Part shown: positions 1-40,444 of the stretch, one piece after another
Numbering within the stretch: the stretch's first letter is position 1
Layout: each line of letters begins with the position of its first letter
Sequence record: OR204652.1
Reading direction: 5' to 3' (one strand)
DNA: 40,444 nt
Origin: Escherichia phage pO111
Position numbers and translations under genes: made by a program
The notes under the pieces: model-generated
What the model saw: the letters and a program-made list of their open reading frames with translations, nothing else
What the model was told of the DNA's origin: nothing
Databases searched by the model: none

Positions 1-173
1 AGGGACAAGGAGAGACACTCAAGGTAACACCCAAAGGGACAACCCAAAGGTAACACTCAAAGACTCAACCCAACCCTTAGGGAACCCTCAAGGTCAACCG
101 AAGGTTGACTTTAGGTGATTGGCTGGGCTTTAGGTACCCCTATGGGGGAACTTTGGGCGCTTACACTGTGAGA
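1..173. repeat. Direct terminal repeat (genome right end in T7 orientation)
   Basis: 1..173 is identical to 40272..40444; the reverse complement resembles the T7 terminal repeat (TCTCACAGTGTA...). Confidence 0.9.
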
Positions 174-179
174 TAGTCA

Positions 180-350
180 CTCAGATTTTTATGGTATATT
201 TTAAAGGACCCTCTAGGGACTCCTTAGGCCCTCTCTAAGCAACTCTTTAGGTGACACTGATAGGATGGCCTATCTTTAGGTATAGACCTTACGGATAGAC
301 CATTAGAGGCTCTTTATGGGTATACCTTAGGACTTGACTCTATAGGGATG
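180..350. repeat. Array of short CTTTAGG/CCTTAGG motifs next to the terminal repeat (concatemer junction region)
   Basis: Several spaced copies of ctttagg-like heptamers (reverse complement CCTAAAG), as found near T7 genome ends. Confidence 0.55.
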
Positions 351-413
351 AAGTGGTGTGATGCAATCATACCGCTGAATCCCTCGGTGAGCCGTCAGTC
401 TGTCAGGAAGACC

Positions 414-563
414 CTAATCGCCACAAGTGAGTAAAGAGCAAACGGTAGACTCCAGTGAACTGAGGTCTCCAGTAAGCGATGCGTACCCAAGGGCAGCACA
501 AAGTACCACAAGAAATCGGTAGGTGACTCTATGCCGCAGTAGGTTCAACAATAAGCGGAACAT
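414..563 (-). CDS. 19.5: gp19.5-like small protein (49 aa)
   Basis: Manual translation MFRLLLNLLRHRVTYRFLVVLCAALGYASLTGDLSSLESTVCSLLTCGD; ATG preceded by AAGGGAGGAG; downstream of phiOR; below the ORF-track size cutoff. Confidence 0.6.
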   Translation of the reverse strand: MFRLLLNLLRHRVTYRFLVVLCAALGYASLTGDLSSLESTVCSLLTCGD

Positions 564-654
564 GAGTCTCCTCCCTTTATGTTGGTTGTATTAACAATAA
601 TAACAACCTACCTTATAGGTAACTTTAAGTCTTATAGTAATCTTTAGGTAGGCT

Positions 655-677
655 TCTCCCTATAGTGAGTCGAATTA
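655..677 (-). promoter_or_regulatory. T7-type phage RNAP promoter (phiOR position)
   Basis: Reverse complement TAATTCGACTCACTATAGGGAGA matches the T7 promoter consensus with one change in the -17..-13 block. Confidence 0.8.
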
Positions 678-728
678 GAATAATGGTCTGGAATCATATA
701 CTTAGACCTGTATCACTAATTTCAAATA

Positions 729-1172
729 TCAATCACTTAGGTAATCCTCAATGACCCTCTTGACCCACGCCACAGAGAGCTTATGGTATCTCGCTATGGA
801 CGTTGCGGTCCAGCCTTTATGGTATCTTCGAATCACTATGGCCTTACGTTCCTCGCTAGGGTCTCTCTTAGTTGCATCACGTTTACCTGTGGCCTTAGTT
901 GCACGACCTTTTGAGATGCAGTCCTCTATGTTCTCCTTCTGAGTCCCTTCCTTAAGGTGCTCAGGGTTAACACATGAAGGATTATCACATAGGTGCATCA
1001 CAACCATTCCGTCAGCTATCGGTCTGCCTAGATGACAACTCAGGGAATACCTGTGGGCCATCCAATGGACTCCGTTCACACGAATGCGACCATAGCCAGT
1101 CTTCGTCTTACATCCCTTAAAGTTCCAGCAACCAGTCTCCTTATCGACAACATACTTCTTCTTGCTTATCAT
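729..1172 (-). CDS. HNH endonuclease with C-terminal helix-turn-helix (putative free-standing homing endonuclease)
   Basis: 147-aa ORF; motif HLCDNPSCVNPEHL (HNH_3-like) plus C-terminal HTH; ATG with AAGGAGGT Shine-Dalgarno; lies between terminase gene 19 and phiOR. Confidence 0.8.
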   Translation of the reverse strand: MISKKKYVVDKETGCWNFKGCKTKTGYGRIRVNGVHWMAHRYSLSCHLGRPIADGMVVMHLCDNPSCVNPEHLKEGTQKENIEDCISKGRATKATGKRDATKRDPSEERKAIVIRRYHKGWTATSIARYHKLSVAWVKRVIEDYLSD

Positions 1173-1209
1173 ATTACCTCCTTAAAGCGGCCTTCCTTGG
1201 CCTCATAAA

Positions 1210-2970
1210 TCACCACTCAATGAAAGACGTACCGTATCCCTCATCGTCCTCATAGTACACATCAACTCCTCCTACAGACATCTCAATGATATGCGTAGCA
1301 GAAACCGTAGGACGCATCATGTGTTCCTCAAGGAAGTCAGCAAGTACTTCACCCTCGACCTTAACGGAATCCAATTGCATGGACTCACGGAGGTACTCAA
1401 CGCCTAACGCAAGGGAATCCAATCGGTCATCGTGTGCCAGAGCGCCTTTCTCACGGGTAATACGAGTCATCTGGTAGAACAGCGAATACTTAACGTCATG
1501 CTTACCGTCTACGTCACGAGCGGACTGGTAGTCGGCCCTAATGACCTCATCACGAATGACAAGGCGGTGAGTCTGCATGACTGGCTCAAGGGTATCACAA
1601 ATGCGCATCTCCTTCATACCACGAGCACGAATCTCTTCCATCGCACAGTTGTGGTGTTTAAGAAGGATAGGACTGAATACCTTACCAAACATACCGTCAC
1701 CGAAGTTACTCTCGTAGACAACCGTCTGGACCCCCCATTGCTTAGCTTTCTTAGCGAGCAACTCAAGGGTCTTATCGGAGTAACCATCACGGAAACCTCC
1801 AGCTTCCATAAGGTAGATGTAACCGTTCAGGGTGTATAGCACAGCGTAACCTGTTTCGTCCTTACCGCGACCACTAGGGTCAATGACCAGAATCTTCTGT
1901 TGGTACTGACCAGAGTTGTTAGAACAATCGTGGTACGTATGAAGGTCATCACCCTTAAGGCCCACGTTAGGAAGGTCCTCAATGATGTTCTGACGGTTCG
2001 GAAGCCACTGGTAATGCATTGGGGCCTTCTCTAAGTCTAAGGCCGCTACGATAGCGTCACGGAGCCTCAGAGGGTACTTCTCGGCATCACTCAGGTTCGG
2101 GTTAAGCATGAACTGTAACGTAAAGCCAGCCTTACCGTATTCCAACTCACGCTCACGGAGGTCGTCTCGGTCGAATCGAACAGGGTCTGTAGGAGTACCA
2201 GCCAGCGCCTCAGGATTCTCCTCGTACTCCGCACGAAGCATTGGAGCAAGACGTTGGGCATAGTAAAGACTCTCTTCACGCGTCCTTGGGTACAAGGCAG
2301 GCCATATGATAGTGGTATACCCACGGTTATCCTCAAGTTCCTTATACAGAGTCATCTCAGTCTGAGGAGTACCAAGGTAGATAACACGAGATGTGGGCAG
2401 CGGTTTAAGAAGCGCAGCGAACTCTTGAACTAGAGTCCATAGCTTCTCACGGGCACCCATGGTCGCACTGTTAGACGGAATCTCAACGTCATCCGCAATG
2501 ATAATATCAGCACGGCTACCAGTTAACTGACCAGTGATACCTACTGATTTCACACTAGGCGAGTGGTCAGGACTAGCAGGACCAACATCGAAACTAATCA
2601 CAGAGTCACGCTGTCCGGGTCTCGGCTTCAACTCACTGAGAAACGGTAGCAGGTCAATGATGTTCTTGATGAATATGGAGTTAGCGTCTGCACGTTCTTT
2701 AGAAGCTGATACGATAAGTATCTTCAACTGAGGGTCCCGCCATAAGGACCACACAACGAACGCACATGTGATGAACGACTTACCGATACCACGGAAAGCC
2801 TGTAAGATGAACTTCTTGTTGTCCCCATTCGCCAGTACCTTAGCCATGTCAATCTGACACTTAGTGGGCACCGGAAGGTTTAACGCCTTCCATAAGACGA
2901 ACAGGAACGCCACGAAGTCTCCTTTCAGTTGCGCCACTACGAGCGCATTACGATTGGATTGAGTAGACAC
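1210..2970 (-). CDS. 19: Terminase large subunit
   Basis: 586 aa, same length and near-identical sequence to recalled T7 gp19; GTG start after AAGGAGGT. Confidence 0.95.
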
Positions 2971-2979
2971 ATTACCTCC

Positions 2980-3429
2980 TTACTTGGTTTCCTGCTTACG
3001 TTGCAGTTCACGAATAGTATCCTGTAACGCACGAATCCACGCATCACCCTTCTGGGTCACTGCGATAATACGTTTAGCATCTCGGTCGTCAAGTTCGGCT
3101 CGACCATCAGGCTCGAATCCACACTTACCATCGGAGGTTCCGGTAGTCTTGATTCTGACGCGCAACCGCTTATTGTCGCTACGCAAATCAGAAATAATCC
3201 TATCAGTGCTCCCTTCCAGCGCGGCAAGGTCTGCTTGATACTTAGCCGATATCTCATTGATTGCTCTTTGAGTGCTCGCCGTAGCCTCAACTCTCTTAAC
3301 GTACTCATTCTGTACCTCCTGTTTCCACTTGGCGTCCATTGAGTCAGCCCCAAGTTGCCATCCCCATCCGAATAGCATCCCAGCGAGAACCCAAGGGACT
3401 GTTCTCTTAACGATTGCAAGTAATACCAT
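2980..3429 (-). CDS. 18.5: Rz-like i-spanin (gp18.5)
   Basis: ORF track 2980..3477 trimmed to the internal ATG (MVLLAIVKRTVPWVLAGMLFG...) that aligns with the T7 gp18.5 N-terminus. Confidence 0.85.
   Translation of the reverse strand: MVLLAIVKRTVPWVLAGMLFGWGWQLGADSMDAKWKQEVQNEYVKRVEATASTQRAINEISAKYQADLAALEGSTDRIISDLRSDNKRLRVRIKTTGTSDGKCGFEPDGRAELDDRDAKRIIAVTQKGDAWIRALQDTIRELQRKQETK
3057..3308 (-). CDS. 18.7: Rz1-like o-spanin lipoprotein (gp18.7), embedded in the +1 frame of Rz
   Basis: MSTLRELRLRRALKEQSMRY...ICVATISGCASES lipobox; 83 aa from the internal ATG of ORF 3057..3419. Confidence 0.85.
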   Translation of the reverse strand: MSTLRELRLRRALKEQSMRYRLSIKQTLPRWKGALIGLFLICVATISGCASESRLPEPPMVSVDSSLMVEPNLTTEMLNVLSQ

Positions 3430-3811
3430 AAGTTTCCTCCAACAATCTCGCGTGAGTTTCCCTAGCCCAAGAAACAACTTCCTCTAGATTAGTGGTAGGC
3501 GCATAAGTTTCCTTACGACCTCCCATGCGAATGTCACCATAGTAGACCATACAGCCTTTCCTCTTTGCGAATCTAGAGTATACACCCTTTGGTAGTTCCC
3601 TACTACTAATCGTGTTAGCCCTGTTAGCACCTCTAGGTACTGCCCTCAGGTTAGATAACGCATTATCCAGTGTGTCACCATTTATATGATCGATGACGTA
3701 CCCTTCTGGGATTGGACCATTGGCCTCTTCCCAAATCAGGCGGTGTACATTGTGTACCTTACCATTTATGGTTACTCGATAGTACCCTCCACTCAGGTAT
3801 TGACCTTCCAT
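3407..3811 (-). CDS. HNH endonuclease with AP2-like DNA-binding tail (putative homing endonuclease)
   Basis: 134-aa ORF; GYVIDHINGDTLDNALSNLRAV HNH motif; ATG with GGAGA Shine-Dalgarno; sits between gene 18 and Rz and overlaps the Rz start by 23 nt. Confidence 0.8.
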   Translation of the reverse strand: MEGQYLSGGYYRVTINGKVHNVHRLIWEEANGPIPEGYVIDHINGDTLDNALSNLRAVPRGANRANTISSRELPKGVYSRFAKRKGCMVYYGDIRMGGRKETYAPTTNLEEVVSWARETHARLLEETYGITCNR

Positions 3812-3873
3812 AATAATCTCTCCTATCTAAATGATATTCATAAGGGCCACTCATTAGAATGACCCTGAGTATA

Positions 3874-4143
3874 TCACTGTAAAGTGTAAATATCGTCATC
3901 CGTAAGACCGTTATCACCGACTTTCTCTTTGTACTCTTCAAGAGCACCAGCAAGTCCACCCAAGATGTGAACATCCGGTTGCAGCTTGCCAATCTGGAAC
4001 TTGTGGCGGTCTAACAGTTTGTTGATGGCGTTGTAGAGTTGTGGAGAACGACGCTCAGGGTCCGAAAGGTCCGCAAGCATACGCTGAGCCATAGCCGTGT
4101 CCAACATCTCTAAGAACGTAATAAGGCTCTTATCTTTTTCCAT
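3874..4143 (-). CDS. 18: Terminase small subunit
   Basis: 89 aa, near-identical to recalled T7 gp18 (MEKDKSLITFLEMLDTAMAQR...). Confidence 0.95.
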   Translation of the reverse strand: MEKDKSLITFLEMLDTAMAQRMLADLSDPERRSPQLYNAINKLLDRHKFQIGKLQPDVHILGGLAGALEEYKEKVGDNGLTDDDIYTLQ

Positions 4144-4146
4144 ATA

Positions 4147-4350
4147 TTACTCCTTATTGGCTTTCTTCCAGTCAATCATCTTATCGACTACCTTGGCACC
4201 AATCTGAACCACTGTATAGGCGATAGCGGCAACGTAGAACCACTCATTAAGACTCAGCCCGAAGAACAGCCTCGCAGCACCATCAGCCACACCTGTACCC
4301 ACAATAGGTGCAGCCTTAACGATTTCATTGTTGAAGTCTAGGGATAGCAT
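4147..4350 (-). CDS. 17.5: Class II holin
   Basis: 67 aa, near-identical to recalled T7 gp17.5. Confidence 0.95.
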   Translation of the reverse strand: MLSLDFNNEIVKAAPIVGTGVADGAARLFFGLSLNEWFYVAAIAYTVVQIGAKVVDKMIDWKKANKE

Positions 4351-4361
4351 TATAGTCCCCC

Positions 4362-5981
4362 TTAATATTGGAAATCAATTTTAGCAAACCAGAAGAAGTT
4401 GTCTCGGACTGTTGAGCCAGAGGAGATGGCAAATACACTACCGCGCTGTACCCACCACGTAACAGTGTTGGCCTCTTGATACTGGGCGCGAGTAGACGTT
4501 GACACCTGCGTTAAGATCACTCCTCCACTTACCGGTGTATAAGGGAAACCAGTATCTGGAATTATGTTTATGTTTACCTGAGTGTTAGGCGGAACCTGCT
4601 CCGCATAACCCCACACTTCTGCCACGGAAGGGTTTGCAGGGTCAACTCTCCAACCACGTAGTGAGTTGCCGCCTGACATTTGATGCGTATTAGCCAATCT
4701 GTTCCACGTCCCATTAGGGTCTCCCCATGCTAATTCTCCGTACTCCGTCATGAATAGCGCTTCACCAATCTTACCGGGCCAGTGGAACGTTATCATAGGA
4801 CTTCGACCTAGATTGTTCGCTGTGTCCCAACCAGCCATTGGTCTAACCTCTATAGCACCATTATATTTTAAACCTAATGGGTTCTCACCATTCTTTCGGA
4901 AAACATTAAGGCCGTCTGATTCACCGGGGAATATCAAACTGGAGTTCCACGCAAACTCAGACTTTTTCAGGTCTTCTTTGGTTACCATAGTGTTACCGTT
5001 TCGGGTGGCTCGACCTTTAACTGCAAGATCCCTACCAACGTCTAGGTCGCCGGAGACAAAATTATAACCAGAAGGGTTACGCGCTTGGATTGCATCGCTA
5101 ACCATCATGGCACCTTTCATGGTGACGTTGTGACTAACTGGGTCCACAGAGTCGATTGCTCCAGCAAAATCGTTCATGTTACCAAGTTTATCTGCCTCAC
5201 TCTCAGCACGGTCTGCTTGCTGTTCTGCCAAAGTAGCAGATTTAGCGGAAGCAGTAGCTGAGTTCGCAGAGTTCACCTCGGATTGATGGGCAGCAGCCGC
5301 AGAGTTACCAGCAGCGGTAGCCTGTTGTGTAGCAGTGTTCTTGAACTGTTCGGCCTCATTTCGGAACCCCTCAGCCTCATTACGCCACTTATAGGTATTA
5401 GCAGCGTTAGTGCTGGACTCGTTCTTAAAGCCCTCCGCTTGGTTCTTGAAAGCCTCTGCTTCATTGCGGAACTGTAAGGACTCATTACGAGCTTGCCAAG
5501 AACTCTGGTTCATGGTCTTAAGTTGACCTAACGGAACAGCGTCACGGTCATCAACAGCGTTCGCTAGGTTCACGATACGACGACCACGGGCATCCAAGTG
5601 ACCATCATTGTTGACACCAATAGTATCCGCAGTCATGTCACGAGCCTCCTCCGCTACGTGCATCGTTTGAATCTGAGCAACGTTAAGGTCATACGCACGG
5701 AGGATTGAACCGTCCGTAAAGCCAACCAATCGGTCGGTCGTGGAGGTTACTCGACGTAACTCAACGGTCGTGTACCCATCAGCCGGACCCCAAGCCTTGG
5801 TCAGTGAGACGGTAGTACGTGTAGCAAAGCGATAGTCTGTATTAATCGTAAGGACCTTGCGGTCTACACCGATAAGAGTTACCACTACGAACTTACGGGC
5901 TAGATACTCAAACGGGATATTAAAATCACGATTGGAGCCATCTAACGGGTAAGTCAAAACGGTTTTAATTACGTTAGCCAT
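4362..5981 (-). CDS. 17: Tail fiber protein (conserved N-terminal tail-attachment domain, divergent C-terminal receptor-binding region)
   Basis: 539 aa; first ~265 aa match recalled T7 gp17, C-terminal ~270 aa do not. Confidence 0.9.
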   Translation of the reverse strand: MANVIKTVLTYPLDGSNRDFNIPFEYLARKFVVVTLIGVDRKVLTINTDYRFATRTTVSLTKAWGPADGYTTVELRRVTSTTDRLVGFTDGSILRAYDLNVAQIQTMHVAEEARDMTADTIGVNNDGHLDARGRRIVNLANAVDDRDAVPLGQLKTMNQSSWQARNESLQFRNEAEAFKNQAEGFKNESSTNAANTYKWRNEAEGFRNEAEQFKNTATQQATAAGNSAAAAHQSEVNSANSATASAKSATLAEQQADRAESEADKLGNMNDFAGAIDSVDPVSHNVTMKGAMMVSDAIQARNPSGYNFVSGDLDVGRDLAVKGRATRNGNTMVTKEDLKKSEFAWNSSLIFPGESDGLNVFRKNGENPLGLKYNGAIEVRPMAGWDTANNLGRSPMITFHWPGKIGEALFMTEYGELAWGDPNGTWNRLANTHQMSGGNSLRGWRVDPANPSVAEVWGYAEQVPPNTQVNINIIPDTGFPYTPVSGGVILTQVSTSTRAQYQEANTVTWWVQRGSVFAISSGSTVRDNFFWFAKIDFQY

Positions 5982-6033
5982 TTGACCTCCTTAAAGTAAA
6001 TCTAAGAGACTACAGGGAGAAGATTCTTTCACC

Positions 6034-6056
6034 TCTCCCTATAGTGAGTCGTATTA
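6034..6056 (-). promoter_or_regulatory. T7-type phage RNAP promoter phi17
   Basis: Reverse complement TAATACGACTCACTATAGGGAGA, exact consensus. Confidence 0.9.
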
Positions 6057-9000
6057 TTTCCGACGCTCCTTCAAGTTAACACCGTTGGCCTCATAAATCT
6101 TAACCACAAGCTGTTGAGTAAGAGGGTCGTTAGGCACTAACTCTTTGGTAGAGTTCATTAAGCCAGTCATGAAGTCCTGCTCGGTTGCCTTGTTAGGTGA
6201 GTTAACCACACCAGCAGCATTCATTAGGGAGGCCCCAACGTTAGCCACAAAGCCAGCGGAAGGCATCTGCTCCAGAAGGTTCGAACCCATAGCCCCCATT
6301 ACCTCTCTAGAGGTGTACGGTTTGTTTGGGTCACGTTCCTTCATGGTGTCCTTAGGTAGAATCGTAGAGCGAGCCATCTTGGAGGACTCGAACCCTAAAA
6401 CACCGCCAACTAGGTCAGCCATAGCCAAAGGAGCACCCAATTGAGAACTACGAGACAACGAAGCGTGGGCAATCATGGTTGGGTCCAGTGCTCTCTCCAA
6501 GTACTCCCTACGTTTCTCCTTAGGCATCCCATATGCTTTGACGTGTGCAGCCATAGCGTAGTAACCCCCAGCGAGACCCATAGAGATGATACCAGTCAAC
6601 GCAGCGTCAATCGCTCGGTTGTTCTTGTATCCATCATAGAAGGTTCGCAGGAACTTAGAGTTAAGGGACTTGATAGTGAAAGACTTAAACTGCATAACCA
6701 TATTACCCAATGCTCCGAACGCATGGGAATCCTGTAAGGACACCTTATGCGGACGTAGCATTGCCTCATCAGCTACCTTGTCAGCAAGTCGCCATAAGTT
6801 CATAGCCCGTGGGTCCATAGAGAACGCTTGCTTGTCCTTGACGGTAAACTTCCCGTCCTCACCACGTACCATACGTTCCTTGATGAGAGACTTGATGCCA
6901 GCCATCTGCTCAGGAGTTACGGAGGCGCCACGAAGGAATCCTTCTTTCTCCCAGCGGGTAGTCTTACCTGTTAGGGTGGCACTAATAACGTCCCCTAGCA
7001 TACCTTGACGTGCCGCATCCAGAAGGTAGTTAGTGGTCCCGTTCAGCATCTTAGTCCACGGAGAGCGAGCAGCCAGTTCCTGTGTGGAATACTTCAAGGT
7101 CCCTACGATGTTCGCCACAGCAGGTCCAGTATCAGTTGCTTCCCTTAGGCGCTGCACAATGTCAGCACGTTTAGGGCGAATCAACTGGTCCACCTCCTTC
7201 CCGAACAGAGACGCATGGAGTTCCTTGAGTTCCTTAGCGGAAACTGGTTTAGACTTGTAGAGTGTATCACGCAGAATTGGGATACCGTGGCCTAGAGCAC
7301 GCACGTTGCCAGTGGCAATCATCCCAGCAATCTCCGTAAGGTTCTGAGCACCCATGTAGGCGTTCTTAGCGAAGAACCCTAGGTCATTGATGGCACGCAG
7401 CGAGGTTTCCCACACAGTGTCCTGATTACGCCGAGCACGACCAGTAAGAATCTTAACGGTATCCATAAGAGCGTGAACCTCGCCAGTCTTCTTACCGTCT
7501 CCCTCAGCTTTCGCCTTGAGAGCCAAAATCTCATCCTTAAGTTCCTTAGTGGTTTTACCAGTAGACCCCATGATGGCGATGTCACCGTTGATACGGCGGT
7601 CATACGCTGGCATGATGCGGAACATATCGAAGTCCCTTAGGTCGTTCACCGAGAATTGCTGTCCGTCTGGCATAGTGATGGATAGGTCCGAATCAAACAA
7701 GTTACGTGCCTCAAGGAATGAGTTGTTCTCAATACCTACTAAGCCCTCAATGTTCTCTTCAATGATGGAACTGTTGGTGAACTGGTCTGAATGGGAGATA
7801 CCATAAGCCTTATCCATAGCGTACTTCTCTACCATCTCAGGCGTTACTTCCTTCACCCCGTGTAATTCCTTAAGCATCTCATCGACTCTGGCCTTGACCT
7901 CGGGTCTGGAGACGTAGCTGTTCATCCACGAACGAGCAATACCTTCCTGTAAACCTTCGGCACCGTAGCGTTGAATCATCAGTGCTTTAGCATGACGGTC
8001 GTAAACGTGAGGAACGTAAGTCCCTTTGTGGCGACTCTCAGGGAAAATACTAACAGCCTTCGTATTACCGAAGATTGCAGGATTCTCCATAAGTTCACGC
8101 TTGGTGTCAAAGTGACGCTTAATAATGTCCATGACTATTCTCTCAGACGGAGTAAGTACCTTCTGCAACTCTGGGCGCTCAATAGCTAGTGCCGCTCTAC
8201 GATAGATAGTGTAGCGAGTTTCTTCGCGGGACATCTTAGCACCGCCAGTAGAGAACTCAGGGTCTTTCATAGCGTCAGACATAGCTTTGTACAGGTCATT
8301 ATAGGTACGTTGGTCAGTACCATGAAGTCTCTCATGGATGTCGGAAGCTGTTGCACCGAACTTACCTGAGGCACCAGACTGCATACCAGTCGGGGAGCGA
8401 ACAAGGTCGATAGCCACTCTACGGATGTCAGTATCGTCAGACCCCAAGGTCTTCAAGCCAATCTCAGTGAACCCAGCAAGTTTGATTCCTCGTGCAGCCT
8501 TCTCAGGGTCAACCTCGGAGAACTCTTGTAGGGTCTTAGGGTTGATTGGGTTGCTTGCACTTAGAATGGAGCCATCGTGTAACACCACAGCGCCCCTCTC
8601 GGTCGGTAAGTCCTCATAAGGAACACCATTATGTTCACCTGCAAACTTCATGTCCTCAGTGTTCATACGAGAGAGGTCCGTAGAGTTGGCGTTGCGTGCG
8701 GTCTCACGGGCTTCCATTCGCATCATAGGACCAATGAACTCATTGTCGAACTCAGCTTCTGGTTTACTGCGTTTCAGTCCAGCAGCTACAGCGTCACTGA
8801 TTGCAGACATACCAGCGCCAAACACAAAGCCACCTAAGGCCGCCCCAGCGTAGTCTGCGTCACCACCAGCTACGGAGGTACGGAGACCTTCGGATGCAAC
8901 GTTCAGAGCAGCACTTTCTGCACCAACTACAAGAGCCTTATTGATTAACTTAAAGCCCTTACCAGTGACACCGACCATAGGGACATAGCTAAGAGGGTCC

Positions 9001-10010
9001 ACGCCAGCGCCAATAATACCAGCACTCAGTTTTGCACCTAGACCAGCTTCGGCAGCTAGTGAGTCATTCTCAAAGTTCTCGTTAGCCAGCTTAATGAGGT
9101 CGTCAAGATTCTCAGGGGAACCACCAGTTACCACGTTGATGTACGCAGGGTTCTTAACCTCTGTTCTAATCTTCTCTAACTCTTCTGGAGTCCAGATGTG
9201 AGAGTTCCAGCGAGTCGGCGTAATGGTGTCTTTAAACACGTCAAAACCATTATCGAGACGACCAGCACGGAAAGCCATCCCAGCGACTGAGTTGGAGAGT
9301 TCAGCTTCGGCAGCATTTTTGAATCCGAAGAAGGTTGAACGACTGTTGTATTCGTCAAGCGTTTCTCCGTGGGTCTCCCAAAAGTCCTTGGCGAATGGTT
9401 TCGCCGGAGCCTCCTGTTCGATACCCTTAACGTCAAAACTTGTGGACTCAGGTAGTTCCTGTGTCACCTTCTGCTTATGACCAATTCCATCCAATCCTAC
9501 CTCAGCCGGAATGCCTTTACCCTTTGGGGTGATGCCACCAAAAGTTTCCAACTGTCCAGCCATAGGTGACTTAGCAACATCCAGAAGGCTACGCATGTAA
9601 TTACGCCCCTCCTCAGAGATGGACGCGAAGTCTCCCTTTGAGTACGCCTCAAGTTGAGGATTGCCCAAGCGTCCCTCGCCTTGGTTATACGCAAGGGCAG
9701 CTTTGAGTTCATCACCATCAAACTTACCTACCAGACCTGCAAGGTGCTTAGCGGCAGCGTTGATAGCCAATTCAGGGTTAAGTCTGTCATCATCAGGGCC
9801 ATCTGTTACTCGCAATCCCATAGCCTTAGCTGTTGCCTTGGTGAACTGCATCATGCCCAGTGGTCCAGTTTTAGACTTGGCTGTGGGTTGAAACCGTGAT
9901 TCTATCCAAGCGACTTTACGTAAAAGGTCATAAGAGACCCCGTTGGCATCAGCCGCCTTCTGGAACAGACCATCATAATCACTCGGTACGTTCTTATCGT
10001 ACTTATCCAT
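6054..10010 (-). CDS. 16: Internal virion protein D with N-terminal lytic transglycosylase domain
   Basis: 1318 aa, near-identical to recalled T7 gp16. Confidence 0.95.
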   Translation of the reverse strand: MDKYDKNVPSDYDGLFQKAADANGVSYDLLRKVAWIESRFQPTAKSKTGPLGMMQFTKATAKAMGLRVTDGPDDDRLNPELAINAAAKHLAGLVGKFDGDELKAALAYNQGEGRLGNPQLEAYSKGDFASISEEGRNYMRSLLDVAKSPMAGQLETFGGITPKGKGIPAEVGLDGIGHKQKVTQELPESTSFDVKGIEQEAPAKPFAKDFWETHGETLDEYNSRSTFFGFKNAAEAELSNSVAGMAFRAGRLDNGFDVFKDTITPTRWNSHIWTPEELEKIRTEVKNPAYINVVTGGSPENLDDLIKLANENFENDSLAAEAGLGAKLSAGIIGAGVDPLSYVPMVGVTGKGFKLINKALVVGAESAALNVASEGLRTSVAGGDADYAGAALGGFVFGAGMSAISDAVAAGLKRSKPEAEFDNEFIGPMMRMEARETARNANSTDLSRMNTEDMKFAGEHNGVPYEDLPTERGAVVLHDGSILSASNPINPKTLQEFSEVDPEKAARGIKLAGFTEIGLKTLGSDDTDIRRVAIDLVRSPTGMQSGASGKFGATASDIHERLHGTDQRTYNDLYKAMSDAMKDPEFSTGGAKMSREETRYTIYRRAALAIERPELQKVLTPSERIVMDIIKRHFDTKRELMENPAIFGNTKAVSIFPESRHKGTYVPHVYDRHAKALMIQRYGAEGLQEGIARSWMNSYVSRPEVKARVDEMLKELHGVKEVTPEMVEKYAMDKAYGISHSDQFTNSSIIEENIEGLVGIENNSFLEARNLFDSDLSITMPDGQQFSVNDLRDFDMFRIMPAYDRRINGDIAIMGSTGKTTKELKDEILALKAKAEGDGKKTGEVHALMDTVKILTGRARRNQDTVWETSLRAINDLGFFAKNAYMGAQNLTEIAGMIATGNVRALGHGIPILRDTLYKSKPVSAKELKELHASLFGKEVDQLIRPKRADIVQRLREATDTGPAVANIVGTLKYSTQELAARSPWTKMLNGTTNYLLDAARQGMLGDVISATLTGKTTRWEKEGFLRGASVTPEQMAGIKSLIKERMVRGEDGKFTVKDKQAFSMDPRAMNLWRLADKVADEAMLRPHKVSLQDSHAFGALGNMVMQFKSFTIKSLNSKFLRTFYDGYKNNRAIDAALTGIISMGLAGGYYAMAAHVKAYGMPKEKRREYLERALDPTMIAHASLSRSSQLGAPLAMADLVGGVLGFESSKMARSTILPKDTMKERDPNKPYTSREVMGAMGSNLLEQMPSAGFVANVGASLMNAAGVVNSPNKATEQDFMTGLMNSTKELVPNDPLTQQLVVKIYEANGVNLKERRK

Positions 10011-10035
10011 TTAGGGCCTCCTTATGTAGCCTTAA

Positions 10036-12279
10036 TTACTCCTTACGTCCATAGATGAACTTAGGAACCTGTTTACGTTTATCCCGTACTCGCTTAGCTC
10101 CAGCTTCACGGGCCTTAGTAGCAGCAGTGATAGGTGCTCGCTTGTTGGCATCCTTCAATGCCTTCTCGCGTGCTTTCTCTTCAAGTTTCTTCTGGTTCTC
10201 ACTCCAGACCTTAGCGAGTAGCTCTTTGTCATACCGGATTCGCACTTGACCAGTGGTATCCATAAGGTAAATGGAATCACCTTGAGAATACATAGTCAGT
10301 TGCTTATTGGTAATCCACTTGTTGTTCGCTATGATTCCCTTACGTGCTTCCTCCAGAATATCCCGACCTTGCTCCCATGATTTCGGGTCAGAGTTGACTT
10401 GCATCATGTTCTTCGGAATCACACCAATGGTATCACCATCAACATCGTCACCAGTGAACGTGTAGGTAGATTCCTTAAGGAACTTGGTCATCTGCTCCAT
10501 AGCCATGCTTTCGTTCCCTGAGCGATACTTAACTGAGTCATAAATCTTACGTGCAGATTCGCGCAGTGACGCTGGCATACGGGCAATCTCAGGAGCCTTA
10601 GACGCATTCAGTGCAGACTCAAATGCTTTATCGTCCTCAAAGCGTTGCTCTTTGGACCGCTTAACAGTCAGTCGGTCGGCATCAAGAAGAAGCTGAGGGT
10701 CGAGACCTTGCTTGTCCATCATGTCCATCGTCAGGAATAACTCAGCTTGGTCTGGGTATAGCGCAGCAATCAACTGAGGGTCGGCATTACGGATTCTACG
10801 TAGAGCATCCAAAGCTGGGGTATTGTCCGGTAACTTACCGTTAATCACAGCGGCAGACCACTCTTGACCAGCATCTGTTACCATAGTCCCGATTGCTGTA
10901 CGGAATGCACCGTCCTTAGAGTCCGCTTGAAGGTACTTCAACTTCATAGCGTCCTTAGCGCCATCTGGAATATCCATACGGTCAATCTCAGCGAGCTTCT
11001 TATTGGCGTAGTTAACCATATCGCTATGCTTGAACTCACCAGTGTTCTCGTTGACTGGCATATCCTTAAAATCCGTTGAGACCCACTCACCGTTGATTCG
11101 CTTCTGGAATTGCTTGTCGATTACGTCAAGTTTGTTCATTGACTTCCTGGAATCGTCCAGAGCCTTGGCCTGAGCTTTCGTCCATGCATTCATCTGATTC
11201 TGAACTTGTCCCTGTGCGGAGATTAGCCACTCACGTTGTGGTGTCATCTGCTCATCAGGTTGGACCTTATCTAGTTCAGCCTTGATACCTTGAAGCATCT
11301 CCCACGCAGTACGAGGGTCCTCTTGGTTCAGCGCAGAGTTAATCTTCAAGCGATACTGCTCGTTCAGCTTAGCGTCAGTCTCAAACTGAGAGCGCTGTGC
11401 TGTCACCATTAGAGCATTCCACTGTTCCTCACCCATCAACTCTCGGTAAGTCGTAGTGGCTCCGTTAAGTGTTACCTTCTTGTCCCCGACTCGCATCAGG
11501 AAGTCAGCACCACCAGCACGGCTAGAAGCGTCACTGAACGCTTGGCTTATAAGCTGTGTGGCTTGAGCATCAGATGGTATTGCCCCAGTAACCAGACCAT
11601 TGTCGATGTACTTCTCAAAGAAGTCAGCAGAGTCTTGGCGGCGAAGCATATCAGGGTCTTGAAGGACACCGTTGAGTTCCACTCGGCTGTTCATGATGGC
11701 ACCCTTCTGAGCTTGTTGGCTCAAGAAGTTATCATGTGCGCCATACAGTGAGATGTTACGCTCAGTGATGTCCCCGTTGAAACCACGCTGATAATCAACG
11801 TCCTCAGGGTCAATACCGAACTGCTCAGCGTATGCCTTAGCGCCCTCTTGAAGACGACTATGGCGATACTGTTCCATCTCTTCACGAGTACGGAAGACAC
11901 CCTCTTTAACCTTCTGCATAACGTCATCGTCCACAAGGTACGCAGCGTTACGACCGGTCTTGACTCGTAGTGCTTCCATAGCGTATGGGTCATCCTGATA
12001 CAGAAGGGTCCCGTTGTTGAGAGCCTCTCGGCGTTGCTCAGGAGTCAACTTACGAATGATCTCGTTAGAGCGTTCATCAGCTAGGTCACGTGCTCGTTGT
12101 TCCTTAGCGGTATACATATCGGCACCAGCCTTAGCGAACCGACCAATGGTGTCCAATAGGCTTGACTTTGGCTGTTCGGCCTGAGTGGTTACCGCACGAT
12201 AGCCCATACCGCCAGCGCCACTACGTAACCGAGAGAGTCCCGGCTGTGCCGCTTGAAGGGCAGATTCAATTTTATTCAT
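10036..12279 (-). CDS. 15: Internal virion protein C
   Basis: 747 aa, same length and position as T7 gp15. Confidence 0.93.
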   Translation of the reverse strand: MNKIESALQAAQPGLSRLRSGAGGMGYRAVTTQAEQPKSSLLDTIGRFAKAGADMYTAKEQRARDLADERSNEIIRKLTPEQRREALNNGTLLYQDDPYAMEALRVKTGRNAAYLVDDDVMQKVKEGVFRTREEMEQYRHSRLQEGAKAYAEQFGIDPEDVDYQRGFNGDITERNISLYGAHDNFLSQQAQKGAIMNSRVELNGVLQDPDMLRRQDSADFFEKYIDNGLVTGAIPSDAQATQLISQAFSDASSRAGGADFLMRVGDKKVTLNGATTTYRELMGEEQWNALMVTAQRSQFETDAKLNEQYRLKINSALNQEDPRTAWEMLQGIKAELDKVQPDEQMTPQREWLISAQGQVQNQMNAWTKAQAKALDDSRKSMNKLDVIDKQFQKRINGEWVSTDFKDMPVNENTGEFKHSDMVNYANKKLAEIDRMDIPDGAKDAMKLKYLQADSKDGAFRTAIGTMVTDAGQEWSAAVINGKLPDNTPALDALRRIRNADPQLIAALYPDQAELFLTMDMMDKQGLDPQLLLDADRLTVKRSKEQRFEDDKAFESALNASKAPEIARMPASLRESARKIYDSVKYRSGNESMAMEQMTKFLKESTYTFTGDDVDGDTIGVIPKNMMQVNSDPKSWEQGRDILEEARKGIIANNKWITNKQLTMYSQGDSIYLMDTTGQVRIRYDKELLAKVWSENQKKLEEKAREKALKDANKRAPITAATKAREAGAKRVRDKRKQVPKFIYGRKE

Positions 12280-12285
12280 AGCTCA

Positions 12286-12876
12286 TTACCTCCCCGTCTT
12301 GGTTCCTTTAGCGGCAACAATAGGTGCCTTAGTTGTGGGCTTAGAGTCGAACGCACCGGATGCGTAAGCACTCGCAGCGGAAGACCCCATGATAGCAAGT
12401 GGGTCAAGAACCATCTGTAGCTTACTCTTCTGTTTCTGTTCGCCCTTATAGATTTCGTCAATCTGGCTCGCAGCACTTTGAGTGCCACCAAGTTGTTGTG
12501 CGAAGATTGCTTGGTAGTCGCGGCGATAGTTCTCAGTTACCATATTGGCTTCCCGAATGAACTGTCCTTCTGTGACTCGCTTAATGCGGTCCATTGAGGA
12601 ACCTTCTAGCATACTCTCTCCGATAGCCGCTCGGATAGACCCAAGAGCTTGTACCTTCTGCATGTTCTGTGAGGTCAACTCAGAGGACGCTTCCTCAAGT
12701 TTACTTCGAGCTTGCAACGATAGGTCAGCATTCTGGATGTTCGTCTGCTTCATAAGTTCAAATGCTTGACGACGACCAGCGGCTGTCTGTGAGGCAATCA
12801 TTTTAGCTTGAGCGTTCTGACTGCCTACGGCCTGAGCGCCAGCTATAGCGATAGGGATTGCGGCTGCCCAACACAT
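12286..12876 (-). CDS. 14: Internal virion protein B
   Basis: 196 aa, same length and position as T7 gp14. Confidence 0.92.
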   Translation of the reverse strand: MCWAAAIPIAIAGAQAVGSQNAQAKMIASQTAAGRRQAFELMKQTNIQNADLSLQARSKLEEASSELTSQNMQKVQALGSIRAAIGESMLEGSSMDRIKRVTEGQFIREANMVTENYRRDYQAIFAQQLGGTQSAASQIDEIYKGEQKQKSKLQMVLDPLAIMGSSAASAYASGAFDSKPTTKAPIVAAKGTKTGR

Positions 12877-12879
12877 AAA

Positions 12880-13296
12880 TCACCCTCCTTTCGTTATTGT
12901 GAATAATTGAAAATGACCATCTCGTGTGTACTCTTCATGAAATACCGCACCGATAGTCTTGAGGAAACGAATGTGGGACGTATTACCTACCCATACGTAA
13001 TTCCAAAGAGTATCATACTTCTCAAGCATCTTATCGCGATACTCCATGATTAACTTACGGAACTCTCGCTTAGCTTTTCCGCTAAGTCTCCACACTTGGT
13101 CACTCGTAACGAACCAGCACTGGTCCCCACAGTTACCACCGATAGCTAGAGGGAACCCATAGAGGCTCAACGTGACACACTCGGAAGCATCAGGGAAACT
13201 CGGCTCAATACCAGCAGCCTTAGCTTCAAGAATGTCATGGTGAGCCGGAGTGAATACCTCAAAGTCTGTACTTTTAGTAGGTCTTATAATCATCAT
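12880..13296 (-). CDS. 13: Internal virion protein A (gp13)
   Basis: ORF track trimmed to the internal start MMIIRPTKSTDF (138 aa, matches T7 gp13); the longer ORF would begin upstream of the phi13 promoter. Confidence 0.9.
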   Translation of the reverse strand: MMIIRPTKSTDFEVFTPAHHDILEAKAAGIEPSFPDASECVTLSLYGFPLAIGGNCGDQCWFVTSDQVWRLSGKAKREFRKLIMEYRDKMLEKYDTLWNYVWVGNTSHIRFLKTIGAVFHEEYTRDGHFQLFTITKGG

Positions 13297-13322
13297 AAGA
13301 AACCCTCCCGTAGTCGTATTGT

Positions 13323-13345
13323 TCTCCCTATAGTGAGTCGTATTA
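13323..13345 (-). promoter_or_regulatory. T7-type phage RNAP promoter phi13
   Basis: Reverse complement TAATACGACTCACTATAGGGAGA. Confidence 0.9.
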
Positions 13346-13375
13346 ATTTCGAACCACCACAGGGAGAACACTTAA

Positions 13376-15760
13376 TTAAATACCTGAACTTCTCCGTAAG
13401 TAGTTACCTTCCCAGCCACACCCAATGATGTTCAGCGGGGTAGTCTCATCAGACAAGATAGACACGGTATTGAACTTGGCGTTACCAACCACAGGGAATC
13501 GGTATTGTCCTGTCCCTAAGTTCAATCGCCCAGCCCTCAGAGTGTTAGAGCCTAAGCGGGCACCAGCCATTGTGTACTTCCAGTTGGACGATTGGTTCTC
13601 AACATAAATGTCGAACGTCCCAGAGTTCTCATAGTTCACCCACGCTCGGCGTAACTGCAAGCGACCAATGTCTTCCGTGGAGGTAGACCCATCGTCGGCA
13701 GTTTGCTTGATGAGGAACTTAGAGAACTCATAGACGAAGTTGATGTTGAACCCAATGTATACCATACGTCCCTCTAAGTTACCGTTGAATCTCAGCCAAG
13801 GGTCACTATTCCACCCAGCAGTTGGTTGCTCAAATACAGTTATCTTACCATCAGGCTCCAATACTGTGATTTTGCCCCTCCCGAAGTTTGCACCATAAAT
13901 GGTTGGGATGTGGATGGAAGTTTCGTAGGTGTCATCGTTGTACGTTCCACTTGGAATCGTATAGCGAATCTTCATATCCATAAAGGCCCGATAAGGCTCA
14001 CCTTGTAAGTCAATGGCGTTCTTAGTAAAAGAGATTCTAGCTAGGAACGTATTGAACTCATTGCGAAGAATCACATACATATCGGAGCTTATACTCTGAC
14101 AAGCTAGAACCTGCACGTTTTCCCCAAAGTCCCAGTGAGACCACGACTGTTGTCGTAGCTCTTCATTCAGGTACAGGAATTTGTACATGAAGATTTTGCT
14201 AGGGTCCCCATGAGATAGTACCGAGCAGAAGTTTTCAGTGCCACTACCGCAAATGCTGAACACACCATTGGGGATGTAGTTAGGAACATGTGCTGTAATG
14301 TCCTCAGCGTTCTTAACGGAACTGACATCCTGCACAGCGTAGTATCTGTGGATGGACGTGAAGCTGGACCTCGGACTAGCAAAGTAGACATTACGCCCAA
14401 TCCCATAAGGTCTCGCTTGGTCCTGCACATCAAACTGAGTCGTCAGGTTCAACTCAACCGACTTTGATGTAAGGGTGCCTGACGCTGTCAGAACGAATTG
14501 TGCTTCGTCGGACCAGATGAGTAACTCTTCTGAGAACGGAACGGCATACTTAAGGATTGCTATTCGGTTGGTACTCACAGCTACGTCTATAGGGTCGTCA
14601 TCACTAAGGTTCGCAATGGACGCAGGGTAGAAGTTGAAGTATTTGGCTGTACGACTCAGTATGATGTTCTCCCCACTAAGTAATCCTAAGCGGTTACGGA
14701 AGAAGAACACATCGTTGATGCTTGAACCAACAAAAGAAGGCCAAGGGTTAGTGTCAACGTCACCACAAGACTTAGGAGACCACTCAAGCCGCTTGAAGTC
14801 GAAATTCCCGTCAGCGGCTCTCACAAGAGCGTGTGGCATGGTTTCCCATAGAACGTGGCTCTCAGTGTTCCAACCCAAAGTCTCAACCCAAACTTTCCGC
14901 TCAGCGTCATACTTAACGTAATACTGGTCGGCAGACTTAGAGGCGTCCCCTACGATTTTAACCATGTAGCCGTTAGGAGCATTAGGTGGTAACTTAGAGA
15001 ACGACTGAGCGTAGTGGGTAACAGGGTTAATCAACTGGTCTGCGTAGCCATCTTTAGTCGTGAAGGAGGTAATCTGTTGACCACTAGGTGCGGTTACATG
15101 GATGAACCCTTGCCCTACATTTACAGTCCAACCAGACAAGTTAGTGCGCATCTGCTTGGCTAACTCTTCGGCTAACCATTGGGCATCCGTATTGTTTACG
15201 TGTGCCGGTTGACTACCATCTGGTATTTTATACTTAGCAACAGTTTTACCGTTAATGTATACAATTAGTTCCCTACCATACTGACCACCACGAACGTTAA
15301 TCAATCCGTCTTGCTTAGGGTTGTAATTCGGTAAGTTGACAGACGTTGTGTTCTTCTGTACAACAATGTTGCGGTTAACGATGAACGTGTAGTCTGCTAC
15401 AGTAACCATTCGCAGGTCGTTGCGTGGATTAGCGGTCTTGATATAGTCGGAACCGTTAGGATACCTAACTTGCTTCTCGTTACCAGCAAGGTCGAACACT
15501 CTGATTCCACTACCAGTGAACACAGCGTAATACCGTTCGTGCTCATCTCGGTTAATCAGATGGATGTACGGAGCTTGACCTAAAGCACCGTTGTTTCCAA
15601 GTGTCTTTAAGAATACCAGAGGTGGACGCTTTTGGAGGCCCTCGGTCTCCGAAGACCAACCATTAACTTGGCGTGACCCTTGGTCGGGATATCGAAGGAT
15701 GTCAGGCTGTTGACTGATACCACCCTTCAAGTTCTTAATTGATTGGCTAATGAGTGCCAT
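13376..15760 (-). CDS. 12: Tail tubular protein B
   Basis: 794 aa, same length and position as T7 gp12. Confidence 0.93.
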   Translation of the reverse strand: MALISQSIKNLKGGISQQPDILRYPDQGSRQVNGWSSETEGLQKRPPLVFLKTLGNNGALGQAPYIHLINRDEHERYYAVFTGSGIRVFDLAGNEKQVRYPNGSDYIKTANPRNDLRMVTVADYTFIVNRNIVVQKNTTSVNLPNYNPKQDGLINVRGGQYGRELIVYINGKTVAKYKIPDGSQPAHVNNTDAQWLAEELAKQMRTNLSGWTVNVGQGFIHVTAPSGQQITSFTTKDGYADQLINPVTHYAQSFSKLPPNAPNGYMVKIVGDASKSADQYYVKYDAERKVWVETLGWNTESHVLWETMPHALVRAADGNFDFKRLEWSPKSCGDVDTNPWPSFVGSSINDVFFFRNRLGLLSGENIILSRTAKYFNFYPASIANLSDDDPIDVAVSTNRIAILKYAVPFSEELLIWSDEAQFVLTASGTLTSKSVELNLTTQFDVQDQARPYGIGRNVYFASPRSSFTSIHRYYAVQDVSSVKNAEDITAHVPNYIPNGVFSICGSGTENFCSVLSHGDPSKIFMYKFLYLNEELRQQSWSHWDFGENVQVLACQSISSDMYVILRNEFNTFLARISFTKNAIDLQGEPYRAFMDMKIRYTIPSGTYNDDTYETSIHIPTIYGANFGRGKITVLEPDGKITVFEQPTAGWNSDPWLRFNGNLEGRMVYIGFNINFVYEFSKFLIKQTADDGSTSTEDIGRLQLRRAWVNYENSGTFDIYVENQSSNWKYTMAGARLGSNTLRAGRLNLGTGQYRFPVVGNAKFNTVSILSDETTPLNIIGCGWEGNYLRRSSGI

Positions 15761-15780
15761 TAGAGCCTCCTTAATACTTA

Positions 15781-16371
15781 TTAGCGAGTCAGTAGACCAG
15801 AAGTGAACGCATCACCATCCAGCATGTTATAACCGCCGTAATCCACTTCGTACTCCATACAGAGGCGTCGAGCCTCATCTTCCTCTTCTTGGAGTACACC
15901 CTCTACTTCTGGTGCCCCAAAGAATCGGTTGTTGAACTGACGTGAAGCCTTAGTGACAATCCAGTAGCGGAAGCACTCAGGCATCTCATCGTAGTCTCTG
16001 AGACGAATAATGTTCACAGTAATGCCAGAGTCAAAGCGGTCTGATTGACTCGTTCGGTCATACACATAGCCACCTCGATTAACATAGACTGATTGACCGG
16101 AAGTAGCCATTAGGGACAAATAGTCATCGCTGTACACAATCAGGTTGGAGTAAACATCAGGTAATAGCGTTATGCCTTCCTCAATGTTGAACGTCCAGCC
16201 ACGAGACTGAATCTGTCTGTTAATCTTATTGAGAATGCGCCGAGCGTTCGCTACATCTGCGTTAGCATCACCTTCCAGCGTCGATACCGGAGGTTCACCG
16301 ATAGATGCCAGAATGTCATTCACAGCGGATAACTCAGCGGCAGTCTCAACGTTCATATCGTATGAGCGCAT
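15781..16371 (-). CDS. 11: Tail tubular protein A
   Basis: 196 aa, same length and position as T7 gp11. Confidence 0.93.
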
Positions 16372-16390
16372 ATAGTTCCTCCCATTAAAG

Positions 16391-16438
16391 CAAAAAACCC
16401 CTCAAGACCCGTTTAGAGGCCCCAAGGGGTTATGCTAG
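16391..16438 (-). terminator. Tphi-type terminator for phage RNAP
   Basis: Reverse complement CTAGCATAACCCCTTGGGGCCTCTAAACGGGTCTTGAGGGGTTTTTTG, GC hairpin plus U-tract downstream of gene 10. Confidence 0.92.
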
Positions 16439-16441
16439 TTA

Positions 16442-17631
16442 TTACTCAGCAGCGGTAGCAGCAGCCAACTCTGCTTCCCTTCGGGCTTTGTTAGCAGCGC
16501 GTGTGCGTGCAGCTTTTTGTGCTGGAGTTAGACTCTCTTCGGTAGTAATGCTCACCTCTTCGGGACTAGCAGCGACCGTTGAGGCCACTTTCAGCATTAC
16601 GCTGCCGTGAAAACCACAGCACCAGCAGCTTCTGGACGCAGACCACCGTGGCCCATTGCGTACTTCGCGATGATCTGGTCAGCTTGGAAGTTGGCTCGAC
16701 GAGCACGTTCCAGAGCCAAGTCACGCAGCTTCACAGTACCTACCGCAGAGCGGTGCATGAACAGGCCGATAACGTTGTCCTTAGCAACCTTGTCAGTACC
16801 GCTCTTAGTGGCAGGGAAGGCGTGCTTCTGACCAGTGGTATCTTCGCGAGAGGTGCCAGCGCCACCAGCGGTGAGGTGAGGAACTTCTACAACCTCAAAG
16901 CCCATAACGTTGCGGATAGAACCCTTCTCAGGGTCAATCAGTGCAGCGTAGTTTGCAGCGTTCGGCATCAGTGCTGCCAGAATCGCAGAGTAGCTATCTG
17001 GGTCACAGTAGAACACACGGTCAGCAGCCGGAACATAGTTCTTGGTCAGAGCCGCTCGAGCCTTGGTCAGAGCCGCAATAATCTCCTTACCCAGAGCAAC
17101 TTGGTCGGTAAGCGCAGTCTTAGCCTGAGTAGTCTCAATCACAGTTGCAGTGCCTAGACCAGCGATGTTCTCGTCAGAGGTGCTTGCCAAGTTACACAGA
17201 CCGGCAATCTCTGCCAGAACTGCACCGTCAGCAGCCATCGCCAGAGACTCACCCAACTGGGAGGTGTACTCAGAGCGGACATCATAATGGTTCATTGCGT
17301 CCTCAATATCGTAAATCAGGACGTCAGCCGTCAGGAGACCGTCAATGGTGATGACCTTCTCGGTGTGTTTGATGTCTTTACGTTTATCGTCGAGGTTCTC
17401 ACCAGGAGCCAGATACGCTGCCTGAGTGCGACCCAGAACAGGGAACTGAGCGGATTTACCGCTGGAAATAGAGCGGACCATGTGGCGAGAAGTCGTAACG
17501 GAGGTGCGTGCGAATGCGGTAAGAACTTCACCACCGAATACTTTCAGGAACAGCGCCAGTTTGTCTGCACCATTGCTCACGCCTTTACCTTGGTTAGTAC
17601 CCAGTTGCTGTCCACCAGTCATGTTAGCCAT
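16442..17631 (-). CDS. 10B: Minor capsid protein 10B, produced by -1 ribosomal frameshift near the end of 10A
   Basis: Slippery GGTTTTC just before the 10A stop; the -1 frame continues about 52 codons (MLKVASTVAASPEEVSITTEESLTPAQKAARTRAANKARREAELAAATAAE) to a TAA at 16442..16444. Confidence 0.7.
16597..17631 (-). CDS. 10A: Major capsid protein 10A
   Basis: 344 aa, MASMTGGQQLGTNQGKG..., near-identical to recalled T7 gp10A. Confidence 0.95.
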   Translation of the reverse strand: MANMTGGQQLGTNQGKGVSNGADKLALFLKVFGGEVLTAFARTSVTTSRHMVRSISSGKSAQFPVLGRTQAAYLAPGENLDDKRKDIKHTEKVITIDGLLTADVLIYDIEDAMNHYDVRSEYTSQLGESLAMAADGAVLAEIAGLCNLASTSDENIAGLGTATVIETTQAKTALTDQVALGKEIIAALTKARAALTKNYVPAADRVFYCDPDSYSAILAALMPNAANYAALIDPEKGSIRNVMGFEVVEVPHLTAGGAGTSREDTTGQKHAFPATKSGTDKVAKDNVIGLFMHRSAVGTVKLRDLALERARRANFQADQIIAKYAMGHGGLRPEAAGAVVFTAA

Positions 17632-17693
17632 ATGTATATCTCCTTCTTAAGAAAGTTTAAACAAGAATGATTTCTAAAGGGAAACCGTTGTGG

Positions 17694-17716
17694 TCTCCCT
17701 ATAGTGAGTCGTATTA
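17694..17716 (-). promoter_or_regulatory. T7-type phage RNAP promoter phi10 with its leader
   Basis: Reverse complement TAATACGACTCACTATAGGGAGACCACAACGGTTTCCC followed by AAGGAGATATACATATG. Confidence 0.92.
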
Positions 17717-17729
17717 ATTTCAGAGTCTA

Positions 17730-18653
17730 TCAGAAGTTCGAATCGATTACTTTCTGTTCGACTTGACGACGATAGTTTGCATCGGTGCGATACCGAGGGT
17801 CACTCATAGCCTTAATCATCTCGCTACGGTCAGCAAATCCTTCACGCTTAGTAGCTTGAGGTTTCGCCGGAATAGCTCGACTGGTTACACTACGAGTTGG
17901 CTTACGACCGAACGCCTTAGTACGAGACTCGCCAGCCAAGTTAATGATAGCCTTAACTGTTGCTAAGTCACGATTGGTCAACGCATTGTCCAGCGACTGT
18001 GCAGCCTCAGGGTTGTGCGTCTCAAGGTGATTGTACAGTGCGTCAAAACGCTCACGACCGCCAGCGTACTCAATGACACTGTTTACGTACTGCTCCACAA
18101 GAGCTTCTTGACCACGAATGTACGAATCAATGAAAGCCTTAGTGTAGCCAATTTCAGCCAGCTTAGCGTAGGACTCAGCGGACAACTCTTCGTTCTCCTC
18201 GTACTCACGCTGGATGGCCTCGATGGTCTCGACGCTCATGCCACGCTCGGCAGCAATGTTAATCATCTCTTGGAAGCCCTCTTCGTGCTCACCAAGTTGC
18301 TCAGAGGCAGCTACCAGTTCTTCTGGAGTCTCACCCAGCGGGGTAAACTCTTCGGAACCTTCGGTGTCCTCAAAGCCTTCTTCACCAGTGTCCACATCGG
18401 TCGGCTCAGAGCCATCGCCAATACGAACCTGAATGCGACCTTCGTCATCCTCTTGACCGAACGGGTCAGAGTTGTCATACAGGTCACGTTCTGTTTCCAC
18501 TTCGTCTGACGCTAACTCGATTGCATCATCGCCATCACGGGCAGCAACATCAAGAGCCAGCATATTCTGCTCATGTTCCTCAATGGAACCACCAGACATC
18601 ACAGCGGAGTTCACGCCAAAAGATGCATATACGTCTGCATTAGATTCAGCCAT
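17730..18653 (-). CDS. 9: Capsid assembly scaffolding protein
   Basis: 307 aa, acidic, same length and position as T7 gp9. Confidence 0.92.
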   Translation of the reverse strand: MAESNADVYASFGVNSAVMSGGSIEEHEQNMLALDVAARDGDDAIELASDEVETERDLYDNSDPFGQEDDEGRIQVRIGDGSEPTDVDTGEEGFEDTEGSEEFTPLGETPEELVAASEQLGEHEEGFQEMINIAAERGMSVETIEAIQREYEENEELSAESYAKLAEIGYTKAFIDSYIRGQEALVEQYVNSVIEYAGGRERFDALYNHLETHNPEAAQSLDNALTNRDLATVKAIINLAGESRTKAFGRKPTRSVTSRAIPAKPQATKREGFADRSEMIKAMSDPRYRTDANYRRQVEQKVIDSNF

Positions 18654-18729
18654 TATTATTGTCTCCTTAAAGTTGAACTACAGGGAGACGCAGCGAAGGT
18701 CCGCAGTACGGATTGCCTCGAAGTCTTAC

Positions 18730-18752
18730 TCTCCCTATAGTGAGTCGTATTA
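18730..18752 (-). promoter_or_regulatory. T7-type phage RNAP promoter phi9
   Basis: Reverse complement TAATACGACTCACTATAGGGAGA. Confidence 0.9.
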
Positions 18753-20360
18753 AATGCCCGGCTGTAGACCTACGGAATCAGCGGCAGCAGCCATAGCCTC
18801 AGGTGAAGCTGTAGCCTGCGCAGCCATACCTTGACCAAGCGCAGCAGCACCACTATCCATACCCATTTGCATAGACTGTTGAGCCATCCTCTGTTGCTTC
18901 TGTTCTTCGGTAAGAAGGATACCAGAAGTGTCAATACCGATAGCGTTAGCAATGCGCAACTTAATCATTGCAAGGTTGATGTCAGGGTCGTCACGCATAG
19001 GAGCAAGAGCAGCCCACGCAGCGACACAACGCTCCAGCTTATCAAGGTCTTGTCCTCGACCGATTGCTTCCAGACCTGTACTAATGGTTGGCTCTACTGC
19101 TTCCTTAGGTAACTCAGGAATCTGTTGCGTGGCTTGTAGCTGCTTCAAGAGCACTCGTACCAGAGGCAATTGTAATTCTTGAGAAAGGATGGAGTAGACA
19201 CCACCTAAAGTATCTTCAAGTTCAGAAGCGACATACCGAATCTCTTCGGCTGTCACACGTTCACCTGTGCGCTGAACCGCAGAGTTCAACATAAAGGCAA
19301 ACGAAAGGCGAGCCTCAATAGCGTCACTGACAGCCTTGGCTACAGTAAAGTCTGCTTGCTTCTCCAGTTGGAGGAACGAGATGTCTTCTGGACGACCAGT
19401 AACGAAGTCACCAGTCTGAGCTTTGGTCAGTCGGCGTGGCTGGGTGATACCAGCAGGATTCACTAAGCCGATAACCTTAGAGCTAATCATGGACATCTTG
19501 ACGATAGCCTCTTGGAGATTCTCAAGGGACCGTAAGTCACCTAAGTATTCCTCAATGTACGAACGACCGTAGGATTCACCGTCAAGACGAACCATTCGAA
19601 TCGGGATGTATGGGCAAGCATCTTTAGGATATGCACCATCGGAGCCTTGTATCTCCATACCTTCAACCTCTTCGTAGCGGAGATATTCGTCTGACTCTTC
19701 GTCCAAGTAGATGTGAGTGTACACATCAATGGTCTCATCAGGTTTCTTCTCACCGCCTTGACCTTCTACAGCCTTACGGATGTCCTCAGGGAGAGCACCA
19801 AAAGCTATCTGGTCACGAGTCACCATTTGCAGAACGTTGCCGAATGCGTCTCGTTGGACCACATAAGAAGACAATCGGTACAGCTTCATGGGATTGTAGT
19901 TTGACCCTTCTGGTTCCGGTAGGTACAGTAGGACGTTACCCGCTACGACTAACTGCTTGAGAGCCTCAAAGAGAGTTACTCGGTAGCTGTTAGACTCAAT
20001 GTAGTTCATGATAATGCGCTCTACCATTGAGAGGCCCTCATCAACCTTAGCGAGTCCATCGGGGTCGCTCAGTAGTTGTTTTGCCTCGAACTCAGAGATG
20101 GTTAAGCGCATCCAAGTCTGCATGGGGAATAACGCCAGCATTAGTTTAGACGCTAGGTTATTCAGGCCACGGGCACCAACGGCTTGCCACGGAGTTGTGT
20201 AGTCTGTAGATGCGTTGTCGGAGTCCTTAGGGAATAAGGAGGGGATGGTATATTGAGCGCAATTCTGAGCGCGTGTCTCATAAGGAGCACGGTCGTTCTT
20301 TAAACGCTCATAGACGGACTTTGCGCCCTCCTCCGCAAGTCCTGTTCGTTTCTCAGCCAT
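18750..20360 (-). CDS. 8: Portal (head-to-tail connector) protein
   Basis: ORF track trimmed to MAEKRTGLAEEG (536 aa as in T7 gp8); its ATG overlaps the upstream HNH stop as TAATG. Confidence 0.93.
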   Translation of the reverse strand: MAEKRTGLAEEGAKSVYERLKNDRAPYETRAQNCAQYTIPSLFPKDSDNASTDYTTPWQAVGARGLNNLASKLMLALFPMQTWMRLTISEFEAKQLLSDPDGLAKVDEGLSMVERIIMNYIESNSYRVTLFEALKQLVVAGNVLLYLPEPEGSNYNPMKLYRLSSYVVQRDAFGNVLQMVTRDQIAFGALPEDIRKAVEGQGGEKKPDETIDVYTHIYLDEESDEYLRYEEVEGMEIQGSDGAYPKDACPYIPIRMVRLDGESYGRSYIEEYLGDLRSLENLQEAIVKMSMISSKVIGLVNPAGITQPRRLTKAQTGDFVTGRPEDISFLQLEKQADFTVAKAVSDAIEARLSFAFMLNSAVQRTGERVTAEEIRYVASELEDTLGGVYSILSQELQLPLVRVLLKQLQATQQIPELPKEAVEPTISTGLEAIGRGQDLDKLERCVAAWAALAPMRDDPDINLAMIKLRIANAIGIDTSGILLTEEQKQQRMAQQSMQMGMDSGAAALGQGMAAQATASPEAMAAAADSVGLQPGI

Positions 20361-20761
20361 TAAATATGTCTCCATGTCTTACCACATCGAGCGTCACTAA
20401 TGGTTCTCCTATGGATGCCATACATTTCTGACAACTCAGTGTTGGTTAAATTTGATGCACGAATCTCACGCACAATGGCCTCAGTGAGCTTGGCACCGTA
20501 ATGCTCTTCACCTCTGGATGCGTTCGCTCTACCTTTAGTTACACAGTCCATACGGTTATCACGCTGAGTGCCAGCTACAAGATGTTCAGGGTTGATACAC
20601 AGAGGATTGTCACAGGTATGCATTATGACCATACCAGTCGGTATCTCACCCTTTGATTTGATGTATGCTACCCTGTGAGCCAGCTGTGTCTTACCTTTGT
20701 AACCAACGAGACCGTACCCTCCTTTAGTCGTACAACCAGTATGAAGGATACAATCTGTCAT
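20360..20761 (-). CDS. HNH endonuclease with C-terminal helix-turn-helix (gene 7.7 position)
   Basis: 133 aa; HTCDNPLCINPEHL motif; same architecture as the ORFs at 729..1172 and 30008..30436. Confidence 0.8.
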   Translation of the reverse strand: MTDCILHTGCTTKGGYGLVGYKGKTQLAHRVAYIKSKGEIPTGMVIMHTCDNPLCINPEHLVAGTQRDNRMDCVTKGRANASRGEEHYGAKLTEAIVREIRASNLTNTELSEMYGIHRRTISDARCGKTWRHI

Positions 20762-21063
20762 ATATTTATACCCCCACCGGAGCTACGAGCTACACTTAAT
20801 GACTTCTTACCACCAGCACGGGCCTTCTTACGTCCGCTTTCGGTCTGTGCTTCGTCCTCAGTGGAAACCTCTTTCTCAGGAACGTCAACAATCTGTGCAG
20901 CAGGAGTAGCAGCGGCAGCTTGTGGAACTTCCACTACCTGTGCCTCACCAGCACCACCAGCCAGACCGCTGGCAACCTGTTTAACCGGACGGGTCACTTC
21001 CTTAGCAACTTTCTTAACGGCTTTCTTAACGGACTTTGTTACTTTCTTAACTACCTTACCCAT
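20758..21063 (-). CDS. 7.3: Tail/host-range protein gp7.3
   Basis: 101 aa, lysine-rich N-terminus MGKVVKKVTKSVKK, matches recalled T7 gp7.3. Confidence 0.9.
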   Translation of the reverse strand: MGKVVKKVTKSVKKAVKKVAKEVTRPVKQVASGLAGGAGEAQVVEVPQAAAATPAAQIVDVPEKEVSTEDEAQTESGRKKARAGGKKSLSVARSSGGGINI

Positions 21064-21066
21064 AAC

Positions 21067-21468
21067 TTATACCTCCTTAAAGTATACACGCATCGTCTCG
21101 CCTTCATGCTTACAACGAGACACCCAATCGCAATCATGGAGTTCTGCAAGGCACTTAAAGCGTTTCGCAAGGAATCGCTGTAAGCCCTTAGAGTCTGCCT
21201 CAGGATTAATGACAACTGACGTTACGTCCAGAATGTCTCCTTTGTGATGAATGTCACAGCTTACGCACCACGCGAAGTACGCTACATGTTTTCCGGTAGA
21301 GTCCAGAACGTACTCTTCACGACAACCAGACATGTCCATTACTTCGTCTACGTAGAGGCTGTAGTCCACAAAGTGTCCTTCGAATCCCTTAGGCAACCCA
21401 AGGTGTTCCACAGTCCACCGGATTGCACGGAAGCGACTCTTGGCCTCCACACATGTGAACTCAGACAT
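21067..21468 (-). CDS. 7: Host-range protein gp7
   Basis: 133 aa from the ATG at 21468 (MSEFTCVEAKSRF...); the first codon of the track ORF is GTG. Confidence 0.88.
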   Translation of the reverse strand: MSEFTCVEAKSRFRAIRWTVEHLGLPKGFEGHFVDYSLYVDEVMDMSGCREEYVLDSTGKHVAYFAWCVSCDIHHKGDILDVTSVVINPEADSKGLQRFLAKRFKCLAELHDCDWVSRCKHEGETMRVYFKEV

Positions 21469-21734
21469 CACTTCTTGCCTCCGAATGCGGACTTACGGAT
21501 TGAAGATTTCATACGAGCGGAGCCATTATCGCTGGCCTTATACTTCGCTACGGAATCATCACGTTCGACCTTGAGGCCCTTGCGTCCAGACACTTCGGTG
21601 CCTTCGGTATCCGTCTCATCAGAAGACCCACCGAACTCCACGCTTGACACTTCTTGGGTCAGAGGCGCTGGCTCAATGGCTCGAATCTGATTGGTATCCA
21701 TCTTTGGAGTTTTAATTTTCGGTGAGAAACACAT
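21468..21734 (-). CDS. 6.7: Virion protein gp6.7
   Basis: 88 aa from the internal ATG (MCFSPKIKTPKMDTNQIR...) with GGGGAGGA Shine-Dalgarno. Confidence 0.8.
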   Translation of the reverse strand: MCFSPKIKTPKMDTNQIRAIEPAPLTQEVSSVEFGGSSDETDTEGTEVSGRKGLKVERDDSVAKYKASDNGSARMKSSIRKSAFGGKK

Positions 21735-21738
21735 AGTG

Positions 21739-21993
21739 TCAATCCTCCCCATCGTCTCTTAGTTGTTCCTTGCGCAACTCAATCTCGTCAATGACGTTAG
21801 AGGCATACTGTAGTCCCTGAATGAAACCCAAGATGTGGGCCTCACTACAGCCATTAGCACGCATAAGTCCTATATGACCAGACGCTTCGAGGTACGCATA
21901 GTTGAATCGAACCTGTAGATACTCAGCAGTCGCACGAGGCACGTCTGGAATATCGTTAGGGTTCTTAAGTAATTGGTTAATAGGTGTTAACAT
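21739..21993 (-). CDS. 6.5: gp6.5 protein
   Basis: 84 aa, [30 protein letters not shown] matches recalled T7 gp6.5. Confidence 0.9.
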
Positions 21994-22047
21994 GATAAAG
22001 ATTCCTCTTAGAGTTAAATCTTAAAGTAATAATCATAAAGGCCCCTA

Positions 22048-22070
22048 TCTCCCTATAGTGAGTCGTATTA
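22048..22070 (-). promoter_or_regulatory. T7-type phage RNAP promoter phi6.5
   Basis: Reverse complement TAATACGACTCACTATAGGGAGA. Confidence 0.9.
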
Positions 22071-22090
22071 ATTTAGGGACCTTGAGTTTA

Positions 22091-22204
22091 TCACTTAGTG
22101 TCGTGTAACGACTTGATTATTCGGGCTAAGTCCCAAAGGCCCCACGAAATGAGGCCCATTCCGAGAACACAAAGACCAATGCCAATATACGCTACGGTCT
22201 CCAC
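22091..22204 (-). CDS. 6.3: gp6.3-like small hydrophobic protein (37 aa, GTG start)
   Basis: Manual translation (V/M)ETVAYIGIGLCVLGMGLISWGLWDLARIIKSLHDTK; GGAG 8 nt upstream; overlaps the gene 6 stop; 37 aa as in T7 gp6.3. Confidence 0.5.
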   Translation of the reverse strand: METVAYIGIGLCVLGMGLISWGLWDLARIIKSLHDTK

Positions 22205-23094
22205 AGGTAAATCTCCTTGTCAATAAAGTTATACTCATTGAACCGTAGGATGCGAGCCATCTGGCCCTGCTTGATAACATCCTCTTCGGTCATACCAGCC
22301 TTCGCTCCGATAGACTTAATGCAGTCCCAAAGCGTCTCATGAGGCTCAGGGTCGCGTTTAACCCACTTAGTTACCTCTTGGCCTTTGTTCTTCCCAGACT
22401 TAAGCACAGACGTTTTAGGCTCGGTAATGAACGGGTTATTCAAGAAGTCCTCGGCAGTATCACCCCACCCAGCAATCCCCGAGTAACCATCAGTGATATC
22501 TCCCTTGATTGTCTGGAAGAGGTGCCACCAGTCCGCTGATTCTTCTGTCTGTGTCAGGATGTTACCAGTGGTACACCACAGGAAGTCACAGTTAGGGATG
22601 GTCTTAAAGTCCTTATCGCATGAGATAATTACAGCTTTACGGGCACCGAAGGCAGACGGATTGGAAGCAATCACTCCCATAACGTCATCACCCTCAAGCA
22701 TCGGCTCACGAATGCAGTAGAACTCTTCGCGCTCAAAGAGAGCCTCAAGGAACTCAAAGTAACCTACAGGTTTCTTCGTGGCCTTACGGTTAGCTTTATA
22801 GTTCGGGTCTACCAGTTCTTTACGCCAGTTGACACTATCTGTGAACGCAAGGACAATCGGAGCACCTACCCAAGCCTTCTTACGGGTCTCATAGGACTTA
22901 ATGGAATCCTCAAGAATCTTACGGGCCTTAGCGTGGTCACAGCAGCGGTGCCAAATCTCTTCCTCCCAAGAGGCATCAAACTCGGCAGCACTCATAGCTT
23001 GGAAGACCAGCCAGTCACCATCCATCACAAGTATACCCTTGTCGTTACAACCTTCACGTAACTCGTAGAATTGTTTAAGGTCAAGCAGCGCCAT
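22192..23094 (-). CDS. 6: 5'-3' exonuclease
   Basis: 300 aa, same length and position as T7 gp6. Confidence 0.93.
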   Translation of the reverse strand: MALLDLKQFYELREGCNDKGILVMDGDWLVFQAMSAAEFDASWEEEIWHRCCDHAKARKILEDSIKSYETRKKAWVGAPIVLAFTDSVNWRKELVDPNYKANRKATKKPVGYFEFLEALFEREEFYCIREPMLEGDDVMGVIASNPSAFGARKAVIISCDKDFKTIPNCDFLWCTTGNILTQTEESADWWHLFQTIKGDITDGYSGIAGWGDTAEDFLNNPFITEPKTSVLKSGKNKGQEVTKWVKRDPEPHETLWDCIKSIGAKAGMTEEDVIKQGQMARILRFNEYNFIDKEIYLWRP

Positions 23095-23239
23095 TAAGTT
23101 TCTCCTCTAGCTCAGCCACGTATTCGTCAGCTTCCATAAGTTGGTTCTTAAGGCTATCGTTCTCACGTTCCAGAGAATCAATATAACCCTGCATATCGTT
23201 CCACGCATCACGAGGAATCGTTACAGTGTCACGTCCCAT
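23081..23239 (-). CDS. 5.9: gp5.9 (RecBCD inhibitor-like)
   Basis: 52 aa from the internal ATG; MGRDTVTIPRDAWNDMQGYIDSLERENDSLKNQLMEADEYVAELEEKLNGAA matches recalled T7 gp5.9. Confidence 0.85.
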   Translation of the reverse strand: MGRDTVTIPRDAWNDMQGYIDSLERENDSLKNQLMEADEYVAELEEKLNGAA

Positions 23240-23448
23240 CAGACACACCCTCCCATTCGTTTCAGAAAGCGAGTACCGGAAGCAGTGATTTCCCAAGCAC
23301 CACCGTTTCGTCCGCTTGTGGTCAGACACGAGATGTGACCACGGGATGCGGCCTCAGCTACGAGGCTCGCGTTGTTACGTACATAGTTGGACTGGAAAGT
23401 CTTAGGGCAACTCTTGATTGCTTGCAGCACTTTCAGGTAGTCGGACAT
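23239..23448 (-). CDS. 5.7: gp5.7
   Basis: 69 aa, MSDYLKVLQAIKSCPKTFQSNYVRNNASLVAEAASRG matches recalled T7 gp5.7. Confidence 0.9.
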   Translation of the reverse strand: MSDYLKVLQAIKSCPKTFQSNYVRNNASLVAEAASRGHISCLTTSGRNGGAWEITASGTRFLKRMGGCV

Positions 23449-23750
23449 TAGAACACCTCCCGTACAGTTGCTGGGGAGAATCGCATCAATTTACGTTCAG
23501 ACTCACTCAGGTCCTTGTAGTTATCCTTAACGAAGGAACGAAGTCCTTGCTTAATCAGGAACGTAGCGAGGCCATCGGGACCATGCGTCAACGCTTGGAC
23601 CAGTAACTCTTTCTTAAAGTCGTCAACTTGTTCACCAGCGGCTACTGCCTTGGCAACTCGCATAACGCAGTCTCGCAGGTTTTGTTCACCTTCACTAGTT
23701 ACCACAGCGGTAACGTCGAAGGACACTTTAAATTTCTTGGTCATAGCCAT
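23448..23750 (-). CDS. 5.5: gp5.5 (H-NS binding protein family)
   Basis: 100 aa, matches recalled T7 gp5.5. Confidence 0.9.
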   Translation of the reverse strand: MAMTKKFKVSFDVTAVVTSEGEQNLRDCVMRVAKAVAAGEQVDDFKKELLVQALTHGPDGLATFLIKQGLRSFVKDNYKDLSESERKLMRFSPATVREVF

Positions 23751-23769
23751 AATGATTTCTCCTATAGAA

Positions 23770-23925
23770 TTAGTGACATACGGCCCAATTAGGACCCATC
23801 TTACCTTCGGTATCCAGAAGACACCGGAAGTTCCAGTGGTCTCCTACCCAGCGCATCGCTTCCTGTGCAGTCTCAATGACCACCTGAGCAATCTCTTCGG
23901 TACGGCAACCTACTTGAATCTCATC
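23770..23925 (-). CDS. 5: DNA polymerase gene 5, exon 2 (C-terminal 51 codons)
   Basis: Manual translation DEIQVGCRTEEIAQVVIETAQEAMRWVGDHWNFRCLLDTEGKMGPNWAVCH*, which continues the T7 gp5 sequence right after ...AYMAWVH. Confidence 0.85.
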   Translation of the reverse strand, partial: DEIQVGCRTEEIAQVVIETAQEAMRWVGDHWNFRCLLDTEGKMGPNWAVCH

Positions 23926-24526
23926 CTTTCTGTATTCTCCTATTACTAGGAGTGTCGGACTATATCATCAGCCTTTGAGTTGACTGTCTGGCGCTTCGGG
24001 TAACGAGGGAATCTCACCCTCGGCCCTACTCCTTTCGGATAGTCTCTACGCCTTCCACTCTCTAATCCACTTACAAGCGGCAGAGAACGTTACACCAAAC
24101 TTCTCACCTAAGTGTGCTCCTGTACATCCAGTCTCCAACCAGTATTCCTTCGCGGACTCTTTACGGTCAGCGTAGCGTTCCCTGTTTGTCTTGACTGTAT
24201 GCTCAGAACCTTCTAGTAACTGGAGGTGCTCTACGTTACAGCACGCCCTGTTCCTACACTTGTGGTCTACTTCATACCCTTCTGGTATATCTCCGTAGTG
24301 TTCCTTCCAGACTGTCCTGTGATACATCTCTAGGACACCGTTCGTCTTCTTTCGGAAATAACCATCAGTATTAAGTTTGTGTGACGTAGGGATGATACAA
24401 CCACTCGCTGTGGTCGCAAGGATTAACTTCTTGCCTCTCATATATCCTCCCTATGGCTTGGCTCGGTATTGCCCTAGAAGGGTTTCACCGAGTTCACCAG
24501 ATTTAATGTGCACAATGAGATAGTTT
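23926..24526 (-). mobile_element. Group I self-splicing intron in DNA polymerase gene 5, carrying an HNH homing-endonuclease ORF
   Basis: 601 nt between the gp5 exons; exon 1 ends in U; GUGCAC near the intron 5' end can pair with exon end GUGCAU (U-G wobble); R-like AGAGACUA and S-like GAUAUAGUCC elements; CUCCUA-GUAA-UAGGAG hairpin; intron ends in G. Confidence 0.8.
24046..24441 (-). CDS. Intron-encoded HNH homing endonuclease
   Basis: 131 aa ORF inside the intron; YEVDHKCRNRACCNVEHL HNH-type motif; ATG with GGGAGGA Shine-Dalgarno; stop codon overlaps the R-like element. Confidence 0.82.
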   Translation of the reverse strand: MRGKKLILATTASGCIIPTSHKLNTDGYFRKKTNGVLEMYHRTVWKEHYGDIPEGYEVDHKCRNRACCNVEHLQLLEGSEHTVKTNRERYADRKESAKEYWLETGCTGAHLGEKFGVTFSAACKWIREWKA

Positions 24527-26485
24527 ATGCACCCATGCCATGTACGCAAAGTCCCCATCCCAGCCATGCTTCAAGCCTTTCTCTACGAGCATCTCTTCGG
24601 TCTTGATAATCCACAGTTTGCAGATGAGAGCACCAGCAGATTGTAATAGGGTATTCAAGGCAGCGTGAGGACTACGGACGTGTACCTTACGACCATCCAG
24701 ACCTTTAATCCAGCGGCGTTTCCACTTGACTCGCTGTTCGCCAGCTACCCACTGAGAGGACTCAACAAGTGTCTGTTGGATAGACTCACGGAGTGCTGCA
24801 ATCGCTGGGGTGTTCTCAAGGAATTTCTTCTTGAGTTCCTTACCGCGCTCTTTACCAGCACCAACAATCTGTCCAATCTTCTCATCACCAGCACCATAGA
24901 GGAACCCATAGATAAACGTCTTAGCGTTATCACGGGTAGGCAATTCGGCAGCTATCTGGTTCTTAGTGTGGATGTCGCCATTGAGAATCTCGTGAGCGTA
25001 CTCACCGTTGTCAAAGCGAGCCATGAAGTGGGCCAAGCATCGCAACTCCAGACCGGAGGCGTCTATACCAGCCTGAACCCAAGGCTTACCTGTAAGTCCA
25101 TCTAGGTGATGTTCAGCGCCAAAAGCAGCGCGGCACTGCTCACCATAAGGAGAACGGACACCGGGTATCTGTGCGAGGTTAGGGAAAGCGTGAGTAGCGC
25201 GCCCAGTAACAGCGCCGTTGGGATTAACAGAACCATGAATTTTACCATCCTCAGCAACGTAACGAAGCCACGCCTTGTCTCCCTCAGCTGACTGTCCGAT
25301 TCTCTTCTGAATCATCAAGTATTCTTTAATGAGGTCGATTGCAGCTTGCTTCTCAGGGTCATCTACACGTACTCCTTCGAGTACCTCATCGTCCACCACA
25401 GGCGCACCCTTATCGGTGTACTTCGTGGGGACCCACCCAGCCTCTTGAAGTTTCTTCTGAATGTGGTCACGGGACGAAGGGTTAAACACTACGTGCTCTA
25501 CCGGAGTATATGGGGCACCAGCAACGTACTCGCGGGTATCCAGTTCGCAAGGCTCACGGCCTTCTCGTTGTGCCTTGTTCTTAGGCTTCTTAAAGATACC
25601 ACCAACTTTAGGTGTCTTAATGCGAGGGTATTTAGGCAGTGGTTTACCTGTCCGAGGATGGCAGAACATCTCAGTGCCACCTTTAGGCTGATACCACGAG
25701 CCGAACGTTTCGGTCAGCTTACGCAGCAACTCTGAGCGGCGAGCAGCCAACTCTACGTACAACTCCTCGATTGCTTTCGTGTCAAACGGGAATCCATTAC
25801 GCTCTTGCTTAGCGAGTAGCCATGCAGCGCGATGTTCAACATCAACGGCCTCAAGGGATTCTGACCAGAACGTAGTGTAGCCTACGTCCGTAAAGTCAAT
25901 CTCAGGAGGGAAGTAATGTTTATCAGAGAGTAGCTTCTCAAGGAGAGCCTTAGTGACCACAACGTCCTGAACGTTATAGGCCATCATCTCTTCGTTGAAG
26001 TTCCACCACTCCATTCCGTCAACGTATTCTTCACCTTGCTCTTCAAGCATACGCTTAAAGTCATCCTTGTATTCACCCTTCATCTCACCTAAGCGATAGC
26101 CCCACGCCTCCAAAGCGTGAGACCCAAAGCGTTTACCGGGCAACTTACCGGAACGCAGAAGACCCATATCGGTGTCTTTAAGGTTAGAGTGAATCAATCG
26201 TGACAGCACAAGGGTGTCGATACAGTTCTCACGGGGAAGGTGGAACTCACGGTTCAATTGTAGCTTTGCCAGTTTGGTCAATGCGGGAACGTCATACTTG
26301 TGACCGTTGTGGAACACGATAAGACCGCCTCGTGCAACCTCGGCTTCCAGCGCATCCAGATACGCACCGAAGTCACTCGGACGGTAGCTTACGTACTCAG
26401 CGGTGGAGTAGTCATAGATAACCCCGCAGTGGAACTTAGTGACGCTCTCTAAGAGGGCGTTAGCTTCGATGTCAGAAACGATCAT
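24527..26485 (-). CDS. 5: DNA polymerase gene 5, exon 1 (653 codons)
   Basis: Near-identical to recalled T7 gp5 residues 1-653; the unspliced ORF runs 7 extra codons (KLSHCAH*) into the intron. Confidence 0.9.
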
Positions 26486-26514
26486 ATTGATTTCTCCTAT
26501 TGATTACTTACCTG

Positions 26515-26739
26515 TCAGAGCACGAACGATTCGATATGCGCTATGCGGGTCATTGAGTCCTTACAGGAGGTCTCAAAGTCCATCTTAGGTTTCTTCCAGC
26601 CAGTCTGTCTTGTCCAAGTCCAACCTAAGCTCTTCAAGATGTGAACAGCGGAGCGAGTCTTAGCTTCATGGTACTTAACGTCCTCAAGTTCAGCTTCCAG
26701 TTTAGCGATTTCTGCTTGGATAACTTTAGGGTCACGCAT
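26515..26739 (-). CDS. 4.7: gp4.7-like protein (74 aa)
   Basis: ATG 12 nt downstream of the phi4.7 transcription start; track ORF trimmed to MRDPKVIQAEIAKLEAE...; shorter than the 135 aa recalled for T7 gp4.7. Confidence 0.6.
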   Translation of the reverse strand: MRDPKVIQAEIAKLEAELEDVKYHEAKTRSAVHILKSLGWTWTRQTGWKKPKMDFETSCKDSMTRIAHIESFVL

Positions 26740-26745
26740 GGTAAT

Positions 26746-26768
26746 ATCTCCTATAGTGAGTCGAATAG
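26746..26768 (-). promoter_or_regulatory. T7-type phage RNAP promoter phi4.7 (variant)
   Basis: Reverse complement CTATTCGACTCACTATAGGAGAT; core -11..+2 conserved. Confidence 0.75.
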
Positions 26769-26775
26769 TATTCAT

Positions 26776-26803
26776 GAAGGCCACCACTTGGGCGACCTTG
26801 AGT
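26776..26803 (-). promoter_or_regulatory. Putative RNase III processing hairpin (R4.7-like)
   Basis: Motif gaaggccacc...gggcgaccttgag shared with the hairpins at 33971, 34543 and 38731. Confidence 0.5.
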
Positions 26804-26812
26804 ATACAACTC

Positions 26813-27082
26813 TTAGCTATCAATCTTGTCAAGGATAGCCATAGCTTCATTGACGCGACCAGCTTCATGAATTGCAGTCACGGCAGCTTTGGTAAGCGCA
26901 TTGACCAGACGCAGTGCTTGCTCATCCGTCAACGTCATACGCTGAGTGTGATTCTTAGAGGACTTAGAGTCCTTCCAGCGGTAAACCATAGTCGCCTTAC
27001 CGTTGCGAACGTTGATATGAACTCGACGGTTCCACTGGTCAGCGGTATCGGATAGACGGATGGTTTCAGCTACGTTAGACAT
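26813..27082 (-). CDS. 4.5: gp4.5
   Basis: 89 aa from the internal ATG (MSNVAETIRL...), same length as T7 gp4.5. Confidence 0.8.
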   Translation of the reverse strand: MSNVAETIRLSDTADQWNRRVHINVRNGKATMVYRWKDSKSSKNHTQRMTLTDEQALRLVNALTKAAVTAIHEAGRVNEAMAILDKIDS

Positions 27083-27101
27083 AATGGTTTCTCCTGTTTG
27101 A

Positions 27102-27314
27102 TTACTCAAAGAATTTGGAAAGCTGTTGAGCTTGGCTTGCTACACGGGCAGCTTCGGTAACTTTAGTGGATGCGCTATCAGCCAGTTCGTTGGAGCGAAT
27201 CGCCAGAGCGCGTGACTGAGTGGCCTCTTTACGAGCCTCATCGTTCAGACGTTTAGCTTCCACGTTGTACATACGAACCAACAGTTGGCCTAATTTCTTA
27301 ATCAGTTTGAACAT
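27102..27314 (-). CDS. 4.3: gp4.3
   Basis: 70 aa, same length and position as T7 gp4.3. Confidence 0.85.
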   Translation of the reverse strand: MFKLIKKLGQLLVRMYNVEAKRLNDEARKEATQSRALAIRSNELADSASTKVTEAARVASQAQQLSKFFE

Positions 27315-27325
27315 GGGTGTCTCCT

Positions 27326-29075
<1,750 letters not shown>

Positions 29076-29107
29076 TCAATGATGCGAACAAAGGGAAACC
29101 GTTGTGG

Positions 29108-29130
29108 TCTCCCTATAGTGAGTTCAATTA
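29108..29130 (-). promoter_or_regulatory. T7-type phage RNAP promoter (phi3.8 position) with a phi10-like leader
   Basis: Reverse complement TAATTGAACTCACTATAGGGAGACCACAACGGTTTCCC; gene 4 follows directly, with no gene 3.8. Confidence 0.8.
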
Positions 29131-29131
29131 A

Positions 29132-29587
29132 TTAGCCACGGTCTGACGCGACAAGTTCGTTCTTCTCCCACCAACGCTTAAGGTCGAACGAAGGGCAAGC
29201 CTTCGGAGCCACATCGTGATGGGCTTTCAGTACAGCGCCTTCGTACTTAGCCAGTAGTGTGACAAGCAGTGAGCGAAGGGATTGCATCTGGGCTGGCGTA
29301 AAGTTAGCGTCGAACTTGCCTTTATCGTCAATGCCACCAACAAGGCAGACACCGATGGAGTTATGGTTGTGACCCTTAGCGTGAGAACCTACAGCCATCT
29401 CATCTCGGCCTTCCTCTACAGTGCCATCGCGCTTGATGATAAAATGATACCCGACATCAAGCCAACCTTGCTCTTTATGCCACTGACGAATCTCACGGAC
29501 ACCTACATTCTGATTTGGCTTGGTAGCCGAGCAGTGAACAAAGATTGCGTCAGTAGATTCGCGTTGTTTAAACTGTACACGAGCCAT
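29132..29587 (-). CDS. 3.5: Lysozyme (N-acetylmuramoyl-L-alanine amidase, RNAP inhibitor)
   Basis: 151 aa, MARVQFKQRESTDAIFVHCSATKPNQNVG matches recalled T7 gp3.5. Confidence 0.95.
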   Translation of the reverse strand: MARVQFKQRESTDAIFVHCSATKPNQNVGVREIRQWHKEQGWLDVGYHFIIKRDGTVEEGRDEMAVGSHAKGHNHNSIGVCLVGGIDDKGKFDANFTPAQMQSLRSLLVTLLAKYEGAVLKAHHDVAPKACPSFDLKRWWEKNELVASDRG

Positions 29588-30036
29588 TATTTCTTCTCCT
29601 TCTTAATAATCATTTTGTCCCAAGGAATCTCCTTACTAGGTTCTTTAAGCCATTCCGCAGGTATCAACTTGTCTGCGAACTTAATGCTATGTTTTTCTGC
29701 CCACTCACCGTAGCTGGTGGGAGACCCTTTGTATAACTTGGTGCGACTTGAAGAGAACACGATGCGTATATCGAGGGATGGGAACTGTTCGCGAATAAGT
29801 AAATGTTTCTTACGGTCTTCCGCTTCAAATAGTCCCTTGAACTCTACTATAATACCGTTTGGTAAAAGCGCATCTGGTGTGTATTTATGATTACTCGCTG
29901 GGATTACGTAGGGGATTGAGAAAGACTCATACTTAGCCTTGACCCCCATGCTCTCCAAGCGAGCCATATTCTTCTCTTCAAGTCCACTTCGGTAGTTTCC
30001 TACACGTTTAATTCCTCTTGCTGCGTAACCTGCCAT
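29587..30036 (-). CDS. 3: Endonuclease I (Holliday junction resolvase)
   Basis: 149 aa, matches recalled T7 gp3. Confidence 0.93.
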   Translation of the reverse strand: MAGYAARGIKRVGNYRSGLEEKNMARLESMGVKAKYESFSIPYVIPASNHKYTPDALLPNGIIVEFKGLFEAEDRKKHLLIREQFPSLDIRIVFSSSRTKLYKGSPTSYGEWAEKHSIKFADKLIPAEWLKEPSKEIPWDKMIIKKEKK

Positions 30037-30436
30037 AAGTCCTCCTGTTTCGTATCATACTGATAGTCGCAGGAGAAACCCCAAAGTCATCAGCCAATTC
30101 GTAGCCTTTCTTTGTGGAAGACATTATGGTTAGTACATCATCATCACTAAGTTTATGTCCTTTACGTCCCCTCCCCTTGGAGGCCATATCTGCTAGGTTC
30201 TCAGCTTGAGTCCCTAGAGATAAGTGTTCAGGGTTGCAGCACTTACGGTTATCACAAGAATGCATTACAACATCGTTAGGTGCTGCCCCAGCCATGACCC
30301 TGTGAATGTAAACGGGGCGACCAGTTTCTGGGTTGCGAATCTGACCGTACCCATTTGTTTTCACAGAGCCTTGCCACTCCCAGCATCCAGAAGACGTAAC
30401 CTCAATTCGCTTGAGGATTTTCTCCTGCAAGCCCAT
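30008..30436 (-). CDS. HNH endonuclease with C-terminal helix-turn-helix (gene 2.8 position)
   Basis: 142 aa; HSCDNRKCCNPEHL motif; overlaps the gene 3 start by 29 nt. Confidence 0.8.
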   Translation of the reverse strand: MGLQEKILKRIEVTSSGCWEWQGSVKTNGYGQIRNPETGRPVYIHRVMAGAAPNDVVMHSCDNRKCCNPEHLSLGTQAENLADMASKGRGRKGHKLSDDDVLTIMSSTKKGYELADDFGVSPATISMIRNRRTYGRLRSKRN

Positions 30437-30438
30437 AA

Positions 30439-31140
30439 TTAAAAGTCACCGTCTGAATCTTCTTCGTAAGAGTCTTCGTCAGATTCCTGAGACCAGTCTT
30501 CTTCGTCGCATGGTTTGCTCGCTTTGGCAGAACCAGAGGCAACATAACCGTTCTCTTCGATCTCGTCACCCCAATCATCACTGTCGCCACCAAAGGTAGC
30601 CAGTTCGACCAGCATGACAGACTCTAGCTGTAGCTTAACACTTGCGCCGACTGCCTGATTCCATTTATACGGAACCAGAGAGTATTTGACTTTCAGCTTA
30701 GAGCCACCACCGATAATCGGCACATCTTCCATTTTCTTGCCCTTGGAGTCAACCACAGTCAGGTTGATGTGCTTAGTTTCTTTGGTCTTCTTGTCCTGAT
30801 AGGAAGCATATGACTTGAACTTAAAGGTAGTCGTACCGTCACCGTTATCGAAGAACGGCATGTCCCCTTCATACGGTTTCAGCGGTTTCTTACCACGAGC
30901 TACAGCAGGCGGGTTTGCTTCGTATTCCTCAACGGCAGCAGCATAAGCCTCTTCGTGGCACTTCACGATTTCATCGACCATACGTTGACAACGCGGGTCT
31001 TTGTTGGGAATAGTCAGGTCAACTTTGTAGACACCACGAGGGTTCCCAAAGCCACGCTCTTCGTTGCCGTAGTCCGGCTTAGAGAGGTAAGCGTAAGGTT
31101 CAGCAGTACCCAGCGCAGAGGTGAAAATCTTCTTAGCCAT
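30439..31140 (-). CDS. 2.5: Single-stranded DNA-binding protein
   Basis: 233 aa with acidic C-terminal tail ending DGDF, matches recalled T7 gp2.5. Confidence 0.95.
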   Translation of the reverse strand: MAKKIFTSALGTAEPYAYLSKPDYGNEERGFGNPRGVYKVDLTIPNKDPRCQRMVDEIVKCHEEAYAAAVEEYEANPPAVARGKKPLKPYEGDMPFFDNGDGTTTFKFKSYASYQDKKTKETKHINLTVVDSKGKKMEDVPIIGGGSKLKVKYSLVPYKWNQAVGASVKLQLESVMLVELATFGGDSDDWGDEIEENGYVASGSAKASKPCDEEDWSQESDEDSYEEDSDGDF

Positions 31141-31184
31141 AATGTTAATCTCCTTTAGGTTTCGTTTAGTTTCTCAGAGGGAGT

Positions 31185-31205
31185 CTTCCCCAATAGTGAG
31201 TCGTA

Positions 31206-31208
<3 letters not shown>
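31185..31208 (-). promoter_or_regulatory. T7-type phage RNAP promoter phi2.5 (variant start region)
   Basis: Reverse complement TAATACGACTCACTATTGGGGAAG. Confidence 0.8.
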
Positions 31209-31513
<305 letters not shown>

Positions 31514-31521
<8 letters not shown>

Positions 31522-32056
31522 CGTAGCACTTATCCTTATGTTTCTCGTACAGTTCACCATAGAACCCAGCTTTCGCCATGTCCTTCTCTAAGTAAGCCAG
31601 TTCGGATTTCTTACCGGCACGTAGGCGGTACTTAAGGATGTTCCCGTAGCAGTACCCTTTGAACTGTTCACGGGTCATCGAACGGGCAATCACTTCGATA
31701 GCCTCAATGTCGTCGAACAGCATGTAATGGGAAGGCTTAGTGACACCTTCGATTGACTCAGTTGCTGGCTGGTCATCTGTCGGAGTTACCTCTGGTTTAT
31801 CCAGTTTAGGTTTACGTGGGTCCATCGCTCGGATTTCACCTAAGGTTATCTTTTGATCGTTATCTGCTGGGCAGAGGTAACAGGGGACATTAGAGCAGAG
31901 TAGTCCGCAGCCATTCAAATCATCTGGGCGACCTTCGTTATTGTCTATCAACGTAATGATCATCTCTTGTTCATGTTCGGTCATATCGTTAGCTCCTTTA
32001 GTACAGGTATGTGGGTAACGGTCGTCTTTCTCTAAGCAAGCTATGCAACCAGACAT
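31514..32056 (-). CDS. 1.7: Nucleotide kinase gp1.7
   Basis: 180 aa, cysteine-rich; aligns with recalled T7 gp1.7 but lacks about 16 N-terminal residues. Confidence 0.88.
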
Positions 32057-32316
32057 CAGAACACCTCCTTGATACGTTTGAGTAGCAGACGGACGAACGG
32101 GAAGCTGGTCACTGCCACGCTAAGAACCGGACGTTTCTTGTCTATTGCTTTCTCAAAGTCACCGCGAGTGATAATGATGTGGACGCTCGGCGCAAAAGGA
32201 ACTGTGTCACCAATAAGAGGTAACTTAGCTCGGCGCTCGCTCGCGCATACGATTGAACGGTCAGCACGGCGAACCGTGAAATTCTTAATGTTTTTGTTGT
32301 AATGAAGTCGAAACAT
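32056..32316 (-). CDS. 1.6: gp1.6
   Basis: 86 aa, [31 protein letters not shown] matches recalled T7 gp1.6. Confidence 0.9.
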
Positions 32317-32321
32317 ATAGT

Positions 32322-32344
32322 GTCTCCTTTAGTGAGTCGTATTA
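32322..32344 (-). promoter_or_regulatory. T7-type phage RNAP promoter phi1.6
   Basis: Reverse complement TAATACGACTCACTAAAGGAGAC. Confidence 0.85.
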
Positions 32345-32431
32345 AGCATGACCATCTGGCATATCGTCATCGCTACAGTGGAGCGCAAGGCATCCTATGA
32401 TGATGATTAGTAATGGCATTGCGTACATCAT
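32342..32431 (-). CDS. 1.5: gp1.5 (29 aa)
   Basis: Manual translation MMYAMPLLIIIIGCLALHCSDDDMPDGHA between phi1.5 and phi1.6. Confidence 0.6.
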   Translation of the reverse strand: MMYAMPLLIIIIGCLALHCSDDDMPDGHA

Positions 32432-32438
32432 GGTATGT

Positions 32439-32461
32439 ACCTCCTTTAGTGAGTCGTATTA
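32439..32461 (-). promoter_or_regulatory. T7-type phage RNAP promoter phi1.5
   Basis: Reverse complement TAATACGACTCACTAAAGGAGGT. Confidence 0.85.
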
Positions 32462-32492
32462 AACGCAGAAAGGCCCACCCTAAGGTGAGCCA
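32462..32492 (-). terminator. Early-region intrinsic terminator TE (for host RNAP)
   Basis: mRNA GGCUCACC-UUAG-GGUGGGCC hairpin followed by UUUCUGCGUUU; matches the recalled T7 TE. Confidence 0.85.
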
Positions 32493-32497
32493 GTTAG

Positions 32498-32995
32498 TTA
32501 TTGTAGCTCAGCTAGTAGTTTGTCGCGGGTCGCTACAGCCTCGTTAAGTGACTTGTGATATGAGACATATCGTCTGCCGAACTTCCTAACGGAGACGGTG
32601 TATAGGTTTCTATCATGTCTCTTATTGATGTGCTTAAGCCCCAGCTTGTTGGTGCAGAATGCTCCTTTGTTCTGATTGTTCTCAGCGCTTGTGACCACTC
32701 TGAGATTCTCTATGAGGTTATTCTGCTTATTTCTATCGATATGGTCTATCTGTAAACCGTCTGGTATAGGGCCGTTAGCAAGTTCCCACACTACTCTGTG
32801 AACCATTAAGTAGTGCGCCTTTCCTTCCACCCTGACACATAGAGTCCAATACCCAGTCTTCTTTAGATAGCCAACGGGCTTCCCATTAATACGCGAGAGG
32901 CCACTAGGAGACTCCCTGTCAATCTTAAATCTTTTCGCTACGATTTCCCTCAACTCCACGGAAGCAGGTGAAGGAAGGATGTCTGAGACTTCCAC
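32498..32995 (-). CDS. HNH endonuclease (free-standing, putative homing endonuclease) at the gene 1.4 position
   Basis: 165 aa; LQIDHIDRNKQNNLIENLRVVTSAENNQNKG HNH motif; GTG start with GGAGG Shine-Dalgarno; overlaps the last 71 nt of the ligase gene. Confidence 0.8.
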   Translation of the reverse strand: MEVSDILPSPASVELREIVAKRFKIDRESPSGLSRINGKPVGYLKKTGYWTLCVRVEGKAHYLMVHRVVWELANGPIPDGLQIDHIDRNKQNNLIENLRVVTSAENNQNKGAFCTNKLGLKHINKRHDRNLYTVSVRKFGRRYVSYHKSLNEAVATRDKLLAELQ

Positions 32996-33941
32996 TTTCT
33001 GTTTCCTCCATATAATTTACTTGGCAAGACCATCCGTTATAGTAGTCCTCCCCGTGCTCCTTAACGTTGGCGGTAAATTCGTCCATTAAGGCGCGAGAGA
33101 TATTGTTAGCGTCTACAATACGCCCTGTCTCAAGAAGCACCGTGAACCCTATTACCTTACCTTCGTTGGCTAGACCTTTCGTACCCCAGTTTACACCTTG
33201 GATGATACCGTCTGCTTCGTTCTCTGGCTTGAGTTTCCACCAGCCGGACTTCTTACCGCGCTTGTAGATGCACATCGGGTCTTTCACAATGAGACCCTCA
33301 TGCCCTTCTTCACGCTTCTTCTCGTACAGTTGCTGTAGTTCTACCATGTCGTAAATCTCGTAAGACTCAGCCGCTTGCCATTCGATTTCAGGGAAGTATT
33401 CCTGTAGCAGAGGCAGCATGTTCTTAACGTGTTCCTGCATGAGCAGCGTCATGACATCACAGTCTTCTCCAGACTCTACGATGTGCAGCGGTAGGATAGC
33501 ATACAGTTTGACACTCAGACGTTTGGTGTCCAACGCGAACTCAACCTTGGACCCCTTGAGTGGTGGCACACCGCCAACGTCGAACTCAAAGTTCTTCTTG
33601 TTGAGCCACTTGGTGCGCAGAAGACCGGAGCCAGTGTTGAAGTCTACACCTTTGACCATCAGTTCACCATCGAGCATGAAGCCGTCAGGGTAGAAGCATC
33701 GGTCATCACGAAGGAGGCGTTGCCAGCGAGAGTCAAAACCGTTCAAATGCTCAAGTGCCGGAATCGTTTTAGAAACACGAGAGAGCCAGCAACTGTTAGC
33801 AGTGTTGTCTACGCAGATGTTCCCACGTACACCATCGTACTTACAATCGACAATTAGGTATCCCGCATTGTCTAAGGCCTTCTTCACAGCGGATTCAACA
33901 AAAGACACAGCTTTAAATGGGATGGTCTTAATGTTCATCAT
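32925..33941 (-). CDS. 1.3: ATP-dependent DNA ligase
   Basis: 338 aa with the adenylation motif KYDGVRG; N-terminus MMNIKT as in T7 gp1.3; shorter than the 359 aa recalled for T7. Confidence 0.93.
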   Translation of the reverse strand: MMNIKTIPFKAVSFVESAVKKALDNAGYLIVDCKYDGVRGNICVDNTANSCWLSRVSKTIPALEHLNGFDSRWQRLLRDDRCFYPDGFMLDGELMVKGVDFNTGSGLLRTKWLNKKNFEFDVGGVPPLKGSKVEFALDTKRLSVKLYAILPLHIVESGEDCDVMTLLMQEHVKNMLPLLQEYFPEIEWQAAESYEIYDMVELQQLYEKKREEGHEGLIVKDPMCIYKRGKKSGWWKLKPENEADGIIQGVNWGTKGLANEGKVIGFTVLLETGRIVDANNISRALMDEFTANVKEHGEDYYNGWSCQVNYMEETESGSLRHPSFTCFRGVEGNRSEKI

Positions 33942-33970
33942 GATTAGTATCTCCTATCGGTTAAACGACT

Positions 33971-33999
33971 AAGGCCACTCATTGAGCGACCTTAAGCAT
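33971..33999 (-). promoter_or_regulatory. RNase III processing hairpin (R1.3-like)
   Basis: mRNA UUAAGGUCGCUCAAUGAGUGGCCUUAGUCG just downstream of phi1.3. Confidence 0.6.
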
Positions 34000-34022
34000 T
34001 GTCCCTATACTGAGTCGTATTA
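34000..34022 (-). promoter_or_regulatory. T7-type phage RNAP promoter phi1.3 (variant)
   Basis: Reverse complement TAATACGACTCAGTATAGGGACA. Confidence 0.8.
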
Positions 34023-34292
34023 CTTCCAGTGCTTCATATCACTGTGAACCTTGCGGAGCCATTCGGTCTGTGCATTACAGCGAACGTCTTCATCATCCTG
34101 TTCGAAACACTTAGCGGTCAGCATTAAGCCATCCCGTAAGACCACTCGAAGTGTCTCTCCTGCGACCATCCGGCGCTGTGCGAAGTCCTCATAGCGATAA
34201 GTCTCAACGACCACATTTGCATCATGGTCTTCTTTAAGTCGTTCGATAGCGTATTTGTACGCTATTAAGTTACCACTATATAAACGTCCCAT
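34020..34292 (-). CDS. 1.2: gp1.2 (dGTPase inhibitor family)
   Basis: 90 aa from the internal ATG (MGRLYSGNLIAYKYAIERL...); N-terminus matches recalled T7 gp1.2. Confidence 0.8.
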   Translation of the reverse strand: MGRLYSGNLIAYKYAIERLKEDHDANVVVETYRYEDFAQRRMVAGETLRVVLRDGLMLTAKCFEQDDEDVRCNAQTEWLRKVHSDMKHWK

Positions 34293-34293
34293 C

Positions 34294-34422
34294 TTATTGA
34301 CCCTCCCAGCAGCGTTTATGTGCACGGGTTCGCAATGGTTTATTAAACTTGCGACCCTTGGTTGCCTCGAAGTCATGAGCGTTACGGTTAGAACGTTTGG
34401 TCATCTTTTCGAAGTTACGCAT
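34294..34422 (-). CDS. 1.1: gp1.1 (42 aa, basic)
   Basis: Manual translation MRNFEKMTKRSNRNAHDFEATKGRKFNKPLRTRAHKRCWEGQ with GAGAGGA Shine-Dalgarno. Confidence 0.65.
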   Translation of the reverse strand: MRNFEKMTKRSNRNAHDFEATKGRKFNKPLRTRAHKRCWEGQ

Positions 34423-34435
34423 ACTTAAAGTCCTC

Positions 34436-34500
34436 TCTTAGTAATTCTTTAATTTAAATCTCTAATTAACACTTAAGGGTCTTAAAGTTAAACCTTAAGG
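34436..34500. other. AT-rich segment downstream of phi1.1A/B (candidate primary replication origin region)
   Basis: About 75% A+T directly downstream of the tandem promoters, where the T7 primary origin lies. Confidence 0.4.
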
Positions 34501-34523
34501 TCCTCCTATAGTGAGTCGTATTA
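34501..34523 (-). promoter_or_regulatory. T7-type phage RNAP promoter phi1.1B
   Basis: Reverse complement TAATACGACTCACTATAGGAGGA. Confidence 0.85.
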
Positions 34524-34542
34524 ACCGGAAGAAGGTCAATCA

Positions 34543-34572
34543 TAAAGGCCACTCTCGCGAATGACCTTGAGT
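34543..34572 (-). promoter_or_regulatory. RNase III-type hairpin (R1.1-like)
   Basis: Motif aaggccactc...gaccttgag between phi1.1A and phi1.1B. Confidence 0.5.
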
Positions 34573-34575
34573 TTG

Positions 34576-34598
34576 TCCCTCTATAGTGAGTCGTATTA
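34576..34598 (-). promoter_or_regulatory. T7-type phage RNAP promoter phi1.1A
   Basis: Reverse complement TAATACGACTCACTATAGAGGGA, the variant start region recalled for T7 phi1.1A. Confidence 0.85.
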
Positions 34599-34606
34599 AT
34601 TTGACG

Positions 34607-37258
34607 TTACGCAAACGCGAAGTCTGAATTAAGGATGTCTTGGAGATTCAAGTTACCCTTAGCCGGAAGTGCTGGCATTTTATCCAATTGAGACTCATGT
34701 AACTGGTCAGCGAACTGGTCGTAGAAGTCAGCCAGTACATCACAAGATTCATAGGTGTCAACCATAGTTTCGCGCACAGCTTTGAACAGGTTGGCAGCGT
34801 CAGCCGGAATGGTCCCGAAGGAGTCATGAATCAGTGCAAACGATTCGATTCCGTACTTCTCATGCGCCCACACTACAGTCTTACGCAGGTGGCTACCGTC
34901 TTGGCTGTGTACAAAGTTAGGAGCGATACCGGACTCCTGTTTGTGTGCATCAATCTCGCTATCCTTGTTTGTGTTAATGGTAGGCTGTAGACGGAACTGA
35001 CCGAGGAAAATCAGGTTCAAGCGAGTCTGAATAGGCTTCTTGTATTCCTGCCACACAGGGAAGCCGTCAGGAGTCACCCAATGCACAGCGCAACGCTTGC
35101 GAAGAATCTCTCCGGTCTTCTTATCTTTGACCTCAGCAGCCAGCAGCTTAGCAGCAGACTTGAGCCAGTTCATAGCCTCTACAGCAGCCACTACGGTAAC
35201 GCTCACTGACTCCCAGATCAGCTTAGCCATATACCCAGCAGCCTGATTAGGTTGGGTGAACATCAGACCTTTGCCTGAATCAATAGCTGGCTGTATGGTG
35301 TCCTCAAGGACTTGCTGGCGGAAGCCGAACTCTTTGGACCCGTAAGCCAGAGTCATGACTGAACGCTTAGTCACGCTACGAGTTACACCGTAAGCCAGCC
35401 ATTGACCAGCCAGTGCCTTAGTACCCAGCTTGACTTTCTCAGAGATTTCACCAGTGTTCTCATCAGTCACGGTAACTACTTCGTTATCGGTCCCGTTGAT
35501 TACATCCGATTGCAGAATCTCGTTGACTTTCTTGGCAACAATCCCGTAGATGTCCTGAACGGTTTCGCTAGGCAGCAGGTTAACAGCACGACCACCCACC
35601 TCATCGCGGAGCATTGCGGAGAAGTGCTGGATACCGGAGCAAGACCCATCGAACGCCAGTGGCAGCGAGCAGTTGTAGCTCAAGCCGTGGTGCTGTACCC
35701 CAGCGTACTCAAAGCAGAACGCGAGGAAACAGAACGGAGAATCTTGCTCAGCCCACCAAGTGTTTTCCAGAGGAGACTTAGCGCAAGCCATGATGTTATC
35801 GTGGTTATCCTCAATGAACTTGATGCGCTCAGGGAACGGAACCTTATCGACACCAGCGCAGTTAGCCCCGTGAATTTTCAGCCAGTAGAATCCTTCCTTA
35901 CCGATTGGTTTACCTTTAGCCAGCGTCAGCAGTCCCTTGGTCATGTCGTTACCTTGCGGGTTGAACATTGACACAGCGTAAACGCGACCACGCCAGTCCA
36001 TGTTGTAAGGGAACCAGATGGCCTTATGGTTAGCGAACTTATTGGCTTGCTCAAGCATGAACTCAAGGCTGATACGGCGAGACTTACGTGCCTTGTCCTT
36101 GCGGTACACAGCGGCAGCTGCACGTTTCCAAGCGGTCAGTGCCTCAAGATTCGTGTCGATGTCTTCCGGTTTCATCGGGAGTTCTTCACGCTCAATAGAC
36201 GGGATGTCTTCAACTGGACAATGCTTCCACTTGGTGATTACGTTGGCGACCGCTAGGACTTTCTTGTTGATTTTCCATGCGGTGTTTTGCGCAATGTTAA
36301 TCGCTTTGTACACCTCAGGCATGTAGACATCTTCGTAGCGCATCAGTGCTTTCTTGCTGTGAGTGCGTACCAGCGCCAGAGGACGGCGACCGTTAGCCCA
36401 ATAGCCACCACCAGTAATACCAGTCCACGGCTTAGGAGGAACTACGCAAGGCTGGAACATTGGGGAAATACCAGCTAGTGCTCCAGCGCGAGTGGCGATG
36501 GCCTCAGCGTATTCAGGCGCGAGTTCGATAGTCTCAGAGTCTTGCCCCACTACGCCAGCGTTTTGACGATGTAAGCTAACCATTCCGGTTGACTCAATGA
36601 GCATCTCAATGCAGCGCACCCCAACGTGAATTGAGTCTTCCTTATGCCACGAAGACCACGCCTCGCCGCCCATTAGACCCTTAGAGAGCATGTCAGCTTC
36701 GACAACCTGCATGAATGCCTTCTTGTAGACGTGCCCTACGCGCTTGTTGAGTTGTTCCTCAACGTGTTTCTTGAAGTGCTTGGCCTCAAGGTCACGGATG
36801 CGACCAAAGCGCGCCTCATCCTCAATGGCTCGACCGATTGCGCTTGCTACAGCCTGAACGGTTGTATTGTCTGCACTGGTTAGACAAGCCAGAGTGGTTT
36901 TGATGGTGATGTACGCTACGGCTTCCGGCTTGATTTCTTGCAGGAACTGGAAGGCTGTCGGGCGTTTGCCGCGCTTAGCTTTCACTTTCTCAAACCAGTC
37001 GTTGATGCGTGCAATCATCTTAGGGAGCAGGGTAGTAATGAGAGGCTTAGCGGCCGCATTGTCTGCAACATCACCGGCCTTGAGTTGACGCTCAAACATC
37101 TTGCGGAAGCGTGCTTCACCCATTTCGTAAGACTCATGCTCAAGGGCCAACTGCTCGCGAGCTAGACGCTCACCATAGTGATCAGCCAGAGTGTTGAACG
37201 GGATAGCGGCTAGTTCGATGTCAGAGAAATCGTTCTTAGCGATGTTAATCGTGCTCAT
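34607..37258 (-). CDS. 1: DNA-directed RNA polymerase (single-subunit, T7-type)
   Basis: 883 aa, near-identical to recalled T7 RNAP; consistent with the T7-consensus promoters across the window. Confidence 0.97.
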   Translation of the reverse strand: MSTINIAKNDFSDIELAAIPFNTLADHYGERLAREQLALEHESYEMGEARFRKMFERQLKAGDVADNAAAKPLITTLLPKMIARINDWFEKVKAKRGKRPTAFQFLQEIKPEAVAYITIKTTLACLTSADNTTVQAVASAIGRAIEDEARFGRIRDLEAKHFKKHVEEQLNKRVGHVYKKAFMQVVEADMLSKGLMGGEAWSSWHKEDSIHVGVRCIEMLIESTGMVSLHRQNAGVVGQDSETIELAPEYAEAIATRAGALAGISPMFQPCVVPPKPWTGITGGGYWANGRRPLALVRTHSKKALMRYEDVYMPEVYKAINIAQNTAWKINKKVLAVANVITKWKHCPVEDIPSIEREELPMKPEDIDTNLEALTAWKRAAAAVYRKDKARKSRRISLEFMLEQANKFANHKAIWFPYNMDWRGRVYAVSMFNPQGNDMTKGLLTLAKGKPIGKEGFYWLKIHGANCAGVDKVPFPERIKFIEDNHDNIMACAKSPLENTWWAEQDSPFCFLAFCFEYAGVQHHGLSYNCSLPLAFDGSCSGIQHFSAMLRDEVGGRAVNLLPSETVQDIYGIVAKKVNEILQSDVINGTDNEVVTVTDENTGEISEKVKLGTKALAGQWLAYGVTRSVTKRSVMTLAYGSKEFGFRQQVLEDTIQPAIDSGKGLMFTQPNQAAGYMAKLIWESVSVTVVAAVEAMNWLKSAAKLLAAEVKDKKTGEILRKRCAVHWVTPDGFPVWQEYKKPIQTRLNLIFLGQFRLQPTINTNKDSEIDAHKQESGIAPNFVHSQDGSHLRKTVVWAHEKYGIESFALIHDSFGTIPADAANLFKAVRETMVDTYESCDVLADFYDQFADQLHESQLDKMPALPAKGNLNLQDILNSDFAFA

Positions 37259-37439
37259 TTTGTACCTCTTTCGGTCAGGAATCGTATCTATTCAGGCCAC
37301 CCGTAGATGACCTGTAAGATAAGACTATCAGCCCATTAGCATTGCGTCAAGTTTCTTATCAATGTTGAGCTGAAGACCATTAGCGATAGCCATCCGGTCA
37401 GCTTGGAACCAGTGCGCTGCGATTCGTTCCTCAAGCACC

Positions 37440-38408
37440 TTAAAGTCCCCCCGCGAACATGTGCGCCCAGAGCATAGCGTTATTGGTTCTTCCTAGTACA
37501 TCTACAGCTACCTCATGGTTACGACGTTCTTGACGCTCAGCCATGCGCCACGCATTAAGCATCCTCTCACGCTTGGCGCGGTGTGCCTTACGTTCCTTAC
37601 GGTTACGGCGTTTCATTCTGCGAGCTTCTAAGCGCCCCTCATGGCGTTCTTTACGCCCCTTGGCGCGGTCAATTTCTTTCTGTCGTGCGACTTCCTCGAC
37701 TTCCTTGATGAGTTCCTCAGGGTCCATGCTGAAAGCGCCACCGTCTTTCTTCTGTGAGAATGACACCGGGTCGGTAATGTACGGTACGTCGTTATCGTCG
37801 AACATGATGTTACCGCTGTGCATGTCAAACGAAGCGATGCCCTCAAAGAACTTGCGGATTAGCTTACAAGTCTCGATGAACTCCCCATCCCATCCGGTAC
37901 GTTTATCATACGCAGACGAGTTGTAATCAATAATGTCGCTTGCAATCGAAGCATATTTATCGTGCACTCCATTATCATACGATTCACAGTCGTTGAGTGC
38001 ATCAAGCACCACCGTGTAACAACCAGCATGACGCTGAACGTCGTAGACGTTAGGGATACCAGCGCGGCCCTGATACATGCGGCAGAATGCGATATACGCA
38101 GCGCCTGAATCCTCTTTCTTAAAGCCCACCTTAATCACTCTGTTAGGTAGCAGCGGGTGACTATAAGCAGCCGAGAAGTGACCATTACCAAGCATCTTGA
38201 AGCCAGCGTCAGCGGTCAGGCACTTTAAGGTAGTCCACCAGTCTTGAAATTCAAGCGGCTTGTCCAGCTTGGTGATTTCACCGTCACACGTTTCGCTGTT
38301 GACCATCTCGACCAGTAAATCAATGAGCATACCTTGACGCTTATCAAGTTCACAGATTGGCAGTGCTTTGATTGCGTCGATAGCGTTCATGATGTCGATA
38401 GCGTTCAC
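37440..38408 (-). CDS. 0.7: Serine/threonine protein kinase gp0.7, C-terminally truncated by a +1 frameshift
   Basis: 322-aa ORF matching recalled T7 gp0.7 up to ...NAMLW; frame is lost in a G6 run at 37447..37452; the remaining 37 codons are out of frame down to 37328; GTG start at 38408. Confidence 0.85.
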
Positions 38409-38436
38409 TTTGTGCGTTCTCCAGTGTTAAATGTGA

Positions 38437-38574
38437 TTAGATATTGTTGAGCTTGCGATTGGTGCGCAGTTCACGCTTAAGGCGTTCGATTCGGTGTTTC
38501 ATTGCGAAGCCATCAGGTGTGCAAACTGTAGCGCCGTTCTTGGTGTGGATAGGCATAACGTAGTATTTCAGCAT
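38437..38574 (-). CDS. 0.6: gp0.6-like small protein (45 aa)
   Basis: MLKYYVMPIHTKNGATVCTPDGFAMKHRIERLKRELRTNRKLNNI; ATG overlaps the gp0.5 stop. Confidence 0.55.
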   Translation of the reverse strand: MLKYYVMPIHTKNGATVCTPDGFAMKHRIERLKRELRTNRKLNNI

Positions 38575-38729
38575 TTGCGCAGTGCTCCCGTAATGATACA
38601 AGCGACCAAGTAAGAGCCTACAGCTACGCCTAAGGACTTCCCAAAGGATGCGCCTACAGCTAGACCCAGAGCGGTGAGTAGACCGATAGTAAGCATATAC
38701 ATTACTCCCGTAAGTAAAGTGATAATCAT
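38568..38729 (-). CDS. 0.5: gp0.5-like small membrane protein (53 aa)
   Basis: Manual translation MIITLLTGVMYMLTIGLLTALGLAVGASFGKSLGVAVGSYLVACIITGALRKC; hydrophobic. Confidence 0.55.
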   Translation of the reverse strand: MIITLLTGVMYMLTIGLLTALGLAVGASFGKSLGVAVGSYLVACIITGALRKC

Positions 38730-38730
38730 G

Positions 38731-38760
38731 AAGGCCACTCGCTAGGAGCGACCTTGAGCC
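38731..38760 (-). promoter_or_regulatory. RNase III processing hairpin (R0.5-like)
   Basis: aaggccactcgctaggagcgaccttgagcc between genes 0.4 and 0.5. Confidence 0.55.
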
Positions 38761-38762
38761 TA

Positions 38763-38918
38763 TCACTCAGCAGACTCCAAGGCTATTGCCTTGTTGTTTT
38801 CGTACAGTTCCTTAAGGTGTTCCATTGCGAGCGACCAATCAAAGCCACAGCGCACCATGTCGCTATAGAACAGTACAGTTTGAGCGGTCAGACCGTATTG
38901 CGTGGTGTTGTTAGCCAT
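38763..38918 (-). CDS. 0.4: gp0.4 (51 aa; host cell-division inhibitor in T7)
   Basis: Manual translation [51 protein letters not shown]; start overlaps the ocr stop as TAATG. Confidence 0.7.
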   Translation of the reverse strand: MANNTTQYGLTAQTVLFYSDMVRCGFDWSLAMEHLKELYENNKAIALESAE

Positions 38919-39280
38919 TACTCTTCGCCCTCTTCGTAGTCTTCCTCTTCTTCGACTTCCTCAAGATACTCGTTCAGTAAGTCTTCTGCATCTTCCCAGA
39001 GGTCGATTGTGAGTTGCTCATAGATACGTGCTTGCAGGATACGGATTACGTCCTTGGTGTCCGGCATAAGACCAGAGTCCTCAAACTCAAGGTCAATGCC
39101 CTCGCTTGCCATTACACTGAAAATGTCGCTGTAGTAGTGCGGAACAGCATTATCAGCCGCCATATGCACTGCATCGTGCAGGTCATCAGCGTCACGGATG
39201 TCATCATAACGGATGTTTTCTTTCAGCATTTCGTAAGCGTGATCTAAAACGTTGTTATAAGTCATGTTAGACATAGCCAT
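38918..39280 (-). CDS. ocr: Ocr anti-restriction protein (DNA mimic)
   Basis: 120 aa, highly acidic, [30 protein letters not shown] near-identical to recalled T7 gp0.3. Confidence 0.95.
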
Positions 39281-39320
39281 TGTGTGTTACCTCATAGTGT
39301 TGTTAGTGGATATCATAAAG

Positions 39321-39372
39321 GGCACCTTGCGATACCCTTGAGTTATCCGCTACGTGTGTACACTCAAGAGCC
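39321..39372 (-). promoter_or_regulatory. RNase III processing hairpin R0.3 upstream of ocr
   Basis: mRNA GGCUCUUGAGUGUACACACGUAGCGGAUAACUCAAGGGUAUCGCAAGGUGCCC, matches the recalled T7 R0.3 region. Confidence 0.6.
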
Positions 39373-39555
39373 GTTTACCAGATTGTTAAAGAACTTTAAG
39401 CTACAGTTTCATCGAGCCGAGGCTGTTTCAGTGTTAGCCGTCACTTGCGTTATATATCCGACAAGCTCTTTATTATCGTGGTCGCTTGTGCTTTCGGCAT
39501 CTATCCACTATGTCGCGTTTTTACACCTACGACACTCGGTGTCTTTCTGTGGTAC

Positions 39556-39584
39556 ATCTTACAGCTTTTAAAGGAGGCTGTCAA
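39556..39584 (-). promoter_or_regulatory. Extra (fourth) sigma70-type early promoter
   Basis: On the minus strand: TTGACA, 17-nt spacer, TAAGAT then GTACCACAG, a hybrid of the A2 and A3 promoters. Confidence 0.6.
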
Positions 39585-39702
39585 CCTGTTATTCTTTTAT
39601 GCGATGAGTGACCGAATTCGACTCATGGCTAGTGCCTTATCCTTGGCGGGTCACGGGCAGGTTTCTCGGTTCCTATCCCTACACCCTTACTGCTTGTGGT
39701 AC

Positions 39703-39731
39703 ATCGTACCGTGTTTACTACATGTTGTCAA
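39703..39731 (-). promoter_or_regulatory. Early sigma70 promoter A3
   Basis: AAACGGTTGACAACATGTAGTAAACACGGTACGATGTACCACA, near-identical to recalled T7 A3. Confidence 0.85.
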
Positions 39732-39808
39732 CCGTTTTGTTTCACCTTGTGTGCCGTGGTGCGCTTAAGTCACCTAGAAGACACCGTGCTACCGTGTTGA
39801 CGCTGTGC

Positions 39809-39838
39809 ATCTTACTGCATGTTACTGCGTGTTGTCAA
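39809..39838 (-). promoter_or_regulatory. Early sigma70 promoter A2
   Basis: TTGACAACACGCAGTAACATGCAGTAAGATGCA, near-identical to recalled T7 A2. Confidence 0.85.
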
Positions 39839-39937
39839 TGCCTGTTTTTCGTATGACTTATCAGGCTGTCTACTTATCCGGTTGACCCCGGTATCTCAGG
39901 GAGTGGCTTTTAGGCCGTTGTCCCGTTGACGAGATGA

Positions 39938-39966
39938 ATAGTAACCGGTAGGACTCTTTAAGTCAA
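39938..39966 (-). promoter_or_regulatory. Early sigma70 promoter A1
   Basis: AAAAAAGAGTATTGACTTAAAGAGTCCTACCGGTTACTAT, A/T-rich upstream element plus TTGACT; resembles T7 A1. Confidence 0.8.
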
Positions 39967-40024
39967 TACTCTTTTTTTTAAATTCTTTAATTTCTCTCTT
40001 TAAGTCCTCTTTAAGTAGTCTCTC

Positions 40025-40047
40025 TCTCTCTTTAGTGAGTCGTATTA
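40025..40047 (-). promoter_or_regulatory. T7-type phage RNAP promoter near the left end (phiOL position)
   Basis: Reverse complement TAATACGACTCACTAAAGAGAGA. Confidence 0.75.
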
Positions 40048-40054
40048 AAGACAA

Positions 40055-40270
40055 TGATTAAAGATTATCTCTTTATAGGTAACAACAAGGCATCTTTAGG
40101 AATAGGCTTTAGGCTGGTCTTTAGGTCTGGTCTTTAAGGATACTTTAAGATAGGCGTTGACTTGGTGAGTCTTTAGGTGTAGTCTTTAGGTTGTAGACAC
40201 GGTAGGAATTACTTTAGGAGGTGACTTTAGGAGGTGACTTTAGGAGGATACTTTAGGAGGCTGGAACAGA
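40055..40270. repeat. Array of CTTTAGG heptamer repeats, including a 13-bp tandem repeat (actttaggaggtg) at 40211..40262
   Basis: At least 9 copies of ctttagg (reverse complement CCTAAAG), 4 of them in tandem 13-bp units. Confidence 0.7.
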
Positions 40271-40271
40271 T

Positions 40272-40444
40272 AGGGACAAGGAGAGACACTCAAGGTAACA
40301 CCCAAAGGGACAACCCAAAGGTAACACTCAAAGACTCAACCCAACCCTTAGGGAACCCTCAAGGTCAACCGAAGGTTGACTTTAGGTGATTGGCTGGGCT
40401 TTAGGTACCCCTATGGGGGAACTTTGGGCGCTTACACTGTGAGA
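40272..40444. repeat. Direct terminal repeat (genome left end in T7 orientation)
   Basis: Identical to 1..173. Confidence 0.9.

What the first reader, a model, noticed from the sequence alone, without database searches (positions are those of the whole stretch)
32498..32995. HNH endonuclease with GTG start overlapping the ligase 3' end, replacing gene 1.4 upstream of TE
A 165-aa HNH ORF (IDHIDRNKQNNLIENLRVV) starts at a GTG preceded by GGAGG, 71 nt inside the 3' end of the ligase gene, and ends just before the TE hairpin. phi1.5 directly abuts TE, so no gene 1.4 is present. The ligase C-terminus is also divergent and shorter (338 versus 359 aa in T7 as recalled). Together this looks like an endonuclease insertion that remodelled the 3' end of the ligase gene.
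Basis: partly seen in the sequence, partly recalled or inferred. Interest (0 to 1): 0.6.

Follow-up and report, generated by a model that had tools for sequence, protein, structure and literature searches.

The report
Selfish HNH nuclease gene behind ligase
A T7-like phage carries a small mobile "homing endonuclease" gene tucked onto the end of its DNA ligase gene; the same parasite gene has sat at this site in many related phages and has been annotated since 2001 (gene 1.45 of phage phiYeO3-12), so the finding is real but ordinary.

Summary
A 165-codon ORF (32498..32995, minus strand) starts at a GTG 9 nt after GGAGG, lies 71 nt inside the ligase gene and stops 6 nt before the TE hairpin. It is a clear HNH nuclease (Pfam HNH_3 E=1.7e-21; I-HmuI profile E=8e-11).

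It is not a new insertion. It is the positional orthologue of phiYeO3-12 gene 1.45, which has the same 71-nt overlap and the same +1 frame. Homologues sit at this site in Teseptimavirus, Teetrevirus, Berlinvirus, Przondovirus and Kayfunavirus phages; the closest is PVN09, 91% identical and annotated "putative homing endonuclease".

All 12 HNH+ loci have a start codon exactly there. Codons 24-62 are under purifying selection, and no start codon lies between codon 15 and codon 63.

Two parts of the interpretation fail. T7 gene 1.4 lies downstream of TE, and it is also absent from HNH-less 13a and T3. The short ligase comes from a T7-specific 19-aa segment, not from the nuclease.

One part survives. 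The last nine ligase codons are dual-coded, carry five substitutions, and end in I instead of M.

Similarity breakpoints show the cassette moved independently of the ligase. Interest is low.

The parts
32498..32995 (-). Free-standing HNH homing endonuclease gene (gene 1.45 type), 165 codons, GTG start. Codons 1-23 are dual-coded with the ligase 3' end.
   Evidence: ORF. HNH_3 E=1.7e-21. I-HmuI (1u3e) E=6e-7 for the single sequence and 8e-11 for the profile. 91% identity to the PVN09 homing endonuclease and 44% to phiYeO3-12 gp1.45.
33005..33009 (-). Shine-Dalgarno GGAGG for the HNH ORF, 9 nt upstream of the GTG. It is encoded by ligase codons M-E-E.
   Evidence: Sequence. ATGGAGG(A/T) is present in all 12 HNH+ loci.
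32925..32995 (-). 71-nt dual-coding overlap: ligase motif-VI region and tail in frame 0, HNH N-terminal leader in frame +1.
   Evidence: overlap of 71 nt and frame +1 in 12/12 HNH+ loci. pN/pS is about 1 in the HNH frame here, against 0.2-0.4 downstream.
32925..33941 (-). ATP-dependent DNA ligase (gene 1.3), 338 aa, with the HEG-linked tail ...FRGVEGNRSEKI*.
   Evidence: Pfam DNA_ligase_A_M and DNA_ligase_C. Alignment to T7 and 13a. Exact match to phage pO111 ligase WMM35754.1.
32462..32491 (-). Early terminator TE: hairpin 32472..32491 plus the UUUCUGCGUU tail. It starts 6 nt after the HNH stop.
   Evidence: Fold -15.6 kcal/mol. Stem and tail match the annotated TE of 13a and T7; one loop base differs.
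32441..32461 (-). T7-type promoter phi1.5, abutting TE.
   Evidence: Pattern match with 0 mismatches. Annotated homologue in 13a.
32342..32431 (-). Gene 1.5 (29 codons), downstream neighbour. phi1.6 (32324..32344) overlaps its end.
   Evidence: Sequence. Alignment to T7 and 13a gene 1.5. Promoter.
34002..34022 (-). Promoter phi1.3 (TAATACGACTCAGTATAGGGA). Together with the early host-RNAP transcripts, it should transcribe ligase plus HNH as one unit ending at TE.
   Evidence: Position matches the phi1.3 annotated in 13a and T7.

Best explanation
The ORF is a free-standing HNH homing endonuclease gene (HEG) of the phiYeO3-12 gene 1.45 type. It occupies the junction between the ligase gene (1.3) and the early terminator TE.

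Shown here:
- It has an I-HmuI-like HNH (beta-beta-alpha-metal) catalytic core.
- Translation must begin inside the ligase gene, and the only start position conserved in the family is 71 nt upstream of the ligase stop. The Shine-Dalgarno sequence and start codon are built from ligase codons (M-E-E ... D/N/S-G).
- The cassette therefore shares 71 nt with the ligase, and it dictates that the ligase ends in I or V instead of M.
- The gene is patchily present among close relatives.
- In this phage it is a recombinant: a JacobBurckhardt-type ligase 3' end joined to a PVN09-type HNH.

Inferred:
- The gene is co-transcribed with the ligase on early host-RNAP transcripts and on phi1.3 transcripts that end at TE.
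- In mixed infections the enzyme nicks or cuts the ligase-stop/TE junction of HEG-less T7-like genomes. Recombinational repair from the HEG+ genome then copies in the cassette together with the adjacent ligase tail (intronless homing with co-conversion).
- The insertion splits the target, and the recoded tail further alters it, so the carrier is immune.
- The ATG to GTG change unique to this phage most likely lowers expression rather than abolishing it.
For: Nuclease identity:
- HNH_3 E=1.7e-21.
- The profile matches I-HmuI residues 26-119 at E=8e-11, with the D-H catalytic pair aligned.
- D84, H85, N93, N97, N106 and N109 are invariant in nine homologues.

Same element at the same site:
- phiYeO3-12 gene 1.45 (7903-8376) overlaps ligase 1.3 by 71 nt.
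- The top-60 tblastn hits lie mainly at the ligase 3' end (three sit next to Rz-like lysis genes instead), and the ligase-site hits span five genera.

Start codon:
- 12/12 HNH+ loci have a start codon at -71, against 27/64 HNH- loci (Fisher p=1.3e-4, not corrected for phylogeny).
- In six of the HNH+ loci it is the last start before the conserved domain.
- Codons 24-62 have pN/pS of 0.22-0.36 against P1338, P483 and JacobB.
- The window has no start codon between codon 15 and codon 63.

Effect on the ligase:
- The last residue is I or V in 12/12 HNH+ loci, against M in 62/64 HNH- loci (p=3e-12).

Mobility:
- Only 12 of 76 ligase loci carry it.
- The closest whole-genome relative, SYGE1, lacks it, and the next, JeanTinguely, has a 44%-identical allele.
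- The window matches JacobB at 97-100% over the last 180 nt of the ligase before the overlap, but at only 50-73% over the HNH. It matches PVN09 at 67-75% and then 93-100% over the same two segments.
- Locus L032 keeps only the first 47 codons, after a deletion between GGCTGGC repeats.
Against: - No cleavage, homing or expression data exist for any gene 1.45-type protein in the literature I could search. The target site is an inference.
- The mosaic pattern could come from ordinary homologous recombination between co-infecting phages, without endonuclease activity.
- The comparison with the nearest allele (PVN09) gives pN/pS of about 1, but from only about 22 substitutions. Recent relaxation of selection cannot be excluded.
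- The ATG to GTG change could be a first step of decay.
- Gene callers in public data start this protein at codon 13 or codon 64, not codon 1. From memory, this is probably because gene callers such as Prodigal cap same-strand overlaps at 60 nt.
- The single-sequence AlphaFold model is unusable (pLDDT 39).
Confidence: 0.85

Rival explanations
1. The gene is a decaying, no longer active remnant. The HEG is fixed in this lineage, its start codon has been weakened (ATG to GTG), and it is drifting towards loss, so it does nothing today.
For: - The window is the only one of 12 HNH+ loci without ATG at the family start. The change is a cluster of three differences in 6 nt within an otherwise almost identical stretch of about 190 nt shared with JacobB.
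- pN/pS is about 1 against PVN09.
- Deletion remnants do occur in relatives (L032).
Against: - The ORF is intact over 165 codons, with all invariant catalytic residues.
- GTG preceded by GGAGG at 9 nt is a competent bacterial start.
- A near-identical 165-aa protein (P0005, also MEVSD...) occurs on other public contigs.
- The PVN09 comparison rests on too few substitutions to show relaxation.
Confidence: 0.1
2. The true start lies downstream (GTG at codon 13, TTG at codon 15 or ATG at codon 64), so the overlap with the ligase is shorter or absent, as automatic gene callers propose.
For: - The exact 153-aa (codon 13) and 102-aa (codon 64) versions are what public assemblies record.
- The PVN09 GenBank annotation uses the codon-13 GTG.
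- Residues 1-23 show no purifying selection in the HNH frame.
Against: - Codons 13 and 15 have no Shine-Dalgarno sequence, and they are not start codons in phiYeO3-12, P483, KP32, JeanTinguely or L067.
- A start at Met64 would discard codons 24-62, which are under purifying selection (pN/pS 0.22-0.36). Residues 37 onwards of that stretch also align to the N-terminal region of I-HmuI.
- The curated phiYeO3-12 and BASEL annotations use the -71 start.
Confidence: 0.12
3. The HNH protein is a domesticated phage function, for example a packaging-associated HNH or a host-DNA or defence-related nuclease, rather than a selfish homing element.
For: - HNH proteins can serve terminases in other phages (cited in PMC4913238).
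- Some authors speculate that such genes help against host defences (PMC12295037).
Against: - The gene is absent from most close relatives, including T7, 13a, T3 and the nearest genome SYGE1, so it is dispensable.
- It is nowhere near the terminase genes.
- It shows the insertion, allele-swap and deletion pattern typical of HEGs.
Confidence: 0.03

Closest known systems
phiYeO3-12 gene 1.45 (NP_052076.1, annotated 'HNH endonuclease') and its orthologues in KP32 (gp9), CLB_P1 (1.45), JeanTinguely and others
   Same: - Same site, between ligase 1.3 and phi1.5.
- Same 71-nt overlap and +1 frame.
- Same start position and Shine-Dalgarno sequence, both made of ligase codons.
- Homologous over residues 1-161 (44% identity, E=4e-28).
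   Different: - Only about 42-44% identical.
- In the phiYeO3-12, JeanTinguely and KP32 type, the canonical TE hairpin is gone. The HNH 3' end runs into phi1.5, and a small hairpin inside the HNH 5' region is annotated as a putative TE.
- In the window the T7-type TE is retained downstream of the HNH.
- The window uses GTG, not ATG.
Edwardsiella phage PVN09 putative homing endonuclease (QXV72978.1); also the alleles of Escherichia phages P1338 and P483
   Same: - 91%, 85% and 73% protein identity respectively.
- Same site.
- PVN09 and P1338 share the GVEGNR.EKI ligase tail.
- TE follows the stop.
   Different: - The flanking ligase 3' region of PVN09 is only 67-75% identical to the window, so the cassette and the ligase have different histories.
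- P483 and P1338 carry a Berlinvirus-type TE hairpin.
- PVN09 is annotated from codon 13.
I-HmuI (PDB 1u3e), the intron-encoded HNH nicking homing endonuclease of Bacillus phage SPO1
   Same: Homologous N-terminal region and HNH core (profile E=8e-11, residues 37-128 against 26-119), with the catalytic D-H pair and Asn residues aligned.
   Different: - I-HmuI is intron-encoded; this gene is free-standing.
- The C-terminal DNA-binding part is not demonstrably homologous.
- Nicking rather than double-strand cutting by the window protein is an inference only.
Free-standing HEGs of T4-like phages (Seg proteins, MobE; PMC2790892, PMC2988022)
   Same: The proposed mechanism: intronless homing between co-infecting phages, insertion between or onto the ends of conserved genes, and co-conversion of flanking markers.
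   Different: - Different nuclease lineages and target genes.
- Homing was shown experimentally for the T4 elements and has not been shown for this family.

Membership tests
HNH_3 / I-HmuI-like HNH endonucleases | HNH (beta-beta-alpha-metal) motif with a conserved D-H general-base pair and Asn residues | tested here: met
   PF13392 scores 76 bits against a cutoff of 24.8 (E=1.7e-21, residues 64-108). D84, H85, N93, N97, N106 and N109 are invariant in 9 homologues. They align to the DH...NN...NL motif of I-HmuI.
HNH_3 / I-HmuI-like HNH endonucleases | N-terminal DNA-binding region preceding the HNH core, homologous to that of I-HmuI | tested here: met
   The profile alignment covers residues 37-128 against I-HmuI 26-119, E=8e-11. 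Codons 24-62 are under purifying selection.
HNH_3 / I-HmuI-like HNH endonucleases | C-terminal sequence-specific DNA-binding module (helix-turn-helix in I-HmuI; AP2 in many phage HNH_3 proteins) | tested here: inconclusive
   - AP2 (PF00847) is hit by 1 of 9 homologues, at E=0.027 only.
- The low-confidence model shows three strands plus a helix at residues 121-164.
HNH_3 / I-HmuI-like HNH endonucleases | Site-specific DNA nicking or cleavage activity | not testable with these tools
   Needs purified protein and substrate DNA.
phiYeO3-12 gene 1.45-type HEG at the ligase 3' end | Located between gene 1.3 (ligase) and promoter phi1.5, on the same strand | tested here: met
phiYeO3-12 gene 1.45-type HEG at the ligase 3' end | Start codon 71 nt inside the ligase, frame +1, preceded by GGAGG encoded by the ligase M-E-E codons | tested here: met
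   12/12 HNH+ loci have it (ATG in 11; GTG in the window)..
phiYeO3-12 gene 1.45-type HEG at the ligase 3' end | Full-length protein homology to gp1.45 | tested here: met
   tblastn: residues 1-161, 43.6% identity, E=4e-28. Alignment.
phiYeO3-12 gene 1.45-type HEG at the ligase 3' end | Last ligase codon changed from ATG (M) to ATT, ATA or GTA (I or V), because it overlaps the conserved F/Y23 codon of the HNH | tested here: met
   I or V in 12/12 HNH+ loci, against M in 62/64 HNH- loci.
Mobile free-standing homing endonuclease gene (intronless homing) | Presence/absence polymorphism at one fixed site among closely related genomes | tested here: met
   12 of 76 loci carry it. SYGE1, 13a, T7 and T3 lack it.
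Mobile free-standing homing endonuclease gene (intronless homing) | Abrupt change of sequence relatedness at the cassette borders (gene conversion or recombination footprint) | tested here: met
   Window against JacobB: 97-100% then 50-73%. Window against PVN09: 67-75% then 93-100%. The switch occurs at about 32995-32900 and again at TE.
Mobile free-standing homing endonuclease gene (intronless homing) | Endonuclease cuts the HEG-less allele near the insertion site, with super-Mendelian inheritance in crosses | not testable with these tools
   No experimental report was found for this family in the searchable library.
   - T7 gene 1.4 (7608-7763) lies downstream of TE (7588), whereas the HNH lies upstream of TE.
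- 13a and T3 lack both gene 1.4 and the HNH.
- Many HNH- loci have TE followed directly by phi1.5.

The most novel reading that the evidence does not exclude
The parasite has measurably reshaped its host gene. The HEG's ribosome-binding site, start codon and first 23 codons are written inside the ligase motif-VI region and tail. HEG carriage then constrains or alters the ligase in three ways:
- An obligatory start codon at the D/N/S-G codons.
- P to K, S or E in the spacer, in 7/12 HNH+ loci against 0/64 HNH- loci.
- A terminal M to I or V change and, in this sub-lineage, five tail substitutions, including loss of a usually conserved acidic residue.

On this reading the window's unique three-changes-in-6-nt conversion of ATG to GTG, which keeps the ligase frame, would be an adaptive attenuation of endonuclease expression.
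Probability: 0.25. Interest if true: 0.35.

Novelty: new member of a known kind. Interest (0 to 1): 0.15.

Why it matters
Mostly for annotation and housekeeping.

- Gene callers truncate this gene or miss it. Public versions start at codon 13 or codon 64, and the P1338 record has no CDS there at all. From memory, the reason is probably that the 71-nt same-strand overlap exceeds the usual 60-nt limit of callers such as Prodigal.
- The comparative evidence here fixes the start for the whole gene 1.45 family.
- The locus is a compact example of an HEG life cycle: invasion, allele swapping between genera, and deletion remnants. It also shows dual coding between a selfish gene and the conserved end of a host enzyme.
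- It is a caveat for phylogenies or engineering that use the ligase-TE region of T7-like phages.
- It opens no long-standing question.

Tried and rejected
- Gene 1.4 replacement: rejected from the T7, 13a and T3 annotations.
- Ligase shortening caused by the insertion: rejected. The 19-aa indel is T7-specific and unrelated to HNH status.
- Ligase-HNH fusion by programmed frameshift: considered. The HNH frame is +1 and I saw no recognisable slippery site at the ligase stop. An independent Shine-Dalgarno sequence and start codon are conserved, so I did not pursue it.
- Intrinsic-terminator scan: it did not call TE, because the T-tract is interrupted. I relied on the fold and on sequence identity to annotated TE instead.
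- Single-sequence AlphaFold2: pLDDT 39, unusable, so no fold search was run.
- AP2 identity of the C-terminal domain: inconclusive.
- Literature: searches for experimental work on gp1.45-type enzymes found none. The original phiYeO3-12 paper is not held in the library.

Full report
**What is there**

The window is a reverse-complemented T7-like (Teseptimavirus) genome. It carries fifteen T7-type promoters on the minus strand. It is 91-92% identical to phages such as SYGE1 and JeanTinguely over 25 kb. Its ligase is an exact match to Escherichia phage pO111 WMM35754.1, on a 40444-bp contig.

On the minus strand:
- The ligase ORF is 32925..33941 (338 aa).
- The reported ORF is 32498..32995 (165 aa), starting at a GTG.
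- GGAGG lies at 33009..33005, 9 nt upstream of the GTG.
- The overlap with the ligase is exactly 71 nt.
- The HNH stop (32500..32498) is followed 6 nt later by the hairpin GGCUCACC-UUAG-GGUGGGCC plus a U-rich tail. The stem and tail are identical to the TE annotated in 13a and T7; one loop base differs.
- phi1.5 (32461..32441) follows the hairpin by 10 nt. Gene 1.5, phi1.6 and gene 1.6 come next.

**What it is**

The protein matches Pfam HNH_3 at E=1.7e-21 and PHROG 99 'HNH endonuclease' at E=1.4e-38. It also matches the solved homing endonuclease I-HmuI: E=6e-7 as a single sequence, and E=8e-11 as a 9-sequence profile covering residues 37-128. D84, H85, N93, N97, N106 and N109 are invariant among nine homologues.

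A tblastn search of 50,697 phage records finds homologues in 2,282 of them. The best 60 lie mainly at the 3' end of a ligase gene; three lie next to Rz-like lysis genes instead. The ligase-site hits include:
- PVN09, 91% identical, annotated 'putative homing endonuclease'.
- P1338 (85%), P483 (73%) and JacobBurckhardt (56%).
- phiYeO3-12 gene 1.45 (44%, E=4e-28), KP32 gp9 and CLB_P1 gene 1.45.

In the RefSeq record of phiYeO3-12, gene 1.45 (7903-8376) overlaps ligase 1.3 (6933-7973) by the same 71 nt. The ORF is thus a positional orthologue of a gene annotated since that genome was published.

**The start codon**

I collected 76 ligase loci: 11 annotated records, 64 IMG/VR contigs and the window itself. 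Some phages appear twice. Twelve of these loci carry the HNH, one of them as a remnant.

- In all twelve, the HNH frame is +1 relative to the ligase and has a start codon exactly 71 nt before the ligase stop. It is ATG in eleven and GTG only in the window.
- In six of them it is the most downstream start before the conserved domain.
- The start is formed by the ligase codons for D/N/S-G, and the Shine-Dalgarno sequence by M-E-E.
- Among HNH-less loci the same position is ATG in 27 and ACG in 37. The 12/12 result has Fisher p=1.3e-4, uncorrected for phylogeny.
- Codons 24-62, just downstream of the ligase stop, show pN/pS of 0.22, 0.25 and 0.36 against P1338, P483 and JacobB. They are therefore translated.
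- The window has no ATG, GTG or TTG in frame between codon 15 and codon 63. Codons 13 and 15 lack a Shine-Dalgarno sequence.

Public gene calls use codon 13 (153 aa) or codon 64 (102 aa) instead. From memory, this is probably because gene callers such as Prodigal cap same-strand overlaps at 60 nt. Residues 1-23 evolve with pN/pS of about 1 in the HNH frame, as expected for a leader constrained by the ligase frame.

**What the insertion did and did not do to the ligase**

The length difference from T7 (338 versus 359 aa) has nothing to do with the HNH. It is a 19-aa internal segment present in T7 plus two 1-aa gaps in the middle of the protein. HNH-less 13a has 340 aa, and HNH+ P483 has 360 aa.

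What does correlate with the HNH is the ligase's last residue. It is I or V in 12/12 HNH+ loci and M in 62/64 HNH- loci (p=3e-12). The reason is that the last ligase codon overlaps the conserved F/Y23 codon of the HNH (..TTT AAG / ..TAT AAG).

In the sub-lineage of the window, PVN09, JacobB and P1338, the tail is GVEGNR(S/N/C)EKI instead of GTEDNPQEKM. Other HNH+ lineages keep GTEDNPxEK(I/V). So 'remodelling' is real but limited to the nine dual-coded tail codons.

A further association is P to K, S or E just before the start codon, in 7/12 HNH+ loci and 0/64 HNH- loci. This could reflect either shared ancestry or tuning of the spacer.

**Gene 1.4**

In T7, TE is at 7588 and gene 1.4 is at 7608-7763, so gene 1.4 lies downstream of TE. 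The HNH lies upstream of TE. 13a and T3 have TE followed directly by phi1.5, with neither gene 1.4 nor the HNH, as do many IMG/VR loci. The 'replacing gene 1.4' reading is refuted.

**Evidence of mobility**

The nearest whole-genome relative, SYGE1, lacks the gene. The next, JeanTinguely, carries a 44%-identical allele at the same site.

Sliding identity shows a mosaic:
- Over the last 180 nt of the ligase before the overlap, the window is 97-100% identical to JacobB and 67-75% identical to PVN09.
- Over the HNH it is 93-100% identical to PVN09 and 50-73% identical to JacobB.
- After TE both comparisons return to about 90-98%.

The switch occurs within a segment (-69 to +30 around the ligase stop) that all four alleles share almost unchanged.

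Locus L032 retains only the first 47 codons of a P483-type allele. The deletion joins GGCTGGC in the HNH to GGCTGGC in the 3' arm of TE.

Two HNH-less loci (L016, L017) have I-ending ligases. L017 also carries HNH+-type tail nucleotides, which is compatible with HEG loss.

Together these give the invasion, allele-exchange and degeneration pattern expected of a homing endonuclease gene. The cleavage step itself is untested.

**Architecture variants**

- In the window, PVN09, JacobB, P1338, P483 and CLB_P1, a TE-type hairpin follows the HNH. The HNH therefore belongs to the early transcription unit and to the phi1.3 unit (phi1.3 at 34002..34022).
- In phiYeO3-12, JeanTinguely and KP32, the HNH stop runs into phi1.5 and the canonical TE is missing.

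**The window's peculiarity**

The window differs from JacobB at only two adjacent positions in the roughly 190 nt upstream of the start-codon cluster. At the start codon itself it reads ACAGAAAGTGG where JacobB reads ACAAAAGATGG. That is three differences in 6 nt. They convert ligase K-D to E-S and the HNH ATG to GTG. A near-identical 165-aa protein beginning MEVSD exists on other public contigs. This could be attenuation of a potentially toxic nuclease or the first step of decay. I favour attenuation, but weakly.

**Limits**

- No biochemical or genetic work on this family was found in the searchable library.
- The single-sequence structure model is unusable.
- The C-terminal domain (residues about 120-165) looks AP2-like by pattern, but this is statistically inconclusive.

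**Verdict**

This is a genuine, correctly delimited HNH homing-endonuclease gene with a well-supported unusual start. It is an ordinary member of a known, widely annotated family at its usual site.

Noticed in passing
window 23936..24536 (-), with ORF 24046..24441 (-) and the DNA polymerase ORF 24503..26485 (-): The DNA polymerase gene stops after ...AYMAWVH (660 aa, against 704 in T7 from memory), at Pol A motif C. An Rfam Intron_gpI match covering the full model (38.4 bits, E=5.5e-8, below the gathering score of 50) spans the break. It contains a 131-aa HNH ORF (EVDHKCRNRACCNVEHL). This looks like the group I intron with an HNH endonuclease known from DNA polymerase genes of some T7-like phages (I-TslI type, from memory)..
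   Followed up: partly
window 3407..3811 (-): A third HNH ORF (134 aa, DHINGDTLDNALSNLRAV; 47% identical to residues 48-109 of the ligase-site HNH). It lies between the gene 18-like ORF (3874..4143) and the Rz-like gene 18.5 (2980..3477), overlapping the latter. It is another free-standing HEG in the late region, next to the lysis gene 18.5 and upstream of it. The HEGs described next to Rz-like genes in Kayfunavirus and Hafnia phage Ca (PMC8861465) lie downstream of the lysis gene, before the large terminase..
   Followed up: partly
L032 (IMGVR_UViG_2974609713_000001), about 3452..3600: A remnant of a P483-type ligase-site HNH. Only codons 1-47 remain. The deletion joins GGCTGGC inside the HNH to GGCTGGC in the 3' arm of the TE hairpin, removing the nuclease domain and half of TE.
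   Followed up: yes
L016 and L017 (IMG/VR Teseptimavirus contigs), ligase stop region: These two HNH-less loci have ligases ending in I rather than M. L017 also carries the HNH+-type tail nucleotides (GGAACTGAGGACAATCC...ATTTAA). This may be a footprint of precise HEG loss or of co-conversion without the HEG.
   Followed up: partly
window 32993..33003 (-): A cluster of three differences in 6 nt (ACAGAAAGTGG against ACAAAAGATGG in JacobBurckhardt), within about 190 nt upstream that otherwise differ from JacobBurckhardt at only two adjacent positions. It is equivalent to a +1/-1 compensated indel pair. It changes ligase K-D to E-S and the HNH start from ATG to GTG.
   Followed up: partly
phiYeO3-12 (L005), JeanTinguely (L010), KP32 (L008), L067: In this HNH lineage the canonical TE hairpin is missing and the HNH stop lies inside or against promoter phi1.5. 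phiYeO3-12 annotates a small hairpin inside the HNH 5' region (GGCTCCTTCGGGAGTC) as a putative TE. The same HEG family is therefore associated with two different early-terminator arrangements.
   Followed up: partly
public gene calls for this protein (cluster of P0001-P0012); PP882707.1 (P1338) and NC_028822.1 (P483): The ligase-site HNH is often mis-annotated. P1338 has no CDS there. P483 annotates only a 63-aa C-terminal fragment. CLB_P1 and PVN09 use downstream starts. Metagenome callers give 153-, 102-, 101- and 96-aa versions.
   Followed up: yes

Follow-up and report, generated by a model that had tools for sequence, protein, structure and literature searches.

It has been reported that the T7 gp0.7 kinase comprises two domains, a kinase domain (PK, residues 1–242) and a C-terminal shutoff/DNA-binding domain (SO, residues 243–359) (PMC13645617). 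The protein is deleterious in rich medium and substitutions and deletions in its gene are common on serial transfer (PMC2680503); adaptive deletions also recur at the 0.7 locus (PMC8923235). These reports bear out an earlier note on the DNA examined here, which described gene 0.7 as dispensable and often mutated in laboratory stocks (PMC2680503, PMC8923235). A homologue, JSS1_004, gains indels and premature stops whenever it is cloned, and both of its domains are required to overcome Dnd restriction (PMC12345140). ShosTA is triggered by gp0.7, and escape mutants arise in 0.7 (PMC11961720).

Two described cases of frameshifting are also relevant to this locus. Among +1 shift sites, the slippery sequence CUU_U has been called “by far the most efficient”; in prfB its main stimulator is an SD-like element (PMC5009743). 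With the SD inactivated, the prfB motif still gives ~10% frameshifting in E. coli (PMC6815119), and the motif without an SD gives ~7% in Flavobacterium. The stop codon is UAA in <1% of prfB genes and UGA in the rest. In the herpesvirus thymidine kinase gene, the benefit proposed for a “saviour” indel is that the product is strongly reduced while a trace of full-length protein is still made by slippage (PMC5009743).

Escherichia phage pO111 (sequence record OR204652.1) is a T7 relative (Teseptimavirus). The window analyzed here is the whole stretch of 40,444 nt, to which all positions refer; the deposited strand is the reverse complement of the one conventionally shown for T7, and the late region is ~93% identical to T7 and 13a. 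Reviews cite pO111 as an isolate on Shiga-toxin-producing E. coli O111 and for the use of its receptor-binding protein in ELISA. On the minus strand, the gene order 0.3-0.4-0.5-0.6-0.7-1 was recovered, in which 0.7 lies between a 0.6-like gene and gene 1 (RNA polymerase), the early-region position characteristic of the T7 gp0.7 kinase family. The 0.7 ORF (37440..38408, minus strand; 322 aa and a stop) is the serine/threonine kinase WMM35758.1 of GenBank, and the 883-aa RNA polymerase is WMM35757.1, both as exact matches. The 322-aa product matched the phrog_2828 serine-threonine kinase profile with an E value of 3.5e-154 over profile positions 1–326 of 366, and its homologues carry PF27024 Phage_T7_kinase. 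The pO111 protein thus has the N-terminal Ser/Thr kinase domain of this family (phrog_2828/PF27024). What it lacks is the single ORF of ~359 aa with a complete domain 243–359, as the ORF stops at 322 aa. We found no ORF of note on the plus strand across 37328–37460 and no Rfam family at the gathering threshold in the whole window. After the 0.7 stop, and outside the lesion described below, TAGTCTTATCTTACAGGTCATCT is invariant; the equivalent position in T7 is the intergenic region between 0.7 and gene 1, where the E. coli C promoter lies.

We found that gene 0.7 of pO111 reads normally to codon 320 and then shifts frame at a run of six G (37447..37452, minus strand; C6 on the plus strand), the site of a one-base insertion compared with relatives that have G5 or TGGGG. 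The minus strand here reads ATG TTC GCG GGG GGA CTT TAA GGT GCT T, and the ORF ends ...AHMFAGGL-stop. The insertion puts in frame a Leu codon and a new stop, CTT TAA (37440..37445, minus strand; stop codon at 37442..37440), where the ancestral frame is GAC TTT AAG (D-F-K). This position falls within the sequence GACTTTAAG, which is conserved in relatives. Downstream, T7-frame codons 321–359 and their TGA are intact and stranded out of frame at 37328..37447 (minus strand). In tblastn, residues 1–318 of T7 gp0.7 matched 38408..37455 with 88% identity, and residues 320–359 matched 37450..37331 in a different frame with 85% identity (E 6e-16). The stranded 40-aa piece alone also matched the phrog_2828 kinase profile, at positions 328–366 of 366 (E 3e-7). 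The match to T7 gp0.7 in two frames, together with the profile match of the stranded piece, indicates that the split reflects real homology and not chance. Besides, removal of one G restores an ORF of 359 aa, identical in length to T7 gp0.7.

The frameshift is therefore confirmed as a feature of the pO111 sequence at these coordinates. The earlier note had attributed the break to a G run one base too long and had described a T7-like continuation in the adjacent frame, intact down to 37328. The first is borne out by the G6 run and the G5 of the nearest relatives, and the second by the tblastn and profile matches. One small detail needed adjustment. The note had ended the T7 match at ...AMLW; the protein does match that far, but homology in the original frame reaches residue 320, and EG1 and AH67C600_Q5 also read WAHMFAG. 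Its figure of about 37 missing C-terminal residues is right as net length, but the native loss is 39 residues, with 2 gained (GL), and only GL is out of frame.

The relatives suggest that the intact gene is the ancestral form. All 12 aligned relatives encode an intact 359-aa protein. The two nearest, EG1 and a Logan assembly from SRR7457750 (the closest, with 94% aa identity), have G5 at the site (GCG GGG GAC), and the run is shorter or interrupted, mostly TGGGG, in the other 10. Of 124 related family proteins that we compared, down to 61% identity, 107 have a length of exactly 359 aa, as do ~90% of the 120 best homologue clusters. Since this length is common to the family and the tail is highly conserved, the truncation is derived. 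No G6 allele was returned when IMG/VR (with two patterns), JGI metagenomes and GTDB genomes were searched; a G5 control pattern returned one IMG/VR contig of 39,919 bp. The exact 322-aa protein was on no other contig, and the frameshift arrangement was absent from the 12 aligned relatives, the other 123 family proteins compared and the three sequence collections. We also considered a split gene common to relatives, as the annotation “kinase | hypothetical protein | RNA polymerase” of some of them might imply. This candidate was rejected: in every relative annotated in this way the kinase ORF of 1080 nt is intact, and what is listed as a hypothetical protein is the 0.6-like gene upstream of it.

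The stranded codons are informative about the age of the lesion. The ratio of synonymous to non-synonymous differences in the T7 frame was 5:1 against EG1, 8:3 against CICC80001 and 4:3 against SRR7457750; read in either of the other two frames, nearly all of these differences are non-synonymous. No stops or indels are present in the segment, which has only one private change. Such an open downstream frame under purifying selection in the original frame is what a recent truncation is expected to leave. The mostly synonymous changes in the T7 frame indicate that essentially all of the tail's divergence from its relatives accumulated while it was coding sequence. These codons leave three readings of the frameshift: it arose very recently, it is an artefact, or recoding has made it tolerable. 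The three options offered in the earlier note (a real mutation, a sequencing error and low-level frameshifting) are those left after testing.

One of these explanations is a sequencing or assembly artefact, in which the gene would be intact in the phage, with G5 and 359 codons, and the consensus would count one base too many in the homopolymer. Several observations point in this direction and, by the same token, against a real mutation. The G6 allele is a singleton, found in the pO111 record only, and the nearest relatives are G5. The site is one of only two coding homopolymers of at least 6 nt in the pO111 genome, and a length error specific to the sequencing platform would be expected at just such a place. 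Downstream, the frame is perfectly preserved and bears a signature of purifying selection, as an artefact would leave it, so that this property is equally expected from either cause. On the other hand, gp0.7 was the only one of 53 T7 proteins compared by tblastn to be broken by a frame change; since no second frame break was seen among them, the assembly is not error-ridden. Hidden frameshifts were also sought among proteins only partly covered by tblastn (gp4.7, gp7.3, gp1.7 and others), and none had a continuation in a second frame. The reassurance that this gives is weak, because the pO111 genome has only 20 homopolymers of at least 5 nt. The split of gp5 was considered as a candidate frameshift and rejected, as it is an intron.

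Most recent phage genomes are assembled from Illumina reads; if this holds for pO111, the consensus would seldom be wrong at a run of 6 nt. Disruptive mutations of gene 0.7 are also well documented, and an independent lesion outside any homopolymer gives the same truncation in Salmonella phage PSP2-22 (ON886116.1), whose split 0.7 gene has an 11-nt deletion relative to phage C2; this record carries the flag UNVERIFIED_ORG, and the 5' end of its 0.7 gene seems to be rearranged. Taking both sides together, we regard an artefact as rather unlikely, although it deserves serious attention.

We consider it moderately likely that the extra base is a real insertion fixed during isolation or propagation of the pO111 stock. 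The comparisons show the lesion itself, its restriction to the pO111 record, its evolutionarily recent origin and the conservation of what was lost; we infer both that the mutation is real, as opposed to a base-calling error, and that it was selected. According to this explanation, a single G would have been added to a G5 run in the sequenced stock (GCG GGG GAC to GCG GGG GGA C). Two out-of-frame codons (Gly-Leu) would then be read before a TAA formed from the conserved GAC-TTT-AAG, and the main product would be a 322-aa, 36.8-kDa gp0.7 with the kinase domain and the basic helix and without the terminal helices (321–359). Fixation would most likely have occurred through a plaque-purification bottleneck and/or through selection while the phage was propagated in rich medium on an O111 or laboratory host, a setting in which the full-length protein is toxic and is known to be counter-selected. 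A small full-length fraction could still arise by +1 slippage at GGG_G or CUU_UAA.

We further analyzed the truncated protein with regard to domain structure. The kinase (PK) domain, residues 1–242, is intact at 37683..38408 (minus strand), based on the limits given for T7 (PMC13645617) and a gapless alignment to T7. The retained part of the SO domain, residues 243–320, which includes a long basic helix, lies at 37449..37682 (minus strand), based on the same published limits and an AlphaFold2 model. No solved structure was found for any member of the gp0.7 family. The model used was that of the homologue P0031 (94% identical), in which the kinase lobe is poor and the region from residue 240 onward is confident (pLDDT ~80–92), with helices at 230–305, 307–316, 319–343 and 348–357; the two tail helices (319–343 and 348–357) have pLDDT ~90. 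This model predicts that the break at 320/321 removes the last two helices of the SO domain and keeps the basic helix. The placement of the lost region in the shutoff domain, as claimed at first, was thus correct, but the truncation takes only the last third of this domain and leaves the basic helix that is proposed to bind DNA.

The 39 lost residues are among the best conserved in the gp0.7 family. Among 120 full-length homologues, E326, A340, L347 and D350 in the lost tail are invariant, and D321, F322, D337, I341, I349 and G359 are nearly so. The truncation may have weakened shutoff or DNA targeting; a loss of shutoff is a matter of inference only, because the long basic helix is retained.

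The sequence around the new stop also raises the question of whether the frame break is complete. In a leaky version of the “saviour indel”, the insertion would be real and a meaningful fraction of ribosomes would shift +1 to make full-length gp0.7, giving a mix of mostly less toxic truncated kinase and a little full-length protein. The mRNA in the new frame reads G GGG GGA CUU UAA G GUG and offers two candidate slip sites. At 37445..37440 (minus strand), CUU_U followed by a stop is the classic prfB (RF2) +1 “shifty stop”, and a slip at CUU_UAA would yield a protein of 359 aa that has GL in place of DF. Upstream of it, GGG_G before the rare codon GGA would allow perfect +1 re-pairing, and a slip there would give the exact wild-type sequence. 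The predicted pairing of the G6 run with the anti-SD of 16S rRNA (-9.4 kcal/mol) is close to that of E. coli prfB (-10.6 kcal/mol) and stronger than that of the T7 version with G4 (-5.5 kcal/mol). A precedent is known in the herpesvirus thymidine kinase, where low-level frameshifting rescues genes that have gained or lost one G within a run of G (PMC5009743).

However, other features of the site do not fit efficient frameshifting. A spacer of 1 nt (2 nt if the first five G pair) separates CUU from the SD-like run, whereas +1 frameshifting needs 3 nt. The stop is UAA followed by G, whereas prfB has UGA followed by C in >99% of genomes. No RNA structure was detected at the site, the local fold being less stable than shuffled controls (z = +1.75), and the leaky arrangement is conserved in no relative. 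Moreover, any +1 indel placed before the conserved GACTTTAAG would automatically produce this arrangement, which is therefore no evidence of selection. In summary, the site has the slippery CUU_U and the stop of a prfB-type site and lacks the 3-nt spacing, the poor stop context and the conservation. The suggestion of low-level frameshifting in the earlier note thus gained specific candidate sites but failed on prfB spacing, stop context and conservation. From the sequence, a low level of frameshifting at the pO111 site is plausible, and we consider it improbable that a meaningful fraction of ribosomes makes the full-length protein.

The GUG that follows the new stop suggested another possibility, a split gene with re-initiation, in which ribosomes would restart at this codon after UAA with the G6 run as SD, and the conserved two-helix tail would be made as a separate peptide of 36 aa, possibly acting in trans. 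A corresponding ORF does exist (37328..37438, minus strand; GTG start at 37436–37438; MLEERIAAH...DAMLMG, 4.1 kDa), although its expression is hypothetical. Its start lies 1 nt after the UAA stop and 8 nt after the G6 run, which is predicted to pair strongly with the anti-SD. The GTG, in place of GCG, is one of only 7 window-private substitutions in gene 0.7, and the codon is GCN in 12 of 12 relatives; in simulations with 7 random substitutions, ~0.5–1% of trials produced a start of this kind no more than a few codons from the stop. This coincidence was noticed after the fact. Besides, two of the 120 intact homologues carry Val324, and GAC TTT AAG GTG is also present in a Logan assembly whose gene is not shifted. 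The presence of Val/GTG in unshifted homologues indicates that GTG is a tolerated polymorphism which may pre-date the insertion, and the idea that it is a compensatory start is weakened accordingly. In addition, the 36-aa ORF is unannotated in GenBank and absent from the protein collection, and nothing suggests that a 4-kDa fragment folds or functions alone. We therefore consider re-initiation very unlikely.

The position of the frame break within a homopolymer is also what would be expected from transcriptional slippage or from a phase-variable contingency tract, in which RNA polymerase, or the replisome at high frequency, would alter the length of the G run and so turn the gene on and off. 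Such switching could in principle be useful, as gp0.7 disarms defence systems yet triggers others such as ShosTA. Known cases of slippage and phase variation use runs of roughly 7–9 nt or more, and the run of 6 nt is short for either process. The tract is not conserved, with G5 in 2 of 12 relatives, a shorter or interrupted run in 10 of 12 and no other G6 found. A phase-variable locus would have a long conserved tract with length polymorphism among isolates, and this was not observed here. This explanation appears extremely improbable.

The lesion in pO111 is of an ordinary kind: a dispensable, toxic early gene is cut short by an indel of one base in a homopolymer, whether by recent mutation or by base-calling error, and nothing in the data shows a new mechanism. 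For annotation and quality control, WMM35758.1 (322 aa) should be flagged as a frameshifted allele and not as a natural short form. If the insertion is real, as we favor, pO111 provides a natural allele that separates the terminal two helices from the basic helix of the SO domain, whereas published work deleted only the whole domain (243–359). Such an allele could help to map toxicity, DNA targeting, anti-defence activity (Dnd, retrons) and ShosTA triggering. A more elaborate version is that the allele is a dosage-tuning “saviour indel”, with two accidental tandem +1 slip sites and a GUG restart that together keep some anti-defence function. If this were true, the product would be mostly a truncated and less toxic kinase, with full-length gp0.7 at a few per cent and/or the tail as its own peptide of 36 aa, and the phage would escape either the toxic effect of the shutoff domain or detection by systems such as ShosTA. 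The truncation of PSP2-22 at the same stop would then hint that trimming of the terminal two helices is a recurrent adaptive route. We give this version little credence. A real insertion would also make the pO111 site a simple natural test case for adventitious +1 frameshifting at an SD-CUU-stop arrangement with a sub-optimal spacer.

The pO111 locus can be compared with four known systems. Like prfB, it has CUU_U before an in-frame stop recognized by RF2, an upstream G-rich SD-like element and comparable predicted anti-SD pairing, and a +1 shift would restore a functional downstream frame. Unlike prfB, it has a spacer of 1–2 nt (3 in prfB) and UAA-G (UGA-C in prfB), and it is neither conserved nor autoregulatory; the pO111 motif, known from sequence, is a by-product of an indel beside conserved codons, whereas that of prfB is programmed. 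The likeness to the thymidine kinase of herpes simplex virus is in the event itself, as in both cases a viral kinase gene that is dispensable has a run of G altered by a single base, and the differences are bacterial translation and a shorter run (6 versus 7–8). The split gene of PSP2-22 is similar in outcome: its deletion, within 12 nt of the pO111 position and immediately upstream of GACTTTAAG, leads to the same CTT TAA and strands the same tail. It differs from pO111 in being a deletion and not a homopolymer insertion, and in having no SD-like run before CUU. With T7 gp0.7, pO111 shares the place in the early region, 88% aa identity and the two-domain PK/SO architecture. The pO111 allele also resembles the T7 laboratory loss-of-function alleles (deletions, nonsense mutations and delta-SO) in disrupting a dispensable, toxic and counter-selected gene. 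However, the delta-SO constructs remove all of 243–359 and the pO111 allele only 321–359, and while the T7 laboratory alleles were found in engineered or long-passaged phage, that of pO111 is present in the deposited genome of a wild isolate.

Lesions in the gp0.7 tail (residues 321-359) were also found in other phages. Salmonella phage PSP2-22 (ON886116.1, 1306..1467), compared with phage C2, has lost 11 nt (TGTTCGCTATG) immediately 5' of GACTTTAAG. This deletion cuts gp0.7 short, and the protein ends at the same CTT TAA stop as in pO111. The PSP2-22 record, whose status is UNVERIFIED_ORG, labels the tail as a CDS of its own, "host transcription shutoff". Because its kinase ORF begins at residue 35 and adjoins a packaging gene, the arrangement of this sequence suggests that the record is rearranged or misassembled. 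Another natural allele was detected in Logan assembly ERR6125580 (about 1650..1665), where the gp0.7 homologue (P0129, 353 aa) lacks the final tail residues (...NIDKQC-stop), apparently owing to a short deletion close to the 3' end. In this allele, codon 324 is GTG (Val) and the gene is unshifted. With regard to homopolymers, a genome-wide count in pO111 showed them to be strikingly scarce: runs of at least 5 nt numbered only 20 in 40.4 kb, and no A5 run occurred in the 40.4-kb genome. The longest run, T8 (39972..39979, + strand), is non-coding and lies near the left genome end in the T7 orientation.

Comparison with T7 proteins revealed differences in several small genes of pO111. Homologues of T7 genes 1.4 and 5.3 were not detectable in the window by this comparison, and homology to T7 gp4.7 (26515..26868, - strand) was limited to amino acids 1-69. 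Besides, gp1.2 and gp5.5 diverged strongly from their T7 counterparts (35% and 45% identity, respectively) amid adjoining genes that were 90-100% identical, and this sequence pattern indicates that small accessory genes have been swapped as mosaic pieces. Three additional HNH/homing-endonuclease-like ORFs, all on the - strand and resembling T7 gp2.8, gp3.8 and gp7.7, were present near gene 1.4 (32531..32800), between genes 18 and 18.5 (3443..3745) and after gene 19 (822..1136), positions at which T7 has none. These ORFs probably account for part of the surplus length over T7. In the 3' half of gene 17 (about 4400..5112, - strand), homology to T7 gp17 ended at amino acid 288 of 553, and therefore the C-terminal receptor-binding part of the pO111 tail fibre differs from that of T7. 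This difference fits the fact that pO111 was isolated on E. coli O111 and that "pO111-ORF8" has, in published work, served as a binding protein specific for O111.

Gene 5, encoding DNA polymerase (26485..23773, - strand), was interrupted by an insert at 23936..24536. This segment of about 600 bp separates the coding sequence for gp5 amino acids 1-653 from that for amino acids 654-704 and contains an HNH-endonuclease-like ORF (24046..24441). In a local search, the insert scored 38.4 bits (E 3.4e-8) against RF00028, the full Rfam model of group I introns, which is below the gathering score of 50. The insert probably represents a group I intron that splices itself and carries a homing endonuclease. 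Gene 5 introns of this type are also known from other T7-like phages.

What the first reader, a model, noticed from the sequence alone, without database searches (positions are those of the whole stretch)
39380..39600. Extra fourth sigma70 promoter in a roughly 250-bp segment between A3 and ocr
Besides the A1, A2 and A3 homologs, a fourth promoter with perfect TTGACA, a 17-nt spacer and TAAGAT followed by GTACCACAG lies about 145 bp downstream of A3. The A3-to-ocr distance is about 416 nt here versus about 175 nt in T7 as recalled. The sequence looks like an A2/A3 hybrid, which suggests a local duplication or recombination that adds a fourth early promoter.
Basis: partly seen in the sequence, partly recalled or inferred. 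Interest (0 to 1): 0.5.

Follow-up and report, generated by a model that had tools for sequence, protein, structure and literature searches.

The report
Fourth early promoter on mobile cassette
This T7-like phage does carry an extra, fourth host-type early promoter, but it is not a local duplication: it is half of a 147-bp cassette shared almost unchanged by about thirty related phages and already annotated in phage BA14, and the other half encodes a small folded RNA that I could not find described anywhere.

Summary
On the minus strand (the window is a complete T7-like genome in reverse), TTGACA-17 nt-TAAGAT-GTACCACAG lies at 39584..39548. That is 147 bp downstream of the A3 homolog, in DNA that T7 and T3 lack. 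A3-to-ocr is 415 nt, against 175 nt in T7.

The extra ~240 bp is not a local A2/A3 duplication. It is two independent blocks:
- A 147-bp cassette (39690..39548): a ~100-nt segment plus the promoter, here called P4. It occurs at 92-100% identity in 31 cultured phages of four genera, whose flanks are only 70-82% identical to the window. BA14's GenBank record already annotates it as a host RNAP promoter.
- A ~100-bp leader block (39547..39447), which in other phages follows A3 directly.

The cassette is bounded by the direct repeat GATGTACCACA. One relative has a contracted array with an A2/P4 chimera, so these arrays change by recombination between promoter cores.

One result was unexpected. The segment upstream of P4 folds into three hairpins with a loop-loop contact, supported by compensatory changes in canonical and diverged copies, and it has no Rfam match.

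P4 is ordinary and effectively known. The RNA element is the new lead, and its function is unknown.

The parts
39938..39966 (-). A1 homolog (TTGACT-17-TACTAT)
   Evidence: aligned with T7 and T3 A1.
39809..39838 (-). A2 homolog (TTGACA-18-TAAGAT)
   Evidence: aligned with T7 A2.
39703..39731 (-). A3 homolog (TTGACA-17-TACGAT). The predicted start is 39695, which is phage coordinate 750, the same as in T7.
   Evidence: The start site is placed by homology to T7 A3 +1; this is an inference.
39695..39705 (-). Direct repeat copy 1, GATGTACCACA (end of the A3 -10 element to +1); upstream boundary of the cassette.
   Evidence: junctions seen.
39585..39690 (-). Segment 1, a structured RNA element read through from A1-A3. 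H1 is at 39686..39648, H2 at 39647..39634 and H3 at 39629..39601. The H1 loop ACCGAG pairs with the H3 loop UUCGGU.
   Evidence: Folding. Covariation. Loop-loop complementarity. Covariance model finds one copy per carrier genome and none in T7 or T3.
39556..39584 (-). Fourth promoter, P4: -35 TTGACA 39584..39579, 17-nt spacer, -10 TAAGAT 39561..39556, predicted start 39548.
   Evidence: The homolog in BA14 is annotated as a host RNAP promoter. The -35 element and the spacer length are invariant in the 19 distinct copies.
39548..39558 (-). Direct repeat copy 2, GATGTACCACA (end of the P4 -10 element to +1); downstream boundary of the cassette.
39447..39547 (-). Segment 2, an independent ~100-bp leader block with a 5' hairpin GACAC-CGA-GUGUC at 39543..39531. 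It forms the 5' end of P4 transcripts.
   Evidence: It follows A3 directly in the three-promoter phages 64795_ec1, phiYe-F10 and 2050H2 (95-97% identity), and is absent from T7, T3, C5 and BA14. Hairpin.
39303..39445 (-). Leader shared with T7 and T3: hairpin 39445..39416, boxA-like GTTCTTTAACAATCTGG 39394..39378, and the homolog of the RNase III site R0.3 at about 39353..39303.
   Evidence: Alignments. R0.3 is placed by homology to the T3 stem-loop annotated at 822-875. The name boxA comes from my own knowledge of T7.
38918..39280 (-). ocr (gene 0.3) homolog, 120 aa, the first gene downstream of the promoters.
   Evidence: ORF. Homologs are annotated as ocr-like or gp0.3 in T7, C5 and phiYe-F10.

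Best explanation
P4 (39584..39556, start about 39548) is a working sigma70-dependent early promoter. It adds a fourth entry point for E. coli RNA polymerase upstream of ocr and the other early genes. Like A1-A3, it should contribute to early gene expression and to the transcription-driven pulling of the genome into the cell.

It did not arise in place. It is the 3' half of a 147-bp cassette whose 5' half (segment 1) encodes a three-hairpin RNA. That RNA sits at the very 5' end of A3 transcripts.

The cassette starts at the +1 region of one promoter and ends at the +1 region of the next, and GATGTACCACA is repeated at both ends. It therefore moves between co-infecting T7-relatives, and can be lost again, by recombination between the conserved promoter cores.

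What is shown: the sequence features, the distribution, the island of high identity, the repeat boundaries, and the RNA covariation.

What is inferred: promoter activity in vivo, the exact start site, the direction of individual gain and loss events, and the role of the RNA. My guess for the RNA is a cis-acting 5' leader fold that protects or modifies early transcripts, or binds a host factor.
For: Promoter quality:
- Perfect -35 element, optimal 17-nt spacer, the same -10 hexamer as A2, and the same -10-to-+1 sequence as A3.
- An A-rich tract lies upstream, as in A1-A3.
- The exact pattern is expected 0.03 times per genome.

Conservation:
- In 19 distinct canonical copies of the cassette, TTGACA and the T, A and final T of the -10 element never change. 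The -10 variants are TAAGAT, TAAGCT and TAATAT.
- Diverged versions of the RNA element in Carena, Minorna, phiKT and PGT2 are followed by promoters with unrelated spacers that still have TTGACA, a 17-nt spacer and a TAxxxT- or GATAAT-type -10 element. This argues for selection on promoter function itself.
- PDP351P2 has only A1 plus an A2-upstream/P4-core chimera as strong promoters.

Prior annotation: BA14 regulatory feature 834-870, 'host RNAP promoter', is the homolog of P4.

Cassette and mobility:
- Segment 1 occurs in 44 records, representing 31 phages, at 92-100% identity.
- The cassette is 94-99% identical to BA14, P694, ST31 and SH3 copies, while the flanks are 70-82% identical.
- It is also present in a Przondovirus.
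- Its junctions sit at GATGTACCACA.
- There is no source in E. coli genomes or in GTDB species genomes.

RNA element:
- H1: three pairs with double changes, 99% of cells paired, 0/500 shuffles reach the covariation score.
- Variant group: 25 pairs including 5 loop-loop pairs, six with double changes, 0/500 shuffles.
- The loop-loop pairing is kept in three sequence forms; with shuffled H3 loops all three forms pair in 0.5% of trials.
- U-G pairs make the fold specific to the sense strand.
Against: - There are no transcript data for this phage or for any carrier of the cassette. Promoter activity rests on sequence and comparison only.
- Within the canonical cassette everything is conserved, including the P4 spacer. 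Conservation there reflects recent spread as much as selection. With about eight substitutions, zero hits in nine critical promoter positions is not significant on its own.
- The P4 region can also be drawn as a hairpin in read-through RNA, with one compensatory change in the spacer. Part of its conservation could therefore serve the RNA.
- P1338 has the variant RNA but no clear downstream promoter.
- RNA folding energy alone is unremarkable (z about -1.7 to -1.9).
- The compensatory changes are few lineage events, and I noticed the loop-loop contact post hoc.
Confidence: 0.75

Rival explanations
1. Local tandem duplication or A2/A3 hybrid: the extra promoter arose by duplication or unequal crossing-over within this genome's own A2-A3 region.
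For: P4 shares GGTTGACA and GATGTACCACA with A3, and AACAGG plus GTAAGATG with A2. The spacing from A3 (147 bp) is similar to the spacing between the other promoters.
Against: The spacers are unrelated, and the ~100 nt upstream of P4 matches nothing else in the genome (best E = 1.3). The same cassette occurs in other genera next to quite different 'A3' promoters. Promoters in T3 also carry TAAGATGTACCACA, so those shared pieces are family-wide.
Confidence: 0.03
2. P4 looks like a promoter but is not used. It is conserved only because the cassette is young, or because the sequence forms a hairpin (ACAGC-N11-GCTGT) in read-through RNA.
For: The whole cassette, including neutral-looking spacer positions, is nearly invariant. 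One compensatory change lies in the spacer hairpin (pair 121-133). No expression data exist.
Against: A perfect -35 element, a 17-nt spacer and a TAxxxT -10 element together are very unlikely by chance. Non-homologous promoters occupy the same place after the variant RNA. HZP2 has a change towards consensus, TAATAT. PDP351P2 keeps the P4 core as one of only two strong promoters. The depositors of the BA14 genome record annotated it as a promoter.
Confidence: 0.1
3. The four-promoter array is ancestral, and T7 and T3 lost the cassette by deletion between the GATGTACCACA repeats. On this view the window retained the cassette rather than gained it.
For: A deletion between the two repeats would give exactly the three-promoter, long-leader layout of 64795_ec1. 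PDP351P2 shows that such contractions happen. From my own knowledge, T7 readily deletes between short direct repeats.
Against: Vertical retention since the split of the genera should have let the cassette diverge as its flanks did (70-82%), yet it is 94-99% identical. Only about 31 phages carry it, against 301 records that match the A3-to-ocr query. Both processes probably occur, so this concerns direction only, not what P4 is.
Confidence: 0.25

Closest known systems
Fourth host RNAP promoter of coliphage BA14 (GenBank EU734171, regulatory feature 834-870)
   Same: It is homologous: 91% identity over P4 and 99% over the upstream segment. It has the same position after the same RNA element, the same TTGACA and the same 17-nt spacer.
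   Different: BA14 has the -10 element TAAGCT, lacks segment 2, and its first gene is in the position and of the size that relatives annotate as SAM hydrolase rather than ocr. BA14 is a Berlinvirus, with flanks only about 73-80% identical to the window.
T7 major early promoters A1, A2 and A3
   Same: Same orientation and location at the left end, upstream of gene 0.3. Near-consensus hexamers and an A-rich upstream tract. The -10 hexamer is the same as A2's, and the sequence from the -10 element to +1 is the same as A3's.
   Different: There is no counterpart in T7 or T3. The spacer and upstream DNA are unrelated. Activity has not been tested, whereas A1-A3 are classic, biochemically characterised promoters (my own knowledge).
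Carena/nasanit-type variant cassette, and the leader RNA of Minorna, phiKT, PGT2 and P1338
   Same: The same H1 and H2 hairpins and the same H1-loop/H3-loop contact. In most of them a sigma70 promoter follows directly.
   Different: H3 is a different hairpin (GUUUACC-GGAGUAUGCRGACAC-GGUAAAC). The downstream promoters are not homologous to P4. Hosts include the genera Ermolevavirus and Drulisvirus, outside the Studiervirinae.
Cis-acting structured leader RNAs of phage early operons (for example HK022 put). This is a functional analogy only, from my own knowledge.
   Same: A compact folded RNA placed directly downstream of strong early promoters that host RNA polymerase uses.
   Different: No sequence or structural similarity was tested or is claimed. 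There is no Rfam match. There is no evidence that it acts on RNA polymerase. Transcripts from P4 lack the element.

Membership tests
T7-group early sigma70 promoters (A1/A2/A3 type) | Rightward orientation within about the first 1 kb of the genome, between phiOL and the first early gene | tested here: met
   P4 lies at phage coordinates 861-889. phiOL is at about 398-420, the ocr ATG at 1165, and all are on the same strand.
T7-group early sigma70 promoters (A1/A2/A3 type) | Near-consensus -35 element, 17-18 nt spacer, and a -10 element of the form TAxxxT | tested here: met
   TTGACA / 17 nt / TAAGAT, 10 of 12 matches to consensus. The pattern is expected 0.03 times per genome.
T7-group early sigma70 promoters (A1/A2/A3 type) | Orthology to one of T7's A1, A2 or A3 | tested here: not met
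   T7 and T3 have no counterpart. The spacer and upstream sequence are unrelated to A2 and A3.
T7-group early sigma70 promoters (A1/A2/A3 type) | Initiation by E. coli RNA polymerase holoenzyme in vitro or early in infection | not testable with these tools
   This needs run-off transcription or 5'-end mapping. No data were found in the literature searches.
BA14-type fourth host RNAP promoter cassette | Sequence homology to the BA14 734-870 region, in the same place downstream of the third promoter | tested here: met
   99% identity over segment 1 and 91% over P4. The BA14 feature 834-870 starts at the TTGACA of the P4 homolog.
Local tandem duplication | The extra DNA is significantly similar to neighbouring DNA of the same genome | tested here: not met
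   blastn of segment 1 against the rest of the genome gives a best E-value of 1.3.
Any described RNA family (Rfam 15) or tRNA/tmRNA | A covariance-model or ARAGORN match | tested here: not met
   Only two chance-level Rfam matches up to E = 10 in window 39200-40444, both outside the cassette and far below their gathering scores. No match up to E = 1 in the Minorna, Carena or P1338 loci. ARAGORN found none.
Intrinsic terminator | A G+C-rich hairpin followed by a U run on the transcribed strand | tested here: not met
   H3 is followed by CGCAUAAAAGAAUAACAGG. The scan reports no minus-strand terminator within 39548-39690.
RNase III processing site of the T7 type (R0.3-like) | An irregular hairpin of about two helical turns (about 20 bp) with an internal loop | tested here: not met
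   H1 has 10 pairs, H2 has 3 and H3 has 10. The real R0.3 homolog lies downstream, at about 39353..39303. The length criterion is from my own knowledge.
CsrB/RsmZ-type CsrA-binding RNA | Many GGA motifs displayed in hairpin loops | tested here: inconclusive
   The H2 loop always contains GGA (AAGGAU, ACGGAU, AGGGAA), and so does the variant H3 loop. But GGA is not enriched in the leader (8 against 9.9 expected), and there are only one or two such loops. Binding cannot be tested here.

The most novel reading that the evidence does not exclude
The ~90 nt immediately upstream of P4 (39686..39601) is a previously undescribed structured RNA that moves horizontally between phages. It has three hairpins, with the H1 and H3 loops pairing and a GGA-bearing H2 loop.

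It is found in the early leaders of at least 37 coliphage-type Autographiviridae of at least seven genera, in two sequence forms.

On this reading it has a role of its own in the first minutes of infection, such as binding a host factor, or protecting or modifying early transcripts. P4 travels with it because transcription has to be re-supplied downstream of it.
Probability: 0.35. Interest if true: 0.6.

Novelty: new member of a known kind. Interest (0 to 1): 0.4.

Why it matters
For the promoter itself, the consequence is modest. The early control region of T7-relatives turns out to be a modular array of two to four promoters. The array is reshuffled by recombination at the promoter cores, so T7's 'A1, A2, A3' is one state among several. 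This should be kept in mind when annotating these phages, or when engineering them for therapy or expression.

An extra strong promoter directly upstream of ocr could speed up genome entry and anti-restriction expression. That is testable with existing T7 assays.

The more interesting lead is the conserved folded RNA that accompanies the promoter. It lies in some of the most strongly transcribed DNA of the infection, it crosses genus and subfamily boundaries nearly unchanged, and it has no assigned function.

Tried and rejected
- **Rfam and tRNA/tmRNA searches.** No credible match for the region or for the variant loci.
- **Host origin of the cassette.** No match in 5,426 E. coli genomes and no match of a 21-mer in GTDB species genomes.
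- **Local duplication.** Rejected.
- **Intrinsic terminator or RNase III site in segment 1.** The features are absent.
- **Small ORF.**
  - A 9-codon ATG/GTG ORF overlaps H3 (MSRIRSLIA). Its three substitutions comprise two non-synonymous and one synonymous change, and the variant form has a different 4-codon ORF. I therefore see no coding signal, reading the sequences.
  - Antisense ORFs of 82-107 aa run against the direction of all the genes and were dismissed.
- **CsrA-sponge idea.** GGA is not enriched.
- **H2 loop pairing with CCUCC in the P4 spacer, or with the ocr Shine-Dalgarno sequence.** Considered, but not conserved in the variant forms; dropped.
- **More diverse copies.**
  - IMG/VR scans returned mainly the genomes already in hand, plus three contigs with the canonical cassette.
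  - The metagenome scan gave five further canonical cassette loci, two of which were chance matches (L028, L034).
- **Literature searches for a described fourth early promoter, or for BA14's promoters.** Nothing found. Two searches failed on syntax.
- **Segment 2.** Too conserved in the six copies held to test for structure.

Full report
**Context.** The window is a complete linear T7-like genome in reverse orientation. It has an exact 173-bp terminal direct repeat. Its right half (window 20000-40444, which holds the early and DNA-metabolism genes) is about 91% identical to T7 and at most about 92% identical to any record in the phage collection. Phage coordinate p equals 40444 minus the window coordinate plus 1.

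On the minus strand the left end reads as follows:
- phiOL (40047..40025), then the A1 homolog (39966..39938), the A2 homolog (39838..39809) and the A3 homolog (39731..39703).
- Then a fourth promoter-like site, P4 (39584..39556).
- Then the leader that T7 also has: a hairpin, a boxA-like sequence and the RNase III site R0.3.
- Then ocr (39280..38918).

**Checking the observation.**
- P4 is TTGACA, a 17-nt spacer and TAAGAT, followed by GTACCACAG.
- It lies 147 bp downstream of A3.
- The A3 start, placed by homology to T7's +1 at 750, is 39695, which is 415 nt from the ocr ATG. T7 has 175 nt.
- The exact pattern TTGACA-N16-18-TAAGAT occurs only at A2 and P4 in 40.4 kb, against 0.03 expected.
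- Alignments with T7 and T3 show that the extra DNA is absent from both.
- The extra DNA is 39690..39447, so the stated interval covers only its downstream half.

**What the extra DNA is.** Comparison with 13 early regions shows two independent blocks.
- *Block 1* is a 147-bp cassette: segment 1 (39690..39585) plus P4 up to its +1 (39584..39548).
- *Block 2*, segment 2 (39547..39447), is a leader piece. In the three-promoter phages 64795_ec1, phiYe-F10 and 2050H2 it follows A3 directly at 95-97% identity. It is missing from T7, T3, C5, Yep_9 and BA14.

All four combinations therefore exist:

| Promoters | Leader | Examples |
|---|---|---|
| three | short | T7, T3 |
| three | long | 64795_ec1, phiYe-F10, 2050H2 |
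| four | short | C5, CICC 80001, BA14, P694, ST31, SH3 |
| four | long | the window, 04922B, CQ615 |

Only 04922B and CQ615 cover at least 80% of the A3-to-ocr interval among 50,697 records.

**Not a local duplication.** Segment 1 has no significant similarity to the rest of the genome (best E = 1.3). The P4 spacer is unrelated to the A2 and A3 spacers. What P4 shares with them is the consensus-type -35 element, an A-rich tract upstream, A2's -10 hexamer, and A3's GATGTACCACA from the -10 element to +1. T3's A2 has the same TAAGATGTACCACA, so these pieces are common to the promoter family.

**A mobile cassette that is already annotated.**
- Segment 1 occurs in 44 phage records, representing 31 distinct phages, at 92-100% identity.
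- Carriers fall in Teseptimavirus, Berlinvirus, Kayfunavirus and one Przondovirus.
- It has no counterpart in E. coli genomes or GTDB species genomes.
- Against BA14, P694, ST31 and SH3 the cassette is 94-99% (segment 1) and 91-97% (P4) identical, while the flanking early region and gene 0.3 are 65-82% identical. It is an island, as expected for recent exchange between phages.
- The BA14 GenBank record lists four 'host RNAP promoter' features, and the fourth (834-870) begins at the TTGACA of the P4 homolog. The promoter as a kind is therefore on record.
- I found no paper discussing it.

**How the cassette moves.** It begins just after the +1 of the upstream promoter and ends at the +1 of P4, and GATGTACCACA is repeated at both ends (39705..39695 and 39558..39548). 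Deleting between the repeats would give exactly the layout of 64795_ec1.

PDP351P2 shows a different contraction. A2's upstream sequence is fused at AACAGG/TTGACA to the P4 core, and A2's core, A3 and segment 1 are gone. That leaves A1 and the chimera as the only strong promoters.

These arrays therefore expand and shrink by recombination between conserved promoter cores. Because of the repeat, which of the two promoters (A3 or P4) is called 'extra' is a matter of convention.

**Is P4 a real promoter?** This is inferred, not shown.

Arguments for:
- The quality of the elements.
- TTGACA, the 17-nt spacing and the three critical -10 positions are invariant in 19 distinct canonical copies. One copy has changed towards consensus (TAATAT in HZP2) and the Berlinvirus and Kayfunavirus copies have TAAGCT. 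One further copy, in the Przondovirus K35PH164C3, has a 16-nt spacer.
- The strongest comparative argument is that diverged versions of the upstream RNA in Carena, Minorna, phiKT and PGT2 are followed by non-homologous promoters that again have TTGACA and a 17-nt spacer.

Caveats:
- The whole cassette is so conserved that conservation within it says little.
- The P4 region can also be drawn as a hairpin in read-through RNA.
- P1338 lacks a downstream promoter.

By general knowledge of T7, restated in PMC11680406, host RNA polymerase transcribes the pre-early genes and this helps genome entry. A fourth promoter would add to both.

**The unexpected part: a folded RNA upstream of P4.**

*Canonical copies.* RNAalifold on 17 distinct cassette copies predicts three hairpins in segment 1, plus a fourth over the P4 region. 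No pair is broken, and three pairs have compensatory double changes.

*Diverged copies.* Copies exist outside the canonical set: Carena and nasanit (Berlinvirus), P1338, Minorna (Drulisvirus), and phiKT and PGT2 (Ermolevavirus).

*Formal counts.*

| Alignment | Pairs | Cells paired | Pairs with double changes | Shuffles reaching the covariation score | Slid controls |
|---|---|---|---|---|---|
| 20 sequences, H1 only | 10 | 99% | 3 (GC/UA, GC/AU, GC/CG) | 0/500 | none with double changes |
| 5 variant sequences, H1 + H2 + variant H3 + 5 loop-loop pairs | 25 | 99.2% | 6 | 0/500 | at most 1 |

*Loop-loop contact.* The contact uses the same H1-loop positions in three sequence forms:
- ACCGAG with UUCGGU (canonical);
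- CUGCG with UGCAG (variant);
- CCGCG with UGCGG (Minorna), where the single H1-loop change is matched by the single H3-loop change.

With shuffled H3 loops, all three forms pair in 0.5% of trials.

*Other properties.*
- U-G pairs make the fold specific to the sense strand.
- The H2 loop always carries GGA.
- A covariance model finds exactly one copy per carrier genome, and none in T7, T3 or the three-promoter phages.
- There is no Rfam match.
- Folding energy alone is unremarkable (z about -1.9).
- In the window the element starts 10 nt after the A3 start, so it forms the 5' end of A3 transcripts. P4 transcripts lack it and instead begin with the small hairpin GACAC-CGA-GUGUC.

**Function of the RNA.** This is unknown.
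- I tested and could not support a terminator, an RNase III site, a peptide or a CsrA-sponge reading.
- My best guess, at low confidence, is a cis-acting 5' fold that protects the long untranslated leader or binds a host factor.
- A put-like action on RNA polymerase is an analogy only.

**Verdict.** P4 is a new member of a kind already annotated in BA14 and widespread among T7-relatives. The accompanying structured RNA, and the modular recombining promoter array, are what is worth following up.

Noticed in passing
window 39614-39619 (minus strand; loop of hairpin H3): The only GAATTC (EcoRI) site in the whole 40,444-bp genome lies in the H3 loop of the cassette. About 10 sites would be expected from base composition (my calculation). 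One relative, CHX131, has GAATTT there. This fits genome-wide site avoidance with the cassette as a recent import, or a constrained loop.
   Followed up: partly
window 1-173 and 40272-40444: An exact 173-bp direct terminal repeat, so the window is a complete linear genome in reverse orientation. T7's terminal repeat is 160 bp (recalled).
   Followed up: yes
L048 (Teseptimavirus PDP351P2) 690-760: This phage has only two strong early promoters: A1, and a chimera of A2's upstream sequence fused to the P4 core. A2's core, A3 and the RNA element are deleted. It is a natural example of contraction of the promoter array.
   Followed up: yes
L040 (Minorna) 838-900; also phiKT L041 and PGT2 L042: Upstream of the shared RNA element these phages have further short hairpins with GGA in the loop, for example GCGC-AACGGAAG-GCGC. 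They lie inside a non-coding early region of about 1 kb. I did not analyse them.
   Followed up: no
window ~39875, ~39641 and ~39346 (minus strand): GGATAA occurs three times in the A1-to-ocr leader: in the A1-A2 interval, in the H2 loop and in R0.3. Shuffles give 0.2 expected, and 1 of 300 reaches three.
   Followed up: partly
L017 (HZP2) and L039 (Klebsiella phage K35PH164C3): Natural variants of P4. HZP2 has the -10 element TAATAT, closer to consensus. K35PH164C3, a Przondovirus, has a 16-nt spacer. Berlinvirus and Kayfunavirus copies have TAAGCT.
   Followed up: partly
window 39531-39543 (plus strand): The scan calls a terminator-like site on the plus strand (GACACTCGGTGTC followed by TTTCTGTGG). 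It is the antisense reading of the hairpin at +6 to +18 of the predicted P4 transcript. No leftward transcription is expected here.
   Followed up: partly
window 40060-40300: A dense array of short repeats of the CTTTAGG / ACTTTAGGAGG type lies between the terminal repeat and phiOL. It resembles the repeat arrays at the left end of other T7-like genomes, such as 04922B. I did not analyse it.
   Followed up: no
window 38918-39280 (minus strand): The ocr homolog is 120 aa and ends in a long acidic tail (…[14 protein letters not shown]). T7's ocr CDS (925-1278) encodes 117 aa. I did not compare them further.
   Followed up: no
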